Assembly: GCF_001642725.1 (NCBI RefSeq)
Contig: NZ_LSUQ01000004.1
Span: forward strand, 62,001-119,803
Length of the DNA: 57,803 bases
From: Ferroacidibacillus organovorans
Lineage (GTDB): Bacteria; Bacillota; Bacilli; Alicyclobacillales; SLC66
Direction of reading: 5' to 3'
This document shows, one piece after another, positions 1 through 57,803 of this stretch. The notes under the pieces were generated by a model that saw nothing but the letters and a program-made list of their open reading frames with translations, had not been told where the DNA came from and did no database searches. The stretch's first letter is position 1. Every line of letters begins with the position of its first letter. The position numbers were made by a program, and so were the translations under genes.

Positions 1-249
1 TACCTCGAAGGCCTCCCGGATTCGCTTTACCTACCGCGCAAAGCTGTTCCGCGCGTTCAGGTGTTCCCTGGGGCGGTGGCAATCGCAGCTGGTTATACGG
101 GGATCTATCCTTCGGCGAGCGCTGGGGGATGGTGGATTTTGGGGACGCTCGTTGATCCACTGCCCGGTGCGCTGTGGCAGTGGGATGCCGATCCGCCTGC
201 GCGTCTGGGTTTTGGCGACCGCGTGGTATTTCGCTCCGTCGACGCGTAG
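1..249 (+). CDS. pxpB: 5-oxoprolinase subunit B / KipI family, C-terminal part (5' truncated by window)
   Basis: Frame 1 is open from base 1: YLEGLPDSLYLPRKAVPRVQVFPGAVAIAAGYTGIYPSASAGGWWILG...GDRVVF, matching the C-terminal PxpB/KipI motifs. Confidence 0.85.
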   Translation, partial: YLEGLPDSLYLPRKAVPRVQVFPGAVAIAAGYTGIYPSASAGGWWILGTLVDPLPGALWQWDADPPARLGFGDRVVFRSVDA

Positions 250-273
250 CGAGGAACGGAGGGTGAAACAGAG

Positions 274-1293
274 ATGAGCTATATCCGCGAACTTGAACGC
301 GTTTTTGCGGGGCGACTACGGATCAATCACGAGCCTCCAGAAGCGTTCCAGGCCGAATCGTTCGATGCATTGGTACGCGGGAGCACCGTGCGCGATCAGC
401 GCTGTTTTGCCTGGATCGAACACGGGAAAAAGTACTATGTCGCGTATCACGTTTCGCAATTGACGAAAACGGAAGAGACGCTGTTACGCCTTTTGCTGAC
501 GAATCATCAGGACGAAACGCTGGAAAAACCGAGATGGCAAGAGGAGATTCACGCCGCGCTGCGGGAAGCGCCGGAGCCTTTTCCACGCGCGATTCGGATC
601 GAAGATGAAGTTGAAGAAACGCCTGTTCCGTGGAGTTGGCCCGTCTACTTGATTGGCGTGCGGCCTCACGACACACCGAAAGAAGATACGCGTCAAGAAT
701 TGCAGAGCGCGCTTCACTCGCTCGCCGAAGCCTCTTCCGGTGAGTTTTACTTTACATATGACCAGGCGCTTGTCGTGTGCGTTTTTCCAAGGCATGCGGA
801 TGAAGATATGCACAGTCCTAGGGAAACAGCTGAGGCGCTCGTCGATGGTCTGGTATCTGAGTCGTTTATCGATGCGCGCGCGGTCTATAGCGGTGCGGTG
901 CGCAGTTTGCCAGAATTGCTCCTGACCCTTCGGCGCATGCTGTTTGTCGTGATGACCGCTGAGGCGCTCACGCCAGAATCGCGCGTGCTCACGGCCCAGG
1001 GACTCGGCGTCTATGAATTGCTGTTTGGCTTGCGTCCGCACTTGCGACAGGCATATGCGGCGCACACGATCACGCCGTCTGTCACGATGACGCTTGGGGC
1101 AGAGCTTGAGCAGACGGTGATGACGTTTGTGGCATGCGATCTAAACATGAGCGAAACCGCGCGCAAACTCTATCTGCACCGCAACAGCTTGCTGTATCGG
1201 ATTGAGCGCATACGCGAATTGACCGGCTACGACGTTCGTCGGTTCGACGACGCGGTGACGGTGTGGGCGGCTCTTCTCTTGCGTAGACTGTGA
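274..1293 (+). CDS. PucR/CdaR-family transcriptional regulator
   Basis: C-terminal HTH signature NMSETARKLYLHRNSLLYRIERIRELTGYD; RBS GGAGGGTG. Confidence 0.9.
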   Translation: MSYIRELERVFAGRLRINHEPPEAFQAESFDALVRGSTVRDQRCFAWIEHGKKYYVAYHVSQLTKTEETLLRLLLTNHQDETLEKPRWQEEIHAALREAPEPFPRAIRIEDEVEETPVPWSWPVYLIGVRPHDTPKEDTRQELQSALHSLAEASSGEFYFTYDQALVVCVFPRHADEDMHSPRETAEALVDGLVSESFIDARAVYSGAVRSLPELLLTLRRMLFVVMTAEALTPESRVLTAQGLGVYELLFGLRPHLRQAYAAHTITPSVTMTLGAELEQTVMTFVACDLNMSETARKLYLHRNSLLYRIERIRELTGYDVRRFDDAVTVWAALLLRRL

Positions 1294-1434
1294 ACGAATA
1301 TTTTTCGGCGCGCGAACTGCCTAAACATTGGTGTGGAACTTTGTGTAGAGTGCCATATGGTGGGGTGTGGGCAAGTCGGGCTATACTACCGAAAGTAGTG
1401 AAACGCATCGACTTTTTGAAAGGGGCTCACAGCC

Positions 1435-2544
1435 TTGGCAGAAGTAATTTTGAAAAACGTATACAAACGCTATACCGGCAACGTTGTCGCAGTGACCGAT
1501 TTTAATCTTGAAATTGCAGATAAAGAGTTTATCGTCCTGGTTGGCCCATCGGGTTGCGGAAAATCCACGACACTCCGCATGATTGCGGGGCTCGAAGAGA
1601 TCTCGGACGGCGATTTGATGATTGGTCAACGTCGCATGAATGACGTCGCGCCAAAAGATCGCGATATTGCGATGGTATTCCAGAACTACGCGCTCTATCC
1701 GCACATGACGGTGTATCAAAATATGGCGTTTGGGCTCAAACTGCGACGCTTCCCAAAAGCTGAGATTGACAAGCGCGTGCGCGATGCGGCGCAAATCCTC
1801 GATATCACCCACTTGTTGGCGAGAAAACCAAAGGCGCTTTCTGGCGGGCAACGTCAACGCGTCGCGCTGGGACGCGCGATTGTCCGAGAACCACAGGCGT
1901 TTTTGATGGACGAGCCACTTTCAAACCTTGACGCGAAGTTGCGCGTCGCGATGCGCACAGAGATCAGTAAACTTCACAAGCGCTTGCAAACGACGTTCAT
2001 CTATGTCACACACGATCAGACGGAAGCGATGACGATGGGCGATCGCATCGTCGTTATGAAAGACGGTTTTATTCAGCAGGTGGCAACCCCGCAAGAGATC
2101 TACAATCATCCGCGCAATCTGTTTGTGGCTGGATTTATCGGTTCACCTTCCATGAACTTTATCAACGGTCAGGTTGAAGAACAAAACGGAAAACTGCGCT
2201 TTGTAGCGCAAGGACTGTCACTAGAAATCCCGGAGGGACGCCACGAAGCGGTGCGTGCAGCGGGCGCGGTTGGTAAAGAGATGGTGCTCGGCATTCGCCC
2301 AGAACACATCCACGATGAGCCTGTCTACACGGAGACGTATCCGGGTGGCATTTTTGAAGCGGTGATCGAAGTGGTTGAGCATATGGGGTCGGAAATGTAC
2401 TTGATGATGGACCTCAGCGGCCAGCAGGTTACGGGACGGATTGTCGCGCGCAGTGACGTGCACGCTTCAGAAAACGTGAGACTCGTGATGGACATGAGCA
2501 AGATTCACATGTTTGACAAAGAGACGGAACTGTCCATTCTGTGA
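1435..2544 (+). CDS. msmX: Carbohydrate ABC transporter ATP-binding protein (MsmX/MalK/UgpC type)
   Basis: Walker A GPSGCGKS, signature LSGGQRQR, DEPLSNLDAKLR, FVAGFIGSP, C-terminal TOBE region; TTG start after AAGGGG. Confidence 0.9.
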   Translation: MAEVILKNVYKRYTGNVVAVTDFNLEIADKEFIVLVGPSGCGKSTTLRMIAGLEEISDGDLMIGQRRMNDVAPKDRDIAMVFQNYALYPHMTVYQNMAFGLKLRRFPKAEIDKRVRDAAQILDITHLLARKPKALSGGQRQRVALGRAIVREPQAFLMDEPLSNLDAKLRVAMRTEISKLHKRLQTTFIYVTHDQTEAMTMGDRIVVMKDGFIQQVATPQEIYNHPRNLFVAGFIGSPSMNFINGQVEEQNGKLRFVAQGLSLEIPEGRHEAVRAAGAVGKEMVLGIRPEHIHDEPVYTETYPGGIFEAVIEVVEHMGSEMYLMMDLSGQQVTGRIVARSDVHASENVRLVMDMSKIHMFDKETELSIL

Positions 2545-2587
2545 TGACCTTATATCCCCAAGCTTCTGATAGGAAGGGGGCTGCGCG

Positions 2588-3520
2588 ATGAGCGGGTTTG
2601 TCACGGTCGCTCAACTCGTGGAAGAGTTAAATCTTGAATTGATCGGCAGCGGAATCGGTTTAGCGCGCACGATCAACTCAGAGGAGATCAATCGTCCGGG
2701 CCTCGGGCTCGCCGGATTTCTCGTGTATTATCCATCCGATCGCGTGCAGGTGCTGGGGCGCACAGAACTGGCTTTCCTAAGCTCCATCGATGCGATGGAC
2801 GCGCGTGAGCGACTGAAGCGGATCTGTAGTTTTGAGCAGACCCCCTGTATCGTAGTGACGCGCAACCAGGAAATCTCAGATGAACTGCGTGAAGAAGCGG
2901 AACAATACGGCGTTCCGCTTCTTCGGACGCGCCTTTCGACGCCTAAGTTTATTGCTCAGATCACAACCTTTCTCGAACTTCACCTCGCGCCAGAAACGCT
3001 CGTCCATGGTGTCTTGGTGGACGTGTACGGGATCGGCATTTTGATGACCGGGTCAAGTGGCATTGGGAAGAGTGAGACAGCGCTCGAACTGCTCAAAAGA
3101 GGTCATCGCATGGTGGCGGATGACGCGGTGGAAATTCGCCGGATTTCTGAGGACACGCTGGTGGGGATGGCGCCTCCCCTCTTGCAGCATTTGCTTGAGA
3201 TTCGTGGACTCGGCGTACTGAACGCGATGACCTTGTTTGGCGCAGGCGCGATTCGCACGCATAAGAAAATTGAAATGATCATTGAGCTTGAGGCTTGGCA
3301 GGATGATCGCTCGTATGACAGACTCGGACTCGATGAAGACAAGCGGCGCATTCTCGATGTAGATCTTACCTGTCTGATTATCCCTGTGCGACCGGGGCGA
3401 AACCTTGCGATCATTATCGAGGTGGCGGCGATGAATCAGCGCCTCAAACGAATGGGGTACAACGCGGCGCGTGAACTGTCGGAAAAGTTGATGTCCTCGA
3501 TGGACGCGCACGAAGATTAG
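2588..3520 (+). CDS. hprK: HPr kinase/phosphorylase
   Basis: INRPGL, HGVLVDVYGIG, GSSGIGKSETALEL, ADDAV, LEIRGLG, PVRPGRN motifs. Confidence 0.97.
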   Translation: MSGFVTVAQLVEELNLELIGSGIGLARTINSEEINRPGLGLAGFLVYYPSDRVQVLGRTELAFLSSIDAMDARERLKRICSFEQTPCIVVTRNQEISDELREEAEQYGVPLLRTRLSTPKFIAQITTFLELHLAPETLVHGVLVDVYGIGILMTGSSGIGKSETALELLKRGHRMVADDAVEIRRISEDTLVGMAPPLLQHLLEIRGLGVLNAMTLFGAGAIRTHKKIEMIIELEAWQDDRSYDRLGLDEDKRRILDVDLTCLIIPVRPGRNLAIIIEVAAMNQRLKRMGYNAARELSEKLMSSMDAHED

Positions 3521-3614
3521 GTCCTATGTGGTCTAATGCGAAATAAAATAAACGCTTCTTACACTACGCGGTGGGTAAAAACCGACTGGCGGAGACATAC
3601 TGTGCGCGTCGGAG

Positions 3615-4142
3615 GTGGTGGAGACGCGCAAGGTATCGGTCTATCGCTTACCTGAACGTACTGGAAAAGAACCCTGCAATCCCTTGTATCGTCTCTATGA
3701 GACGGTGCCTTTTTTTCGTGTCGTAAGGTCAGTGCTCATCCAGCGAATGGTTCGCGTTTGTCCCAGTTTCTCACTAAAAAATACGATATACCGGCGACTG
3801 CTTGGGGTACAGATCGGTGTGCATACGGCGATCGCGCTTGATGTGACGCTCGATATGCTGAAGCCCGAGTGGATTTCGATTGGCCGAAATTGTGTCATCG
3901 GATACCAGACCACGATACTCACACACGAATACCTCATTCATGAGTATCGATTCGGACCAGTCACGATTGGCGATGAGGTTATGATTGGAGCGAATTCAAC
4001 GATTCTCGCGGGTGTCACGATCGGGAGCGGAAGTGTCATCGGGGCGGGCTCAGTCGTTTCATCCGACGTCCCGCCAGGCGTATTTGCAGCAGGGGTGCCT
4101 GCGCGAATCATTCGCTCATTGACAGCAACGACGCCCGAATGA
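3615..4142 (+). CDS. Hexapeptide-repeat acyltransferase (YvoF-like)
   Basis: Left-handed beta-helix repeats (IGRNCVIG, IGDEVMIGANSTILAGVTIG, GVPAR); lies between hprK and hisZ like B. subtilis yvoF. Confidence 0.85.
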   Translation: MVETRKVSVYRLPERTGKEPCNPLYRLYETVPFFRVVRSVLIQRMVRVCPSFSLKNTIYRRLLGVQIGVHTAIALDVTLDMLKPEWISIGRNCVIGYQTTILTHEYLIHEYRFGPVTIGDEVMIGANSTILAGVTIGSGSVIGAGSVVSSDVPPGVFAAGVPARIIRSLTATTPE

Positions 4143-4209
4143 TAGGATTGTACAAGCGGATGCTTTAGCATGTTAAATCACTAAAGTGTATGGAAAAGGA
4201 CGAGAGCAA

Positions 4210-5448
4210 ATGGCGCGTGCTTGGGAGAGACCGGTAGGAACGCGTGATTTCTTTGGAGATGCAATGCGTCAACGCAATCAGATCATCCATGCGATTCGCA
4301 ATACGGCGAAAACGTTTGACTATGACGAGATTGAGACACCGATGCTTGAGTATTCGCAGACGTTTCAATTCGGTCTTTTGCGAGATGACGAGGAACGGCT
4401 TTTTCGCACGTTTGACCCAGCGGGGCACACCCTCGCACTGCGGCCAGAGATGACCACGCCAGTCGCGCGCGTGGCGGCTACCCTCCTTGCGCGCGAGCCA
4501 TTGCCGCTGCGCTTGATGTATGCGGCAAAAACGTATCAGACGCCGACATTGCGCGCGAAGCAGACGATTGAAGTGACGCAGGCGGGGTTTGAGTGCATTG
4601 GCGATGAGGGACTGGAAGCGGATGCCGAGGTGATCGCGCTCGCGGTGCGCAGTCTGCAGGCGCTTGGCATTCAAACGTTCCGAATTGCGATTGGCCACAC
4701 CGGGTATGTACAAACATGGTTTGAAAAAATACCCGAGACTCTCGCACGCGGTTTGCGTCAGGCGATGCTAGAGAAGGACTGGGTGCAATATGAGACAGAG
4801 CTAAAGCCTTACCAGAGTGCGACGTGGTACGACGCGGTGCGGTCGCTTCCAAGGGTGCGCGGAACGCGCACGGCACTGCTTCAGGCGCGAAGCGCCGCGA
4901 CCGATCCGGCAGGGCGTGCGTGTTGTGACGAACTTCTGACGCTGTTTGATTTACTAGATCTCTATGGGGTTCTTGAGTATGTGCACGTGGATTTAGGGCT
5001 TGTCCTTGACCACGATTACTACACGGGACCAGTCTTTGAAGGATATGCGGAGCATCTGGGGCAGCCGATCTGTGTGGGGGGAAGATACGACAACCTGCTA
5101 GGGTGCTTTGATCGACCATTGCCTGCCACTGGCTGTGCCCTCTTCGTTGAACGTCTCATGCGCGTAGTCGCGGAGCCACAGGAAGAAGAGGAGAGGATCG
5201 TGGTGCGGTATGTTGAAAAGGGGCGGATGTCTGCCCTCTCGTTTGCTGAGTGGCTGAGGCGAAAAGGTTCGATCGTCCGAACAGAGCGCATGCCATCAGA
5301 TGCAATGGGTGCGGAGGGTGAAACGGCTGGGGGATGCTCTGGTGGCATCATGCGTGTGCTTGAAGTGAGTGGAGCGCGCGTACACGGCGATGTGCGTTTA
5401 CAAGACGACTATCGCGCTTTCCTGCGTGAGGGAGGGATCACATGCTGA
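4210..5448 (+). CDS. hisZ: ATP phosphoribosyltransferase regulatory subunit
   Basis: PVGTRD, LALRPEMTTPVAR, QAGFE, YYTG, GGRYDNLL; directly upstream of short hisG; start at ATG 4210 chosen. Confidence 0.93.
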   Translation: MARAWERPVGTRDFFGDAMRQRNQIIHAIRNTAKTFDYDEIETPMLEYSQTFQFGLLRDDEERLFRTFDPAGHTLALRPEMTTPVARVAATLLAREPLPLRLMYAAKTYQTPTLRAKQTIEVTQAGFECIGDEGLEADAEVIALAVRSLQALGIQTFRIAIGHTGYVQTWFEKIPETLARGLRQAMLEKDWVQYETELKPYQSATWYDAVRSLPRVRGTRTALLQARSAATDPAGRACCDELLTLFDLLDLYGVLEYVHVDLGLVLDHDYYTGPVFEGYAEHLGQPICVGGRYDNLLGCFDRPLPATGCALFVERLMRVVAEPQEEEERIVVRYVEKGRMSALSFAEWLRRKGSIVRTERMPSDAMGAEGETAGGCSGGIMRVLEVSGARVHGDVRLQDDYRAFLREGGITC

Positions 5449-6074
5449 CGGTCGCACTCGCCAAGGGACGCATTCTTGAAGATACGATGCAACGTTTGCG
5501 ATCTGCTGGGTTTTCGCCTCCGGAGGAATTGCTCGACACGCGCAAATTGGTGCTTGAAGATAAAAAACACCCTTTGCGCTATTTATTGGCAAAACCGTCT
5601 GACGTTCCGGTGTATGTTGAACACGGCGCCGCAGACCTCGGTGTCGTCGGCAAGGATGTGCTCTATGAGTCGCAGGCAGATGTTCACGAATTGATTGACT
5701 TACAAGACGGAAGATGCCGAATTGTCGTGGCTGGTCCAAGCGGGCTCGATGTAAAACGGGTGACGCGCGTCGCCACGAAGTATCCGCGCTATGCGCAAGC
5801 CTATTTCCGCACGCTCGGTCGTCAGATTGAAATTATTCCGCTGAGCGGCAGTGTGGAACTGGCGCCGATCATCGGATTATCCGACTGCATTGTGGATCTT
5901 GTCGAGACAGGGCGTACGTTGAAGGAAAATGGGCTCATCGAGCTCGTGTCTTTGTCTGCCATTTCGACACGCCTCATTGCTAATCGCCGCAGTTACCAAG
6001 TGCGCGGGAGCGAAGTGGATCACGTCGTTTCGCGCATCCGCGATTCGCTGTGTGAAGGAAGTGTTGCGCAGTGA
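5442..6074 (+). CDS. hisG: ATP phosphoribosyltransferase, short form
   Basis: ALAKGRI, KPSDVPVYVEHGAADLGVVGKDVL, VATKYP, GSVELAP, IVDLVETGRTLKENGL. Confidence 0.97.
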   Translation: MLTVALAKGRILEDTMQRLRSAGFSPPEELLDTRKLVLEDKKHPLRYLLAKPSDVPVYVEHGAADLGVVGKDVLYESQADVHELIDLQDGRCRIVVAGPSGLDVKRVTRVATKYPRYAQAYFRTLGRQIEIIPLSGSVELAPIIGLSDCIVDLVETGRTLKENGLIELVSLSAISTRLIANRRSYQVRGSEVDHVVSRIRDSLCEGSVAQ

Positions 6075-6757
6075 TTGGAATCCTTGATTACGGTGTCGGC
6101 AATCTGTTCAGTGTAAAAAAGGCGTTTGACTATTTGGGTGAACCATCTGTCGTTATTCAATCGGCGTCCGAGTTTGACGCGCTTGATCGACTCTTGATCC
6201 CAGGGGTTGGCGCGTTTGGCGATGCGATGGAATTGCTCCACGATCGCGATCTCGTTACAGCGATTCGTGCCTTTGCGGCGTCAAACCGGCCGCTGCTTGG
6301 CATTTGCCTCGGCATGCAACTCCTCTTTGACGCGAGCTCTGAGCATGGCGATCACGCGGGGCTCGGACTCTTGCCGGGGCGTGTTGAACGAATTCCGGGG
6401 CCTTATAAAATACCGCAGGTCGGGTGGAACCAGTTGCAACCCGCTCGCCGACACGCGCTCACGCTTTCATTAGAGGGCGAAGATTACGCGTATTTTGTCC
6501 ATAGTTACTATGTGCGTGTCGCAGATGATTCGATTCTTCTTGCGACGGCAGAGTATGGCGTCGATGTTCCGGCCATTGTTGCGCAGAATAACATCGTAGG
6601 CATGCAGTTTCACCCTGAGAAAAGTTCAAACACAGGTTTAAAGCTTTTGAAACAGTTTGCCGTTTTTCCGGATCAAAGCGGTGTGGCGCGCGACGAAAAG
6701 ACAATCACCACATCAGCGCGAGGAGGTGTCGAGCGTGTACATTTTGCCCGCGATTGA
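6071..6757 (+). CDS. hisH: Imidazole glycerol phosphate synthase glutaminase subunit
   Basis: DYGVGN, PGVGAF, GICLGMQ, YFVHSY, QFHPEKS. Confidence 0.96.
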   Translation: MIGILDYGVGNLFSVKKAFDYLGEPSVVIQSASEFDALDRLLIPGVGAFGDAMELLHDRDLVTAIRAFAASNRPLLGICLGMQLLFDASSEHGDHAGLGLLPGRVERIPGPYKIPQVGWNQLQPARRHALTLSLEGEDYAYFVHSYYVRVADDSILLATAEYGVDVPAIVAQNNIVGMQFHPEKSSNTGLKLLKQFAVFPDQSGVARDEKTITTSARGGVERVHFARD

Positions 6758-7475
6758 CCTTCTTTCAGGAGATGCAGTTCGCCTCTATCAGGGTGATTAT
6801 GAGCGTGTCACGTCTTATGGGGATCCACACAAGCTCGCGCGCAGCTATCGGGAGGATGGCGCAACCCATTTGCACATCGTTGATTTAGATGCGGCGCGAA
6901 GTGGCACGCGCACACCGCAAACGGCGGAGTGTATCCGTGAAATCCTTGAAGATACGGGGCTTTACATCGAACTTGGCGGCGGTATACGGACAGAAGAAGA
7001 TATTGAGTACTGGCTGAAACTCGGCGTGTGGCGGGTCGTCCTCGGCACTGTCGCGGCGCGTGCGCCAGAGGTTGCGGGAGGCTATCGCAAAACGTATGGA
7101 AAGAGCGTCACGGTAGGGATTGATGCGCGAAACGGGAAGGTTGCGACGGCTGGTTGGCTGGCGGAGGAAACGCTTGAAGCGACCGCACTCGCGAAAGCGC
7201 TGTGTGAGTTCGGATTCGAAGACTGTATTCATACCGATATTTCGAAAGACGGTACGCTTGCAGGTGCCTCCCTGGAACGTTCTGTAGAACTCTCCAAGTG
7301 CTCCGGGTTGTCTGTGATCGTCTCTGGCGGTGTCAAAGACCTGGCAGATGTCAGGCAGATTATTGCGCGCGCGGACGCGGGCGTATCAGGTGTGATCTTA
7401 GGAAAAGCGTTGCTCGACGGGCGGATGTCCTTGCGTGATGCCCTGAATCTCACCGCCGGGGAGGTGCCGATGTAG
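6735..7475 (+). CDS. hisA: ProFAR isomerase
   Basis: PAIDL...VRLYQG, LHIVDLD, GGGIR, TDISKDG, SGGV; GTG 6735 follows AGGAGGTG. Confidence 0.95.
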
Positions 7476-7476
7476 C

Positions 7477-8235
7477 GTGATCACGAAGCGGATCATTCCG
7501 TGTTTTGATGTGCGAAATGGGCGCGTGGTAAAGTTTCAGTCGTTTTTTGCGAATGAGCGCGATGCCGGGGATCCTGTCATTCTCGCAAAGCGATATGATG
7601 AACAGGGCGCAGATGAACTTGTGATGCTCGACATCTCAGCGACACATGAAGGGCGGCGGACGATGCTTGACATCGTGAGTGAAACGGCTGCTCAGGTTTT
7701 CATTCCTTTTACTGTTGGTGGAGGGATCGGATCGGTTGCAGAAGTGCGCGACGTCTTGCGGGCGGGTGCCGACAAGGTTTCGCTCAATTCGGCTGCCGTC
7801 AAAAATCCCGCGTTGATCTCAGAGTCGGCGAAGCGCTTTGGCTCTCAGTGTGTCGTGATCGCGTTGGATGCGAAACGGCGCACAGAGCAATCGTGGGACG
7901 TTCTGGTGAGCGGCGGTCGCATCAACACAGGGAAGAGTGCGGTCGCCTGGGCAAAAGAGGCGGAGGCGCGCGGCGCGGGAGAATTGCTTGTCACAAGTTT
8001 TGACGAAGACGGGCAACGTGATGGATATGACCTTGCGCTGACGCGGGCGATCGCGGACGCGGTAAGCATCCCGGTGATCGCGTCGGGTGGCGCGGGGTGC
8101 GCAGAACACTTTTATGATGTGTTTACAGCAGGTGGCGCGGATGCTGCGCTTGCCGCTTCGATCTTTCACTTTGCGGAGACATCCGTCACAGAAGTGAAAA
8201 AAAATCTTCGCGAAAGGGGAGTGTCGATCCGATGA
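7477..8235 (+). CDS. hisF: Imidazole glycerol phosphate synthase cyclase subunit
   Basis: [50 protein letters not shown]. Confidence 0.97.
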
Positions 8236-8870
8236 TCCGTGTCGACTTTGATCTGGATCGTCTCGCCTATGACCGTGACGGTCTCGTTCCGGTGATCCTT
8301 CAGGACGCGCAGACATACGCTGTCTTGACGCTTGCCTACGCGAATCGCGAGGCTGTCGCGCGAACGATGGAGACAGGGGAGACGTGGCTCTTTAGCCGCT
8401 CTCGGAATGAACTTTGGCATAAAGGCACATCGTCTGGCAACCGACAAACGGTACTTTCGATTCATCGCGATTGTGATCATGACGCGCTTTTATATCGGGT
8501 CTCGCCACATGGACCGGCCTGCCACACAGGCGCCTATTCTTGTTTTGAAGGGGTCGCCAAGAGCCAGGCGGCGTATGGCGTGCTGGCGGCGCTCGAAGCA
8601 CTGATTGATCAGCGCTACAGAGAACGGCCGGAAGGTGCCTATACGACCTATCTGTTTGAAAAAGGTGTCGACAAAATTCTTAAAAAATTGGGCGAAGAGA
8701 CTTCAGAGGTAATTCTCGCTGTGAAAAATGATGATCCCACGGAGATTCGCTATGAGGCGGCTGACTTGCTTTACCATCTGTTTGTCATGCTGCGACATAC
8801 GGGAATTCCGCTGTCTGCAGTTCTAGAAGAACTGTCCACGCGCTACGAACGACCACGAAAAACTGAGTAA
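8232..8870 (+). CDS. hisIE: Bifunctional phosphoribosyl-AMP cyclohydrolase / phosphoribosyl-ATP pyrophosphatase
   Basis: [37 protein letters not shown]. Confidence 0.96.
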
Positions 8871-8925
8871 ATTCTAATGATCATTCGGACTTTTTTGTGA
8901 ACCCATTCAAACCGATTGTCGATAT

Positions 8926-8955
8926 TTGACGAATACGAGTTTCGTATGATAGAGT
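8926..8955 (+). promoter_or_regulatory. Putative sigmaA promoter of the peptide ABC operon
   Basis: TTGACG-18 bp-TAGAGT with TG extended -10; overlapped by two inverted repeats. Confidence 0.5.
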
Positions 8956-9145
8956 GACCCATTGTGTTGGGTCATTCTAGTTTCTATGGAATAAGATTCT
9001 CATCGAAAGTAAACGAAGCATGTGCTACCATAGTTCGTACGTGATAACAAGTTAGAGCGCGTGTTTTTTTCAGGGACTTTTGGATGTCCGTCCCAGGTGG
9101 ATTTAAAGAACGGTACGTGTTACGTAAGATGGGTGAGGTGAGACC

Positions 9146-10105
9146 ATGTCTACCATTTTATCTGTGGAACATTTAACGACGAGTTTTGGAACGACGAGTG
9201 GCTATGTGCCAGCGATTGACGATGTCAGTTTTCACATCGACAAAGGTGAAACACTAGGAATTGTCGGTGAGTCAGGGTGTGGAAAGAGCGTCACTTCGCT
9301 TTCCATCATGAAACTGCTTACTGCAAACGGAAAAATCCAATCCGGCAGCATTCAGTTTGAAGACCGCGACCTCGTGAAACTGTCTGAGGCGGACATGCGC
9401 AAGGTGCGAGGCAACGACATCGCAATGATCTTTCAGGAGCCGATGACGTCGCTCAATCCAGTGCACAAGATCGGCAAACAGATTACCGAGTCGCTGCGTA
9501 TTCACAAAGGGATGCGCGGGCCGGCGGCGCGAGCGCGGGCGATCGAACTGCTCAATCTCGTCGGCATTCCTCGCGCGGCAGAGATTGTGGATGAGTACCC
9601 CCACCGTCTCTCTGGTGGTATGCGTCAGCGTGTCATGATCGCGATTGCGATGGCGTGTGATCCAAAATTGTTGATCGCAGACGAACCGACGACAGCGCTC
9701 GACGTGACCATTCAGGCGCAGATCCTTGATCTGATGAGGAAGTTGAAAGCGGAGCGCCAGATGGCGATGATGCTGATCACGCATGACCTTGGCGTCGTGG
9801 CAGAAATGTGTGACCGCGTCGTTGTCATGTATGCTGGGAAAGTCGTTGAGCAAGGAAATGTACGCGATATTTTCCGCAATCCGACGCATCCTTATACGAT
9901 TGGCCTTTTGAACTCGATTCCAAAGCTTGATGAACGCAAAACGCGACTTGATTCGATTCCAGGCGCTGTGCCAAGCATCGAGAACATGCCTGCGGGTTGC
10001 CGCTTTGCGGCGCGCTGTGAACACGCGACGCAGCGGTGTGCTGATGCAGATCCGGGACTTCGCGACGTAAGTGGTGACTATCAAGCACGTTGCGTGCTGG
10101 TCTGA
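9146..10105 (+). CDS. oppD: Oligopeptide/dipeptide ABC transporter ATP-binding protein (OppD/AppD type)
   Basis: [53 protein letters not shown]. Confidence 0.9.
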
Positions 10106-10122
10106 AAGGAGGGCGTTTCAGG

Positions 10123-11142
10123 ATGGCCGATGTACAAACTGTGGAACAGGGAAAAATAGCTGCCGACAAAGAGAAGATGCCGCTGCTTGTCGTGCGCGAT
10201 TTAAAGAAACACTTCCCAATCAAGCGAGGCCTTATTCAGCGCACGGTTGGTCACGTTCGCGCGGTGGACGGCGTGAGCTTGAGCGTGGATACAGGTGAAA
10301 CGTTCGGTTTGGTCGGCGAGAGCGGTTGCGGCAAATCGACGACAGGACGCTCGATTCTGCGTCTAATTGAACCGACTGCTGGAGAAATTCTCTTTGAAGG
10401 TCGCGACATTCGCAAGATGGGCTCGGCGGAAATGCGGCGAATGCGCCGCAAGATGCAGATCGTTTTTCAGGACCCCTACGCGTCACTCAATCCACGCTAT
10501 ACGGTGCGCCAGGTGCTCGAAGAACCGATGCTGATTCACAACCTCTTTTCGACTGCGGCGGAGCGCAAAAAACGCGCCAGTCAACTGATGGAAATCGTCG
10601 GGCTGTCCCCCTCGCGTTTGGATCGCTATCCGCACGAGTTTTCAGGCGGCCAGCGTCAGCGCATCGGAATCGCGCGGGCGCTCGCGGTGGACCCGAAATT
10701 GATCATCGCGGACGAGCCGGTCTCGGCGCTTGACGTTTCAGTGCAGTCGCAGGTGCTGAACCTGCTTGATGACCTGCAAAAAGAGTTGGGGCTTGCCTAT
10801 GTGTTTATCGCGCACGATCTGAGTGTCGTAAAACACATCAGCGATCGCATCGGTGTCATGTATCTCGGGCGCATGGTGGAGCTGTCACCGGCTGACGCGC
10901 TCTATTCGGAACCGTTGCACCCATACTCACAGGCGCTGCTCTCAGCGGTGCCAGTTCCTGACCCGGAGGCGAAACGTGATCGGATTATCTTGCAAGGGGA
11001 TCTCCCGAGCCCCTCAAAGCCTCCTACAGGTTGCCCGTTTCACCCGCGGTGTAAAGACGCGAAAGACATTTGCAAAACGGTGGTTCCAACGTGGGAAGAG
11101 ATTCGCCCCGACCACTTTGTCGCTTGTCATCTGTACTCCTAA
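10123..11142 (+). CDS. oppF: Oligopeptide/dipeptide ABC transporter ATP-binding protein (OppF/AppF type)
   Basis: [46 protein letters not shown] 10123 after AAAGGAGG. Confidence 0.9.
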
Positions 11143-11166
11143 TTAGGACAGATTCAGAGAGGAGGA

Positions 11167-12084
11167 ATGATCGTGGCAACCGTGATGGAAACGCAAAATG
11201 GGATCAAGCAAACACTTGCTTATCCACAGAAAAAACCTGCTCCGCGCGTGTGGCGACTGTTAAAGGCATATCCTTTGGTCTTTCTGGGTGGAATTCTGGT
11301 GCTCGGACTTATCTTTGTCGCCGTATTTGCACCGCAGTTGCAACACTTTAATCCAAACCAGCAATTCCAGAATGGACTCTCCGCCATGGGCGGGCCATTG
11401 CCACCAAACTCCACCTTCGTGTTTGGAACAGACGATCTCGGTCGAGACATTTTTAGTCGCGTGTTGTTTGGCGCTCGCGTTTCGCTCGAAGTAGGCGTTT
11501 TTTCCAGCATCATCAGTCTGTTTATCGGTACGTCACTCGGCATCATCTCCGGCTATTTTGGGAAATTTGTAGATACGGTCATCATGCGTTTGACCGATAT
11601 CATGCTTGCTTTCCCACTGATTCTGTTTGTTGTGGCGCTCGTCGCGTCGCTTGGGCAGAGCATCACCAACCTGTTTATTGCAATCGGCGTTCTCGGGTGG
11701 GCGGTCACAGCGCGCGTTGTGCGCGCGCAGGTGCTCTCTGTGAAGGAGTATGAGTACGTACAGGCAGCCAAGGCGCTCGGCGCGTCTAACTGGCGAATCC
11801 TGACGAAAATCATCTTCCCGAACATCATTCCGCCAGTGATTGTCTTGACGACGCTTTCAATCGGCAATAACATGTTGCTAGAGTCGACACTCAGTTACCT
11901 CGGGATCGGTGTCGCTCCGCCGAATGCAAGTTGGGGCAACATGCTTGCGGAAGGCCAGCAGGTTTTCCAGTACGCGCCGTGGCTTCTTTATTACCCAGGG
12001 CTTGCACTTCTCTTAGCCGTTCTCGGCTTTAACCTCCTTGGGGATGGTCTGCGCGAAGCGTTTAATCCGCGCCGCGTCCGCTAA
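11167..12084 (+). CDS. oppC: Peptide ABC transporter permease (OppC type)
   Basis: FGTDDLGRD, EAA loop EYVQAAKALGAS, LSYLGIG, FNLLGDGLRE. Confidence 0.9.
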   Translation: MIVATVMETQNGIKQTLAYPQKKPAPRVWRLLKAYPLVFLGGILVLGLIFVAVFAPQLQHFNPNQQFQNGLSAMGGPLPPNSTFVFGTDDLGRDIFSRVLFGARVSLEVGVFSSIISLFIGTSLGIISGYFGKFVDTVIMRLTDIMLAFPLILFVVALVASLGQSITNLFIAIGVLGWAVTARVVRAQVLSVKEYEYVQAAKALGASNWRILTKIIFPNIIPPVIVLTTLSIGNNMLLESTLSYLGIGVAPPNASWGNMLAEGQQVFQYAPWLLYYPGLALLLAVLGFNLLGDGLREAFNPRRVR

Positions 12085-12131
12085 GGAGATAGAGCAAATC
12101 GCTAGGCAATCATCATAGAGGGGGAACACGC

Positions 12132-13820
12132 ATGAAGATAAATAAAAAGACGCGCCTGCTGGGTGTCGTCGCATCGGTTACACTGCTCGGCGCGGCACTC
12201 GCTGGCTGCAGCACACAACCGTCTGCAACATCGCAAGCGCCTACCACACCTACCGCTCCTGCGACAACGGGCGCACAACCGGTCTACGGCGGAACGCTAA
12301 ACCTTGATTTGGCGGGCGCTTTCCCACACCTTGACCCAGTCAAGGCGTACGATACGACCTCGTATGAGGCGGTACTTCAGTTTTACAATCAGCTCGTGAC
12401 GTACAAAGGCGCGACGAATACGATTATTCCGAGCTTGGCTTCGCGCTACACGATCAGCCCGAACGGTAAAGTGTATACCTTTTACTTAGCGAATGCGAAG
12501 TTCTGGAATGGTCACCCGGTGACAGCGCAGAGCTTTATCACCGAGTTTGAGCGCGTGTTGAACCCTGTGAACAGCAGCGGCGGCCAAGGGTTTATCGATC
12601 CGTTCATCGCAGGCTCGAACGCGTACTACAGCGGTCACGCCAAGACGATCTCTGGACTGAAATCGCTCAACGGCGGCAAGACGCTCCAAATCACTTTGAC
12701 CCAGCGTGATCCAGTCTTCTTGTATGTGCTCGCGATGCCGTTTTTCTCGGCAGTCGATCCGACCTATATCGCGGGGCACAGCGAGTCGTACATCGATCAC
12801 AACCCAATGGGTACAGGTCCGTTCTATCTTGCGAGCTATCAACCGAACCAACAGTGGGTACTCAAGAAGAACCCGCACTATTTCCAAAAGGGTATCCCTT
12901 ATCTGAATGAGATTGTGTTTACAAACAACTCGTCTCCTTCGGCGGAACTTCTGCACTACAAGCAAGGCTTGACGGGGCTACTCGGCTACAACATCGGCGG
13001 TAACGGCATTCCGTCGCAAGACTATTTGCCGATTGTCATGAGCCCGACGTACAGCAAGCAGGTGTACAAAGTGGTTCAGGTGGCGACTCAGTATATCGGC
13101 CTTAACAACAAGGTCGGCCCGACGGCAAACGTAAAAGTCCGTCGCGCGCTCGAGTACGCGATCAACAAGAACTACCTTGTCAAAGTTTTGGGTGGACGCG
13201 CACTCCCGGCGAACCAGATCATCCCGCCGAGCATGCCTTCTGGCTATGAGGCGAAACTGCCGGCGAATGCGACGTATTCGTACAATCCGGCGCTCGCAAA
13301 GAAACTGCTCGCGCAAGCTGGCTACCCGCACGGCTTTACGACAACGATCTACTGTGACAACTCGAACCCAGACGATCTGCGGATCACTGAAGCGGTGCAG
13401 AGCATGTTGAAGGCAGTCGGCGTGACGGCGAACATTAATCAGTCGTCGTGGGGTACGTTCTTGACCAACAACGAGACGGGCAATCAGCCGATGTTTAACC
13501 TGGCGTGGGTTGAGGATTTCCCGGATCCGTCTGACTTCTTGAACACACTGTTCAATTCCAACCAACGACCGGTTAACAACTCGACGATGTACTCCAATCC
13601 GGCGGTTGACAAACTGCTAAACACTGCAGCAAACATGCCTGCGGGAACAGCGCGTGACAATCTCTACAAGCAAGCGCAAAACATCATCATGTCGCAAGCT
13701 GCGTGGATTCCATACGCGTATCCAGTCTTCACAGCGGCTGTCCAGCCTTGGCTGAAAGGGTACTATCTGAACCCAAATCAGGTCGATCCACTGCAATACG
13801 TTTGGATCGCGAAGCACTAA
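12132..13820 (+). CDS. oppA: Peptide ABC transporter substrate-binding lipoprotein (SBP family 5)
   Basis: Lipobox LAGC; family 5 motifs (LDPV, PSLA, YTFYL..KFWNGHPVTA, GTGPF, VRRALEYAIN). Confidence 0.9.
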   Translation: MKINKKTRLLGVVASVTLLGAALAGCSTQPSATSQAPTTPTAPATTGAQPVYGGTLNLDLAGAFPHLDPVKAYDTTSYEAVLQFYNQLVTYKGATNTIIPSLASRYTISPNGKVYTFYLANAKFWNGHPVTAQSFITEFERVLNPVNSSGGQGFIDPFIAGSNAYYSGHAKTISGLKSLNGGKTLQITLTQRDPVFLYVLAMPFFSAVDPTYIAGHSESYIDHNPMGTGPFYLASYQPNQQWVLKKNPHYFQKGIPYLNEIVFTNNSSPSAELLHYKQGLTGLLGYNIGGNGIPSQDYLPIVMSPTYSKQVYKVVQVATQYIGLNNKVGPTANVKVRRALEYAINKNYLVKVLGGRALPANQIIPPSMPSGYEAKLPANATYSYNPALAKKLLAQAGYPHGFTTTIYCDNSNPDDLRITEAVQSMLKAVGVTANINQSSWGTFLTNNETGNQPMFNLAWVEDFPDPSDFLNTLFNSNQRPVNNSTMYSNPAVDKLLNTAANMPAGTARDNLYKQAQNIIMSQAAWIPYAYPVFTAAVQPWLKGYYLNPNQVDPLQYVWIAKH

Positions 13821-13831
13821 GAGATTTTCAA

Positions 13832-13865
13832 CTGGGTTTCAGCGTCATCTGGCGCTGAAACCCAG
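13832..13865 (+). other. Intercistronic stem-loop after the substrate-binding gene
   Basis: CTGGGTTTCAGCGTCA-TC-TGGCGCTGAAACCCAG, long stem without a proper U-tract. Confidence 0.7.
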
Positions 13866-13888
13866 CCTTTAAGGGGGTAGGGATTGCC

Positions 13889-14806
13889 GTGATTTCGTAT
13901 ATCATTCGCCGTCTCGGTGGATCTGTGATTGTTCTTTTTGGGATCGCACTCATTACCTTTATCCTCGCATATGCCGTTCCGTCTGACCCTGCGCGCATGA
14001 TTCTCGGTCAGCATGCGACCCTTCAACAGGTGGACGCGCTGCGCAAGCAGATGGGGCTCGATGAACCCTTTATTCAGCAATTCGGAAACTATCTTATGAA
14101 TATCATACACGGCAATCTTGGCTTCTCCTTTCTTCAAAACTTGCCTGTCGCCACGTTGATTGGTCAGCGGCTCCCCGCAACCTTTCAACTCGCGCTAGTC
14201 GCGTGGTTGATGGAACTTATTATCGGATTGCCAATCGGCGTTTTTATGGCGCTTAAAGATCGCAAGATGACCGATCATGTGTTCAACCTGGTCAGTCTGA
14301 TCGGCATTAGCTTGCCAACGTTCTTTGTCGGCCTTGAACTGATGTATTGGGTCGCATATCGCGCCAATCTCTTTCCGGTGGGCGGCACAGGCGGACTATC
14401 GTTTGTCATTCTTCCTGGTCTCACGTACGGGATTACGGGCGCGGCTTATTATTCGCGACTGCTTAAATCGAGTATGGTGGACGTACTCAATTCTGACTAT
14501 ATTCGCACAGCGAGAGCGAAGGGCGCAGCGCCTCTTCGTGTGATCATGGGTCACGCGTTTCGCAACGCAATCATTCCGGTGATCACGTATGGCGCAACGG
14601 ATATTGGCGCACTGTTTGGTGGAATTGTCGTTATCGAAGATGTCTTCGGATACTCTGGGATTGGACAGATGGCGGTGCAGGCGATCAACAATCTTGACAC
14701 GCCTATCATCATGGGGACGGTGCTCTTCGCCGCTGTATTCGTCGTCGCGTTTAACTTTATTGTTGACTTGCTCTACGGACTGATTGATCCGCGCATCACG
14801 TATTGA
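13889..14806 (+). CDS. oppB: Peptide ABC transporter permease (OppB type)
   Basis: YIIRRL, PSDPA, GLDEP, DYIRTARAKG, HAFRNA, DLLYGLIDPRI. Confidence 0.9.
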   Translation: MISYIIRRLGGSVIVLFGIALITFILAYAVPSDPARMILGQHATLQQVDALRKQMGLDEPFIQQFGNYLMNIIHGNLGFSFLQNLPVATLIGQRLPATFQLALVAWLMELIIGLPIGVFMALKDRKMTDHVFNLVSLIGISLPTFFVGLELMYWVAYRANLFPVGGTGGLSFVILPGLTYGITGAAYYSRLLKSSMVDVLNSDYIRTARAKGAAPLRVIMGHAFRNAIIPVITYGATDIGALFGGIVVIEDVFGYSGIGQMAVQAINNLDTPIIMGTVLFAAVFVVAFNFIVDLLYGLIDPRITY

Positions 14807-14821
14807 GATTTGCGAGAAGAT

Positions 14822-14861
14822 AAAAGCCCCTTTGTGCAGCATCTGCACAAAGGGGCTTTTT
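14822..14861. terminator. Bidirectional intrinsic terminator between oppB and argS
   Basis: AAAAGCCCCTTTGTGCAG-CAT-CTGCACAAAGGGGCTTTTT. Confidence 0.9.
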
Positions 14862-14874
14862 GACGGGTGTGTGC

Positions 14875-16605
14875 CTAGATTTCGGAGGGGGCCTCGATGC
14901 CGAGCCATGTCATGGCGTGCAAGAGTGCGACGCGTACAGCGTCGGTCAACGCAAGGCGCATCGCCTTGAGCTCGCCGTCGGACGTGAGGATGGGGCAGTC
15001 GTGATAAAAGCGATTGAACGCCTGTGCGATATCGAGCGCGTGTTTTGCAACGAGTGAGGGATCGCGTTCCTCAATCGCGCGCACACGAATCGCCTCAATG
15101 CCTTGAAGTGTGAGTGTGAGATACCATGTGGCGTCGTCGACCGCATCTTCTGCGTGCGTATTTGGCAGAGATGTGACCCACCCTTCTACCGAGGGACCTG
15201 CTTGAAGCACACCTGCCTTGCGCAGAATCGAACACGTCCGCGCGTGTGCGTACTGGACGTAGGGACCCGTTTCGCCGTCAAACGCGAGTGCGGTGTCCAT
15301 CGTAAAATCAATGTCGTGAAGTCGGTACGTTTTAAGATCATTGAAGATCACGGCACCGACGCCTACCGCGCGAGCCACCGCGTCTGCATTTTGTAAGTGA
15401 GGATTTTTCTCTTCGATGATGGCGCGGGCGCGGGTGATCGCTTCATCTAAAACCTCTTGTAAACGAACGATCTGACCTTTTCGCGTCGACATTTTCTTTC
15501 CACCCATGCGCATCAAGCCAAACGCGATATGCTCACACGCGTCGGCAAACGTGTACCCCATTTTCCGAAGAACTGCGAACACCTGTTGAAAGTGCAGGCG
15601 CTGTTCGCCCCCGACGACATAGAGCAGGTGATCTGCGTGAAAATGACGGGCGCGATACAGTGCAGCCGCTAAGTCACGCGTTGGATAAAGCGTTGCTCCG
15701 TCTGAGCGACGAATCAGACACGGCGGCATGGTCTCCCCAAGCTGTACCACTTCGGCGCCGTCACTCTCTTCGAGCAATCCTTTTTCGCGCAATTCGTCGA
15801 CGACAGCGTCCATTTTGTCGTTGTAGAAGCTTTCACCCAAATTATAGTCAAACTTCGTGCCAAGCAGACGGTACGTTTTCTCAAACTCTTTCATACTCAC
15901 GTCAATCATGTAGCGCCAGAGCGTCAAATCTTCTTCGTTGCCATCTTCCAATCGTTTGAACGCGGCGCGTGCCGCGTCGTCAAGCTCGGGGCGCTCGTTT
16001 GCCTCCTCGTGAAACTGGACGTAGAGGCGATTCAATTCCGTGATCGGATTGGCACTGACCGTGGCTTCGTCCCCATAGGTGCGATACGCGACGATGATCT
16101 TGCCAAACTGCGTACCCCAATCGCCGAGGTGATTGATTCGCACCGTTTTGTATCCGGATGTTTCAAACAAGTTGGCGAGTGCTGTGCCAATTACCGTCGA
16201 GCGAAGATGTCCCATGGAAAAGGGTTTGGCGATGTTTGGCGAAGAGAGATCGATCGCCACCGTTTGTCCCGCGCCGCGCGCGTCTTGAAAGACAGTTTCG
16301 TTCGAGCGCAAATGCACGAGCGTATCGGTCGTGACCGTTTCACGTGTTAAGCGCACGTTGAGATAACCGCCCGTCGCCTCTGCGTGATGGACAATCGTAC
16401 ACGTCTGAAGATCTTGTGCGAGTGCTTGGGCGATCACGGGTGGCGCAAGACGCATCGTTTTTGCCAGTTTGAAGCAGGGAAGCGCAAGATCCCCGAGCGT
16501 TCGATCCGGCGGAACTTCCATTAAGTTTGCCAATTCTTCTGCGGTCCATCCTGTCTGCGCGACAAAATGGGACGCGATTTGAAGTTTGTAACGTTGCAAC
16601 ACCAT
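14875..16605 (-). CDS. argS: Arginine--tRNA ligase
   Basis: SSPNIAKPFSMGHLRST (HIGH region), NHLGDWGTQFG, KMSTRKG, GETGPYVQYAHAR; ATG 16605 follows GAGAGG. Confidence 0.97.
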   Translation of the reverse strand: MVLQRYKLQIASHFVAQTGWTAEELANLMEVPPDRTLGDLALPCFKLAKTMRLAPPVIAQALAQDLQTCTIVHHAEATGGYLNVRLTRETVTTDTLVHLRSNETVFQDARGAGQTVAIDLSSPNIAKPFSMGHLRSTVIGTALANLFETSGYKTVRINHLGDWGTQFGKIIVAYRTYGDEATVSANPITELNRLYVQFHEEANERPELDDAARAAFKRLEDGNEEDLTLWRYMIDVSMKEFEKTYRLLGTKFDYNLGESFYNDKMDAVVDELREKGLLEESDGAEVVQLGETMPPCLIRRSDGATLYPTRDLAAALYRARHFHADHLLYVVGGEQRLHFQQVFAVLRKMGYTFADACEHIAFGLMRMGGKKMSTRKGQIVRLQEVLDEAITRARAIIEEKNPHLQNADAVARAVGVGAVIFNDLKTYRLHDIDFTMDTALAFDGETGPYVQYAHARTCSILRKAGVLQAGPSVEGWVTSLPNTHAEDAVDDATWYLTLTLQGIEAIRVRAIEERDPSLVAKHALDIAQAFNRFYHDCPILTSDGELKAMRLALTDAVRVALLHAMTWLGIEAPSEI

Positions 16606-16639
16606 AACGTCCTCTCTACGTTCGACTGCACTTCCTGAC

Positions 16640-16669
16640 ATTATAACCGAGTCTTGACGGAGGCGGCAA
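16640..16669 (-). promoter_or_regulatory. Putative sigmaA promoter of argS
   Basis: Minus strand TTGCCG-18 bp-TATAAT. Confidence 0.55.
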
Positions 16670-16680
16670 TTTTCCCCTGT

Positions 16681-16710
16681 ATGACAGTCGACTTTTTGCT
16701 GTGCTATACT
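16681..16710 (+). promoter_or_regulatory. Putative sigmaA promoter of the TPR gene
   Basis: ATGACA-18 bp-TATACT with TG extended -10. Confidence 0.55.
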
Positions 16711-16756
16711 TAATTTCGTAGATCAACTCCCATCATGCCACTGAGGAGGTTGCTTC

Positions 16757-18442
16757 ATGGAAGGTCGGGAGAAGGGAAAAAAGATTGTGCCGTTTGCGGC
16801 AGATGCAGCGTTCTTCTTTGAGCGGGGTGTGCGGTTTCTTAACCGGCACGATTTATCGCGTGCGCTCAAATCGTTTCAGCGTGCCGTCGATTGTGAGCCG
16901 GGAAATGCGGTCAATCACTGTAATTTAGCAGGTGTGCTTTCCGAACTCGGCGATTTTGAAAAATCAAATGAGATTTTGCAAGGCGTGGTCGAATCGATCG
17001 CCCCGGATATGAGCGAGTGCTACTTTTATATGGCGAATAACTATGCCAATCTAGGACAATACGAGCTTGCAGAAGAGCATGTCGTCAAGTATCTGGAAGA
17101 GGATCCTTCGGGTGAGTTTGCACCTGATGCGGATGAGATGCTTGACGTATTGATCCACGAGTTTGGCGGCGGCGAAATCCTGCGCGAGCGACGACGCCAG
17201 CAGCACGAAACGACGCGGGAGAAAGACCTCGCGCGTACGCTTTTAGAAGAAGGAAAGTTTCACGAGGCGAGCGAACTGCTAGAACAGGAGATTAGCCGCC
17301 AGGATGACGCGATTGCTGCGCGCAATAATCTTGCGCTGGCGCGCTACTATCTGGGGCAAATGGATCGCGCGATTGCGCTCTGTGAAGAAGTGCTGGAGCG
17401 GGATCCTGCGAATGTTCACGCGCTGTGTAACCTGGTGGTTTTTTATCGGCATTGCGGCCAGGATGAAACGTATCACACACTGCTCGATTTTTTAAAGAAG
17501 CTTGTCCCGCTCCAGTTTGATCAAGGGTATAAACTCGCGACAACGCTCGGAATTCTCGGTGAGCATCAAGCAGCGTATCGGATCTTTTTGCAATTGATTC
17601 AATACGGAGATCGGCATGACCCGACGCTTTATTTTGCTCTCGCTGCGGCGAGTGCAAACCTCGGGCAAATCAAGCGCGCCAGGCAGTGGCTGCTTGAGGT
17701 GCAGGCGCTCGATCCGGAGACGGACATTGCAGACTACTACCTGCGCGAGATGGATCGCGTGGTCGATGCGCGCGGGAAGTTTTTTATGAGCTACACGTAC
17801 CAGCTTCCCTTTCACCTGCGCAACAGTGGAACGACTGGACTCATGCAACAAAAGGGCGCGACGCAGGTCGTTCATTGGGCGAAGGATCCAAGCGTTCGCT
17901 CGTCGCTCTATTTTGCGCTTTATCGCGGGCCATACTCGACGAAGCGTGAGGCACTTCAGGCGTTTGCAGTGCTTGGCGATCGCGAGACGACGCATATTTT
18001 AAAGGAGTTTGTCAAAGACACAGGCCAGTCCCAGGATATCATTTGGAATGGACTGTTCGTATTGCAACGGATGGGGATTCACGAAACGATCCCGGCCTAT
18101 CTCCAAGGGGCGCTACAGGACGTTAGCATTCCCATGCAGGATGAGCGACTTCTTATGTGGAACAAGTTACTGCTCTCGATCTTGAAGGATGTGCATCAAC
18201 AGATGGCGGCGCGCGATCAGGAACTGACACACGTTGCAACGGAACTCTGGCTGCGCTATGTGCAGGCGGTTTATACGGATCTCCCGCGCATCGTCAAACG
18301 AAGCGTCTGGTCGGCGGCGCTCGACTACGTGACGCGAAGATACTCTGGACGCACAGAGCCGCAGGCGGTTGTAGCGGCGCGTTACGAGGTCTCCGTCAAG
18401 GCGCTTTCAAAAGCTGCACACGCGATCATGATTACACTGTAA
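16757..18442 (+). CDS. Tetratricopeptide repeat protein (YvcD-like)
   Basis: Several TPR units (CEPGNAVNHCNLA, ARNNLALARYYLG, DPANVHALCNL); upstream of rapZ-yvcK-whiA-crh as in bacilli; RBS GAGGAGG. Confidence 0.85.
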   Translation: MEGREKGKKIVPFAADAAFFFERGVRFLNRHDLSRALKSFQRAVDCEPGNAVNHCNLAGVLSELGDFEKSNEILQGVVESIAPDMSECYFYMANNYANLGQYELAEEHVVKYLEEDPSGEFAPDADEMLDVLIHEFGGGEILRERRRQQHETTREKDLARTLLEEGKFHEASELLEQEISRQDDAIAARNNLALARYYLGQMDRAIALCEEVLERDPANVHALCNLVVFYRHCGQDETYHTLLDFLKKLVPLQFDQGYKLATTLGILGEHQAAYRIFLQLIQYGDRHDPTLYFALAAASANLGQIKRARQWLLEVQALDPETDIADYYLREMDRVVDARGKFFMSYTYQLPFHLRNSGTTGLMQQKGATQVVHWAKDPSVRSSLYFALYRGPYSTKREALQAFAVLGDRETTHILKEFVKDTGQSQDIIWNGLFVLQRMGIHETIPAYLQGALQDVSIPMQDERLLMWNKLLLSILKDVHQQMAARDQELTHVATELWLRYVQAVYTDLPRIVKRSVWSAALDYVTRRYSGRTEPQAVVAARYEVSVKALSKAAHAIMITL

Positions 18443-18507
18443 TTTGAACGCTCACGAGAAAAGGATTTGCGCGAGAATAATGGGAGTTGCGCGTGTGGGA
18501 GGCGAAC

Positions 18508-20403
18508 GTGGAAGACTTTTTTATTGTCGGCACAGCCGGCCACATCGATCACGGAAAAACGACGCTCGTCGCGGCGCTTACAGGTGTGGATACGGATCGA
18601 ATGAAAGAAGAGAAGGAGAGGGGCATCTCGATTGATCTGGGATTCGCCCCTTTTCGCTTGCCAAGTGGCAAGCGTATTGGGATTGTCGATGTGCCAGGAC
18701 ACGAGCGTTTCATCCGCAATATGTTGGCGGGAGCCGGCGGGATGGACGTAATTCTGCTCATCGTGGATGCGCGCGAAGGGGTAATGCCGCAAACGCGTGA
18801 ACACCTTGCGATTCTGAGCCTATTGTCTGTCACGGCGGGAATTGTCGTGTTTACAAAGAGAGACTTGGTGGATGAGGAGTGGCTGGAACTCGTTAAGGAA
18901 GAGACAGCGCGCGAATTAAAGGGAACGTTTCTTGAAGAATCCCCCTTTCTCGCAGTTTCTGCCAAAACGGGGGATGGCATCGACGCGTTAAAGCAGGCAA
19001 TCGAGGAGCAATTAAAGCGCGCCCATCCGAAACCACGGGATGGCGCGTTTCGCATGCCCTTGGATCAGATCTTTTCAGTGCCCGGCATCGGGACGGTGGT
19101 GACCGGGACGGTGTGGCGCGGAAGCGTCGCTGTGGGTGACACGCTCAGCGTTTACCCTGCGGGGGAGCGCGTGCGGGTGCGCAGTGTCGAAGTGCACGGG
19201 CAAGCAGTCGAGCGCGCCTTTGCGGGACAGCGGACGGCCGTCTCTTTAACGGGTGGAAAGCTAGAGCTGGAACGCGGGATGACCCTTGCTATTCACGACG
19301 GGTATGAAACGACACGTCTGCTCGACGTACGCATCCAGATGCTTAAAGACAGTGAACGTTCGCTCGAGCACAGACAGCGCGTTCGCGTCTACGCGGGGAC
19401 GGCCGAGATTCTCGGGCGGGTGCTCATGCTTGGCGTGCAGAATCTGCAAGCGGGTGAAGAGGGACTCGCGCAGCTTTTACTCGAACAGGATGCGGTTTTT
19501 GAGGCGCGCGATCATTTTGTCTTGCGCTCCTATTCGCCGATGCACACGATTGGCGGAGGGGTAATTATTGATCCACATCCGCCTCGACTGCACCGTCGCC
19601 ACAGTGAACTTGTGCGCGAGCGGTTGATTCGCAAAGAGCAGGGAAGCCCTGAGGAGCGTGTGCTCGAATCGCTATTTCAAAGACCGCTGGTGCAGGGGAT
19701 CGATGAGCTTTCAGCGACGCTTGGCCTCGGAAAAGCGGAGATTGAACAAGCGATCGATACGCTTCGTGGGGATGGGTTGCTCGTCACAAAAACGGGGTTT
19801 CTTTTGTCGCGAGCGTATCTTTTGGATTGTCTGACACACGCAAAACGTACGCTTGATACCTATTTTGAGCGAAACAAATACGATGTATTTGCGCCAAAAT
19901 CGCTCATCTTTCAGATGTTACGCGAGCGAGGTCTCGATACCCGCTCTGCAGAGGATGTGTTTCAACTCATGTGTGAGCAGGGCGCCTTTACGCTTTTGGG
20001 TGAGCGCATTCGCTCGGATCGTGAGGTTCCTTTACAGCCGTTTGAGCGGGAGATCTATGATCGAATCCTCGACACACTCCACACCTCGCTTTTCTCGCCA
20101 CCCGCGATTCAGGAACTTGAAGCACGCGAAAAAAACCGCGATCGCGTTGTTAAAAATATGATGCATCTTTTGGAACAAGAAGGTAAAATCAGCATCATCA
20201 GTCCGGATCTAGTATTGAGCGCCGAAGCACTGCGCGAGGCGGATCGTTTGGCGCGCGACCTGACTGTGGAGCACGGCTCTTTCACGATGGCTCAGTTTCG
20301 CGACGCCATTGGCAGTAGCCGGAAGTTTGCGCTGGCGATTTTGGAGTATTTTGATCGACAAAAGCGTACGAAGCGCACGGGTGATGTGCGGACGTACCTA
20401 TAA
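18508..20403 (+). CDS. selB: Selenocysteine-specific translation elongation factor
   Basis: GTAGHIDHGKT, EEKERGISIDLGFA, DVPGHERF, C-terminal winged helix FRDAIGSSRKFALAILEYFDRQKRTKRTGD; GTG 18508 after GGAGG. Confidence 0.95.
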   Translation: MEDFFIVGTAGHIDHGKTTLVAALTGVDTDRMKEEKERGISIDLGFAPFRLPSGKRIGIVDVPGHERFIRNMLAGAGGMDVILLIVDAREGVMPQTREHLAILSLLSVTAGIVVFTKRDLVDEEWLELVKEETARELKGTFLEESPFLAVSAKTGDGIDALKQAIEEQLKRAHPKPRDGAFRMPLDQIFSVPGIGTVVTGTVWRGSVAVGDTLSVYPAGERVRVRSVEVHGQAVERAFAGQRTAVSLTGGKLELERGMTLAIHDGYETTRLLDVRIQMLKDSERSLEHRQRVRVYAGTAEILGRVLMLGVQNLQAGEEGLAQLLLEQDAVFEARDHFVLRSYSPMHTIGGGVIIDPHPPRLHRRHSELVRERLIRKEQGSPEERVLESLFQRPLVQGIDELSATLGLGKAEIEQAIDTLRGDGLLVTKTGFLLSRAYLLDCLTHAKRTLDTYFERNKYDVFAPKSLIFQMLRERGLDTRSAEDVFQLMCEQGAFTLLGERIRSDREVPLQPFEREIYDRILDTLHTSLFSPPAIQELEAREKNRDRVVKNMMHLLEQEGKISIISPDLVLSAEALREADRLARDLTVEHGSFTMAQFRDAIGSSRKFALAILEYFDRQKRTKRTGDVRTYL

Positions 20404-20417
20404 TTGAAAATCCAAAA

Positions 20418-21734
20418 ATGGATAGGGTGGGGACAATTTCCGCTACATATCGTGTTCCATACCACGATAAGCCAGTTTATGGTGTTGTGAGCGTTCCCGG
20501 GTCTAAGTCGATCACGAATCGGGCGTTGGCGATTGCGGCGCTCGCAAAGGGTGCGACGCGCTTAAACAACGCCCTGTTCAGTGACGACAGCCGCATCCTC
20601 ATGGCTGCGCTGCGCACGGTTGGGTACACGGTGAATGCAGATGAAGCGAGTGCGACAATCGATGTTTTTGGCGCGCAAACCGAGCCGCTACAACAGCGTG
20701 CGGAATATGACCTATTCGTCGGGAATTCAGGTACGAGCACGCGGTTTTTGACTGCACTTTTGGCGCTCGGCAAGGGCGTCTATCGCATGGATGGCGTTGC
20801 GCGGATGCGTGAACGGCCGCTTGGCGACCTGCTAAATAGCTTGCGCGCTATGGGCGTCGATGTACGCGATTTGTTAGGGACGGGATGTCCACCGATTGAG
20901 ATTCGCGGCGCGGGACTCCCCGGAGGGACGGTTTCGATTCGCGGCGATGAGAGCAGCCAGTTTGTGTCGGCGCTGCTCATGGCGGCACCGTACGCGCAAA
21001 GCCCGCTGCGCATCGAGATTCTTGGGGAATTGGTCTCCGAGCCGTACGTGGAAATGACGCGGTCCATGATGGCAGCGTTTGGCGTTCACACGGTTCGTCG
21101 GGAGCGTATTTTGGAGATTCCACAGGGTGTGTATCAAGCGAATACAACGTATGATATTGAACCGGACGCGTCGGGTGCGAGCTATTTTATGGCGGCAGTG
21201 GCGCTTTGCGGCGGTGAGGTGACGATTCGCGGGTTGACGCGTGAGTCACTGCAAGGGGATGTTGCGTTTGCTGATGTGCTGGAGCAAATGGGATGTACGG
21301 TGACATTTTCTTCACACGGAGTCACGATTGCGCGCGGAGATGAACCCCTGCGCGGTGTCGATGTCGATTTGTTTCACCTCTCTGACACGGTGCCAACACT
21401 CGCGGCGATCGCTCCCTTCGCCTCATCGGCGGTCACCATTCGCAATGTCGCAAACATTCGCGTCAAGGAGACGGATCGCATCGCGGCGTGTGTCGCAGAA
21501 CTTCGCGCGTTTGGCGTCGAGGTTGAAGAATTTGCAGATGGGATGCGCATCTCCCCTTGCCGCAATCTCCGCGAGGGCGTGTCGGTCAGGACGTATGATG
21601 ACCATCGCATGGCGATGGCGTTCAGCCTGCTCGGAATGCGCGTTCACGACACGCAGATTCTCGATCCGATGTGTGTTTCAAAAACGTTTCCGACCTACTA
21701 TGAACATTTCGAGAAACTTCTTGATCTTTCCTAG
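20418..21734 (+). CDS. aroA: 3-phosphoshikimate 1-carboxyvinyltransferase (EPSP synthase)
   Basis: PGSKSITNR, GNSGT, RMRERP, SSQFVSALL, RVKETDRI, DDHRMAM; start codon uncertain. Confidence 0.95.
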   Translation: MDRVGTISATYRVPYHDKPVYGVVSVPGSKSITNRALAIAALAKGATRLNNALFSDDSRILMAALRTVGYTVNADEASATIDVFGAQTEPLQQRAEYDLFVGNSGTSTRFLTALLALGKGVYRMDGVARMRERPLGDLLNSLRAMGVDVRDLLGTGCPPIEIRGAGLPGGTVSIRGDESSQFVSALLMAAPYAQSPLRIEILGELVSEPYVEMTRSMMAAFGVHTVRRERILEIPQGVYQANTTYDIEPDASGASYFMAAVALCGGEVTIRGLTRESLQGDVAFADVLEQMGCTVTFSSHGVTIARGDEPLRGVDVDLFHLSDTVPTLAAIAPFASSAVTIRNVANIRVKETDRIAACVAELRAFGVEVEEFADGMRISPCRNLREGVSVRTYDDHRMAMAFSLLGMRVHDTQILDPMCVSKTFPTYYEHFEKLLDLS

Positions 21735-21809
21735 ATACAACGGTAACCGAAACTTTACTCTCGTGTAACGGCTTTGCAATCTTCGTCGCTTATGATGATC
21801 TTGTAACAT
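21678..21809 (-). CDS. Candidate 43-aa basic small protein (not in ORF track)
   Basis: AAGGGGG 6 nt before ATG; MLQDHHKRRRLQSRYTRVKFRLPLYLGKIKKFLEMFIVGRKRF; last 57 nt antisense to aroA. Confidence 0.3.
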   Translation of the reverse strand: MLQDHHKRRRLQSRYTRVKFRLPLYLGKIKKFLEMFIVGRKRF

Positions 21810-21837
21810 ATTTGACCCCCTTTTGATGATTGTCTTT

Positions 21838-21878
21838 GCGTGACGTGGGCATGTTGCCTAGCGTTGCGTCTTTTTTTT
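21838..21878 (+). terminator. Probable intrinsic terminator after aroA
   Basis: Imperfect hairpin GCGTGACGTGGGCA-TGT-TGCCTAGCGTTGCGT followed by a T8 run. Confidence 0.55.
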
Positions 21879-21938
21879 GTCTTCATGTTACAATGCATTC
21901 AATATGATGCGAGCGCTTAGGTAGCTAGGAGGTCATGT

Positions 21939-22874
21939 ATGCGAAAAGCGGTAGGTATTGATCTTGGCGGTACGTTTATGAAAGGGGCAGTCGTCGCGCA
22001 AGGCGGCGAAATCCTTGTGAAAGATGAGATTCCAACGCGTGCGGACGAAGGCGCGGAACGCGTCCTTGAGCGACTCGCGGTGATGATTCGCGATCTTGCA
22101 ACGCGCGCGCAGGTCCCGCTCTCGGAGCTCGCCGGTATCGGTGTGACGATTCCGGGATTTCTTGATCGAAAGACTGGCGTCGCAAAAGAAGTGGTCAACA
22201 TGGGGTGGCGTGACGTTCCTGTCGGTCAGTTGCTTGGGTCGGCGCTCGAATTGCCGATTCGACTAGAGAATGATGCAAATGCGGCCGCGTTCGGAGAGGC
22301 GATCGCGGGAGCAGGAAAAGGTCGAGTGAACGTTTTGTGCGTTACGCTTGGCACAGGTGTCGGCGGCGGAATCGTGCTTGATCACCGAATTCTTCACGGG
22401 CAGAGTGATATGGCCGGCGAAATTGGACATATTGTGCTTGATCCCGAAGGCGCACTCTGTAATTGCGGGCATCGCGGGTGCCTTGAGACGACATCGTCTG
22501 CGACAGGGGTTTCGCGCATGGCGAAGGAAGCGGTGGCATCAGGGGTTGAAACAACGCTCGCTCAGTGCGAAGAGATCACCGCGAAGGACGTTTTTATGGC
22601 GGCGGCGCGCGGCGATGAGGCTGCGTCCCATGTGGTGGCGCGCGCGATTGAACGCCTGGGGCAGGGGCTGGCGATTGCGGCTAATCTTTTGAACCCGGAC
22701 ATCATCGTGGTAGGCGGCGGGATGTCGCGCGCCGGTGACGCTCTTTTTCATCCACTGCAACACGCATTCTCGCGGTATGCGCTCACACGCGTGCGCCACG
22801 CTGTTCAGGTGGTTCCGGCCACGCTTGGCAATGACGCAGGCGTCGTCGGTGTCGCGCATCTCGCGTTTGAATAA
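21939..22874 (+). CDS. glcK: ROK-family glucokinase
   Basis: GIDLGGT, ENDANAAA, TLGTGVGGG, GEIGH, CNCGHRGCLE. Confidence 0.9.
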   Translation: MRKAVGIDLGGTFMKGAVVAQGGEILVKDEIPTRADEGAERVLERLAVMIRDLATRAQVPLSELAGIGVTIPGFLDRKTGVAKEVVNMGWRDVPVGQLLGSALELPIRLENDANAAAFGEAIAGAGKGRVNVLCVTLGTGVGGGIVLDHRILHGQSDMAGEIGHIVLDPEGALCNCGHRGCLETTSSATGVSRMAKEAVASGVETTLAQCEEITAKDVFMAAARGDEAASHVVARAIERLGQGLAIAANLLNPDIIVVGGGMSRAGDALFHPLQHAFSRYALTRVRHAVQVVPATLGNDAGVVGVAHLAFE

Positions 22875-22917
22875 ACTAGAAATGGATCGTTAAGCCAGAA
22901 AGTGAGGAGGTGACGAC

Positions 22918-23789
<872 letters not shown>

Positions 23790-23793
<4 letters not shown>

Positions 23794-24947
23794 GCGGACG
23801 AATCGTAAAGTACGCGTGGATCATTGTCGCGTTTGGCGCAGGCCTTCTGATCACCAACCTCACATCCCCGTACGTCGCACTGAAGTGGTGGTTTATCGGC
23901 CTTTTTTGTGTGCTGCTTGGCCTGTTCTCACTGATTCTGGTTTTTGTGCGACAGCGCGCACGTGAACGCTATGCTGCACTTGTGTTTGAGCGGCGTCCGC
24001 GCGTTGTCGTGATCGGCGGGGGAACGGGGCAGCCTGTGCTTTTGCGTGGGCTGAAGAACCAAGGTGCGGAGATTACCGCGATTGTAACCGTAGGGGATGA
24101 CGGTGGAAGTTCGGGTCGCTTGCGCACAGAGTTTGACATGCCGCCCCCCGGAGACATCCGCAATTGTTTGGTCGCGCTCGCCGATACGGAGCCCCTTCTC
24201 GAGGAACTCTTGCAACACCGGTTTAAAGAAGGGTCCGTGCTGACCGGGCACAGTTTCGGAAATTTATTTCTCGCCGCGATGACGAGCATTACGGGTGATT
24301 TTGAAACGGCTGTCAAAGAGACGAGCCGCGTTTTGGCGGTGCGTGGACGCGTGTTGCCTGCGGCGACACAGGAAATCACGCTCTTTGCGACGTATACAGA
24401 CGGAACGACGGAGGTCGGAGAGTCAGCGATTCCGAAGCAGGGAAAATCGATTGAGCGAATCGATATCGCCCCGCCTGATGTCTTGGCACTCCCTGACGCG
24501 CTCGCCGCGATTCGCGAGGCAGACGCGATCGTAATTGGTCCGGGGAGCCTTTTCACGAGTGTGCTGCCTAATTTGCTCGTCCCTGGTATCGCTGACGCGG
24601 TGCGTGAGTCGCATGGCAAAGTGATGTACGTATGTAATGTGATGACACAACCTGGTGAAACGGATGGCTTTACGGCTTCACAGCATGTCGAAGCGGTGTA
24701 TCGTCATGTCGGGCCGCGTTTCTTTGATATGATCATTGTGAACTCTGCTTCGATTCCAGCGGAGATGAGCGATCAATACGGCATACGCGGCGCGCACGCG
24801 GTCACAGCAGATGTGGAAAAACTACATGCGTTAGGGCTTACGGTGATTGCGCGAAACTTTCTGCACAACGCTTCGTATGTCCGGCATGATCCTGATCTGA
24901 TTGCGCAGCAAGTGCTCGCTTTAATCGGACGGGAACATCGACGCTAA
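23790..24947 (+). CDS. yvcK: YvcK/GlmR family protein with N-terminal membrane extension
   Basis: GGGTG, DDGGSSG, PPGDIRN, GHSFGN, GPGSLFTS, NVMTQPGET, RHD. Confidence 0.93.
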
Positions 24948-24963
24948 GCGAGGGGGATGAATC

Positions 24964-25935
24964 ATGTCGTTTGCTGCGCGCACGAAAAAGGAACTGACGC
25001 ACATTGTCACAAAGCCGTGTTGTGAGCGGGCAGAGTTGACGGCATTGATTCAGCAGTGTGGCGCGATACGCGAGGGAGCCATCCTTGATCTCTCGACGGA
25101 GAATGCGGCGATTGCGCGTCGAATCTATTCGCTTCTAAAGACACACACGTCCGCCGCGCTTGAGGTTATCGTTCAGAAAAAAATGAGGCTCAAGAAAAAC
25201 AATGTCTACATCGTTCGGATTCGCCGCGAGCGGATCGCTGTGCTGAACGCCCTTGGATTGACGGAAGACACGCTCCAATCTGCGATTCCTCCATCTGCCA
25301 TCGCGCGCGATTGCTGCAAGCGCTCCTATTTGCGTGGGGCGTTTATGGCGAGTGGGTCGGTAAATGATCCTGATAGCAACTCGTATCACTTGGAAGTATC
25401 TGCACATACAGAGCGACAGGCGCAAGCGATTCTCGACCTGATGAGCGGTTACCACTTTCACGCAAAGACTGCGGCGCGCAAGAAAGAATTCCTGGTCTAT
25501 ATCAAAGAAGGCGAGAAAATCGTCGAGTTTTTAGGATTGATTGGTGCGCATCAAGCGCTGTTACATTTTGAGGATGTCCGCGTCGTAAAAGGAATGCGCA
25601 ATCAGGTGAATCGGCTCGTAAACTGCGAGACGGCTAACCTGAACAAAACGATCATGGCGGCTGTGCGACAGCTTGAAAACATTCGATTGATTGAAGAGGA
25701 ACGCGGGCTGCATACGCTTGCGCCAAAGCTACGCGTCGTCGCAGAGATGCGCTTGCGTCACCCGGAAATCACGCTGTTGGAGCTTGCGGAACTTTTACCG
25801 GAACGCGTAAGTAAGTCAGGATTAAACCACCGATTGCGCAAACTTGATGAAATTGCCCAACGAATCCGTGCAGAATGTGGGATTTCTGATGATGGCAGTT
25901 TCACACATAGTCACACTGTCTCGGATTTGGTATAA
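24964..25935 (+). CDS. whiA: DNA-binding protein WhiA
   Basis: MSFA..TKKEL, YLRGAF..SGS, VNRLVNCETANL, SKSGLNHRLRK. Confidence 0.96.
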   Translation: MSFAARTKKELTHIVTKPCCERAELTALIQQCGAIREGAILDLSTENAAIARRIYSLLKTHTSAALEVIVQKKMRLKKNNVYIVRIRRERIAVLNALGLTEDTLQSAIPPSAIARDCCKRSYLRGAFMASGSVNDPDSNSYHLEVSAHTERQAQAILDLMSGYHFHAKTAARKKEFLVYIKEGEKIVEFLGLIGAHQALLHFEDVRVVKGMRNQVNRLVNCETANLNKTIMAAVRQLENIRLIEEERGLHTLAPKLRVVAEMRLRHPEITLLELAELLPERVSKSGLNHRLRKLDEIAQRIRAECGISDDGSFTHSHTVSDLV

Positions 25936-26010
25936 TGTGATAAATCATGGATGGACTGTAATGTTGAATGAAATGCGACTGACGACACAGGGTTATTGGG
26001 GGAACGGAAG

Positions 26011-26268
26011 ATGGCAGAACGTACGGTGCAAGTCAATTTGCGTGCGGGACTTCAAGCGCGCCCTGCGGCTCAATTTGTGCAGGAAGCAAACCGCTTTAGC
26101 AGTGATGTATTTCTAGACAAGGACGGCAAGTCTGTCAACGCAAAGAGCATTATGGGTGTCATGTCACTCGTCATTCCAAAAGGTGCGACAGTCACGCTTC
26201 GCGCGACGGGCAGCGACGCTGAGCAGGCTGTCGAACGCTTGGCTGTACTCGTTGGCAGCGAAGAGTAA
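26011..26268 (+). CDS. crh: HPr-like protein Crh
   Basis: GLQARPAA with Gln15 in place of HPr His15, and NAKS46IMG; follows whiA. Confidence 0.93.
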   Translation: MAERTVQVNLRAGLQARPAAQFVQEANRFSSDVFLDKDGKSVNAKSIMGVMSLVIPKGATVTLRATGSDAEQAVERLAVLVGSEE

Positions 26269-26309
26269 TCGCTTGCGCGTAAGGCTGTTGACTGTGATTT
26301 GAAATGAAG

Positions 26310-26339
26310 AGAATCCCTGTAACAAGGGATTCTTTTTTT
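26310..26339 (+). terminator. Intrinsic terminator after crh
   Basis: AGAATCCCT-GTAACA-AGGGATTCT followed by a T run. Confidence 0.8.
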
Positions 26340-26599
26340 AGGTTGAATAGAAAATATTGTCAGAATCATATGCGTCGCTTGATGATGCGGTTCTGACTCA
26401 TTTTCATTTGCACAGTGGACAGTGATTCGATTGACGCGGTAACGTCAAGAAGAGCATTGAAGTTGTCACGAAACACGCTGTTTTGCCGAGACTAAAAGCC
26501 GGATCGTTAAGGTTTAGGCTGTTTGGAGAATGGTGCTGTGTGTTTGGAGGTACCCGTGTCTCTGCTTTTGCCATACAATGAGGGGCAGGGCAAAATGTG

Positions 26600-26707
26600 A
26601 TGGCGGTGAGCGCTGTGAGTGGAAAAAAACAAGACATTATTCATGATATCATTCTGCTTTTTACGGGTATTGTACTATTTTTGTTCTTCTATTTATTGCC
26701 CACATAA
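26600..26707 (+). CDS. Candidate 35-aa single-TM small protein (not in ORF track)
   Basis: MAVSAVSGKKQDIIHDIILLFTGIVLFLFFYLLPT; purine-rich AGGGGCAGGG upstream; stop lies just before the next RBS. Confidence 0.45.
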   Translation: MAVSAVSGKKQDIIHDIILLFTGIVLFLFFYLLPT

Positions 26708-26724
26708 TCTGGAGGGAATCTATT

Positions 26725-26937
26725 ATGAAAGCGAATGAACAGAATCGCTCCACGCAGCCGAGTGACAATACGCCAGAGCCTACTTGGGTGAAAAGAACGC
26801 GTGGAGCAGCAGGTGTCGCTTCGATCCTAGGGATTGTCGCAGTAACACTTTTGGCGTTTGATCACCTTAAACCGTGGTGGAAGGAAACGATTGAAGACGC
26901 TCGAGAGCGTGAGAGTGAGAGGAAATCCGTCATGTGA
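26725..26937 (+). CDS. Small membrane-anchored hypothetical protein
   Basis: RBS GGAGGG; one hydrophobic segment; stop overlaps next start (GTGA). Confidence 0.65.
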   Translation: MKANEQNRSTQPSDNTPEPTWVKRTRGAAGVASILGIVAVTLLAFDHLKPWWKETIEDARERESERKSVM

Positions 26938-27626
26938 AAACGCGTTTGACACAACTTACAAAAAGAGAATTAGCTATCTTGGCGGGTATATTGCTCGCGA
27001 CTGGGTATGTGAACATAGGTTCGGTAAATATCACTTCGAGGGAGTTTCATTTTGACCTGCGAGGCCCACTATTCTGGCGACTGACGAGTGGGTTGCAGCC
27101 GCTTTTGCATCGTCCAGGATCAGAGTTTTATATTCAACTCGAAGCGTATATGGCGCTTCTTCTCTTTACGGGTGAAGCGTACGTCGATGGAATCACTGTG
27201 GGTGCTTCTGCGTTGTTTCTACGCATACGCTCTCCAATGTTCGAGTGGAAACGTCTATCGACGGAGCGCTCGATTGAACACCTCGGCACAGCGAAGGCTG
27301 TGCTCGCACTTATGAATTTTGCGGTAGGAGTGCAACTTTTCTTTCGCAAATTGCCTTTTGTCATTACGGCAGTCAGTTTTCCAGAAGGCAAGGAGATTCG
27401 CTTCGTTACAACGGCTAATACGATACAACGCGTTGAACGCAAACTGCCGAGTAAATTTACATTCCCAGAGCAGACGAGATCAACACACGCGCTCAATAAA
27501 CTGTTAGGCGCCTTGCTTACGTTTCAGGTCTTGCGCATTTATACCGTCTCAATGGGACGCGGGGGTGAACTAGCGTTTTCAATCGGCGGATCTATTTTTC
27601 AATTTCGGAGGCATTTTATTTCATAA
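26934..27626 (+). CDS. Hypothetical protein with four degenerate internal repeats
   Basis: 230-aa ORF coupled to the upstream gene; repeated unit of hydrophobic helix plus two beta-like segments. Confidence 0.7.
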   Translation: MKTRLTQLTKRELAILAGILLATGYVNIGSVNITSREFHFDLRGPLFWRLTSGLQPLLHRPGSEFYIQLEAYMALLLFTGEAYVDGITVGASALFLRIRSPMFEWKRLSTERSIEHLGTAKAVLALMNFAVGVQLFFRKLPFVITAVSFPEGKEIRFVTTANTIQRVERKLPSKFTFPEQTRSTHALNKLLGALLTFQVLRIYTVSMGRGGELAFSIGGSIFQFRRHFIS

Positions 27627-27729
27627 AAGGAAGACTATTCAATACGTGATGAAATGCTACAATCCTGCATGGTCAGATGTTTGCGTTGCGGTTACGATCG
27701 TTCTATTAACCGTTGCGAGGGGGAACACC

Positions 27730-28182
27730 ATGGAACGAATGCTGTCTTCGATACCACGTGCAAATGTAACGTTTAAAAGTGATGAACAATACTTTGAGAT
27801 GTTGACGCGCGTGGTTTTTCTTACAGGATTCAGTGCACATGTTGTAAGCAAACGTTGGCCTGCTTTTCGGATTGCATTTGATTTTTTTGCACTTGATGAG
27901 GTCGCAGTCTATGATGATGCGCGTTTTGAGCAATTGCTCTCGATTCAGTCTGGAATTGTACGAAATGCTCGGAAAGTGAAGGCGACGATTGAAAATGCGA
28001 AAAGGTGTGTCGCTTTGCGGGATCAATACGGAAGTCTCCACGCATTTTTTTCCGACACACTGTGTTCACCGGCGGAGAGCGCCGTGAAAATGTTTACTCG
28101 AACCTTCGCACAGATTGGTGAGAGTGCGGCGTTGGTTTTATACAACATGTTGGAGCAGGATGCTTCTATCATCCATGAATAA
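27730..28182 (+). CDS. DNA-3-methyladenine glycosylase I (Tag)-like protein, short form
   Basis: SDEQYFEMLTRVVFLTGFS..VV.KRWPAFRIAF, GIVRNARKVKATIENA; RBS GAGGGGG before ATG 27730. Confidence 0.75.
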   Translation: MERMLSSIPRANVTFKSDEQYFEMLTRVVFLTGFSAHVVSKRWPAFRIAFDFFALDEVAVYDDARFEQLLSIQSGIVRNARKVKATIENAKRCVALRDQYGSLHAFFSDTLCSPAESAVKMFTRTFAQIGESAALVLYNMLEQDASIIHE

Positions 28183-28294
28183 CATGCCCTAGAAGCAAAA
28201 AGATTGTAAGGTTTGCTCAGCCATTGTATGATCGAGTTACAACAATGGTTAGAATCGGGTGGTTCGTCTGACGTTTACGCCTTTGCGCGTTAAA

Positions 28295-30223
28295 ATGACT
28301 CACACTTCTGTGCGCATTTTTATTATCGCTATCCTCGGAATTTCTGCACTCTTGCCTGTGAGCGATACGTTTGCGCAACGTCTCTCTACAAAGGTGGCGC
28401 GTCACGCTGTTGTAAACACACAGCTACACGTAAACGCGCTGCTTCGCAGTGCGGCGCTGCATCGATCCAGTAAAAAACATTCTTCTCAGTATGCTTTTGG
28501 GACGATGCCGACCCTCGCGAATGCGCAAGTGCTTGTCGTCGCAGTACAATTTGCGGGGCAAAAGGCGACAACGTCACTCGTCCATCTTGCAAACACGTAT
28601 TTTTATTCGCCAAACTCTGTGGCTGCCTATTTCCGTAGTGTTTCATATGGACAGTTTAAGATGAAAGGGAATGTTGTAGGGGCACAGGGAAAGTCGTTAG
28701 CGTGGATGACTCTTCCCCACACGGAGGCGTACTACGCAAATAAAGATAATGGATCGGGTGGACCGTTTCCCACCAATGATGACGGAATTGTAAACGACGT
28801 GATTGCGCAATTAGTAAAAGCACATTTTATTTTTAGCCCGTATGTATACCGTGGAGTGATTCCATATTTGGCGATTGTCTACAGTGGCTATGGGGCGGAT
28901 GTTGATCCAACGGACACTGGATTGATCTGGCCTGTCGAGAGCACGCTGAATACGTCAATCTCTGTTCCGGTGTACGCTTCAAGCCCTGTCTCTGCCAAGG
29001 TGAGTACGTATGATTTAGCACCTGAACTCGCGGATCCCGGAGGTTCACCGTCATCAATTGGTGTTTATGCGCATGAATTTGGGCACATGTTAGGGTTGGA
29101 TGATCTCTATGACACGTCGGGAAGCGCGAGCGCCGGGGTTGGAGACGGCCCGTTTAGTCTGATGGGAACAGGCAATTGGAACGGGAACCCTTCTGGATCT
29201 TCGCCTTCCTTTCTCGATCCGTACAGTCTCTTATTTCTTGGCTGGGCGCAGCCAAAGATCTTAGATCACAGTGTGACAGGCAATGTATTGTTGCCGATTG
29301 AAAAGTTCGCGTCCATTGACTTGATTCCTGCGCCGCAGCATCAAAAGGAGTATTTGCTGCTCGATAACGTGGAACCGATCGGATATGACACGGCGCTGCC
29401 CAATCAAGGACTCCTGATCTGGCACGTGGATGCAAGCCAGGTCAACCCGAACAGTCCAGACTGGTTGAACAATGTATTAAACACCCCTGCGCAAAACGTG
29501 ACGAAACACGATGATTTGGCGATTATCGGGGCATCCGGAAAAAACGATTTGTTGGCTCCCGCAGACAGTGGAATATCGTATGATGACGCCTATCCCAGCA
29601 TGACAGGAAACAATAAATTAACAGCTTCGAGTCATCCTTCGAACAAGATGTTTGCAGGGCCGTCATTCGGAATGGACGTGCGCAACATTGCGCGGCACAA
29701 AAATGGAACGGTCACGTTTGACACGATTGACTGGCAGCAGGGAAAAGGGCTATTTATCGCGCGACCGACAACAGGTCTCACCCTCTTTTCCGGATTGCCT
29801 CTTCCATTGAATGCATTTTATGGATCAAGCTATAAGAGTTCTAAGAATGTTACGCCTTCTGGCGATTGGTACGCGTCAAACGATGTGATCCGTGTGGTAA
29901 ATGGGGTGGTGACTACGCTGTCGAATCGTGATCAGATCGTGACCGTAAATGTTGTCTATAGGTCACAACTGGCCTCCATTAATCTGCAGATTGCCCACGT
30001 CGTCACGCTTCATTTATCGTCACAACGTTCACCCGTTTCACTCATTCATACTAGACCAGCGGTGACGGCGATTTACTCAAACGGAGCGCATGTGAACGTC
30101 ACGAAGGACATTGTTTGGACAAAGGAGACGACTCGCGGGCGTCACTCGTCAGGACTTGTAAATAACAATTCCGGAAATGAATCGTACGTCGGGGAATTTG
30201 CTGGTCAAACGATTACTTATTAA
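28295..30223 (+). CDS. Secreted M6-family (immune inhibitor A-like) zinc metalloprotease
   Basis: Signal peptide; GVYAHEFGHMLGLDDLYDT, SLMGTGNW, GLLIWHVD; start uncertain (28259 or 28295). Confidence 0.88.
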   Translation: MTHTSVRIFIIAILGISALLPVSDTFAQRLSTKVARHAVVNTQLHVNALLRSAALHRSSKKHSSQYAFGTMPTLANAQVLVVAVQFAGQKATTSLVHLANTYFYSPNSVAAYFRSVSYGQFKMKGNVVGAQGKSLAWMTLPHTEAYYANKDNGSGGPFPTNDDGIVNDVIAQLVKAHFIFSPYVYRGVIPYLAIVYSGYGADVDPTDTGLIWPVESTLNTSISVPVYASSPVSAKVSTYDLAPELADPGGSPSSIGVYAHEFGHMLGLDDLYDTSGSASAGVGDGPFSLMGTGNWNGNPSGSSPSFLDPYSLLFLGWAQPKILDHSVTGNVLLPIEKFASIDLIPAPQHQKEYLLLDNVEPIGYDTALPNQGLLIWHVDASQVNPNSPDWLNNVLNTPAQNVTKHDDLAIIGASGKNDLLAPADSGISYDDAYPSMTGNNKLTASSHPSNKMFAGPSFGMDVRNIARHKNGTVTFDTIDWQQGKGLFIARPTTGLTLFSGLPLPLNAFYGSSYKSSKNVTPSGDWYASNDVIRVVNGVVTTLSNRDQIVTVNVVYRSQLASINLQIAHVVTLHLSSQRSPVSLIHTRPAVTAIYSNGAHVNVTKDIVWTKETTRGRHSSGLVNNNSGNESYVGEFAGQTITY

Positions 30224-30235
30224 AGGAGCTTATCG

Positions 30236-31324
30236 ATGAATAACCATACACTGCGAGAGTCCTTCGAGACATTGGGCATCTCTGATCTCGTCTTGACACC
30301 AGGCGCCAGCTTTCGCTATCTATCTGGGCTTTCTTTACATGCGAGTGAGCGATTGACACTTTTGTTTGTAAACATTGACGGAGAAAAATCGGCGCTCCTC
30401 CCTGCGCTTGAGGCGGAGTCTGCCAAAGGCGCTGATTTTTTGCATCTTGAAACGTATCGCGATGAGGAAGGTCCACTTCGTGCCCTGCAAGCATTAACCC
30501 AGAAAATGGGGTTCTCATTTGAAACGATTCTCGGTTACGAAGCGCAGATGATTCGCATGTTTGAGTACCAGGCGTTGGCAGGTTTTGCGGGGATATCCTT
30601 TCTTGCCGCGGATGACGTACTGGCTTCGATTCGACTGATCAAAGGGGAGGATGAACTCGAAAAAATTCGCCGAGCGGCGCAGATCGTGGATGGCGCGCTT
30701 GTGCGTTCTCTCCCGCTTTTTAAATCAGGGATGACCGAATTGGAGGTCGCTGCAGAACTAGAATATCAGATGCGCAAACTGGGATCGGAAGGTACTCCAT
30801 TTGCAACCATCGCTTGTGCGGGTCCGCGCGGCGCGCTGCCTCACGGAGGCCCCAGCATGTCGGTCATAAAGCGTGGGGATCTGGTGGTGCTCGATTATGG
30901 CGCAATGATCGATGGATACGCGGCTGACACGACGCGTACAGTTTCATTCGGAGTGCCGTCAGAAGAGGCGTTATCTGTCTATGAAGTGGTCAAAAAGGCG
31001 CAGGCTGCGGCTGTTCAGATTGTAAGGCCTGGCATTACAGCGCAGGAAGTGGATCGCGCGGCGCGTGAAGTGATTCGCGGGGCGGGATTGGGAGTTTATT
31101 TTACTCACCGTACTGGACATGGGCTTGGACTCGATGTCCATGAGTTTCCGAGTGTGATGGAGGGCAATGAGCTGATTCTTAGGCCAGGTATGGTGTTCAC
31201 CGTTGAACCTGGAGTGTATTTATCGGGAAAATTTGGCGTCCGCATTGAAGATGATGTGTGCGTTACCGAAACGGGCGTTGAGGTTTTGACACAGTTTACG
31301 CGCGAATTGTGTGTGATTGACTGA
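30236..31324 (+). CDS. Xaa-Pro peptidase (M24B)
   Basis: RLIK..DE, LPHG, DYGA..DGYAADTTRT, HRTGHGLGLDVHE, TVEPGVY, GVRIEDD. Confidence 0.93.
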   Translation: MNNHTLRESFETLGISDLVLTPGASFRYLSGLSLHASERLTLLFVNIDGEKSALLPALEAESAKGADFLHLETYRDEEGPLRALQALTQKMGFSFETILGYEAQMIRMFEYQALAGFAGISFLAADDVLASIRLIKGEDELEKIRRAAQIVDGALVRSLPLFKSGMTELEVAAELEYQMRKLGSEGTPFATIACAGPRGALPHGGPSMSVIKRGDLVVLDYGAMIDGYAADTTRTVSFGVPSEEALSVYEVVKKAQAAAVQIVRPGITAQEVDRAAREVIRGAGLGVYFTHRTGHGLGLDVHEFPSVMEGNELILRPGMVFTVEPGVYLSGKFGVRIEDDVCVTETGVEVLTQFTRELCVID

Positions 31325-31388
31325 ACGTCGTCTCGCATGTGCCAACACATTCACTCGGCGCATACGATGGCTTGCGAGGTGAAAACGC

Positions 31389-31655
31389 GTGCGCATTCGT
31401 ATGACATTCAACATTGGCTCCATTCGGTTTTCAAACATTGAAAACGCATCGGCTGTCAACTTTGGGCAGAGTGTTCAGGCAGACTGGGATAGCTACAGCA
31501 AGACAAACACGGGATTCGGGAAAATTACGGGAAGCCATAACCATATCGAAGATACGAAGAGTCGCGTGGATGATCCAGACACGGTGGATTCAATTATGGC
31601 TGAGACGTACCAGACGTATCGACCGAGGATTCACGGGGAGGGTCATGACCGATGA
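31389..31655 (+). CDS. GerPA/GerPF-like small protein, paralog A
   Basis: NIGSI..., VNFG, KTNTGFG..TG, DPDTVD; RBS GAGGTG. Confidence 0.7.
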   Translation: MRIRMTFNIGSIRFSNIENASAVNFGQSVQADWDSYSKTNTGFGKITGSHNHIEDTKSRVDDPDTVDSIMAETYQTYRPRIHGEGHDR

Positions 31656-32287
31656 ACTCGGGCATGGATCCATCGGGGATGTGGCAATCCATGACGGAAC
31701 AGTTCCGCCGTGTTTTTGGCGATGATTTCGTACAAAATCTAATGAAATCGGTCAATCTCTCTGACATGGCAAACGGCGCTGGATTTGGTGGTGTGGGAAT
31801 GTCTGGTGGTTCGCGTCAAGGAGAGAGTGGAATTGCAAACGGCGGAGTTCCGTTTGGTCAAAATCCGTTTTTCCCTTTCGGAAAACAGGGGGTTGCGAGT
31901 GAACCGGGTTCTTCGAATCAAGGGGGGCAGCATCAAGGGGCGATGATCTCTTTTCCGCGAATCGACGTGTATACGACGCGTCATGAAGTGATCGTGCTTG
32001 CGGAAGTTCCCGGCGCGTCCCCTGGAGATGTAAAAATCAGTGTTGATCCAGAGGCGCTCGTGATTCGCGGGCATATCAAGAACCCGCTACAACCGATCAC
32101 GGACCATGAAAACATCCATGTGGAGCTTTTTCGTGGAGATTTTACGCGCGAGATTGCTCTTCCTGTTCGTGTGCGTACCGATAAGGTGCGCGCGTCGTAT
32201 CGTCAGGGCTTTCTTGAGATTCGCATGATGAAAGATGGGGAACGCCCCGCCCGCACGGGCAAAGACGTCCCCATCCGCTTTGAATAG
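31652..32287 (+). CDS. Hsp20/alpha-crystallin family protein with Gly-rich N-terminus
   Basis: PRIDVY...VLAEVPG, FTREIALP, ASYRQGFLEI. Confidence 0.9.
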   Translation: MNSGMDPSGMWQSMTEQFRRVFGDDFVQNLMKSVNLSDMANGAGFGGVGMSGGSRQGESGIANGGVPFGQNPFFPFGKQGVASEPGSSNQGGQHQGAMISFPRIDVYTTRHEVIVLAEVPGASPGDVKISVDPEALVIRGHIKNPLQPITDHENIHVELFRGDFTREIALPVRVRTDKVRASYRQGFLEIRMMKDGERPARTGKDVPIRFE

Positions 32288-32302
32288 GTGCTAAGGATTG
32301 AT

Positions 32303-32518
32303 TTAGTCGATCTTTTTAATCGTGTCGAGAAAATCAAAGTCCTTTGTTCGTGTTGAAGCGATGAATTTATTCTCATCGCCAGTGATTTTTCCAAACCCAG
32401 CGTTTGCCTTCGAGGTTGCTCGCACGTGCGTTTTACGCGTTTTCCCCACATAAATTCCTGAGTTGCTTAAAATGAAATTTGATGAAACTGATCCGATGTT
32501 CAGTTCGAAGTCACTCAT
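32303..32518 (-). CDS. GerPA/GerPF-like small protein, paralog B
   Basis: LNIGSV, GIYVG, SKANAGFGKITG, DFDFLD; AGGAGG 7 nt before ATG 32518. Confidence 0.7.
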   Translation of the reverse strand: MSDFELNIGSVSSNFILSNSGIYVGKTRKTHVRATSKANAGFGKITGDENKFIASTRTKDFDFLDTIKKID

Positions 32519-32537
32519 GTTCATTCCTCCTGAAAAT

Positions 32538-32566
32538 CAGCGTATGCGGAGAAAATCAATGCGGTT
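32538..32566 (-). promoter_or_regulatory. Putative sigmaK promoter for paralog B
   Basis: Minus strand AACC-16 bp-CATACGCTG, versus sigmaK consensus mACm-N16-CATAnnnT. Confidence 0.6.
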
Positions 32567-32583
32567 AAATCAAAAAATCGATA

Positions 32584-32612
32584 CACATTCCGGCTATTTC
32601 CGGCGTAGGCTA
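32584..32612 (+). promoter_or_regulatory. Putative sigmaK promoter for paralogs C and D
   Basis: CACA-16 bp-CGTAGGCTA (one mismatch in -10). Confidence 0.5.
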
Positions 32613-32627
32613 AAGTCTGCGGGGGTG

Positions 32628-32888
32628 GTGCTCCTGAACGTAAATGTAAATCTAGGCGGTATCCGTGTCGGATCGATGGCTAGTGACTGCGGGATCTTTA
32701 TCGGAGATAACATGCAGCATGGGTGGGATAGTCACGGAAAAACGAATGCAGGATTTGGCGCGGTCGTAGGAGATGGCAATCAACTGCTGGTGTGGATGAG
32801 TCAACTCTTTGACAGTGATCTGATCGATGCACCGATTTTTGACAATGATATCAAATCTCCTGCGATGAGCTATGTGCAGGGCGGATAA
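32628..32888 (+). CDS. GerPA/GerPF-like small protein, paralog C
   Basis: VNLGGI, GIFIGDNMQHGWDSHGKTNAGFG, DSDLIDAPIFDNDIKSP; start uncertain (GTG 32625/32628 or CTG 32634). Confidence 0.7.
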   Translation: MLLNVNVNLGGIRVGSMASDCGIFIGDNMQHGWDSHGKTNAGFGAVVGDGNQLLVWMSQLFDSDLIDAPIFDNDIKSPAMSYVQGG

Positions 32889-32907
32889 ACGCACAGGAGG
32901 TTAGGAT

Positions 32908-33162
32908 ATGGCGGCGATAATCAATTGCGGATTTATTAAGACGTCGGCACAGGCGAATGACGTGGGCATCTTTTTTGGCCAAAACATCCAGAATGGCTGG
33001 GATTCCCACGCAGTGACGAAAGTGGCCGCGTATCTAAATATGGGAGATGCCACCATCGCGTTTCTCATGAACAGTGTGTACATCGATTCTGACGTGATTG
33101 ACTCACCAATTATCGATCCGGATATCAAATCTCCAATGGCGCCTGTATTCCAAGGATTTTGA
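32908..33162 (+). CDS. GerPA/GerPF-like small protein, paralog D
   Basis: GIFFGQNIQNGWDSH, DSDVIDSPIIDPDIKSP; RBS AGGAGG. Confidence 0.75.
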   Translation: MAAIINCGFIKTSAQANDVGIFFGQNIQNGWDSHAVTKVAAYLNMGDATIAFLMNSVYIDSDVIDSPIIDPDIKSPMAPVFQGF

Positions 33163-33270
33163 TTCGGGCGTCTCTTGCTGAATTCTTTGAATGCACTCGA
33201 ATGGTTTTGTGTTGTCATGGTACAATATCCCTGTCTCACCACACAGATAAGGAGACAGGAGAGAGCACTG

Positions 33271-36200
33271 ATGAAATTTAAAAAGGTTCTTGTCGCAAAT
33301 CGCGGTGAGATTGCCATTCGTATTTGTCGCGCGTGTACTGAATTGAACATTCGCACCGTCGCGATCTATTCAAAAGAGGATAGTTTGGCGCTGCACCGCT
33401 ACAAAGCGGATGAGGCATACCTTGTGGGCGCGAACAAAGCGCCAGTCGAGGCGTACCTCGATATTCCAGGTATTCTAGACATCGCTAAGCGTCACGAGTG
33501 TGACGCGATCCACCCGGGATACGGCTTTCTTTCCGAGAACGCAACGTTTGCGCGAGCGTGCGAGGAAGCGGGAATCGTATTTATCGGTCCTACACCTGAA
33601 CACCTTGAGATGTTTGGAGACAAGGTGACAGCGCGCCTAAAAGCAATGGAGGCGAATGTGCCGGTCGTCCCAGGCAGTAAAGGGCCTGTTTCACTTCAAG
33701 AGGCGCGCGAGTTTGCGGATGAGTTCGGGTATCCGCTGATGGTTAAGGCGGTCAGTGGTGGCGGCGGACGAGGTATGCGCGCGGTGACCAATCACACGGA
33801 ACTGGAAGAAGCGTACTCACGCGCGCAATCTGAAGCACAGACTGCGTTCGGTGCGGCGAGTCTCTATGTTGAGAAGCTGGTTGACAACCCCAAACATATC
33901 GAAGTGCAGATTCTCGGCGATGCGCAAGGCAATATTGTTCACCTTTACGAGCGAGATTGTTCTGTTCAGCGCCGCCATCAAAAGGTGATCGAAGTCGCGC
34001 CATCTTTGCTCCCTGAAGAGAAACGCATGATGATCTGTGAAACGGCGCTTCGCCTTATGAAAAGTGTGAATTACAAAAACGCCGGAACTGTCGAGTTTTT
34101 GCTTGGCGCGGATGGTGCTCTCTATTTTATCGAGGTGAATCCGCGCGTACAGGTCGAACACACAATCACGGAACTGGTGACCGGAATTGACATCGTACAG
34201 GCACAATTATTGATCGCGCAAGATGTCCCAATGTCCGACCCACAGATTGGCATTGAGCGGCAGGAGAGTATCGTGTGTCGCGGTTTTGCAATTCAGAGCC
34301 GCGTCACGACTGAAGACCCACAAAACAACTTTCTACCGGATACGGGACGGATCACTGCCTATCGCACAGGCGGTGGATTTGGCGTACGCCTGGATGGCGG
34401 AAACGGATTCAGCGGCGCGCGCATTCTGCCGTACTATGATTCGATGCTTGAAAAAGTGTCGGTGTGGTCGCTGCGTTTTGACGGTGCGATCGACAAGATG
34501 AGTCGGGCACTCGCAGAATTCCGAATCCGCGGTGTAAAAACAAACATCCCGTTTCTTGACAATGTCATCCATCACTCGGAGTTTCGCAGTGGTCGGTACA
34601 CGGTGCGCTTGATCGAGGATCACCCTGAACTCTTCATTTTTCGCAAAAGACAAGACCGAGCAACCAAATTGCTTCAATACATCTCTAATGTGACGGTCAA
34701 TGGTTCTGAGGGAATTAAACATGGTGTAAAGAAGCCGACTGTGCGTCTCCCTTCTTTCCCGACGTACCGTTATGACGATAAGCCAAAACCAGGTACGCGT
34801 GACGTTTTGCTTGCTGAAGGCGTCGATGGGCTTCTACGCATGATGAAACAAAGCAAGCAACTCTGGTTGACGGACACCACGTTGCGTGATGCGCATCAGT
34901 CGCTTTTGGCAACACGTATGCGCACCTATGATCTTGTACGAATCGCCGATGTGATTGCGCATGAGACAACTGGCTATTTTTCGCTGGAAATGTGGGGAGG
35001 CGCGACGTTTGACACGTCAATGCGCTTTTTGAAAGAGGATCCGTGGGAACGCCTCGCCGTTTTGCGCGAACGCATCCCAAATATTCTTTTTCAAATGCTT
35101 TTGCGCGGGGCAAACGCGGTCGGTTACAAAAACTATCCAGACAATGTGGTCAATCACTTCATTGATGAGGCGGCAATGGCCGGCATTGATGTTTTTCGCA
35201 TCTTTGACAGCTTGAACTGGGTGCCGAACATGGCTGGTTCGATTGAGCGCGTGAGACACAACGGAATGATCGCTGAGGCGGCGATCTGTTACACTGGCGA
35301 TTTATTGGACGAAAAGCGCACGAAGTTCAATCTTGCCTATTATGTTGACTTGGCTAAGCAGCTTGAGCAGGCGGGCGCGACGATTCTCGCGATCAAAGAT
35401 ATGGCAGGACTTTTAAAGCCGCAAGCCGCACATTTATTGGTGAAAACGCTGAAAGAGCACGTTGGATTGCCAATTCATCTGCATACACATGACACGGCGG
35501 GTACAGGCGTGGCCACAATTCTGCAGGCGGTCGAGGCAGGACTTGATATTGCGGATGTCGCCCTCAGTTCGATGTCTGGTCAAACATCACAGCCGAGCAG
35601 TAGCGCAGTTGTCGCATCACTTATGAATACAGCGCGTGACACTCATTTGGATCTGTCCGCTCTTCGCGTACAGAGTGACTATTTTTCCGCAATTCGCGAG
35701 TGGTATCAACCGTTTGAGAGTGGGCTACAAGCGGGTGCGGCTGACGTGTATGAGCACGAGATGCCAGGTGGACAGTACACCAACTTGCAAAAGCAGGCAG
35801 AATCGCTCGGACTGGGCGGAAGGTTTGATGAAGTGAAGCGTGCGTACCGTGAAGTCAACGATCTCTTGGGCGATATCGTCAAAGTGACGCCAAGTTCAAA
35901 AATGGTGGGAGATTTCGCGCTTTTCCTCGTACAAAACCGAATCTCCGCTCAGGAGTTGGAGCGGCGAGCGCACGAGCTTGACTATCCGGCGTCTGTTGTC
36001 GACTATTTTTCAGGTCACATGGGGCAGCCGTTTGGCGGCTTTCCGACATGGTTACAGGAGGCTGTATTAAAAGGAAGAAAAGCGCTCAAGGAACGTCCAG
36101 GCGCGGGACTTCCCGCCGTTGACTTTGGACAACTTGCTGCAGAGTTGAAAGAGAAGACGGGTCGCATATGCACAGAACAAGATGTCATTTCGTACGCCCT

Positions 36201-36702
36201 GTACGGACAGGTGTACGTCGATTTCTCGGTGGCACAGAACCGATACAGTAACTTGTCTGTGCTTGATACAGGCACATTTTTCTACGGATTGCGCCCTGGA
36301 GAAGAAGCGATCGTCGAAATCGATCGCGGCAAGACGCTAATGATCCGCCTAATCTCCGTTTCTGCTCCACGACCGGATGGAACGCGTGTTGTTTTTTATG
36401 AGTTGAACGGACAGCCGCGTGAAGTGGAAGTGATCGATCAACAAGAAGCGGTCAGCGCAAAGGGGCGACGCAAGGCTAACCCCTCGAACCTCAAAGAAGT
36501 GGGCGCCTCGATGTCGGGTACGGTCATTTCGCTTATGGTTGAAGAAGGGGATCACGTCGTTGCAGGACAGTACTTGTTGGTGACCGAAGCGATGAAGATG
36601 GAGATGCAGGTGCAGGCCCCACGCGACGGGCTTGTAGAACAGATTGCGGTGAGTGTCGGAGATTCTGTTTCGGCGGGCGATCTTCTGTTTATCCTTGAAT
36701 AA
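33271..36702 (+). CDS. pyc: Pyruvate carboxylase
   Basis: Biotin carboxylase (ANRGEIAIR, RDCSVQRRHQK), carboxyltransferase (RDAHQSLLATR, KDMAG, HLHTHD) and biotinyl AMKM domains. Confidence 0.98.
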   Translation: MKFKKVLVANRGEIAIRICRACTELNIRTVAIYSKEDSLALHRYKADEAYLVGANKAPVEAYLDIPGILDIAKRHECDAIHPGYGFLSENATFARACEEAGIVFIGPTPEHLEMFGDKVTARLKAMEANVPVVPGSKGPVSLQEAREFADEFGYPLMVKAVSGGGGRGMRAVTNHTELEEAYSRAQSEAQTAFGAASLYVEKLVDNPKHIEVQILGDAQGNIVHLYERDCSVQRRHQKVIEVAPSLLPEEKRMMICETALRLMKSVNYKNAGTVEFLLGADGALYFIEVNPRVQVEHTITELVTGIDIVQAQLLIAQDVPMSDPQIGIERQESIVCRGFAIQSRVTTEDPQNNFLPDTGRITAYRTGGGFGVRLDGGNGFSGARILPYYDSMLEKVSVWSLRFDGAIDKMSRALAEFRIRGVKTNIPFLDNVIHHSEFRSGRYTVRLIEDHPELFIFRKRQDRATKLLQYISNVTVNGSEGIKHGVKKPTVRLPSFPTYRYDDKPKPGTRDVLLAEGVDGLLRMMKQSKQLWLTDTTLRDAHQSLLATRMRTYDLVRIADVIAHETTGYFSLEMWGGATFDTSMRFLKEDPWERLAVLRERIPNILFQMLLRGANAVGYKNYPDNVVNHFIDEAAMAGIDVFRIFDSLNWVPNMAGSIERVRHNGMIAEAAICYTGDLLDEKRTKFNLAYYVDLAKQLEQAGATILAIKDMAGLLKPQAAHLLVKTLKEHVGLPIHLHTHDTAGTGVATILQAVEAGLDIADVALSSMSGQTSQPSSSAVVASLMNTARDTHLDLSALRVQSDYFSAIREWYQPFESGLQAGAADVYEHEMPGGQYTNLQKQAESLGLGGRFDEVKRAYREVNDLLGDIVKVTPSSKMVGDFALFLVQNRISAQELERRAHELDYPASVVDYFSGHMGQPFGGFPTWLQEAVLKGRKALKERPGAGLPAVDFGQLAAELKEKTGRICTEQDVISYALYGQVYVDFSVAQNRYSNLSVLDTGTFFYGLRPGEEAIVEIDRGKTLMIRLISVSAPRPDGTRVVFYELNGQPREVEVIDQQEAVSAKGRRKANPSNLKEVGASMSGTVISLMVEEGDHVVAGQYLLVTEAMKMEMQVQAPRDGLVEQIAVSVGDSVSAGDLLFILE

Positions 36703-36858
36703 TACGAATGTCGAAGCAATTCTTTGAATGAATATGCGATGACTTGCAGGAAAAGCGTCATAACTCGCGAATATACTAGACCCATACATGGCGAAGTCAG
36801 CTGTGTGTGGGTCTGCAAGCGATTTGCAAGCTCACAAAAATAAAAGAGGGGGCGTATC

Positions 36859-38433
36859 ATGCAAGCACCTGAATTAAAAAGAGAGCTATCTCTCGTCGAT
36901 TTGACCTTCGCGTCCGTCGGAGGAATTATTGGATCCGGATGGATCTTGGCGTCACAGACCGCCACGTCCATTGCAGGACCCGCCGCGATTATCTCTTGGA
37001 TTATCGGTGGCGTTGCCATATTGCTGTTAGGTTTGGTGTACACAGAGCTTGGCGCCATGATGCCGGAAGCGGGAGCGGCAATCCGCTATCCACAGTATTC
37101 ACATGGCACGTTTGTCAGTTTTATTATGGCGTGGGCCGGCTGGCTGACATGGGTGACCGTCGCCCCCGCTGAGGCAGAAGCGGTCACACAGCTTGCAAAC
37201 GCATATATTCCTGGACTCTACAATACTCAGACGAGCCTTCTCACACCTGTAGGGTTGCTCATATCGGCTGCGCTTATTCTCATTTTCTTCTTGATCAACT
37301 ACTACGGTGTGAAATACTTTGCTCGCGCTAACACTGCACTCACATGGTTTAAATTTCTGGTGCCGCTAGGGACTGCCCTCATTTTTCTGTTTGGCGCGCA
37401 TCACTACAGCAATTTTACAAGTCAAGGGTTTGCCAGCAATGGATTTTCTAAAGTCTTTCTCGCGATCGGTACTTCGGGCATCGTCTTTTCGTTTCTCGGG
37501 TTTCGTCAAGCGATTGAACTCGCAGGTGAGGCAAAGAATCCAACGCGCGACGTACCGCGCGCAGTCGTTCTCTCGATCCTGATCGGAATCGTCGTCTACG
37601 CGGCGCTTCAGGCGGCGTTTGTCGCGGGTGTTCCTACTGCCGATGTGGCAAAAGGTTGGGGCAATGTGAGTTTTGACAACCCGTGGGTACGCCTCTCAGT
37701 AACGCTCAGTCTCGGTTGGTTGGCACTTCTTCTCAAGATTGACGGATGGCTTTCGCCGAGTGGAACGGGTCTTGTTTACACGGCTTCGACCGGACGCGGG
37801 CTCTATGCTATGGCAAAAAACCGCTACATGCATTCATGGCTTGGCAAAATCAACGCGCAAGGTGTGCCTGCCAACGCGATGATTCTGAACATGATTGTGG
37901 GTATCATTACGCTGTTCCCATCGCAAGGTTGGGCGCATATTATTGGATTTATCTCCGTGACGGGTGTGTTCAGCTACCTGATCGGCCCCGTCTCTGCGGC
38001 GAGCTTTCGGAAGACGGCACCCGATCTTCATCGTCCAGTTTTCTTAAAAAGCTTACCAGTCGTGGCACCGATCGCCTTTATCATGTCAGGACTTATCGTG
38101 TACTGGTCTGGTTGGAATATTGACCAAGCTGCCCTTTACGCGATTCTCGCCGGACTTGTGATTTATGCGGTGGCTTTTTTCGTCAACGGTTTTTCCGCGA
38201 GCGACATTTCTCGTGGAATCTGGCTTGTCGTCTATATTGCGGCACTGCTTATCATTTCTTATCTCGGAGACAAAAACTTTGGCGGTATCGGCGTTATCGC
38301 CTTCCCGATGGATATCATCGTGATTGCGATTGTTTCGCTCATCTGCTATTACTGGGCTGTCGCTTCCGGATTTGAGACGAATGATTTGAAAGAGCTCAAG
38401 AAGAATGCGAGCAAAAACTCGACGGTGGCGTAA
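36859..38433 (+). CDS. APC-family amino acid permease (YbeC-like)
   Basis: GGIIGSGW, AGPAA, ELGAMMPEAG, ELAGEAKNP; many TM segments. Confidence 0.9.
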   Translation: MQAPELKRELSLVDLTFASVGGIIGSGWILASQTATSIAGPAAIISWIIGGVAILLLGLVYTELGAMMPEAGAAIRYPQYSHGTFVSFIMAWAGWLTWVTVAPAEAEAVTQLANAYIPGLYNTQTSLLTPVGLLISAALILIFFLINYYGVKYFARANTALTWFKFLVPLGTALIFLFGAHHYSNFTSQGFASNGFSKVFLAIGTSGIVFSFLGFRQAIELAGEAKNPTRDVPRAVVLSILIGIVVYAALQAAFVAGVPTADVAKGWGNVSFDNPWVRLSVTLSLGWLALLLKIDGWLSPSGTGLVYTASTGRGLYAMAKNRYMHSWLGKINAQGVPANAMILNMIVGIITLFPSQGWAHIIGFISVTGVFSYLIGPVSAASFRKTAPDLHRPVFLKSLPVVAPIAFIMSGLIVYWSGWNIDQAALYAILAGLVIYAVAFFVNGFSASDISRGIWLVVYIAALLIISYLGDKNFGGIGVIAFPMDIIVIAIVSLICYYWAVASGFETNDLKELKKNASKNSTVA

Positions 38434-38476
38434 CGCGTAATCAATCTCGCGAATTGTTGCGTTGAGTGACATCTAT

Positions 38477-38515
38477 AAGAAGCCCGACAATCCAAACGGA
38501 TTGTCGGGCTTCTTT
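38477..38515 (+). terminator. Intrinsic terminator after APC permease
   Basis: AAGAAGCCCGACAATCC-AAAC-GGATTGTCGGGCTTCTTT. Confidence 0.85.
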
Positions 38516-38539
38516 AGAATATGCGGCAAATGGAGTCTA

Positions 38540-38568
38540 TCGACTTTCTCGCATGGTTTCGCTATAAT
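38540..38568 (+). promoter_or_regulatory. sigmaA promoter of the corrinoid operon
   Basis: TCGACT-17 bp-TATAAT directly before the riboswitch. Confidence 0.7.
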
Positions 38569-38573
38569 GCTTG

Positions 38574-38737
38574 ATGAAGGTGCGCATCAGCGCATAAAAG
38601 GGAATCGGGTGAAAGTCCCGAGCGGTCGCGCCACTGTATCGGTTTTGCGAGAGACAGGCTCTATGGAGCAGCCACTTCACTGCGGTGAGGGAAGGCGTCT
38701 CACGTGTGAGATCGAAAGCCAGGAGACCTACCTTCAA
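38574..38737 (+). ncRNA. Cobalamin riboswitch
   Basis: AGGTG...AAAAGGGAATCGGGTGAAAGTCCCGAGCGG..CGCCACTGTA...GCCACT...GGGAAGGC...B12 box AGCCAGGAGACCT; ends TGAAGGT/ACCTTCA pair. Confidence 0.95.
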
Positions 38738-38821
38738 ATGCCACCAGAAGACCTTCGCGCAAAAGGTAGGGTGTAGCGGATCGTGCGTCTATAAGCTCAT
38801 TGACAACGCCTATTCGATACA

Positions 38822-38850
38822 AGCCGACAGCGAAGCTGTCGGCTATTTTT
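38822..38850 (+). terminator. Riboswitch-associated leader terminator
   Basis: AGCCGACAGC-GAA-GCTGTCGGCT-ATTTTT between aptamer and first gene. Confidence 0.8.
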
Positions 38851-38898
38851 GCGATGCTTAACATGTACTGGGGCATATTTTCAGAGGGGGTTTTTGTT

Positions 38899-39894
38899 TT
38901 GAAGAAAGGTTCACTCACCCGAATTGCGTCAACACTCGCACTTGGCACGTCGCTGCTTGGCGTCGGTCTCGCCCATGCCGCTACGGCACACGCTGGCAAG
39001 CAGACCACTCATCGCGCAGCGACGATAGCGCGTCGCTCATCGTCGCCGCAAACGGTGTATCCACTCACGATTAAAGATCAAACGGGGCAAACTGTGGTGC
39101 TCAAATCAGAGCCGACGCGGATCATTTCGCTAACTCTTGGGAATGATGAGGCGCTGTTCAACATGATCCCTATCAAACATCTCATTGGCGTGGACTATAC
39201 AGCGACAGAAGCGACATACTCCCACGTCACCCAAGCCATCGTCAAAGATCACATTCCTGTGTTTGGCAGCGTAAACGGCACACTGAATGCAGAGGCAATC
39301 ATTAAAGCGAAGCCGGATCTCGTTCTCGTAGCGGATTATGTGAATCAAAAAGTGGTTGCACAACTCAAGAACGCGGGGATCCCGGTCTACGAGTTTAACA
39401 ACTTTAACTCGATTGCAAACATTGAACAGAACATTCAGGTGCTTGGACAACTTGTAAACGCGCAAGGGCAAGCAACCAAGCTCATCGATCAGATGAAAAC
39501 GAACCTCGCATGGTATAAAGCGCATCAACCGAAGAAAAAACCGACGGTGCTTTATGACAGCTATAATTATGTCTCGGGAACAAACACGACGGCGAATGAC
39601 ATCATCCTTGCAGCGGGTGGAATCAATGCGGCAGCCAAAGTGAATGGGTGGGCGCAATTGACAGCCGAGCAGGTGATTGCGATGAACCCTGATGTGATCG
39701 TCATTCCGGATGACTCGGGGGCGGCCGACACGGAGTTAAAGACGTTTCTCGCCAATCCAGCCTTTGCGCACCTTAAAGCGGTGGTGAATCACCATGTGTA
39801 CACGGCGCCTGACGCGGATCTCTCGGCAGTCTCTCAGTTTGTCGTTTGGGGTGTGCGCGACATGCGGCAAATGATTTTGAACGCGACGAAATGA
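38899..39894 (+). CDS. btuF: Corrinoid ABC transporter substrate-binding protein (BtuF-like)
   Basis: YPLTIKDQTG, PTRIISL, AKPDLVL, AAGGINAA, NPDVIV; TTG 38899 after GAGGGGG; first gene behind B12 riboswitch. Confidence 0.85.
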   Translation: MKKGSLTRIASTLALGTSLLGVGLAHAATAHAGKQTTHRAATIARRSSSPQTVYPLTIKDQTGQTVVLKSEPTRIISLTLGNDEALFNMIPIKHLIGVDYTATEATYSHVTQAIVKDHIPVFGSVNGTLNAEAIIKAKPDLVLVADYVNQKVVAQLKNAGIPVYEFNNFNSIANIEQNIQVLGQLVNAQGQATKLIDQMKTNLAWYKAHQPKKKPTVLYDSYNYVSGTNTTANDIILAAGGINAAAKVNGWAQLTAEQVIAMNPDVIVIPDDSGAADTELKTFLANPAFAHLKAVVNHHVYTAPDADLSAVSQFVVWGVRDMRQMILNATK

Positions 39895-40913
39895 TCTCCG
39901 GGGTGCGTCCATCCTCCTTTCGCTCGATCAGGATGATCATTTTGCTCATCCTGCTCGCGGTGAGCATGCTGCTTGGCATCGCGATCGGACCTGTGCGGCT
40001 CACGCTCGCGCAGGTCATTCACGGTGTCTTTCACCCGAATGGAAGCGCGCCGAATGATATCATCGTCAGCGCACTGCGCGAACCGCGCGTCGTTTGCGCG
40101 GCGCTCGTCGGGGCGGCGCTCTCTGTATCCGGCGTTATCGTGCAGTCGGTGTTCAAGAACCCGATGGCCGATCCTGGCATTCTCGGGGTATCTTCCGGCG
40201 GGACGCTTGGGGCGGTGATCGCGCTCGCGCTCGGCTGGGACATCGCATCTCCATACATTCTGCCGCTCTGCGCATTTTTGTTGGCAGGCCTCTCCGTGAC
40301 CATCGTTTATTTGCTCGCGACGCGCTCCGGGCGTACCTCCCTCATCGGAGTGTTGCTTGCGGGCCTCGTTGTCAGTTCGATGATTGGCGCGGCCGTTTCC
40401 CTCGTCTTGACGCTCGTCAATAATGAGAGCATGCGCAGCATCGTCTTTTGGCTGCTAGGCGGCTTTGACGGGGATGGATGGAGCCAGGTCGGCATGATCG
40501 CCCCGCCCATTCTGCTTGGCATTGTCATCGTTTTGTTCTATGCGCGACCACTGGACTTGCTCCATCTCGGAGAGGACAACGCGTACTCGAGCGGTGTTTC
40601 TGTCGAGTGGACCAAGCGTATTCTCATTACGCTGGTCGCCGTCATGACAGGTGCGGCCGTCTCTGTGAGCGGCATGATCGGGTTTGTCGGATTGCTCGTT
40701 CCCCACATGGCGCGCCGCCTCGTTGGTTCATCCCACGCGCTGCTCATCCCTGCGTCCGCGCTACTCGGCGCCAGCCTGCTGATTCTCGCAGATATGCTGG
40801 GGCGAAGCATCGATCCACTCTTTGAGATCAACGTCGGTGTAGTCACGTCGTTTCTTGGCGGTCCTTTTTTCCTCACGCTGTTGCTGCGCACCGAACGAAA
40901 AACGTTTCGCTAG
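39891..40913 (+). CDS. btuC: Corrinoid ABC transporter permease (BtuC/FecCD family)
   Basis: R.PR, KNPMADPGILGVSSG, GMIGFVGLLVPH, GGPFF. Confidence 0.88.
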   Translation: MISGVRPSSFRSIRMIILLILLAVSMLLGIAIGPVRLTLAQVIHGVFHPNGSAPNDIIVSALREPRVVCAALVGAALSVSGVIVQSVFKNPMADPGILGVSSGGTLGAVIALALGWDIASPYILPLCAFLLAGLSVTIVYLLATRSGRTSLIGVLLAGLVVSSMIGAAVSLVLTLVNNESMRSIVFWLLGGFDGDGWSQVGMIAPPILLGIVIVLFYARPLDLLHLGEDNAYSSGVSVEWTKRILITLVAVMTGAAVSVSGMIGFVGLLVPHMARRLVGSSHALLIPASALLGASLLILADMLGRSIDPLFEINVGVVTSFLGGPFFLTLLLRTERKTFR

Positions 40914-40923
40914 GAGAGAGCGT

Positions 40924-41721
40924 ATGTTGACCATTACGTCGATGTCCTACCGCTCGATTCTTCGCGACATCACGTTTTCCATAGAGAAAGGTGAATTTGT
41001 CGCGCTCATCGGCCCGAATGGCGCCGGAAAAAGCACCCTGCTGCAAGTGGCGGCAGGGTTCCTTGCGCCGACCTCTGGCATCGTGCAACTCGCTGATCGG
41101 CCAATCCGCTCGTATCGCGCCAAGCAGCGCGCCGCGCGACTATCCTATATGCCGCAGACAACCGTGCTTGACGTGCCGTACACCGTCTCTGACATCATCC
41201 AGATGGGTGCCTACGCGCACGACCGTCCTGATCACGACATCATAGAAAAATCGATCGCGCGCTGTCATGTCGAACACCTGTTGCATCGCGATCTGCGTTC
41301 GCTCTCAGGGGGTGAGCGTCAGCGCGCGCTGCTCGCTAAAGCGCTTGTGCAAAAGGCAGACTATCTTCTTCTCGATGAACCGGTGTCCGCGCTCGATATC
41401 CAGCACCAGTTAGAGATCCTCACGGTGCTCAAGTCACTCGCGCAAGAAGGACAGGGGGTGTTCGTTTCGATCCATCATCTGGAACATGTCGTCACGTTTG
41501 CCGATCGCGTCATTCTTCTTTGCGACGGCAAGATAACGGCGGATCACGCAGTGCGCGATGTGATGTCGTCGCACGCGCTCTGCGACGCGTTTGCTGTTGA
41601 TGTCGCGCTCTTTGACGACCCATTCACGGGAGAACCGCGCCTCTCGTTTGCGCGAAAGAGTGAAGGGGAACGAGTGCACCGCAACCGCGTAGCGGTGGAG
41701 GGGGGGATCTCGCTTGATTGA
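40924..41721 (+). CDS. btuD: Corrinoid ABC transporter ATP-binding protein
   Basis: GPNGAGKST, LSGGERQR, LDEP..ALDI.HQ; ATG after AGGAGAG. Confidence 0.88.
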   Translation: MLTITSMSYRSILRDITFSIEKGEFVALIGPNGAGKSTLLQVAAGFLAPTSGIVQLADRPIRSYRAKQRAARLSYMPQTTVLDVPYTVSDIIQMGAYAHDRPDHDIIEKSIARCHVEHLLHRDLRSLSGGERQRALLAKALVQKADYLLLDEPVSALDIQHQLEILTVLKSLAQEGQGVFVSIHHLEHVVTFADRVILLCDGKITADHAVRDVMSSHALCDAFAVDVALFDDPFTGEPRLSFARKSEGERVHRNRVAVEGGISLD

Positions 41722-42352
41722 ACACGTTGTACTGGGTGGCGCGCGCAGTGGCAAGACCGCTTTTGCAGAGCGCGCCACATTGACGCTCGCAGAAAATGCG
41801 CATGTCACGCCTCTCTACATCGCGACGGCTGTCGCAACCGATCCGGAGATGCGCGCGCGCATTGAGCGTCACGTTCAGTTGCGCGCATCACGTTTTGTCA
41901 CGCGTGAGGCGCCGCGCGACATGCTTGAGATCGTTGATACGCTTGATCCAGACGCCGTATGCCTCATTGACTGCCTTGCCACGTACATGGGGACACTTTG
42001 GCACGATGCTGGCGCGCGCGTAAGCGACGACGCGTTGATCGCAGAAGGCACGGCACTCTTGGAGGGGCTTGCGCGGCGCACGCCACGCTTTGTCATCGTC
42101 AGCAACGAAGTCGGTATGGGGATCGTGCCTGAAACCGCAGCGGTGCGCATGTACCGCGATGCGCTTGGTCGCTGGAACGCGCTTGCCGCCGCGCTTGCCG
42201 CGCGCGTCACGCTTACCGTGGCCGGCATCCCGGTTCAAATTAAGCCGAGCCAGCATGATACGCGATCACGGGAGCAGGAACTGCGATCACGGGAGCAGGA
42301 ACTGCGATCACGGGAGCAGGAACTGCGATCACGGACGGCTGATTCTCCGTGA
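41714..42352 (+). CDS. cobU: Adenosylcobinamide kinase / adenosylcobinamide-phosphate guanylyltransferase
   Basis: GGARSGKT, YIATA, EMRARIERH, DCL, SNEVGMG, VAGIP. Confidence 0.93.
   Translation: MIEHVVLGGARSGKTAFAERATLTLAENAHVTPLYIATAVATDPEMRARIERHVQLRASRFVTREAPRDMLEIVDTLDPDAVCLIDCLATYMGTLWHDAGARVSDDALIAEGTALLEGLARRTPRFVIVSNEVGMGIVPETAAVRMYRDALGRWNALAAALAARVTLTVAGIPVQIKPSQHDTRSREQELRSREQELRSREQELRSRTADSP
42262..42334 (+). repeat. 21-bp perfect tandem repeat, about 3.5 copies, in the cobU 3' end
   Basis: GCGATCACGGGAGCAGGAACT x3 plus GCGATCACGG; encodes (RSREQEL)x3. Confidence 0.97.
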
Positions 42353-43119
42353 CTGCGAAACGGTTTTCGCACATCCCTTTCCTACGCCCGTTTCTCATTG
42401 CGCTTCAGTTTCTCACGCGCATTCCCGTGCCTGATCTCGGTCCGCCTGATGACGCCGATTTCCGCGCGAGCGTGCGCTGCTACCCGCTTGTCGGCCTGTT
42501 TATCGGCATTCTGACGGTACTGTTCGCGCTGCTGCTCCCGCTGCTTTTCCCATCGCGCCTGCTGCAAAGTGTCCTGCTCGTCGCGTTTGATCTGTTGATC
42601 ACGGGTGGGCTTCACCTGGACGGGCTGATGGATACGGCAGACGGATTTTTGAGTTACCGGGATAAGGCGCGCGTCCTTGACATCATGCGCGACAGTCGCG
42701 TCGGAGCCATGGCGGTGCTTGCCGTCATCATCACGCTCACTGTGCGCATCGCGGCACTCGCCGCGCTCCCCACTGCCACACGGCTCAGCGTCCTTCTCGT
42801 GGCGCCCTTTCTCGCGCGCGGACAACTTCTTCTTGTGATTCGCTTCAATCCGCTTGCCCGCGACGATGGTCTGAGCCGACAAGCGCTCGATGTGTTTGAC
42901 TGGCGGGATCTTCTTCCGTATCTTGTCGCGCTGCTACTTACCGTCTGGCTTGCGCGACTTTCCGGTTTTATCATGGCGCTTGCCGCGGGCGCTGTGGCAG
43001 TTTGGCTCAGCCGTGTCGCGCGACAGCGTATTGGTGGAATGACGGGAGATGTATACGGCGCTGCGGTTGAACTCGCACAGGTGGCGACCGTTCTCGCTGC
43101 AGCAGTGCATCTGCCTTAG
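42349..43119 (+). CDS. cobS: Cobalamin synthase
   Basis: LQFLTRIP, TGGLHLDGLMDTADG, IMRDSRVG, GGMTGDVYGA. Confidence 0.95.
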   Translation: MTAKRFSHIPFLRPFLIALQFLTRIPVPDLGPPDDADFRASVRCYPLVGLFIGILTVLFALLLPLLFPSRLLQSVLLVAFDLLITGGLHLDGLMDTADGFLSYRDKARVLDIMRDSRVGAMAVLAVIITLTVRIAALAALPTATRLSVLLVAPFLARGQLLLVIRFNPLARDDGLSRQALDVFDWRDLLPYLVALLLTVWLARLSGFIMALAAGAVAVWLSRVARQRIGGMTGDVYGAAVELAQVATVLAAAVHLP

Positions 43120-43142
43120 ACTAGAGGGAGTGTGATCACCTC

Positions 43143-43736
43143 ATGCGCGGTTTGCTTTTGATTCGCCACCCAGAGACGCTCGCCAATCAGCAGAGACGGT
43201 ACCTTGGGCACAGCGATTCACCGTGTGACCCTAAGGCGCTTGTCGCGTTTATGCGCGTGGCAGAGCGTGTCGCAAAGCTCCCGCTCGCGCGCGTTCTCTC
43301 CTCTGATCTAGGGCGCGCTTTTGCCGCCGCCGCGCAGATTGGCGAACTGGTTCATCTGCCTGTAGAACAGGACGGGCGACTCCGCGAGATGAATTTTGGG
43401 GTTTTTGAGGGAATGACGTATGAAGAGGTCATGTCATTTGATCGATCGTCTGCCGTAAAATGGTATGAAAACGCAATGGATCGCTGTCCGCCGCGCGGTG
43501 AGACAGGACGGCAGGTTGCCTCGCGCGTGCGCGCGGTGCTGTGTGAACTGCGTGAAAATGCCGCGCGCACCGACCGGTTATTTGCTGTCGTGAGTCACGG
43601 TGGTCCCCTGCGGCTCTATCTGGCAGAACGGCTCTATGGCAATTGTGAAAAACACAGCGATGTGGAGTTGCTCCACGGTCACATGTTCTATGACTCGCTT
43701 GACGCGAAACCGATTCGTTTTAAGGGAGATGAATAA
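43143..43736 (+). CDS. cobC: Histidine phosphatase, probable alpha-ribazole/adenosylcobalamin phosphatase
   Basis: RHPET (RHG variant), SSDL.RA, LREMNFGVFEG, PPRGE, VSHGG; between cobS and cobT. Confidence 0.8.
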   Translation: MRGLLLIRHPETLANQQRRYLGHSDSPCDPKALVAFMRVAERVAKLPLARVLSSDLGRAFAAAAQIGELVHLPVEQDGRLREMNFGVFEGMTYEEVMSFDRSSAVKWYENAMDRCPPRGETGRQVASRVRAVLCELRENAARTDRLFAVVSHGGPLRLYLAERLYGNCEKHSDVELLHGHMFYDSLDAKPIRFKGDE

Positions 43737-43738
43737 GG

Positions 43739-45622
43739 ATGCTTGATCGCAGGATTGAAGAGGCATTGGCGCAGATTGAACGGCCAGACGCGCGTGCTGA
43801 GAACGCGGCGCGCGCCCGACTCAATCAACTCACAAAACCGCGTGGCAGTCTGGGAATGTGTGAAACCTTGCTGATTCAAAGCGCGGGGATTCAGCAGCGC
43901 GCACTGCCCGATTTTGATCATCCGCACATTGTCGTAATGGCGGCGGATCACGGCATCGTGGAGGAAGGCGTTTCTGCGTATCCGTCCGAGGTGACGGTGC
44001 AAATGGTGCACAACTTTCTCGCGGGAGGCGCCGCGATCAACGCGCTTGCGCGCACGGCGAATGCACAGGTGCACGTCGTTGACATGGGCATGGCGACAAA
44101 CGTTGAGCACCCGCTGCTGTTTCAGCGTGCTGTGCGTCGTGGTTCGCGCAATTTTGCGCGAGAAGAGGCGATGACAGAGAGTGAGGCGACGCGCGCGCTG
44201 CTCGCGGGCATTGAGCTTGGTCAGTCACTCGCCGAACCGGGCGGCCGCGTGGTGGCGCTCGGCGAGATGGGCATCGGAAATACGACGACGAGCGCGGCGT
44301 TGCTTGCTGCGCTGACAGGGATGGATCCAGAGGCGTTGGTTGGCGTTGGGACCGGTGTGAGCGCGGAGGTGCGCCGGCACAAAGTGGACGTGATTCGCAG
44401 AGCGCTTGCGCTTCATCGCGATGCGCACAGCGACGCCTTTCGGGCGCTTCAATGCATCGGTGGTTATGAGATAGCGGGACTTGCAGGCGTTGCGATTGGT
44501 GCCGCACAGCGACACGCGGTTATTCTGCTCGATGGGCTCATCAGCACGGTTGCGGGCGTCATTGCGCAGCGGCTTGAACCGCGGCTGGTGCGCTATTTTA
44601 TCGCGGGTCATCAGTCCGAGGAGCCCGGTCACCGCGTCGCTCTTGAACAACTGGGTCTCACGCCAGTCTTGCAACTCGGGATGAGGTTGGGGGAAGCGAG
44701 TGGCGCCGCACTCGCACTCACAGTGCTACAGGCGAGCGCGCGCGCTATGCGTGAGATGGCGACGTTTGAAGAGGCGAGTGTCGATCACGCGCACGATGAG
44801 CAACTCGCGCGTGAACAGACAAAAATTGTGCCTGCGGGCGACCCTTTGGCACGCGCCTTGACGGCCACGGCAGATCGCAACGCCTCTGGGGCTCAGGTTG
44901 TGTCGCGTGCAGTGCAGAATGAGCACGAGCGCGCCTCGGATGAGCCTGGATTTGCCTATGCAACAGAGAATCTCGCGTTTACGGAGAACGAGCGAGCGGC
45001 GGTCTACAAGGCGATCTTTTTGCGCCGAGACATTCGCCAGTTTGCGCGTGATCCGCTGCCTGATGATGTTTTGTACCGGATTCTTGATGCGGGACATCAC
45101 GGTCCGTCGGTCGGGTTCATGCAACCGTGGAATTTTTTGGTGGTCCGAAGCCGAGAAACGAAGGAGACGCTGTGGCGCGTCGTCGATCGCGAACGGATGG
45201 CAGCGGCTGTTCATTTTGAGGGTGAGCGGCGAGATGATTACTTGCGTCTGAAAGTGGAGGGTATCCGTGAGGCGCCAATTACGGTGTGCATCACATCAGA
45301 TCCCACGCGGGGTGGCGCGCATGTCTTGGGGCGCAACTCGATTCGCGATACGGATCGCTTTTCGGTCTCTTGTGCGATTGAAAACATCTGGCTCGCGGCG
45401 CGCGCGGAGAATGTGGCGGTTGGCTGGGTGAGCATCTACCAGCACGCCGATGTGCAGCAAATCTTGAACATACCGCCGCACGTTGAACCTGTTGGACTGC
45501 TCACCATCGGCTATCCTTTGGAGTGGCCACAGGAACCGCTTTTGCAGCGCTCTGGATGGCGCAAACGAATTCCGCTCGAAGACTTGCTCTTTGAAGAGAC
45601 GTGGGGCGTGCAAAAGGTGTAG
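43739..45622 (+). CDS. cobT: CobT-BluB fusion: DMB phosphoribosyltransferase (N-terminal) plus 5,6-dimethylbenzimidazole synthase (C-terminal)
   Basis: CobT: LTKPRGSLG, AADHG, GEMGIGNTT, MRLGE, MATF; BluB: RRDIRQF, PSVGFMQPW, LKVEGIREAP, LGR, NIWLAARAE..VGWVS; one uninterrupted ORF. Confidence 0.92.
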   Translation: MLDRRIEEALAQIERPDARAENAARARLNQLTKPRGSLGMCETLLIQSAGIQQRALPDFDHPHIVVMAADHGIVEEGVSAYPSEVTVQMVHNFLAGGAAINALARTANAQVHVVDMGMATNVEHPLLFQRAVRRGSRNFAREEAMTESEATRALLAGIELGQSLAEPGGRVVALGEMGIGNTTTSAALLAALTGMDPEALVGVGTGVSAEVRRHKVDVIRRALALHRDAHSDAFRALQCIGGYEIAGLAGVAIGAAQRHAVILLDGLISTVAGVIAQRLEPRLVRYFIAGHQSEEPGHRVALEQLGLTPVLQLGMRLGEASGAALALTVLQASARAMREMATFEEASVDHAHDEQLAREQTKIVPAGDPLARALTATADRNASGAQVVSRAVQNEHERASDEPGFAYATENLAFTENERAAVYKAIFLRRDIRQFARDPLPDDVLYRILDAGHHGPSVGFMQPWNFLVVRSRETKETLWRVVDRERMAAAVHFEGERRDDYLRLKVEGIREAPITVCITSDPTRGGAHVLGRNSIRDTDRFSVSCAIENIWLAARAENVAVGWVSIYQHADVQQILNIPPHVEPVGLLTIGYPLEWPQEPLLQRSGWRKRIPLEDLLFEETWGVQKV

Positions 45623-45633
45623 TCGCTTGTGGA

Positions 45634-46428
45634 TTAGAGTGAGCCATCCCAGATGAGTCGTGTCGGTCGGAGAAAGGGTGTCAAGCGCGGGTCTTGCGCC
45701 ATCAACGCGAAAGAACTGACTGGCAGGGGGCCGAGACGATGTTTGTCGACAAAACGCGTGAGCGCCCGACTCATCGCAGGAGTGCACTGGGACAGGTTTT
45801 CTCCGGCTGTGCCGACCATGTAGAGAACACTCGCGACAGGTACGCGCCGCGCGGGAAAGAGCGCGCTTGCGCGAAGCCAAAAATCCCAATCCCAGTAATC
45901 GCGCATGTCTTCATCGTATGCGCCGAGTGTGTCGTGAAAGGTTCGCGGATACACGACGCCAGATGGGATGATCGTGTTCCAGCGGCGAAGTAAAAAAGGA
46001 TCCAGATCAAAGGCGAAACGGTGGCGCGAGCGCATTTTGCGACCTCCGTCTGCGTGTGCGTAGTGAACGATCTCTGCGTCAGAAAAGAGGAGGGCGTCGC
46101 CTCCTTCGCGCATCTGGCGCATCATGCGCGTGACGTGACCTGGCAAGAGAATGTCGTCATCGTCACAAAACATGATGTAATCACCCGTCGCTTCGCGCAG
46201 CCCGGTGTTCCTGGCGTGAACGTGTCCGCGATTGACGGGTTGCTCGATGCAGCGAACCGACATCCCAGACGAGAGATGATGCAGCGCATCGCTGATGGGA
46301 CTGCCTGCGTCATTGATGATGAGAATTTCTTTGGCGGGGTATGGATCGGCTGCAATCGCGCGCACGCATTCCAGTAGCATGCGCGGTCGATTATAGGTGG
46401 GAATGAGAATCGTCACTCGCTCAGGCAC
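45634..46428 (-). CDS. Glycosyltransferase family 2
   Basis: ILIPTYNR, INDAG, ARNTGL, FCDDDD, DWDFWLR. Confidence 0.9.
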   Translation of the reverse strand: MPERVTILIPTYNRPRMLLECVRAIAADPYPAKEILIINDAGSPISDALHHLSSGMSVRCIEQPVNRGHVHARNTGLREATGDYIMFCDDDDILLPGHVTRMMRQMREGGDALLFSDAEIVHYAHADGGRKMRSRHRFAFDLDPFLLRRWNTIIPSGVVYPRTFHDTLGAYDEDMRDYWDWDFWLRASALFPARRVPVASVLYMVGTAGENLSQCTPAMSRALTRFVDKHRLGPLPVSSFALMAQDPRLTPFLRPTRLIWDGSL

Positions 46429-46479
46429 AGTTCCCCTTCTTCCCGATCCTTTTCTGGTGGCGGCTCATCCGCGTAAAGC

Positions 46480-47352
46480 TTACGCGCGCCTTGGGGCAGG
46501 CTTTTGCGCGAGAGATGTTACGGTGATCGCTTGTCGTCCCATGGCGACGTAACTGCTCTCAAACGTTTTGCGCGGTATGGCTTGGCGTGTCCCTGTCAGG
46601 GGGTTGTTCACATAAACATCGCGCGCGTTGTAGCCGACCAGGAGCACTACGTGCTCTTGCCAGGTTGCGCGCACGCGCCCGGTAGGGCTTTGCCACGTGA
46701 TAAAGGGGACGTGCGCCGTATAGTCGATGGTGGTCCATACGATGACTGGACGCCCTGTGCCTAAAAGGGTGAGAAGAGCGCGAAAGGGCTTGCCAGTCAT
46801 GTCGAGCGCCCGCTTTTGCGCCAACTGATTGAGCAGATTGGCAATGGGGGTGTGATAGACGCCATAGCCTGGCGCGTTGCCGCGCATACTTCCCACAAAA
46901 CCGCGTTCCGGATTTCCCCAAGAGAGGATAGCCCCGTTTGGAGACTGCGTGAGGGGTGTTTTATCGCGCGCAATCTTATGGGCAAGTTCGGGTAAGGACA
47001 CGTCGATATGAAGATAGCGTAGAAGCATTGCCAGACTCGTAATCTCACACCCGTTTTGATATCTCGGCAACTGACGGAGCCGGGTGACGCGCAAAAGTAA
47101 CCCAGTGTCACCCTGCGCCGAGAATAGATCGGTGTGCCCCATCGCTGCGCCCTCGAGTTGGAACTGTCGCCGCAACATAAGTGGAGAATCGGTCAGCGCA
47201 GTGCTTGGAAAGAGTGAGAAGATGAGCGCAGACAGAAGGGGCACGATCAGGTAAATTCTTCCGAGATGAAGGAGCCACTCGCGAACGGCGCGCCTTTTTT
47301 TTGCGAAGAATCCTTGCGTCGACATGCCAGAAGATGCGTTGTGTTGGATCAT
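46480..47352 (-). CDS. C39-like (YvpB type) cysteine peptidase with N-terminal TM/signal segment
   Basis: QLP.Y.NGCEITSLAMLL, GNPERGFVG, GRPVIVW, EHVVLLVGY, NNPL. Confidence 0.85.
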   Translation of the reverse strand: MIQHNASSGMSTQGFFAKKRRAVREWLLHLGRIYLIVPLLSALIFSLFPSTALTDSPLMLRRQFQLEGAAMGHTDLFSAQGDTGLLLRVTRLRQLPRYQNGCEITSLAMLLRYLHIDVSLPELAHKIARDKTPLTQSPNGAILSWGNPERGFVGSMRGNAPGYGVYHTPIANLLNQLAQKRALDMTGKPFRALLTLLGTGRPVIVWTTIDYTAHVPFITWQSPTGRVRATWQEHVVLLVGYNARDVYVNNPLTGTRQAIPRKTFESSYVAMGRQAITVTSLAQKPAPRRA

Positions 47353-47392
47353 AAGATGGATATGAATTGCGCGCAGCTTAACAACCGTTCGC

Positions 47393-48142
47393 TCAAACGT
47401 TCAGCCACGCCGCGAGTTCGCCTTCATCTACTGTGTGACCAACGTAGAATGGGCCGAATTCTGCATAGCGAGCGCTCACTTCATCAAAACGCATTTCATA
47501 GATCAGTTTTTTAAACTCGAGTGGATCTTGCGCGTAGAGCGTGACACCCCACTCCCAGTCGTCAAATCCAATCGATCCCGTAATGATCTGATAGACTCGT
47601 CCGGCGTACGATCTACCGATCATGCCGTGGCTGGTCATAAGTTCAATGCGTTTTTCTTTATCAAGCATATACCAGTTATCATCCGCGTTTCGGCGCTTGT
47701 TCATCGGGTAAAAACAGACGTGCTTTGGCTGCGTACTGAGTTTTGGTTCCAGTCTTCCTTTGAGGCGTGGATCATCTTTCGGATCGGAGCCCGGTTTGGA
47801 TAAATAGCTGCTCAATTCAACGATCGATACATACGAATAGGCAGGAATCAGTTCATCGGAGATCTCCAGTTTTTCAAACTCCGTCTTACACGCGATAAGC
47901 TCTTCCATCGTTTTGCGGAAATGAACGATCAGCAAATCTGCTTTGTGGCCAGCGATCAAATAGACGCCATAGCTTCCATCTTCTCGCCCTTCGATTTCAC
48001 GTTGGCTGCGCGAGTATGCTTGCAGGGATTCGATGCGCTGTTGTCGCATCTCAGGGGGCATGCTTTTCCAGGATGCCCAGTCCACCGTTCGAAAGTCGTG
48101 GTATGCATACCAGCCTTCAATGGTTTGGGTCGGTTCGCTCAT
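47393..48142 (-). CDS. hemQ: Coproheme decarboxylase (HemQ/ChdC)
   Basis: EGWY..HDFR, GHKADL, YSYVSIVELS, FYPMNKRR, NWYML, HGMIGR, GFDDWEWGV, YEMRFDEVSARY. Confidence 0.95.
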   Translation of the reverse strand: MSEPTQTIEGWYAYHDFRTVDWASWKSMPPEMRQQRIESLQAYSRSQREIEGREDGSYGVYLIAGHKADLLIVHFRKTMEELIACKTEFEKLEISDELIPAYSYVSIVELSSYLSKPGSDPKDDPRLKGRLEPKLSTQPKHVCFYPMNKRRNADDNWYMLDKEKRIELMTSHGMIGRSYAGRVYQIITGSIGFDDWEWGVTLYAQDPLEFKKLIYEMRFDEVSARYAEFGPFYVGHTVDEGELAAWLNV

Positions 48143-48224
48143 TGTTGCCGCCTCATTTCCATTCACATTCTATGCGTTCTAAGCGTAGCGCACTTCAGGG
48201 CCCGGGCGCAAATCATTCCATCGA

Positions 48225-49691
48225 TCAGATTTGAAATAACTCACAGAAGGATGCAACGTAACGCGGATCAAAACGCGTTCCAGAAAGCTGTCTGATTTCT
48301 TGAAGAGCGGCCGAATGCGCGACGCCGCGTGTCACGCTCTGTGCATATGTATCGGTGATCGCAACCATCCGCGCCAGCGGCGTAATCTCATCACCCGCGA
48401 GATGAAAGGGAAATCCTGTGCCATCGTACGCTTCATGGTGGTGGAAAATGGCGGTATACACATTTCCGGGGAGCCATTCGACCGTGAGCATCTCAAGGGT
48501 GAAAAACGGGTGTTGCTGGTAGCGTTTCCAGGCATCCATCGAGCGATGAGGATTTTTAATGATCTCAGGCTCGACCATCGTGAGCCCGTAATCAGCGAGC
48601 CTGCTGAGAAAAACGGCAGACGTTTCATCAGCGGCCGTTTCAGGGCAAACTTCGGCGAGCGCTCTCGTGTAAAACGTTCGCACATCGAGCAGATGCGCGA
48701 AATTGGGTTCGATCAGTTCGAGCGCGTCTGTGACGTCCAAGAGGATGACAAACTGTTCAAGCTTTGTCCACTCTTCGGGCGTCAGTGGATAGGTGGGGCG
48801 TTTGTGGGAAGGGACACTCCACGACTCCTGCAAGGTTTGCGCCGTTTGCCACGCCCGCCAGTTGCGCGCACGTCCAAACATCACGAGCGCTTTTTGCAGC
48901 AAACGAAGCGCGAGCGAAGGGTCACCTGCGTGATGCGCCACAATCGCCAAAATTTGCGCCAGGCTGGCGATTTCTTCACGCTCAAATTGGAGGTAACTTC
49001 TCCACACGACGTCGAGCGCGCGTTTTGCTGTTTTCGTAGCGTCATCCAACTGGTTTAGCGCAAAATCGAGTTGTGTTTGCACAGTATAGGCGGGAAGATA
49101 GGCATAATCGCCATACTGGTGCGCTCTTGCGAGATCATCGCTGGCTTTTTCGAATTGATTCAGTTCGAGATGTGCCATGGCGCGGTTTGTATATATCTCA
49201 GGGAGAATGTAATCAAGCTGATGCGCGAGGGCGATTTGCAAACTCTCATTTAAAAAGTGTAAGGATTCGTCCAGTAGGCCGAGTTCGCCGAGCAACATTC
49301 CATAATTACCCAAAAGGGATGCTTGTAATATAAAAGGTATATGAATTTCAGTTTGCAGTAAACTTTCGAGGATGAGACGAGCCTCTTGATTCTTGCCGTT
49401 GCGACGCTCTATGAGTGCTAAGTGCATTTGAAAGCGAATGCGTTGAACGGGGTCGCGACTTAACTCGATCGCCTGAATAAATGCGGATCTTGCATGATCC
49501 ACTGTGCCGAGTTGAACAAATATTTTCCCCAGTTCATCCCATACAGCATCGTTCATGTCGTGAGTATTCGCGCATGCGAGAATGGCTTTATAAGATTCGA
49601 TTGCTGCGTGATAAAATTTAAGAGAAACGTGTCTAGCTGCTTGATTAAATCTATTTTTACATGAACAACAGGGAGGATCGTGTGTCAACAC
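48225..49691 (-). CDS. TPR-repeat protein with C-terminal degenerate HD-GYP domain
   Basis: TPR-like units (WDELGKIFVQLG..DHARSAF.QAIEL, LGNYGMLLGELG, YTNRAMAHLELNQFEKA); C-terminal QHP, HHHEAYDGTGFP..LAGDEI...ARMVAITD, SGTRFDP; RBS AAAGGAGG. Confidence 0.9.
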   Translation of the reverse strand: MLTHDPPCCSCKNRFNQAARHVSLKFYHAAIESYKAILACANTHDMNDAVWDELGKIFVQLGTVDHARSAFIQAIELSRDPVQRIRFQMHLALIERRNGKNQEARLILESLLQTEIHIPFILQASLLGNYGMLLGELGLLDESLHFLNESLQIALAHQLDYILPEIYTNRAMAHLELNQFEKASDDLARAHQYGDYAYLPAYTVQTQLDFALNQLDDATKTAKRALDVVWRSYLQFEREEIASLAQILAIVAHHAGDPSLALRLLQKALVMFGRARNWRAWQTAQTLQESWSVPSHKRPTYPLTPEEWTKLEQFVILLDVTDALELIEPNFAHLLDVRTFYTRALAEVCPETAADETSAVFLSRLADYGLTMVEPEIIKNPHRSMDAWKRYQQHPFFTLEMLTVEWLPGNVYTAIFHHHEAYDGTGFPFHLAGDEITPLARMVAITDTYAQSVTRGVAHSAALQEIRQLSGTRFDPRYVASFCELFQI

Positions 49692-49738
49692 GTGATCCTC
49701 CTTTCAAAATTTTTACTTTTCTCAAGGGAGAAGATAGA

Positions 49739-49882
49739 TTACCAAATCTCACGCCAGCCGTGCGAAGTTGAGGTTGATGTTGACGTTCCTGTTGGAGAAA
49801 TTACGAAGAGGTTGAGTGCAAAAAAACTCGCGCACACCGTAAAAGTGAGCACAGGAAGGCTACGTTTGAAAAATTTGAACAC
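49739..49882 (-). CDS. 47-aa secreted propeptide candidate (not in ORF track)
   Basis: GTG 5 nt after AAGGGA; MFKFFKRSLPVLTFTVCASFFALNLFVISPTGTSTSTSTSHGWREIW; fills the gap between riboswitch and TPR gene. Confidence 0.8.
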   Translation of the reverse strand: MFKFFKRSLPVLTFTVCASFFALNLFVISPTGTSTSTSTSHGWREIW

Positions 49883-49906
49883 AAAAATCCCTTCTTTCGG
49901 TTAGGG

Positions 49907-49990
49907 TTCCGGCAACCCGGCTACCTTGGCGATCTCGCTTTAGGTCCGTGGCTTTGCGCCCTTACTTTTCAGTAAGTTTGCCTAATTAAT
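49907..49990 (-). ncRNA. Cyclic di-GMP-I (GEMM) riboswitch
   Basis: Minus strand GGCAAACUUACU-GAAA-AGUAAGGGCGCAAAGCCACGGACCUAAAGCGAGAUCGCCAAGGUAGCCGGGUUGCCG: P2 with GAAA tetraloop, CGCAAAGC junction, CCUAA receptor, P3. Confidence 0.92.
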
Positions 49991-50109
49991 ATTTAGCAGT
50001 TTTGTTGAGTACTGTCAATGATTTGTTTATAGTAGTTCATGAAGCTGTACGAGGGCTTCACACTCTGCCTTGTATTGATTTTTTAATGGAGGCTTTAGGG
50101 GGAGCATAC

Positions 50110-51189
50110 GTGAGTCGTCTTGTGCGTGTCGGAATCATTGGATGTGGCGGAATTGCTAATGGAAAACACTTGCCAAGCTTAAAGAAGGTCAAGGATGTTT
50201 CAATTGTCGCGTTTTGCGACTTGGAAATGGATCGCGCAGAAAAGGCGCGCGCTTCGTATGGGTCAGAAGATGCGGTGGTGTATACCGATTATCGCGAGTT
50301 ATTGAAAGATCAGAGTATTGAAGTGATTCACGTCTGCACACCGAATGACAGTCACGCAGAGATCACGGTGGCGTCACTCCATGCGGGTAAACACGTGATG
50401 TGTGAGAAACCAATGGCAAAAACGTCTGCCGAAGCGAAGCGGATGATTGAAGCGGCAAACGAGACGGGTAAGAAGCTGACGATCGGCTACCAGAATCGCT
50501 TCCGTCCGGACTCTCAATATTTAAAGAAAACGTGTGACAAGGGCGAACTGGGTGAAGTTTATTTTGCGAAAGCGCACGCGATTCGCCGCCGCGCCGTTCC
50601 AACCTGGGGTGTCTTTCTCGATGAAGAGAAGCAGGGTGGGGGACCGCTGATTGATATTGGCACGCATGCACTTGACTTGGCACTGTGGATGATGGACAAC
50701 TATCAACCGAAAGCGGTTCTAGGAACGACTTTCCATAAACTTGGCAAACGTGAAAACGCGGCGAATGCCTGGGGGCCTTGGGACCCTGCAAAGTTCACGG
50801 TGGAAGATTCCGCTTTTGGCATGGTCACGATGGAGAACGGTGCGACGATCTTGCTTGAGTCCAGTTGGGCGCTAAACACCCTTCAAGTGGGGGAAGCGCG
50901 CTGCACGCTCTCCGGGACGGAAGGTGGCGCTGACATGCAGGATGGTCTGCGCATCAATGGGGAACAGTTCGGGAAATTGTACACGACGAATGTTGAACTC
51001 GGCGCAGGCGGAGTCGATTTCTACGATGGTGAGATGGAGAATGCGGCAGACCTGGAAGCGCGTCTCTGGATTGAAGCGGTTCGTGAGGATCGCGCACCTG
51101 TCGTACTGCCGGAACAGGCTTACGTCGTCACTCAGATCCTTGAAGCGATTTATGAATCTGCAAAATCAGGCAAGGCAATCTACTTTTAA
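50110..51189 (+). CDS. Gfo/Idh/MocA family oxidoreductase
   Basis: GIIGCGGIA, CTPNDSH, HVMCEKP, GGGPLIDIGTHALD; GTG after GGGGGAG. Confidence 0.93.
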   Translation: MSRLVRVGIIGCGGIANGKHLPSLKKVKDVSIVAFCDLEMDRAEKARASYGSEDAVVYTDYRELLKDQSIEVIHVCTPNDSHAEITVASLHAGKHVMCEKPMAKTSAEAKRMIEAANETGKKLTIGYQNRFRPDSQYLKKTCDKGELGEVYFAKAHAIRRRAVPTWGVFLDEEKQGGGPLIDIGTHALDLALWMMDNYQPKAVLGTTFHKLGKRENAANAWGPWDPAKFTVEDSAFGMVTMENGATILLESSWALNTLQVGEARCTLSGTEGGADMQDGLRINGEQFGKLYTTNVELGAGGVDFYDGEMENAADLEARLWIEAVREDRAPVVLPEQAYVVTQILEAIYESAKSGKAIYF

Positions 51190-51196
51190 CTCGCTG

Positions 51197-51219
51197 GGGG
51201 ACTACGGTCCCCTTTTTTT
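51197..51219 (+). terminator. Intrinsic terminator
   Basis: GGGGAC-TACG-GTCCCC-TTTTTTT. Confidence 0.85.
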
Positions 51220-51286
51220 GGCTATGGGTTTGACACCATTCAGGAAATTGTCGATGGAGTGATCAGGGTTAGAGGGAGGTCGTCTT

Positions 51287-52264
51287 GTGGATGGGCTGAA
51301 GTTGCGAAGCGTAGGCAGGACAGATCTCCAATTGTCGGCACTCGGGTTAGGTTGCTGGCAATTCAGCAACGGTCGCGGTTTGATTGGCGGTTATTGGTCG
51401 AGTATCGCGGAACGGGGTGTGCGCGAGATCGTAGAGACGACGCTTGCTGGCGGAATCAACTGGTTTGATACGGCGGAGATCTATGGTCGGGGTGGATCAG
51501 AGCGTGCACTTGCGCACGCATTGTCAACACTTGACGTCGCGTCAGACAATGTTGTGATCGCAACGAAATGGTGGCCATTAGGACGACGCGCTGCTTCCAT
51601 TGCGCAAACGTTTCCGGAGCGGGTCTCGTGCCTAAGCCCGTACCCGATCACGCTTCACCAGATTCATCAGCCATTCTCGCTCGCGTCGATTCCGAGTCAA
51701 ATGAAAGAAATGGCCCGCCTTCACGAGCAAGGACTGATTCGCGCGGTTGGCGTCAGCAATTTTAGCGCTGCACAAATGCGCGCTGCTCACAAGGCGCTCG
51801 CTGGGTATGGCATCCCACTCGCCTCAAATCAAGTGAAGTACAGCCTGCTTGATCGCCGGATTGAGCGAAATGGCGTGCTAGACACGGCGCACGACTTGGG
51901 GATATCTATTATCGCTTACTCCCCGCTTGAGCAAGGAATCCTCACCGGCGCCTTCCATCGTGACGCAGAGCGTCTCAAGGTACTGCGTGGTGCGCGAAAA
52001 CTCCAGGTGACTGCAAAGCGAATTGAGACGAGTCGGCCGCTGATTGATCGCTTGGAAACGTTCGCAAAAAAATATGAGGCCACTGCGTCACAGATTGCGC
52101 TGCACGCGTTGGTCACTCTTCACGGTGAACTCGTCTTTGCGATCCCGGGTGCGTCAAACGTACGTCAAGCACAGGAAAATGCAGGAGCTTTGCACATTTC
52201 GCTCACCGAGGAAGAACGAAGCGAGATTCAAGAGTTGAGTTTGCGTGTCGTCGCGAACGGGTGA
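51287..52264 (+). CDS. Aldo/keto reductase
   Basis: LGLGCWQ, FDTAEIYG, IATK, VGVSNF, NQVKYSL, AYSPL, IPGA. Confidence 0.93.
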   Translation: MDGLKLRSVGRTDLQLSALGLGCWQFSNGRGLIGGYWSSIAERGVREIVETTLAGGINWFDTAEIYGRGGSERALAHALSTLDVASDNVVIATKWWPLGRRAASIAQTFPERVSCLSPYPITLHQIHQPFSLASIPSQMKEMARLHEQGLIRAVGVSNFSAAQMRAAHKALAGYGIPLASNQVKYSLLDRRIERNGVLDTAHDLGISIIAYSPLEQGILTGAFHRDAERLKVLRGARKLQVTAKRIETSRPLIDRLETFAKKYEATASQIALHALVTLHGELVFAIPGASNVRQAQENAGALHISLTEEERSEIQELSLRVVANG

Positions 52265-52275
52265 GATAAAAATGC

Positions 52276-52304
52276 TTGACTTTTAAATCTTCTATGATTA
52301 TCGT
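52276..52304 (+). promoter_or_regulatory. Putative sigmaA promoter of the amylopullulanase gene
   Basis: TTGACT-17 bp-TATCGT. Confidence 0.5.
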
Positions 52305-52342
52305 AAAAATGTTATTGTTCAAGACTATTTTTCTTTTGCTGC

Positions 52343-52354
52343 GCAAACGTTTGC
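52343..52354. promoter_or_regulatory. LacI-family operator (MalR/MdxR- or CcpA-like)
   Basis: Perfect palindrome GCAAACGTTTGC with central CG, between promoter and starch-hydrolase gene. Confidence 0.7.
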
Positions 52355-52369
52355 ACGGCGGCTATATCG

Positions 52370-52411
52370 TCACTTTTTGAATGCAATTTTAAATCACATT
52401 TTGAATGCAAT
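52370..52411 (+). repeat. 18-bp direct repeat, two copies, 24-bp period
   Basis: TCACTTTTTGAATGCAAT (52370-52387) and TCACATTTTGAATGCAAT (52394-52411). Confidence 0.85.
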
Positions 52412-52424
52412 GAGGAGGGTTCCA

Positions 52425-55400
52425 ATGGCCGTTCGCGCCAGGAAACTGGCAACTGCACTCACCGTCGCGCTCGCGTTAACGAATGCTTTTCCACTCGCTG
52501 GCTTTATTGCAAACGCTTCCACAGTGAATCAAGTGGCTGTCACATTTCAGGTGACTTTGCCGCAGACGCCGTCGGGCGCTGTATATGTTACAGGAAATGC
52601 GCCAGAACTGGGCAACTGGACGCCACAGAGTGGCGTAGGCCCTTTTCACGCTACGTCAACGCCTGATGTGTACACCGATACGGTCATGATGAGCCCAGGG
52701 GAGGCATTTCAATACAAATTTGTTGAGATCAGCGGGACAACGGTGAACTGGGCGCCTGGGAGCAATTTTTCATATGTGGTGCCAACCGCTGTGTCCGCAG
52801 TAACGGTTAATGACGCCTATGCGACGACGATATCTCCTGTGCCGACGATTCTAACGTCAGCACTTCCCACGGCGACGCTTGATACGTCCTATGCTGCGAC
52901 AATTCTTACTGTCAACGACGGTGCAGAACCTTACGCCTACAGCGAGCAAGGTGCACTTCCGTCCGGTTTAACTTTTGTGAGCGGAAGCTTTTATGGTACC
53001 CCCCTAGCGACAGGGACGTATCCGGTCACAGTGACGGTAAAAGACAACTATGGAGCCTCACAAACTGCAAACTATACGCTTTCTGTGGGATTTCCGCCGA
53101 CCCCGTTGATTCAGAATACGACACTTCCAGCCGCCACGGTCGGACTCCCCTACACTGCACAACTTCAGGTGATCGGTGGAACGGCTCCCTATACCTTTTC
53201 GACGGTAACTGGCGCGACCTATGGGAGTCTGCCGGTTGGACTCTCGCTCTCTTCGGGCGGAACGCTCACAGGAATCCCACAGCAACCCGGTTCAGGCTCG
53301 TTTACGGTCTCTGTGTCGGACGCCAATCAGCGGTCGTCGTCACAAACCATCTCATTGCCTGTGAATGCGGCGACGATCGGTATCGGTGCCCAGCCGATAA
53401 CGGCAGGATATTCAAGCGCGACGCTGGTTGTTTCTGGCATCGGGACAGACTTTCAAAGCGGCGTGACGACGGTGTCGATCAGCGATGCGGTCAATGGGAC
53501 GATGAACCTGACGGCAGATACGTCTGTAACGTCGCCCTCCGCGCTCACGATTGCACTGCCTGGCGGAGATGCGGGGCTCGGCGCTGGAACGTACACGTTG
53601 AGTATCACGACGAGGGGGCAAACACAAACTGCCACGGTGCTTATCGCGCCGTTCACAAGTGCGACGACGGTTCAGTGGGATGGCATTTATACCACGCAGT
53701 CGGGCAGCTATCTCAGCAATCCGAATCCCGCGCCTGGAACAACCGTCACGATCGGGTTTCGCGCCTACAGCGGAAATTTGACTTCTGCCGTGTTGAATTA
53801 CTACGACACGGCACAGGGGAAGGGATTTTCCGTCAATATGACGCCGGGGAAAACGTTCGGTCCTTATCAGCTGTATACGGCGACGATCCCAGCGTCAAAC
53901 GGTGGGACGATTTATTATCGCTTCAACCTGTTTGACGGTCAGAATACCGCGTGCCTCTCGGGAGACGGTTTGCATACAGGAGATACGACGAACGACAATT
54001 TTGCGTTGCCGGTCGGTGGAATGTCCTTTTCTACGTTACACGCGAACGTGGGAGACTTAATCACTGCAAATGACAGCGTCGGGGATTTTAGCGCGGGGAC
54101 AACTGTCGCGAATTATGTCAACGCGAGCGGACAGGTGGTGGCATCCGCTGCGGGGCAAAACGCGGGGTGGAACTCGGTTCAATTTTCGGTTCCATCCGGG
54201 ATCGCGCAGGGGTTGTACACGGTTGATGTCGTCACACAGGCGAGAGACAGCAACGGCGTTGTCAACAGTCAGCTCGATCGCACATCCCTCTTGGCGGTCG
54301 GCTCGGGACACTATTGGTTTGACGATTTGAAACATGACTCATTCCAGCCGTTTTATCGCAGCCCGTTTGGCGCCGTCGCCGTTGGAACGAGTGTAACACT
54401 ACGCTTGCGCGGACCGCTCGGTCTTGTGAATCCAGAATTGCGGTTGTGGGGCGCGGCGGGAAATGCGGCAGAGACCGATTTGCCGATGACTCCTGTGGCG
54501 ATGAGTGCAAGCCAGATCGCACTTGCGACGGGGGATAATCCAGCCCATTACTCGTGGTGGCAAGTCACGATTCCGGCGACGGATATCACGCAAACAGGCG
54601 ACATGTGGTACCAATTCATGGGGCTGTATCAGGGACAAACGATCTATTACGACGACAACGGTGCACAGGTTGAGGGAATTGGGCAGCCGGGATTCTCGGC
54701 AGGTGGGCCGAGTTACCAACTCTCGGTGTATCAGGCAGGGTATCAGACGCCAACGTGGCTCAAGCATGCGGTCATCTATCAGATTTTCCCAGATCGCTTT
54801 TTCAACGGGAACATTACTAATGACCAGAATCCGAATGTCGACAAAACGGTGGGAACGCTGCCAAACGGGCAGGAGGGACTCGTTCCGATTCAATTTCACA
54901 AAAACTGGTACAGTCTTCCGTATGACCCGGCGATCACGGCAAACCCGACGGATCCCAACTACCAACAAGAACTGAAGCTGCGCGGGTCGGGACAGTGGAG
55001 TTCTGACTTTTTTGGCGGAGACTTGCGCGGCATTCAATACAAACTTGATTATTTGAAGAGCCTTGGCGTCAATACGCTGTACCTCAATCCGATCTTCCAG
55101 TCGAGCTCGAATCACAAGTATGACACGGGCAACTTCATGAAGATCGATCCCGGATTTGGCACGATGCAGGAGTGGTTGAATCTGGTGCGCGCGGCGAAAG
55201 CGCGCGGCATGCATATCATCTTGGACACGGCGTTTGAGGACACTGGGAGCAACAGTGTCTACTTCAACAAGTTTGGCACGTACAACTCGGTGGGGGCGTG
55301 GCAGCAATACAAGAAACCGAGTGTCACGTCTCCCTACTACAACTGGTTTGACTGGACGGGCAATCCAGCTTCTCCGTACAATTCGTGGTTCGGGTTTGAT

Positions 55401-57083
55401 ACGCTGCCGCTTGCCAATACCAGTAATCCTAGCTATCAAAACTTTGTCTACGGCGGAAAGAACGCAGTCGCAAAATACTGGATCGAGCAAGGGGCGTCTG
55501 GTTGGCGGCTCGACTCGGCGGACAACAGCAATTTTAGTGTCGCATGGTGGTCTGCTTTTCGCAGCGCCGTCAAATCAATTGATCCAAATGCGGCGATCAT
55601 CGGTGAAATATGGAACAATGCAACGAATGACAATGGTACCAACTGGTTTCAGGGGAACACGTTTGACTCTGTGATGAATTATCAGTTCAGAAACGCCGTA
55701 ATCGATTTTTTCCGCGGCAACTACAACGATGGCAATGTGACACATTCGCAGGTCGACGCGAGTGGGTTTAATAACGAGTTGATGCGACTTTATAGCGAGT
55801 ATCCGCTACAGTCGTTCTACTCGCTGATGAATCTCGTCGATTCGCACGACACGATGCGGATCCTGTCCATTTTGAGCAACGCGCCGAGTCCGACTGCGAT
55901 GAGTGCGTATCAGCAGGCAACATGGCAGCCGAGTGCAGCGGATATGGCGACGGGCATCGCAAAACTGAAGCTCGTCTCGGACTTCCAGTTCGCGTTTCCC
56001 GGCAATCCGACAGTCTACTACGGAGACGAGGCGGGGACGCTCGGCTACAAAGATCCGCTGGATCGCGGAACCTATCCGTGGGGGCGCGCCAACACGGATC
56101 TGGTGAATCACTATCGCTTGCTTGGCGCGATTCGCGGCGCAAATCCGGTGCTTCAGACGGGGACGTTTACGCCGCTCTACACGCAAGGGGGCGTTTACGC
56201 GTTTGCACGCACGATCACGGGTAGCAAAGACGTGTTTGGCGCACCGGCGCAGGACGCATCCGCCATATTTGCGATGAACAACGCGGCGAGTGGTTCGACG
56301 GTGACGATTCCTGTGCAGGGGACTGTTGCGGATGGGACAGCGATGCTTGATGAACTGAGCGGACAGTGGTACACGGTTACGAATGGAAGTGTGACGCTGC
56401 CGCTTGGCGCGTATCAAGGCGCGCTTCTGATCGCGAATCCTAGCGCGCCGGTCGCCATGATGCAGAGTACGTCGACAAACACGTGGCTGCAGTGGACGCC
56501 CGTGGCTGGCGCACGCGGCTATCGCGTGTATGTGAAGCGTCCGGATGGGACGTATCAGCCTGTCGGGAAGAAGCTGTCGCGTGACACGCTGAGTCTTGAT
56601 GTGACGGCGCTGCGCGGCGCGCGGGCGAAGGTGTTTCGCGTCCTTGCGCTATCGGGAGACAGAAAGGGTAAAGCGGGGGATGGTCAGGAATTGGCGCAGA
56701 ATCCTGCGAGTTCATGTGCAGTGACCGTTCCGGCGGCCAATCTCTCGATCGGGCAACCGATTGCAACGGTGAAAAAGCAAGAAGTGAAGATCAGTCTGCC
56801 GGCGGTCGCGAATGCGAGTGCGTATAAAGTTTACGAGGAGACGAGTGACGGCTCTTACGGTTTGATTGAAACCGTTCCGGCGGCACAGGATAGCCAAGGG
56901 AAAGATGCGCAGGGGGCAGTGGACAAAGCAAACGGTGCCGATCAACGTCAGATGGTTCTGCGCGTGCCCGCGAGTGGATCGCTCGTGTTTGAAGTAGCCG
57001 CGCAAAATCAAGATGATTACGTGGTGACACAGCCTGTGACGGCATCGGATGCGACACTTCCGCAAACGCCGCCAAGCAAGTAG
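52425..57083 (+). CDS. Secreted multidomain GH13 amylopullulanase / alpha-amylase
   Basis: Signal peptide; CBM20-like (VYVTGNAPELGNW, YKFV); two Ig-like repeats (LPTAT..., GALPSGL); GH13 YQIFPDRF, GGDLRGI, NHKYDT, GWRLD, GEIW, SHD, YYGDE; ATG after GAGGAGG. Confidence 0.93.
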   Translation: MAVRARKLATALTVALALTNAFPLAGFIANASTVNQVAVTFQVTLPQTPSGAVYVTGNAPELGNWTPQSGVGPFHATSTPDVYTDTVMMSPGEAFQYKFVEISGTTVNWAPGSNFSYVVPTAVSAVTVNDAYATTISPVPTILTSALPTATLDTSYAATILTVNDGAEPYAYSEQGALPSGLTFVSGSFYGTPLATGTYPVTVTVKDNYGASQTANYTLSVGFPPTPLIQNTTLPAATVGLPYTAQLQVIGGTAPYTFSTVTGATYGSLPVGLSLSSGGTLTGIPQQPGSGSFTVSVSDANQRSSSQTISLPVNAATIGIGAQPITAGYSSATLVVSGIGTDFQSGVTTVSISDAVNGTMNLTADTSVTSPSALTIALPGGDAGLGAGTYTLSITTRGQTQTATVLIAPFTSATTVQWDGIYTTQSGSYLSNPNPAPGTTVTIGFRAYSGNLTSAVLNYYDTAQGKGFSVNMTPGKTFGPYQLYTATIPASNGGTIYYRFNLFDGQNTACLSGDGLHTGDTTNDNFALPVGGMSFSTLHANVGDLITANDSVGDFSAGTTVANYVNASGQVVASAAGQNAGWNSVQFSVPSGIAQGLYTVDVVTQARDSNGVVNSQLDRTSLLAVGSGHYWFDDLKHDSFQPFYRSPFGAVAVGTSVTLRLRGPLGLVNPELRLWGAAGNAAETDLPMTPVAMSASQIALATGDNPAHYSWWQVTIPATDITQTGDMWYQFMGLYQGQTIYYDDNGAQVEGIGQPGFSAGGPSYQLSVYQAGYQTPTWLKHAVIYQIFPDRFFNGNITNDQNPNVDKTVGTLPNGQEGLVPIQFHKNWYSLPYDPAITANPTDPNYQQELKLRGSGQWSSDFFGGDLRGIQYKLDYLKSLGVNTLYLNPIFQSSSNHKYDTGNFMKIDPGFGTMQEWLNLVRAAKARGMHIILDTAFEDTGSNSVYFNKFGTYNSVGAWQQYKKPSVTSPYYNWFDWTGNPASPYNSWFGFDTLPLANTSNPSYQNFVYGGKNAVAKYWIEQGASGWRLDSADNSNFSVAWWSAFRSAVKSIDPNAAIIGEIWNNATNDNGTNWFQGNTFDSVMNYQFRNAVIDFFRGNYNDGNVTHSQVDASGFNNELMRLYSEYPLQSFYSLMNLVDSHDTMRILSILSNAPSPTAMSAYQQATWQPSAADMATGIAKLKLVSDFQFAFPGNPTVYYGDEAGTLGYKDPLDRGTYPWGRANTDLVNHYRLLGAIRGANPVLQTGTFTPLYTQGGVYAFARTITGSKDVFGAPAQDASAIFAMNNAASGSTVTIPVQGTVADGTAMLDELSGQWYTVTNGSVTLPLGAYQGALLIANPSAPVAMMQSTSTNTWLQWTPVAGARGYRVYVKRPDGTYQPVGKKLSRDTLSLDVTALRGARAKVFRVLALSGDRKGKAGDGQELAQNPASSCAVTVPAANLSIGQPIATVKKQEVKISLPAVANASAYKVYEETSDGSYGLIETVPAAQDSQGKDAQGAVDKANGADQRQMVLRVPASGSLVFEVAAQNQDDYVVTQPVTASDATLPQTPPSK

Positions 57084-57101
57084 ACGATTGAAGAGCTCGA
57101 C

Positions 57102-57144
57102 AAGATGGCATCCACTCGCTAGAGTGTGGGTGTCATCTTTTTTT
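57102..57144 (+). terminator. Intrinsic terminator after amylopullulanase
   Basis: AAGATGGCATCCAC...GTGGGTGTCATCTT followed by a T run. Confidence 0.8.
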
Positions 57145-57156
57145 AGGAGTGCTGAT

Positions 57157-57803
57157 ATGCGAGATGTTCTTTTGCCAAAGGGCTGGGAGATGGCCTTGAC
57201 GGATTTTTTCGGGGACCGCGGTCTGCGTGTGTGCGCGATTTCGCAGTTGCGTCAGGGCAGTTTCGGCACACTTTATCGACTCGCTGTGGAGAATGAGCAT
57301 GGAAAGATGGATCGCTATGTGATGAAGCACCTCGGTGAGCATCACGACCTTGAACGTGTCATCGCGCCGCTCACGGCGCGGGAACTGTCGCCATATGCGG
57401 TACCGATTGTCGGGGTCATCTGCAGTGACCGAGGGTACGCGACCCTCGCGCCAGACCGGGGACCCCCTGTGCGCGAGAAACGTCCACTTTCTGTCGATGC
57501 GCTCACGCGGATTGTGGATCACCTGGTTATGATGCACGTTACCCTCTCCGACCACGCGCGGATGTGGCATCGGCAGGGCATTTTGCCGGCGCTCACCATT
57601 GCCGATACGCGCGCGTGGATGGAGACGGGCCATCAAGCATGCCGCGCCGCGCTTGCAAAGGAGTCAGTGGACTGGGAGGAAGAGGCGGCGCGCATCGCGT
57701 GGTTTTGTGAACAGCGCGAAAGTTTACTGGCGGGACGCTGTACGATGACACACGGGGATGCACATCTCGGCAATCTGTTTGACCAAGGCGATCGCCTTGA
57801 GTG
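57157..57803 (+). CDS. Aminoglycoside phosphotransferase / choline kinase-like protein (3' truncated by window)
   Basis: Open frame from ATG 57157 after AGGAG; QLRQGSFGTLYRL, YVMK, Brenner motif HGDAHLGN. Confidence 0.8.
   Translation, partial: MRDVLLPKGWEMALTDFFGDRGLRVCAISQLRQGSFGTLYRLAVENEHGKMDRYVMKHLGEHHDLERVIAPLTARELSPYAVPIVGVICSDRGYATLAPDRGPPVREKRPLSVDALTRIVDHLVMMHVTLSDHARMWHRQGILPALTIADTRAWMETGHQACRAALAKESVDWEEEAARIAWFCEQRESLLAGRCTMTHGDAHLGNLFDQGDRLE

Follow-up and report, generated by a model that had tools for sequence, protein, structure and literature searches.

A Candidate Signaling Cassette Combining a c-di-GMP Riboswitch, a Small Pre-Peptide, and a TPR/HD-GYP-Like Receptor in Ferroacidibacillus organovorans and Its Relatives

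Introduction

Bacillota decide between a motile and a sessile lifestyle chiefly through two routes, peptide quorum sensing and the second messenger c-di-GMP. To our knowledge, direct molecular links between the two are scarce in Gram-positive bacteria. The peptide systems of the RRNPP group (Rap-Phr, NprR-NprX, PlcR-PapR, AimR-AimP, and Rgg-SHP) rely on a cytoplasmic TPR receptor encoded near a small gene for an exported pro-peptide, and asparagine residues of the receptor groove hold the peptide backbone. Among HD-GYP proteins, RpfG also ties a cell–cell signal (DSF) to an HD-GYP domain. The c-di-GMP aptamers were originally described upstream of genes encoding GGDEF, EAL, and HD-GYP proteins.

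Here, we analyze a locus contained in a 57,803-nucleotide stretch of the F. organovorans genome, hereafter the window. A c-di-GMP-I aptamer, a 47-codon ORF, and a gene encoding a 488-aa protein with TPR and HD_5 (HD-GYP) domains follow one another in this order, all on the minus strand. This cassette looks like a variant of the RRNPP peptide–receptor pairs that is apparently undescribed. As in RRNPP systems, a cytoplasmic TPR receptor is encoded near a small gene for an exported pro-peptide, the predicted ligand being the C-terminal part of this peptide, and the TPR superhelix superposes on those of peptide-bound Rap and NprR and has conserved groove asparagines. In contrast to them, the receptor carries neither an N-terminal HTH nor a Rap-type three-helix bundle, its TPR helices starting at residue 8, and its output domain is C-terminal and of the HD-GYP type. 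The peptide gene also differs by its position, upstream in the same operon, by its predicted gating by a riboswitch, and by the kinase gene that usually precedes the receptor gene. An RRNPP detector requiring adjacency would therefore miss most copies of the cassette.

The other components have relatives of their own. The output domain shares its fold, its Pfam family, and the HHE and G(Y/F)P motifs with RpfG, PmGH, PA4781, and DvhD, but it is coupled to a TPR sensor and not to a REC or PAS domain. With HD changed to AD and the first His to Asp, it is intermediate between the active enzymes and DvhD, in which HD and HH are both lost; DvhD is a precedent for an HD-GYP domain acting as a pure c-di-GMP receptor (PMC13090378). 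The aptamer belongs to the same family as Vc2, Cd1, and Bc1/Bc2 and likewise lies in the leader of c-di-GMP-linked genes. It is distinguished by what it would directly control, a pro-peptide gene of 47–73 codons, and by a translational expression platform, pseudoknot-like and covarying, that uses the 3' tail of the aptamer and no terminator. Finally, the cassette kinase corresponds to the DHp and CA core of DesK (E = 4e-18), and also of NarQ, LiaS, and MctS, but has no membrane or sensor domain and is missing from the window copy.

Literature searches on RRNPP with HD-GYP, c-di-GMP riboswitches in Alicyclobacillus, c-di-GMP in Sulfobacillus, TPR with HD-GYP and riboswitch, and degenerate HD-GYP retrieved no published description of the cassette, among sources covered partly by their titles, abstracts, or passages. 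Neither HD domains nor c-di-GMP, riboswitches, or histidine kinases are mentioned in the main text of the RRNPP_detector paper. In the portion of its supplement that was available, the Alicyclobacillus candidates are mostly HTH-matching or shorter receptors; they include A. curvatus QSO52092.1, which at about 472 aa has the length of the cassette receptors and is 26% identical to NprR, and among them the cassette member QSO47654.1 is not listed. The RRNPPA structural-phylogeny paper contains no occurrence of HD-GYP, c-di-GMP, or "Alicyclobacill."

Results and Discussion

Layout and Spread of the Cassette

The three elements proposed by the first-pass annotation of this DNA, a riboswitch, a small ORF with the features of an exported peptide, and a TPR/HD-GYP protein, are all genuine, and they occur in the order that it gave. 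We searched the 64 genomes of the order for the sensor domain and found 41 copies in 35 of them (E ≤ 1e-30). Among the 37 copies that could be assessed, 27 have a riboswitch, a signal-peptide ORF, and the receptor gene in line on one strand; part of this layout is missing in the other ten. In the 27 related loci, the aptamer is of the same clan and at the same position. The expectation that receptor homologs would be accompanied by a peptide ORF is thus borne out, and the upstream position of the peptide gene, regarded at first as atypical, is instead the rule within this receptor cassette family. A wider locus search of genome contigs returned only an unrelated HD-GYP match in Desulfobacula.

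A terminator scan detected none between the three elements, in agreement with the first reading of the locus. The only minus-strand match (49502–49483) falls within the receptor ORF; with three matches in all, the scan gave no more than shuffled sequences do (3.3). Between the peptide and receptor genes, the spacer (49692..49738, minus strand) is 47 nt long and holds the receptor Shine-Dalgarno sequence GGAGG. Near-identical metagenome contigs differ only within this spacer, at positions 49706 and 49721. No RNA data set is recorded as containing the stretch, and two metatranscriptome runs, from a study in which this DNA occurs, yielded no reads on it; neither outcome bears on expression.

The initial three-part description overlooked the usual fourth gene. 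A sensor-less HisKA_3 kinase is encoded between peptide and receptor, at the place of the window spacer, in 24 of the 27 in-line copies; three copies, including that of the window, have no adjoining kinase gene. The kinases are about 220 aa long and consist of HisKA_3 and HATPase_c domains, with no sensor or membrane domain. In the nine loci that we read (L004, L007, L008, L009, L011, L012, L015, L024, and the divergent L025), the kinase and receptor genes overlap by 4–8 nt or are separated by no more than 15 nt, and in L025 a gene for a NarL-type regulator follows that of the receptor. The F. organovorans genome itself harbors, on another contig, a complete paralogous operon that includes the kinase gene; its peptide ends in ...HDGWRTAL. 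By this comparison of loci, the kinase has been lost from the window copy, which is a derived form. In the usual cassette, the kinase is a likely output.

Downstream, hemQ/chdC (47393..48166, minus strand) encodes a coproheme decarboxylase (Pfam Chlor_dismutase, 2.3e-59; NCBIfam NF008913, 344 bits for a cut-off of 253). It lies 58 nt after the receptor gene and is also the next gene after it in L003, L006, L010, and L011. Judged from this synteny, it can be used to recognize orthologous sites of the cassette within the family; it is probably not part of the cassette.

The explanation that we favor, and to which we give an even chance as a whole, is that of an operon in which a riboswitch gates a pro-peptide, followed usually by a kinase and by a receptor combining TPR repeats with a non-canonical HD-GYP domain; the window would hold a derived, kinase-less copy of this conserved signaling operon.

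The Small Pre-Peptide Gene

The small gene (49739..49882, minus strand) encodes 47 aa from a GTG codon, with AAGGGA 5 nt upstream. The predicted product has a basic N-terminus, a hydrophobic stretch of about 21 residues, a Ser/Thr linker, and the tail TSTSTSTSHGWREIW, of which the last eight residues are SHGWREIW. Compared with its ortholog in a congeneric genome (G001), the gene shows 14 synonymous and 4 nonsynonymous changes over 46 codons, a dN/dS of 0.065. By this measure of codon change, the gene is conserved and evolves under purifying selection. When every ORF of the genome was compared with the peptide-family profile, only two matched significantly, the window ORF with an E-value of 1.8e-8, and each of the two follows a riboswitch and precedes a receptor gene.

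Searching with the same profile identified 29 database clusters, all "hypothetical" or unnamed and including homologs from Sulfobacillus, and neither Pfam nor NCBIfam contains a family matching the peptides. The exact 47-aa sequence is absent from a collection of 15 billion proteins; the window pre-peptide therefore appears to be unannotated. Such an omission illustrates how systems of this kind evade annotation and adjacency-based detectors.

Peptide genes of the family span 47–73 codons. Most of their products have Sec-type signal features, as judged from the sequence, and in 13 of the 16 peptides aligned the hydrophobic core is followed by an AxA-type site. This site is missing from the window and G001 peptides, which makes cleavage of the window peptide less certain. 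The peptides end with a (H/P)DG(W/Y/F)R motif followed by a hydrophobic tail that varies between lineages. In the long peptides, the pro-region is conserved about as much as the receptors or more so. Such conservation is unusual for pheromone precursors.

The Riboswitch Likely Sets Translation of the Pre-Peptide

The aptamer scores 83.7 bits (E = 4.7e-15) with the c-di-GMP-I (GEMM-I) model RF01051, whose gathering score is 35, and covers positions 1–87 of the 87 in the model. Its identity and location are as first annotated, whereas its bounds are 49908..49992 (minus strand) by RF01051 instead of 49907–49990. A weak promoter-like site can be read just upstream (49990..50018, minus strand), with TTGACA (50013–50018), a 17-nt spacer, and TAAATA (49990–49995). 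It is not among the sites of our consensus promoter scan, which accepts only −10 hexamers ending in T. If used, this putative promoter would place the transcription start at the 5' border of the aptamer core. Another c-di-GMP riboswitch of the same genome precedes the gene of a 255-aa exported protein.

By aligning 27 leaders, we delineated an expression platform (49888..49911, minus strand) made of two helices. In S1, the 3' tail of the aptamer, CGG (49909–49911), pairs with CCG (49898–49900). In S2, an anti-Shine-Dalgarno CCCU (49903–49906) pairs with AGGG (49889–49892), within the Shine-Dalgarno sequence AAGGGA (49888–49893). The order of the four strands is that of an H-type pseudoknot. 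Across the 27 leaders, all 81 cells of S1 are paired and two of its three base pairs show compensatory changes, while pairing of S2 holds in 82% of cells. Overall, the structure reaches 90.2% pairing, versus 36–60% when the partners are slid, and none of 500 shuffles reached its covariation score. An anti-anti-Shine-Dalgarno pairing (GGGUU with AACCC) was also considered; it is present in some loci but not family-wide, and we dropped it.

In the first 15 loci, the aptamer always ends 19–30 nt before the start codon of the peptide. This short gap, together with a covarying pseudoknot-like fold that holds the Shine-Dalgarno sequence, indicates that the switch acts on translation of the peptide. 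We thus infer that the riboswitch sets the amount of pre-peptide made, with c-di-GMP as the input. The earlier proposal that c-di-GMP controls expression of the cassette holds insofar as the aptamer is genuine; abutting the Shine-Dalgarno sequence, it would act first on the peptide and not simply on the whole unit. Thermodynamic folding of the leader, whether left free or constrained to form the aptamer, did not distinguish between an ON and an OFF switch, and the folding z-score of the window leader is −1.42.

The TPR Domain as a Putative Peptide Receptor

The receptor gene (48225–49691, minus strand) starts 47 nt past the stop codon of the small ORF, with a GTG codon behind GAAAGGAGGA. Residues 8–297 of its 488-aa product (48801..49670) form the TPR superhelix, with Pfam matches to TPR_2, TPR_12, and TPR_8 of 44–45 bits each. 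The AlphaFold2 model is all-helical (pLDDT 89.8), and the N-terminus contains no hydrophobic stretch. On the strength of this model, the receptor is a cytoplasmic protein whose TPR superhelix comprises about seven repeats.

The assignment of the receptor to the RRNPP kind, made in the first-pass annotation, is supported by structural superposition. With VIA-align, the TPR domain matched Rap phi3T (Z = 23.6; 286 residues at an rmsd of 3.8), RapJ-PhrC (Z = 22.6), and NprR-NprX (Z = 22.2), the superpositions on Rap and NprR having rmsd values of 3.5–4.5 over about 285 residues; unrelated TPR proteins match as well or better (TSK, Z = 25.5; APPBP2, 25.2; LGN, about 23). The best 50 Foldseek matches include no RRNPP protein and comprise generic TPR and HD-GYP entries only; RRNPP structures were matched only upon realignment. 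At E ≤ 0.1, the receptor matches no RRNPP receptor family of Pfam or NCBIfam, these families being themselves very divergent. A weak NCBIfam match to the TPR secretion chaperone LcrH_SycD (E = 0.011) is far under the cut-off.

Co-folding of the receptor with a HGWREIW-type fragment had been suggested at the outset. Using alignments of our own making, we obtained for the C-terminal 30-mer an ipSAE of 0.76 (0.77, 0.72, and 0.76 in separate runs) versus 0.02 for the best control. The ipSAE mark had been calibrated, being reached by 116 of 157 solved complexes and by 2 of 215 mismatched pairs. The runs share at least 56% of contacts, with a partner pLDDT of 36–44. They place peptide residues 40–47, the octapeptide SHGWREIW, in the TPR groove, in contact with N129 and N169 among other residues; each of these two asparagines is kept in 16 of 17 family members. 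The co-fold supports, but does not show, the predicted binding of the octapeptide in the groove, and its score may stem from likeness to solved Rap and NprR complexes. Covariation between peptide tails and pocket residues, the other signature anticipated, gave no independent evidence: "...PIVV(E)" tails go with N128, D132, and W135 in three of three receptors, all from one genus.

Binding in the groove could also serve a purpose within a single cell. The TPR domain would then bind the C-terminus of the pre-peptide in the cytoplasm, the peptide would carry the reading of the riboswitch to the receptor or kinase, and export would merely clear it, with no signal between cells. Such a relay would fit a switch acting directly on peptide translation, the predicted production of peptide and receptor from one transcript, a peptide more conserved than usual pheromones, a co-fold that works with the unprocessed 30-mer, and the weak chaperone match mentioned above. 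We nevertheless consider it quite improbable: the Sec-type signal and the AxA site of 13 of the 16 peptides suggest selection on an exported form, and the tail beyond DGxR varies by lineage, as pheromone specificity does.

Even less probable, in our opinion, is that the small protein works independently, extracellularly or in the membrane, for instance as a matrix, surface, or antimicrobial peptide switched by c-di-GMP, with the TPR domain binding another partner and adjacency reflecting co-regulation only. It is true that c-di-GMP riboswitches often precede genes of secreted or surface proteins, as the other one of this genome does, that the window peptide might stay anchored in the membrane given its unclear AxA site, and that the entire pro-region is conserved. 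Yet peptide and receptor are paired in 27 of the 37 assessable copies and in two paralogous operons of one genome, and the co-fold is specific relative to its controls and involves conserved groove asparagines. We retain the pheromone-like reading, in which the exported peptide would return to the TPR groove.

A Non-canonical HD-GYP Domain

The C-terminal domain of the receptor (residues 305–488; 48228..48779, minus strand) matches HD_5 (PF13487) with 57.8 bits for a cut-off of 27.2; the match extends over residues 364–477 and covers only positions 47–169 of the 170 of the profile. Its fold is close to those of DvhD (9rbz, Z = 21.9), PmGH (4mcw, Z = 20.6, rmsd 2.4 over 172 residues), and PA4781 (Z = 20.4), the last being 27% identical to it. 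Motif residues were assigned by alignment to V-cGAP3 (5z7c) and PA4781 (4r8z) and then by the family alignment; metal ligands were named by the PmGH numbering.

The HD dyad reads AD (A366-D367) and the first His reads Asp (D336), while H394 and the HHE motif (H418-H419-E420) are kept and GYP reads GFP. These features are those of the family. A, C, or V takes the place of the dyad His in all 17 members, and the first His is likewise not retained, whereas D336, D367, H394, H418, and H419 are nearly invariant; D447 is kept as well, and most members have GFP or GYP, L006 and L025 being exceptions. Other HD-GYP enzymes generally become inactive when the dyad His is lost. Since the dyad reads AD family-wide, hydrolysis of c-di-GMP is doubtful. 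Of the output first proposed, c-di-GMP turnover or binding, turnover is thus the less likely half. Conservation of D336, D367, H394, H418, and H419 suggests that a metal site, and hence some catalysis, may survive.

In a stronger form of the original interpretation, the domain would be an active phosphodiesterase regulated by the peptide, its hydrolytic output closing a feedback loop on the riboswitch, and the kinase of other genomes would be accessory. We regard this as unlikely, though not negligible. An HD_5 score well over the cut-off, the closeness to active enzymes such as PmGH and PA4781, and the retention of HHE, H394, D367, and D447 would suit it, as would D336, whose near-invariance points to a conserved metal site, perhaps one richer in carboxylates; moreover, three of the 27 copies manage without an adjoining kinase. 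Against these stand the family-wide replacement of the dyad His and the loss of the first His. In PmGH, the HD motif coordinates iron, and DvhD, an HD-GYP protein without HD and HH, is reported to bind c-di-GMP and not to cleave it (PMC13090378). The domain is better viewed, in our favored reading, as a probable c-di-GMP- or partner-binding output.

Proposed Mechanism

In the favored operon model, c-di-GMP would act through the aptamer on the level of pre-peptide translation. The pre-peptide would be exported and trimmed by analogy with known pheromones, and a C-terminal fragment, approximately SHGWREIW, would return via an Opp-type importer. The genome contains eight SBP_bac_5 genes, so that such importers are available, a permissive observation only. 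Once inside, the fragment would sit in the TPR groove as in receptors of the Rap/NprR (RRNPP) type, and the HD-GYP-like domain would bind c-di-GMP or a partner instead of acting as an ordinary hydrolase. Where a kinase adjoins it, as in most genomes, the receptor could supply the sensor that this enzyme lacks, and the kinase would in turn signal to a regulator of the NarL type. The window receptor might act alone or through the kinase of the paralogous operon.

Such a cassette would join peptide signaling and c-di-GMP twice, by an RNA switch on peptide output and by a c-di-GMP-type domain on the peptide receptor. It offers testable cases of a riboswitch controlling a signaling peptide, of a TPR pheromone receptor with an output other than DNA binding, and of a kinase that has no sensor and may depend on another protein for one. 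More tentatively, and with less confidence than in the operon itself, we propose that it represents a new class of Gram-positive pheromone systems, in which a riboswitch sets the precursor level at the ribosome-binding site, a pseudo-enzymatic HD-GYP domain reads c-di-GMP, and the receptor is the detachable sensor of a sensor-less kinase. If so, the cassette would be a coincidence detector of cell density and second-messenger state. It occurs in acidophiles from mine waters and in Alicyclobacillus linked to spoilage, where controlling biofilms matters in practice.

Organization of the Cassette

The three tightly packed minus-strand elements described in the first-pass annotation, a riboswitch, a 47-aa ORF and a TPR-HD-GYP protein, were all confirmed by RF01051, ORF, and Pfam matches. 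The c-di-GMP-I aptamer (49908–49992, minus strand) scores 83.7 bits with RF01051, for a gathering score of 35, and matches 87 of 87 model positions. On the same strand, the 47-codon ORF (49739–49882) has a GTG start with AAGGGA five bases upstream, and the 488-codon receptor ORF (48225–49691) begins 47 nt past its stop, behind a strong GGAGG. Several TPR families match receptor residues 44–266 and the HD-GYP family HD_5 matches residues 364–477 (57.8 bits, cut-off 27.2). A promoter-like site, TTGACA-17-TAAATA (49990–50018, minus strand), read from the sequence and absent from the scan's list, would place the transcript start at the aptamer. The lack of a strong terminator between small ORF and receptor, also noted at first, was borne out: the scan found none between aptamer, small ORF, and receptor ORF, and with three hits across the 3-kb region it did not exceed the shuffles. 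Downstream of the receptor gene lies hemQ/chdC.

One public gene call starts the receptor at Met46 (443 aa), and the 488-aa form is also on record; we favor the latter because a strong GGAGG precedes the GTG at 49691 and homologs align from residue 12–17. Metagenome contigs labelled as mine drainage (share 0.77) and as mine tailings (0.50) carry DNA near-identical to 48100–50100, differing only at 49706 and 49721, in the peptide–receptor spacer. Elsewhere in the window, a full-model cobalamin riboswitch aptamer (RF00174, 95.1 bits) is present at 38561–38749 (plus strand).

Conservation across the Order

Using a profile of the receptor's TPR half (E ≤ 1e-30), we identified 41 copies in 35 of 64 genomes of the order, representing 20 of 26 genera, and classified the loci by Rfam scan and reading of ORFs. 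Four copies cut by contig ends (G003, G060, G017, and G058) are not assessable. Among the 37 others, 27 carry on one and the same strand, in this order, a c-di-GMP-I clan aptamer, a small ORF whose product has a basic N-terminus and a hydrophobic core, and the receptor; the expectation that TPR-HD-GYP homologs are preceded by a peptide ORF and a riboswitch thus holds for these 27. Five copies (G028, G034, G063, G047, and G049) form a divergent branch lacking a cis riboswitch, in two (G033 and G062) kinase and receptor are accompanied by neither riboswitch nor peptide, and one is a solitary receptor (G053, contig C56). In the last two, from one genus (G014 and G007), a variant aptamer, RF03167, precedes a kinase and a TPR protein, and no peptide was seen. 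Homologous proteins carry Alicyclobacillus or Ferroacidibacillus as source names, and for the peptide also Sulfobacillus.

At loci L009, L015, L018, and L064, the best aptamer score is that of the c-di-GMP-I-GGC variant RF03167 (65.8–72.5 bits) instead of RF01051. In genus g7 (L064, reverse strand 448–3000; L018), downstream of this aptamer come a 279-codon kinase-like ORF and the gene of a 512-aa TPR protein; the latter aligned to the query in its TPR part only, and no peptide ORF was seen. Locus L025, of the divergent branch, carries downstream on the opposite strand a 50-aa signal-peptide ORF (472–624, minus) matching the peptide profile at E 4.1e-6, and a NarL-type regulator after the receptor (2984–3727, plus). 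In G033, G062, and G037, the gene directly downstream of the receptor starts, by eye, like LuxS, the AI-2 synthase (L013, 2924–3388; L051, reverse strand, 3012–3515; L061, 2980–3483).

Of the 27 complete copies, 24 have a kinase gene of ~220 codons between peptide and receptor. Its product comprises HisKA_3 and HATPase_c with no other domain, and matches the catalytic core of DesK (E 4e-18) and also those of NarQ, LiaS, and MctS. Kinase and receptor genes overlap by 4–8 nt or are at most 15 nt apart in the nine pairs with coordinates read (L004, L007, L008, L009, L011, L012, L015, L024, and the divergent L025). The three kinase-less copies are the window's, its ortholog in the congeneric genome G001, and that of G040, from another family. 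As the nearest orthologous loci (L006, L011, and L010), which likewise have hemQ downstream, do have the kinase, the window's form is derived. The same genome encodes on contig C23 a complete paralogous operon (riboswitch, 73-aa peptide, kinase, and a receptor 28% identical to the window's) and on contig C19 a related kinase with a NarL-type regulator.

A Pseudoknot-like Fold at the Ribosome-Binding Site

The aptamer end and the peptide start codon are 19–30 nt apart in the first 15 loci, a gap too short for a terminator. With all 27 leaders aligned, two helices on the minus strand are supported. S1 pairs CGG of the aptamer 3′ tail (49909–49911) with CCG (49898–49900); S2 pairs the pyrimidine tract CCCU (49903–49906), located between the two S1 strands, with the Shine-Dalgarno AGGG (49889–49892). 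In S1, 81 of 81 cells are paired and two of the three base pairs show compensatory changes (GC to UA or AU, four sequences); in S2, 82% of cells are paired; together they reach 90.2% against 36–60% with slid partners, and none of 500 shuffles attained the covariation score, figures that are somewhat overstated because the structure was derived from these same, related leaders. The strand order is that of an H-type pseudoknot, predicted to bury the ribosome-binding site using bases adjoining the ligand pocket. Energy models of the leader did not discriminate between closing and opening of the pseudoknot by c-di-GMP. The genes downstream of the peptide have their own ribosome-binding sites, and the peptide is therefore the primary target of the riboswitch, which, judging from the leaders, acts on its translation.

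The Small Peptide Gene

The small ORF behaves as a gene under selection: it differs from its G001 ortholog by 14 synonymous and 4 nonsynonymous changes in 46 codons (dN/dS 0.065; 0.092 for the receptor gene). With a profile built from 16 cassette peptides, only two ORFs of the genome are significant (E 3.5e-29 and 1.8e-8), both located after a riboswitch and before a receptor. The profile matched 29 clusters, each "hypothetical" or unnamed, in a 5.8-billion-cluster database. The exact sequence of the window's peptide is absent from a collection of 15 billion proteins that contains the receptor's, so its gene appears unannotated.

An AxA-type site, mostly PAFA, follows the hydrophobic core in 13 of the 16 aligned peptides, and a Ser/Thr/Gly-rich pro-region is conserved among the long forms. 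Most peptides end in (H/P)DG(W/Y/F)R and a variable hydrophobic tail of 3–5 residues (EIW, ELW, MFW, VIW, TAL, LVVE, PIVV, PIWD, and others). The window's peptide is a short form, without pro-region or clear AxA site, ending in SHGWREIW. We consider it quite improbable that the pre-peptide is read by the TPR domain ahead of its export, in a cell-autonomous relay.

A 75-codon ORF on contig C8 of this genome (80653–80880, minus strand) has a similar signal peptide (…PPAFAYIVRT…) and a weak profile match (E 0.13); a further c-di-GMP aptamer lies ~4 kb upstream of it, also on the minus strand.

The Receptor

In the confident AF2 model of the receptor (pLDDT 89.8, pTM 0.87), helices begin at residue 8, and the TPR superhelix extends to ~297, followed by the HD-GYP domain. 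Generic TPR proteins head the Foldseek ranking. With VIA-align, peptide-bound Rap of phage phi3T (Z 23.6, rmsd 3.8 over 286 residues) and the complexes RapJ-PhrC (22.6), RapF-PhrF (22.4), and NprR-NprX (22.2) came near the top, but scores as good or better went to TSK (25.5), APPBP2 (25.2), and LGN (about 23). The proposed assignment to the RRNPP systems, which pair Rap/NprR-type TPR receptors with small exported pro-peptides, therefore stands as to compatibility of this peptide-binding superhelix and not as to specificity. Searched against 1.8 billion sequences, the TPR-half profile found about 40 full-length representatives of 480–520 residues and, beyond these, only giant generic TPR proteins; none of its best 150 matches was an HTH-fused form.

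Docking of the peptide C-terminus in the receptor, as first proposed, gains support at the level of a model. We co-folded the full receptor with peptide residues 18–47, each with its own alignment, and obtained an ipSAE of 0.76 (runs 0.77, 0.72, and 0.76), whereas the highest of three controls reached 0.02; in calibration, 116 of 157 solved complexes and 2 of 215 mismatched pairs reached the mark. At least 56% of contacts agree between runs, and partner pLDDT is 36–44. Confident contacts involve only peptide residues 40–47, on the concave face of the TPR domain, and include N129 and N169, each found in 16 of 17 family members. The co-fold supports binding of the peptide in the TPR groove, with a score that may stem from likeness to solved Rap and NprR complexes. 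An unrelated extracellular role of the peptide appears highly improbable.

We aligned the HD-GYP residues with V-cGAP3 and PA4781 as references. The histidine of the HD dyad is replaced by Ala, Cys, or Val in all 17 aligned members (consensus RFADYGLT), and nearly all have Asp in place of the domain's first histidine. The family keeps H394, H418-H419-E, D367, and mostly D447, and its GYP motif mostly reads GFP or GYP, L006 and L025 being the two exceptions. The fold matches DvhD with bound c-di-GMP (Z 21.9), PmGH (20.6), and PA4781 (20.4). In a 2026 paper, the DvhD domain, devoid of both HD and HH, is shown to bind c-di-GMP without cleaving it (PMC13090378). The cassette family, in contrast to DvhD's loss of both motifs, stands between DvhD and active HD-GYP enzymes. 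Of the "c-di-GMP turnover or binding" output first suggested, we favor binding; normal hydrolysis appears the less likely outcome given the replaced dyad, although conservation of the remaining metal ligands leaves room for it. An active, peptide-regulated phosphodiesterase, as the annotation had it, is thus unlikely.

A Proposed Mechanism

Most likely, a riboswitch-set pro-peptide returns as a fragment to a TPR receptor. c-di-GMP would set translation of the exported pro-peptide. For the steps after translation, we infer that a C-terminal fragment would re-enter the cell and occupy the TPR groove, and that the HD-GYP-like domain would then bind either c-di-GMP or a partner. Where a sensor-less kinase adjoins the receptor, as in most genomes, the receptor would control this kinase and thereby a NarL-type regulator; the window's copy may act alone or via the kinase of the paralogous operon. 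The genome encodes eight OppA-type binding proteins, one within the window.

The cassette would work like RRNPP systems, yet its effector is not of the kind that defines membership among them. Literature searches yielded no description of it, its architecture is unmentioned in the RRNPP_detector paper, in the searched part of that paper's supplement, and in the RRNPPA structural-phylogeny paper, and the public names of its proteins are generic. It is apparently an undescribed RRNPP-like variant.

The OppA/DppA-type solute-binding protein gene of the window is at 12420–13565 (plus strand; SBP_bac_5, 264 bits), ~35 kb from the cassette. The genome holds eight c-di-GMP-I aptamers, two of them in the cassettes; the others lie on contigs C3, C2, C8, C23, and C40 (loci L028 and L030–L034). 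They precede two GAF-GGDEF-EAL proteins, a FapA-like protein with a receiver protein, a protein whose sole domain is an OmpR-type DNA-binding domain, a 255-aa exported protein of no known family and, on C3 (48356–48448), a SinI-like and SinR-like gene pair. A riboswitch before sinI/sinR-like genes would link c-di-GMP directly to the matrix switch.

Follow-up and report, generated by a model that had tools for sequence, protein, structure and literature searches.

What is encoded by the 47 codons that lie between a c-di-GMP-I riboswitch and the gene for a TPR protein on the minus strand of the window (the whole stretch of 57,803 nt of Ferroacidibacillus organovorans DNA that was analysed), and is the product sensed by its neighbor? 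A preliminary description of this DNA had read the frame as an unannotated gene for a Phr-like propeptide whose active part is its C-terminus. Our analysis favors, with a probability of about 0.6, a Phr-like (RRNPP-like) propeptide that is controlled by the riboswitch and sensed by the co-encoded protein, a fusion of TPR and HD-GYP-like domains (TPR-HD). The frame translates as MFKFFKRSLPVLTFTVCASFFALNLFVISPTGTSTSTSTSHGWREIW, followed by TAA. The features of the locus are given below, where G001 denotes the genome of a sister species of the same genus, used as the reference for substitution counts.

49908..49992, minus strand, c-di-GMP-I riboswitch aptamer (RF01051; cmscan, 83.7 bits)
49883..49907, minus strand, expression platform (0 of 25 positions differ from G001; hairpin in MFE and centroid folds)
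49893..49888, minus strand, Shine-Dalgarno (SD) sequence AAGGGA, 5 nt 5' of the GTG
49739..49882, minus strand, propeptide gene, GTG start, TAA stop, 47 aa (ORF call, purifying selection, family alignments)
49882..49862, minus strand, basic N-region, residues 1-7
49861..49799, minus strand, hydrophobic core, residues 8-28
49798..49763, minus strand, Ser/Thr-rich spacer, residues 29-40
49762..49742, minus strand, tail HGWREIW, residues 41-47
49742..49765, minus strand, predicted receptor-binding tail SHGWREIW, residues 40-47 (complex model and family conservation)
49692..49738, minus strand, 47-nt spacer from the propeptide ORF to the TPR gene (40% diverged from G001)
49701..49696, minus strand, ribosome-binding site GGAGGA of the TPR gene
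48225..49691, minus strand, TPR + HD-GYP-like gene, predicted receptor, 488 aa (Pfam HD_5 and TPR families)

The frame with its HGWREIW end is present on the minus strand, a strand that the preliminary description had left unstated, backed by selection and by its recurrence in 18 of 18 aptamer-bearing loci (below), and both its own ribosome-binding site, AAGGGA, and the four segments that the preliminary description had named (basic N-region, hydrophobic core, low-complexity spacer and HGWREIW) were recovered. Given the position of the aptamer, 25 nt separate its end from the propeptide GTG. A terminator scan of 49692..49738 found no terminator-like site between the propeptide ORF and the TPR gene, and a promoter scan found no minus-strand promoter-like site 5' of the aptamer.

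Comparison with G001 reveals how the frame has evolved. G001 retains the whole arrangement, with an identical 25-nt platform and an aptamer that differs at 5 of 85 positions, and the frame itself is intact there; disruption of the frame in close relatives that keep the riboswitch and the TPR gene, which had been named as evidence against the earlier reading, is thus not what this closest relative displays. The two ORFs differ at 18 of 144 positions, distributed 3/1/14 over codon positions 1/2/3 and with zero indels; the chance of at least 14 of 18 substitutions falling in one given codon position is 1.4e-4, and dN/dS is 0.067. In the 47-nt spacer 3' of the ORF, 40% of positions are changed, and the differences in the TPR-HD gene amount to 54/40/199 over the codon positions. 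By this pattern of substitutions, the propeptide gene is under purifying selection.

These data bear directly on two alternative explanations of the frame. It might be a chance opening in the 5' leader of the TPR gene, since it is short, begins with GTG, matches no family, and lies in a window with many ORFs of similar size. However, the third-position substitution bias (P = 1.4e-4), the lack of any indel although the adjoining spacer is 40% diverged, and the homologous ORFs found in every related aptamer-bearing locus leave this explanation scarcely credible. Alternatively, the frame could be a regulatory leader ORF, in which translation itself couples the riboswitch to the TPR gene and the peptide has no function, as would suit a frame that sits between riboswitch and main gene and whose SD is masked by the riboswitch platform. 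We consider this quite improbable, because dN/dS is 0.067, the signal peptide and tail motif are conserved across families, the TPR gene is preceded by a 47-nt spacer with its own strong ribosome-binding site, and a whole kinase gene separates the peptide and TPR genes in most relatives. In both cases, it is conservation at the protein level that contradicts the explanation.

The window peptide matches no Pfam or NCBIfam family, and it is not among the protein matches in a large protein collection, which is why we call the gene unannotated. The best feature score in a protein atlas was 0.76, to an unnamed 48-aa cluster, and is uninformative. In sum, the comparative evidence confirms the 47-codon frame as a genuine, conserved, unannotated gene for a small peptide whose export is predicted. 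It constitutes a clear example of a functional gene that is smaller than the usual ORF cut-offs.

We then find this gene to be one member of a family. The TPR-HD protein was searched in 61 genomes of the order, about 24 of them with full-length relatives, and 22 loci were taken, of which 2 are cut off upstream and 20 have enough upstream DNA. A c-di-GMP-I-class aptamer lies upstream in 18 of these 20, and all 18 aptamer-bearing loci contain a 44-79-aa ORF that begins ~25-35 nt past the aptamer; the remaining two, both from one genus, lack the aptamer as well as the peptide. Public genomes were scanned too and yielded another set of 22 loci, all from Alicyclobacillus, Alicyclobacillaceae, Sulfobacillus or unclassified Bacillota MAGs, 13 of which do not duplicate the earlier loci, and aptamer and peptide occur together in 10 of the 13. 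One additional locus (L060) has the peptide, the kinase and TPR-HD without an aptamer, even at E 0.1, so the peptide is tied to the receptor module too, and not to the riboswitch alone. Across the loci compared, the peptide gene is always found upstream of the gene for a TPR + degenerate HD-GYP protein.

An exhaustive profile search over 1.84 billion representatives retrieved just 39 proteins at E <= 0.001, of which 17 reach E <= 1e-10. Leaving out a few long proteins, which were sampled and judged unrelated, the matches are 45-96 aa in length, and those with a name are each a 'hypothetical protein' of Alicyclobacillus or Sulfobacillus. Among the long proteins, P0035, P0045 and P0037 contain repeats such as TPDGWVYFQGTDNKLW, judged to be a chance likeness to the tail motif. 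Together, the locus surveys and profile search show a small family, confined, as far as these sequence collections reach, to Alicyclobacillaceae- and Sulfobacillus-like Bacillota.

The gene order differs among relatives in one respect. At 16 of the 18 loci of relatives, the peptide and TPR genes are separated by a gene of ~220 aa; its product consists of HisKA_3 and HATPase_c only, with neither sensor nor membrane part, and its stop codon often overlaps the start of the TPR gene. This HisKA_3 kinase is absent from the window locus, from G001 and from one Alicyclobacillus locus (L023).

The family alignments (A1 and A4, the latter with 32 members) reveal a common plan. The N-terminus has a net charge of +1 to +4 and is followed by 14-26 uncharged residues, and 27 of the 32 aligned members have a P-x-[FWYMLA]-A motif ending near residue 24. 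The Ser/Thr-rich spacer is variable both in sequence and in length (~10 to ~45 residues), and the conserved tail is of the type [HP]-D-G-aromatic-x-x-[IV]-[WV], at times extended by one or two acidic residues; examples are HGWREIW, PDGMVLIW, HDGYRVIW, TQGLRELW, NGPVWYWDD and TLVRPIWD. A conserved tail behind a variable spacer, as the preliminary description had anticipated for relatives, is thus seen across about 30 of them. Members of 70 aa show conservation in the middle of their mature part too (SN.GS.QGQ..RS.TGT.NKF), and there the whole secreted protein, rather than the tail alone, may be functional.

The five members without P-x-[FWYMLA]-A are the window copy, L004, L025, L059 and L061. 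In the window copy, residues 18-22 read A-S-F-F-A, with Phe at position -3, and both this copy and its G001 orthologue are short-spacer members in which S-F-F-A followed by LNLFVI replaces P-x-F-A; judging from the alignment, the two have lost the canonical cleavage motif. The earlier remark that no clear AxA site is visible consequently holds for the window copy, but not for the family. The same feature, together with an uncharged stretch of ~20 residues in these two copies, could be taken to indicate an uncleaved single-pass membrane micro-protein, which might, for example, recruit or regulate the TPR-HD protein or a transporter. This is improbable: the standard cleavage motif occurs at a fixed position in 27 of 32 members, and the positive N-terminus predicts that the tail would be outside, away from a cytoplasmic TPR protein that has no signal peptide or membrane segment.

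The aptamer upstream of the propeptide gene is canonical, matching positions 1-87 of the 87-position model at 83.7 bits (gathering score 35; E 3.3e-16). Three short elements in and next to it allow alternative pairings.

49912..49909, minus strand, CCGG at the 3' end of the aptamer
49906..49903, minus strand, anti-SD CCCU
49901..49898, minus strand, ACCG, which can pair with the aptamer 3' CCGG

MFE and centroid folds alike contain the CCCU/AGGG hairpin. Across 24 distinct leaders, a pyrimidine run just past the aptamer faces the SD and both change in step, giving the pairs CCC/GGG, CCCU/AGGG, UCCCU/AGGGA, UUCCU/AGGAG, UCUCCU/AGGAGG and CCUU/AAGG. The mean anti-SD/SD score is 10.25 for own pairs versus 9.26 for cross pairs (the observed value is reached in 61 of 5000 permutations) and 7.70 for shuffled anti-SD regions, none of which, in 2000 trials, reaches 10.25. 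The loop of the SD hairpin holds ACCG(U), complementary to the aptamer 3' CCGG, and this pairing covaries as well (CCUG with CAG in two leaders, CCAG with CUG, and CCGU with ACG).

On the basis of these complementarities, the SD hairpin and the ACCG-CCGG pairing cannot easily coexist. The riboswitch likely gates translation of the peptide, and bound c-di-GMP would turn it OFF: with the CCGG of the aptamer held by ligand binding, ACCG would be free and the anti-SD/SD hairpin could form. It is the pairing alternatives, and nothing else, from which we infer this direction of control; folding of the whole leader (z-score -1.0) does not settle the ON/OFF logic. Similarly to known translational c-di-GMP-I (GEMM-I) riboswitches, a canonical aptamer is followed immediately by an SD-masking hairpin. 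Known targets of c-di-GMP riboswitches are motility, adhesion and enzyme genes; in contrast to the GEMM-I riboswitches on motility, pilus, adhesin or enzyme genes, the one described here precedes a putative signalling pro-peptide gene.

The candidate receptor is encoded directly downstream. Pfam assigns HD_5 (1.5e-15) plus TPR families to the 488-aa protein, which is of cytoplasmic type, with no signal peptide or membrane segment, and its AF2 model (pLDDT 91, pTM 0.88) is built entirely of helical repeats. Two parts are distinguished.

49670..48807, minus strand, TPR superhelix, ~residues 8-295 (AF2 model)
48779..48228, minus strand, HD-GYP-like domain, ~residues 305-488

In VIA-align, the superhelix aligns with pheromone-bound phi3T Rap (Z 20.6), RapI (20.2), NprR-NprX (20.1), RapJ (19.9) and RapF-PhrF (19.2), the Rap/NprR alignments extending over 259-286 residues. 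However, generic TPR proteins (LGN, TSK, APPBP2, consensus TPRs) match the receptor equally well or better than RRNPP receptors do. The best Foldseek matches are consensus TPRs, OGT, LGN, PEX5 and HD-GYP domains; RRNPP receptors surfaced only in the VIA-align re-ranking, level with generic TPRs, and NprR is a sequence-profile match (E 5.5e-8) that stands well below generic TPRs. The fold therefore cannot prove RRNPP ancestry. We note that the PEX5-PTS1, APPBP2 C-degron and LGN-peptide complexes, which rank high among the structural matches of the TPR part, likewise hold an extended peptide in the groove, although these proteins are eukaryotic and functionally unrelated, so that the likeness is one of fold and binding mode only.

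The C-terminal domain has the HD-GYP fold (DvhD Z 21.4, PmGH 19.3, PA4781 19.1). The HHExxDGxG[YF]P motif is kept in the family, and HHHEAYDGTGFP aligns with the corresponding motif of 4r8z, 5z7c and 4mcw. The catalytic His-Asp dyad, in contrast to this motif, is degenerate: the family has R[FL]ADYGLT in place of HDIGK, LADYGL of the window protein aligns with LHDIGK and MHDIGK, and the His is missing from all 20 sequences, replaced by Ala in 19 and by Cys in the other. Its function could consequently be weakened hydrolysis, binding or something different.

The tail and the superhelix were brought together by complex prediction from the family alignments and peptide residues 18-47. Three runs of the model gave scores of 0.69, 0.82 and 0.80, with a median of 0.80, and the controls, two unrelated 30-mers and one unrelated large protein, scored 0.01, 0.00 and 0.00. 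In the calibration of the tool, 116 of 157 solved complexes reach the mark, as opposed to 2 of 215 mismatched pairs, rates that hold only roughly for self-made alignments. TPR-peptide complexes are common among solved structures, and part of the score may therefore reflect likeness to them. The pLDDT of the partner in the complex is low (42-47), and the runs share at least 53% of contacts.

The confident interface in the model exclusively involves peptide residues 40-47 (SHGWREIW), placed against TPR residues 56-280. It would include N129 (conserved in 20 of 20 sequences), N169 (19 of 20), E240 and F272, and the highly variable positions 125, 132, 162 and 165 adjoin conserved interface residues. 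The interface columns show stronger conservation than the remaining TPR region (entropy 1.74 versus 2.06), and 343 of 10000 random sets do as well or better; covariation between tail and groove was not significant (partial r 0.138; 732 of 5000 permutations reach it, as do 318 of 1000 random position sets). Docking of the tail into the groove of the adjoining TPR protein is thus a prediction that the models support, and it agrees with the earlier proposal that SHGWREIW or GWREIW is the active part.

The main rival to sensing by the TPR protein is a secreted or cell-surface mini-protein that has its own extracellular job, such as a biofilm-matrix, adhesion or surface-property role, and whose amount is set by c-di-GMP without any TPR link. 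Surface and matrix genes are common targets of c-di-GMP riboswitches, a surface role would suit the Ser/Thr-rich, low-complexity mature part, the entire mature region is conserved in 70-aa members, and in the genome of the window a 255-aa secreted protein with a similar signal peptide is encoded behind another aptamer (locus L037). Against it, the peptide is tightly linked to the TPR-HD module, even at the aptamer-free locus, and persisted with the TPR gene after loss of the kinase in the window genus; moreover, short members retain the tail only, and the model seats this tail specifically in a conserved groove, with controls at 0.01. We regard the mini-protein as unlikely, though with a real chance of being right.

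Returning to the preferred reading of a propeptide sensed by TPR-HD, the path from gene to receptor would comprise several steps: (I) as the first gene of a c-di-GMP-riboswitch-controlled operon, the propeptide ORF would be gated by the riboswitch at translation, (II) the pre-peptide would be exported by Sec, with its N-terminus inside, (III) signal peptidase and/or extracellular proteases would free the C-terminal tail (~SHGWREIW to GWREIW), (IV) the tail would be taken up again, probably via an Opp-type permease, and (V) it would bind, extended, in the concave TPR groove, anchored by invariant Asn129 and by Asn169, and alter the activity of the C-terminal HD-GYP-like domain. Where relatives have the translationally coupled, sensor-less HisKA_3 kinase, as most do, binding may affect it too. 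Export, processing, re-import and binding are each inferred; for import, the genome holds 8 SBP_bac_5 (OppA-like) genes, which indicate capacity only.

This mechanism resembles the Rap-Phr and NprR-NprX systems in several respects. They likewise comprise a small gene for a Sec-type pro-peptide, the C-terminal part of which is likely the signal, and a cytoplasmic TPR superhelix, here with an extended peptide predicted on conserved groove Asn residues. In RapF, according to the relevant passages of PMC3601957, Asn227 is the strictly conserved groove Asn that grips the peptide backbone, and conserved backbone anchors stand alongside variable specificity positions in Rap-Phr pairs. The interface predicted here similarly combines conserved Asn with variable positions, a parallel with those passages that does not equate N129 or N169 with RapF Asn227 by position.

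The differences are equally clear. The effector of Rap-Phr and NprR-NprX is an N-terminal HTH or 3-helix bundle, whereas here it is C-terminal and HD-GYP-like; the peptide gene here is upstream, usually split from the receptor by a HisKA_3 kinase gene, and under a c-di-GMP riboswitch. Searches with the Phr/NprX/PapR profiles (PF11131, NF038040, NF033801) gave nothing over the curated cut-offs and no match to the window peptide, the best E-values being 0.078-0.12 in 1-2 of 19 family members. The WGxxGxxG profile (NF041742) likewise had no match to the window peptide and a best family score of 20.8 bits versus a cut-off of 35, its matches lying mainly over the signal peptide and the Ser/Thr-rich region; the sub-threshold WGxxGxxG, BRANT and AbpA matches were rejected as signal peptide or low-complexity likeness. 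With a different effector at the opposite end, no pheromone profile match and an ancestry indistinguishable from generic TPRs, we do not file the system as an RRNPP member. 'Phr-like' hence fits as a probable working mode but fails as a statement of family membership, given the lack of a profile match and the HD-GYP-like output. With this restriction, the interpretation offered in the preliminary description is supported.

A further comparison can be made with RpfC/RpfG-DSF, in which a membrane kinase senses a fatty-acid signal and phosphorylates a REC-HD-GYP protein. There too, a diffusible signal is tied to an HD-GYP-type domain and a histidine kinase, but in the system proposed here a peptide would be bound directly by the HD-GYP-fused TPR, there is no REC domain, and the dyad is degenerate. 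More tentatively, the components could join peptide quorum sensing and c-di-GMP in a closed loop without any transcription factor. Through the riboswitch, c-di-GMP would set the amount of pro-peptide, and the re-imported tail would bind an HD-GYP-type domain that is gated by the TPR part and either hydrolyses a cyclic dinucleotide or senses one; the TPR-HD protein would, in most relatives, also serve as a detachable sensor subunit of the sensor-less HisKA_3 kinase. We hold this extension to be possible but doubtful. If true, it would provide an RRNPP-like receptor with second-messenger output for the first time, as well as the first pheromone gene directly controlled by a riboswitch.

In Bacillota, the known peptide quorum-sensing systems end in DNA-binding regulators or Rap phosphatases, and to our knowledge cell-cell signalling is hardly known in acidophilic Alicyclobacillaceae and Sulfobacillus. 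The module uniting a second-messenger riboswitch on a pheromone-like gene with a predicted receptor that bears a cyclic-dinucleotide-type domain may therefore, if confirmed, provide a new receptor architecture among RRNPP-like systems and a testable signal for these acidophiles. Searches of full-text literature returned no paper on c-di-GMP riboswitches for Alicyclobacillus, no link between RRNPP and Alicyclobacillus or between RRNPP and an HD-GYP receptor (both terms co-occur only for the Streptococcus phage protein paratox), and no description of a c-di-GMP-riboswitch-controlled signalling peptide or of such a system.

Because the kinase separates peptide from receptor, adjacency-based pheromone finders would miss most members of the family, and confirmation of the module would show that they overlook kinase-separated systems. 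Among the rows of RRNPP_detector covered here (PMC10075063), the Alicyclobacillus receptors are of the HTH-TPR type, and the three that concern A. mengziensis CP071182 map to 3.99 Mb. The present family has two loci in A. mengziensis, at 1.10 Mb and 0.21 Mb, and neither appears in those rows.

Finally, the genome of the window contains a paralogous operon on contig 23, composed of an aptamer, a 70-aa peptide ending in HDGWRTAL, a kinase and TPR-HD. A search of the genome with the window peptide returned only the peptide itself and a weak match containing stop codons (E 0.026); the contig 23 paralogue, too diverged for this search, was found through its riboswitch.

Comparison of the loci fetched from relatives reveals that the operon, which in most of them consists of the c-di-GMP-I aptamer, the peptide gene, a HisKA_3 kinase gene and the TPR-HD gene, is not always retained as a unit. 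Four loci of one genus (L020, L021, L049 and L051) keep the kinase and the TPR-HD gene and have neither aptamer nor peptide, while a locus from a metagenome-assembled genome (L060) keeps peptide, kinase and TPR-HD gene with no aptamer at all. Separate loss of the module's three parts is therefore possible, and we conclude that they can be separated in this way. The aptamers vary as well. In L012 (3937-4028; 65.8 bits) and L024 (4064-4149; 72.5 bits), the aptamer occupies the position equivalent to that in the window, upstream of the peptide gene, and scores best with RF03167, the c-di-GMP-I-GGC variant, above RF01051. Judged from these model scores, ligand specificity may thus differ between members of the operon family.

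The HD-GYP-like domain of the TPR-HD protein (window 48225..49691, minus strand), the predicted receptor of the peptide tail, carries R[FL]ADYGLT family-wide at about residues 364-372, the position of HDIGK in HD-GYP enzymes. In fact, the histidine of this position is found in none of 20 family sequences and the lysine is gone too; the HHE..DG.G[FY]P motif is retained.

Further genes and open reading frames in the window are as follows.

46480..47352, minus strand: Peptidase_C39_2 protein of 290 aa with an N-terminal hydrophobic segment, second gene downstream of the TPR-HD gene
47393..48166: chlorite-dismutase/HemQ-like gene, between the TPR-HD and Peptidase_C39_2 genes
49680..49904, plus strand: 74-aa ORF, antisense to the peptide gene and overlapping all of it
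12420..13565, plus strand: SBP_bac_5 (OppA/DppA-like) binding-protein gene, at a distance of about 36 kb from the peptide gene; the genome has 8 genes of this type
52377..57083, plus strand: ORF of 1568 aa that has a signal-like segment at its N-terminus and contains long regions of repeats, on the opposite strand 2.4 kb from the peptide locus

The order TPR-HD, chlorite-dismutase/HemQ-like, Peptidase_C39_2 is the same in the same-genus genome G001. Since none of the other relatives showed the peptidase gene next to the operon, the idea that it helps to process the peptide is no more than speculation. The 74-aa ORF is taken as spurious, because substitutions follow the minus-strand peptide frame.

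In the profile search with the peptide family, two long proteins, P0035 (537 aa) and P0045 (511 aa), with 4-6 repeats such as TPDGWVYFQGTDNKLW, gave weak matches to the profile's tail region (E-values 5e-6 and 6e-4). The repeat resembles the family's DG-aromatic tail, a likeness that is probably due to chance.

The window's genome holds eight c-di-GMP-I aptamers, with loci L034-L040 on contigs C23, C8, C40, C3 and C2. One heads a full paralogous operon, in which a 70-aa peptide with the C-terminal end HDGWRTAL is accompanied by a HisKA_3 kinase and by a TPR-HD gene. Behind another lies a secreted protein of 255 aa whose signal peptide (...LPAFA) is similar, and further aptamers stand upstream of a 141-aa ORF and of a 61-aa ORF adjoining an HTH-like gene.
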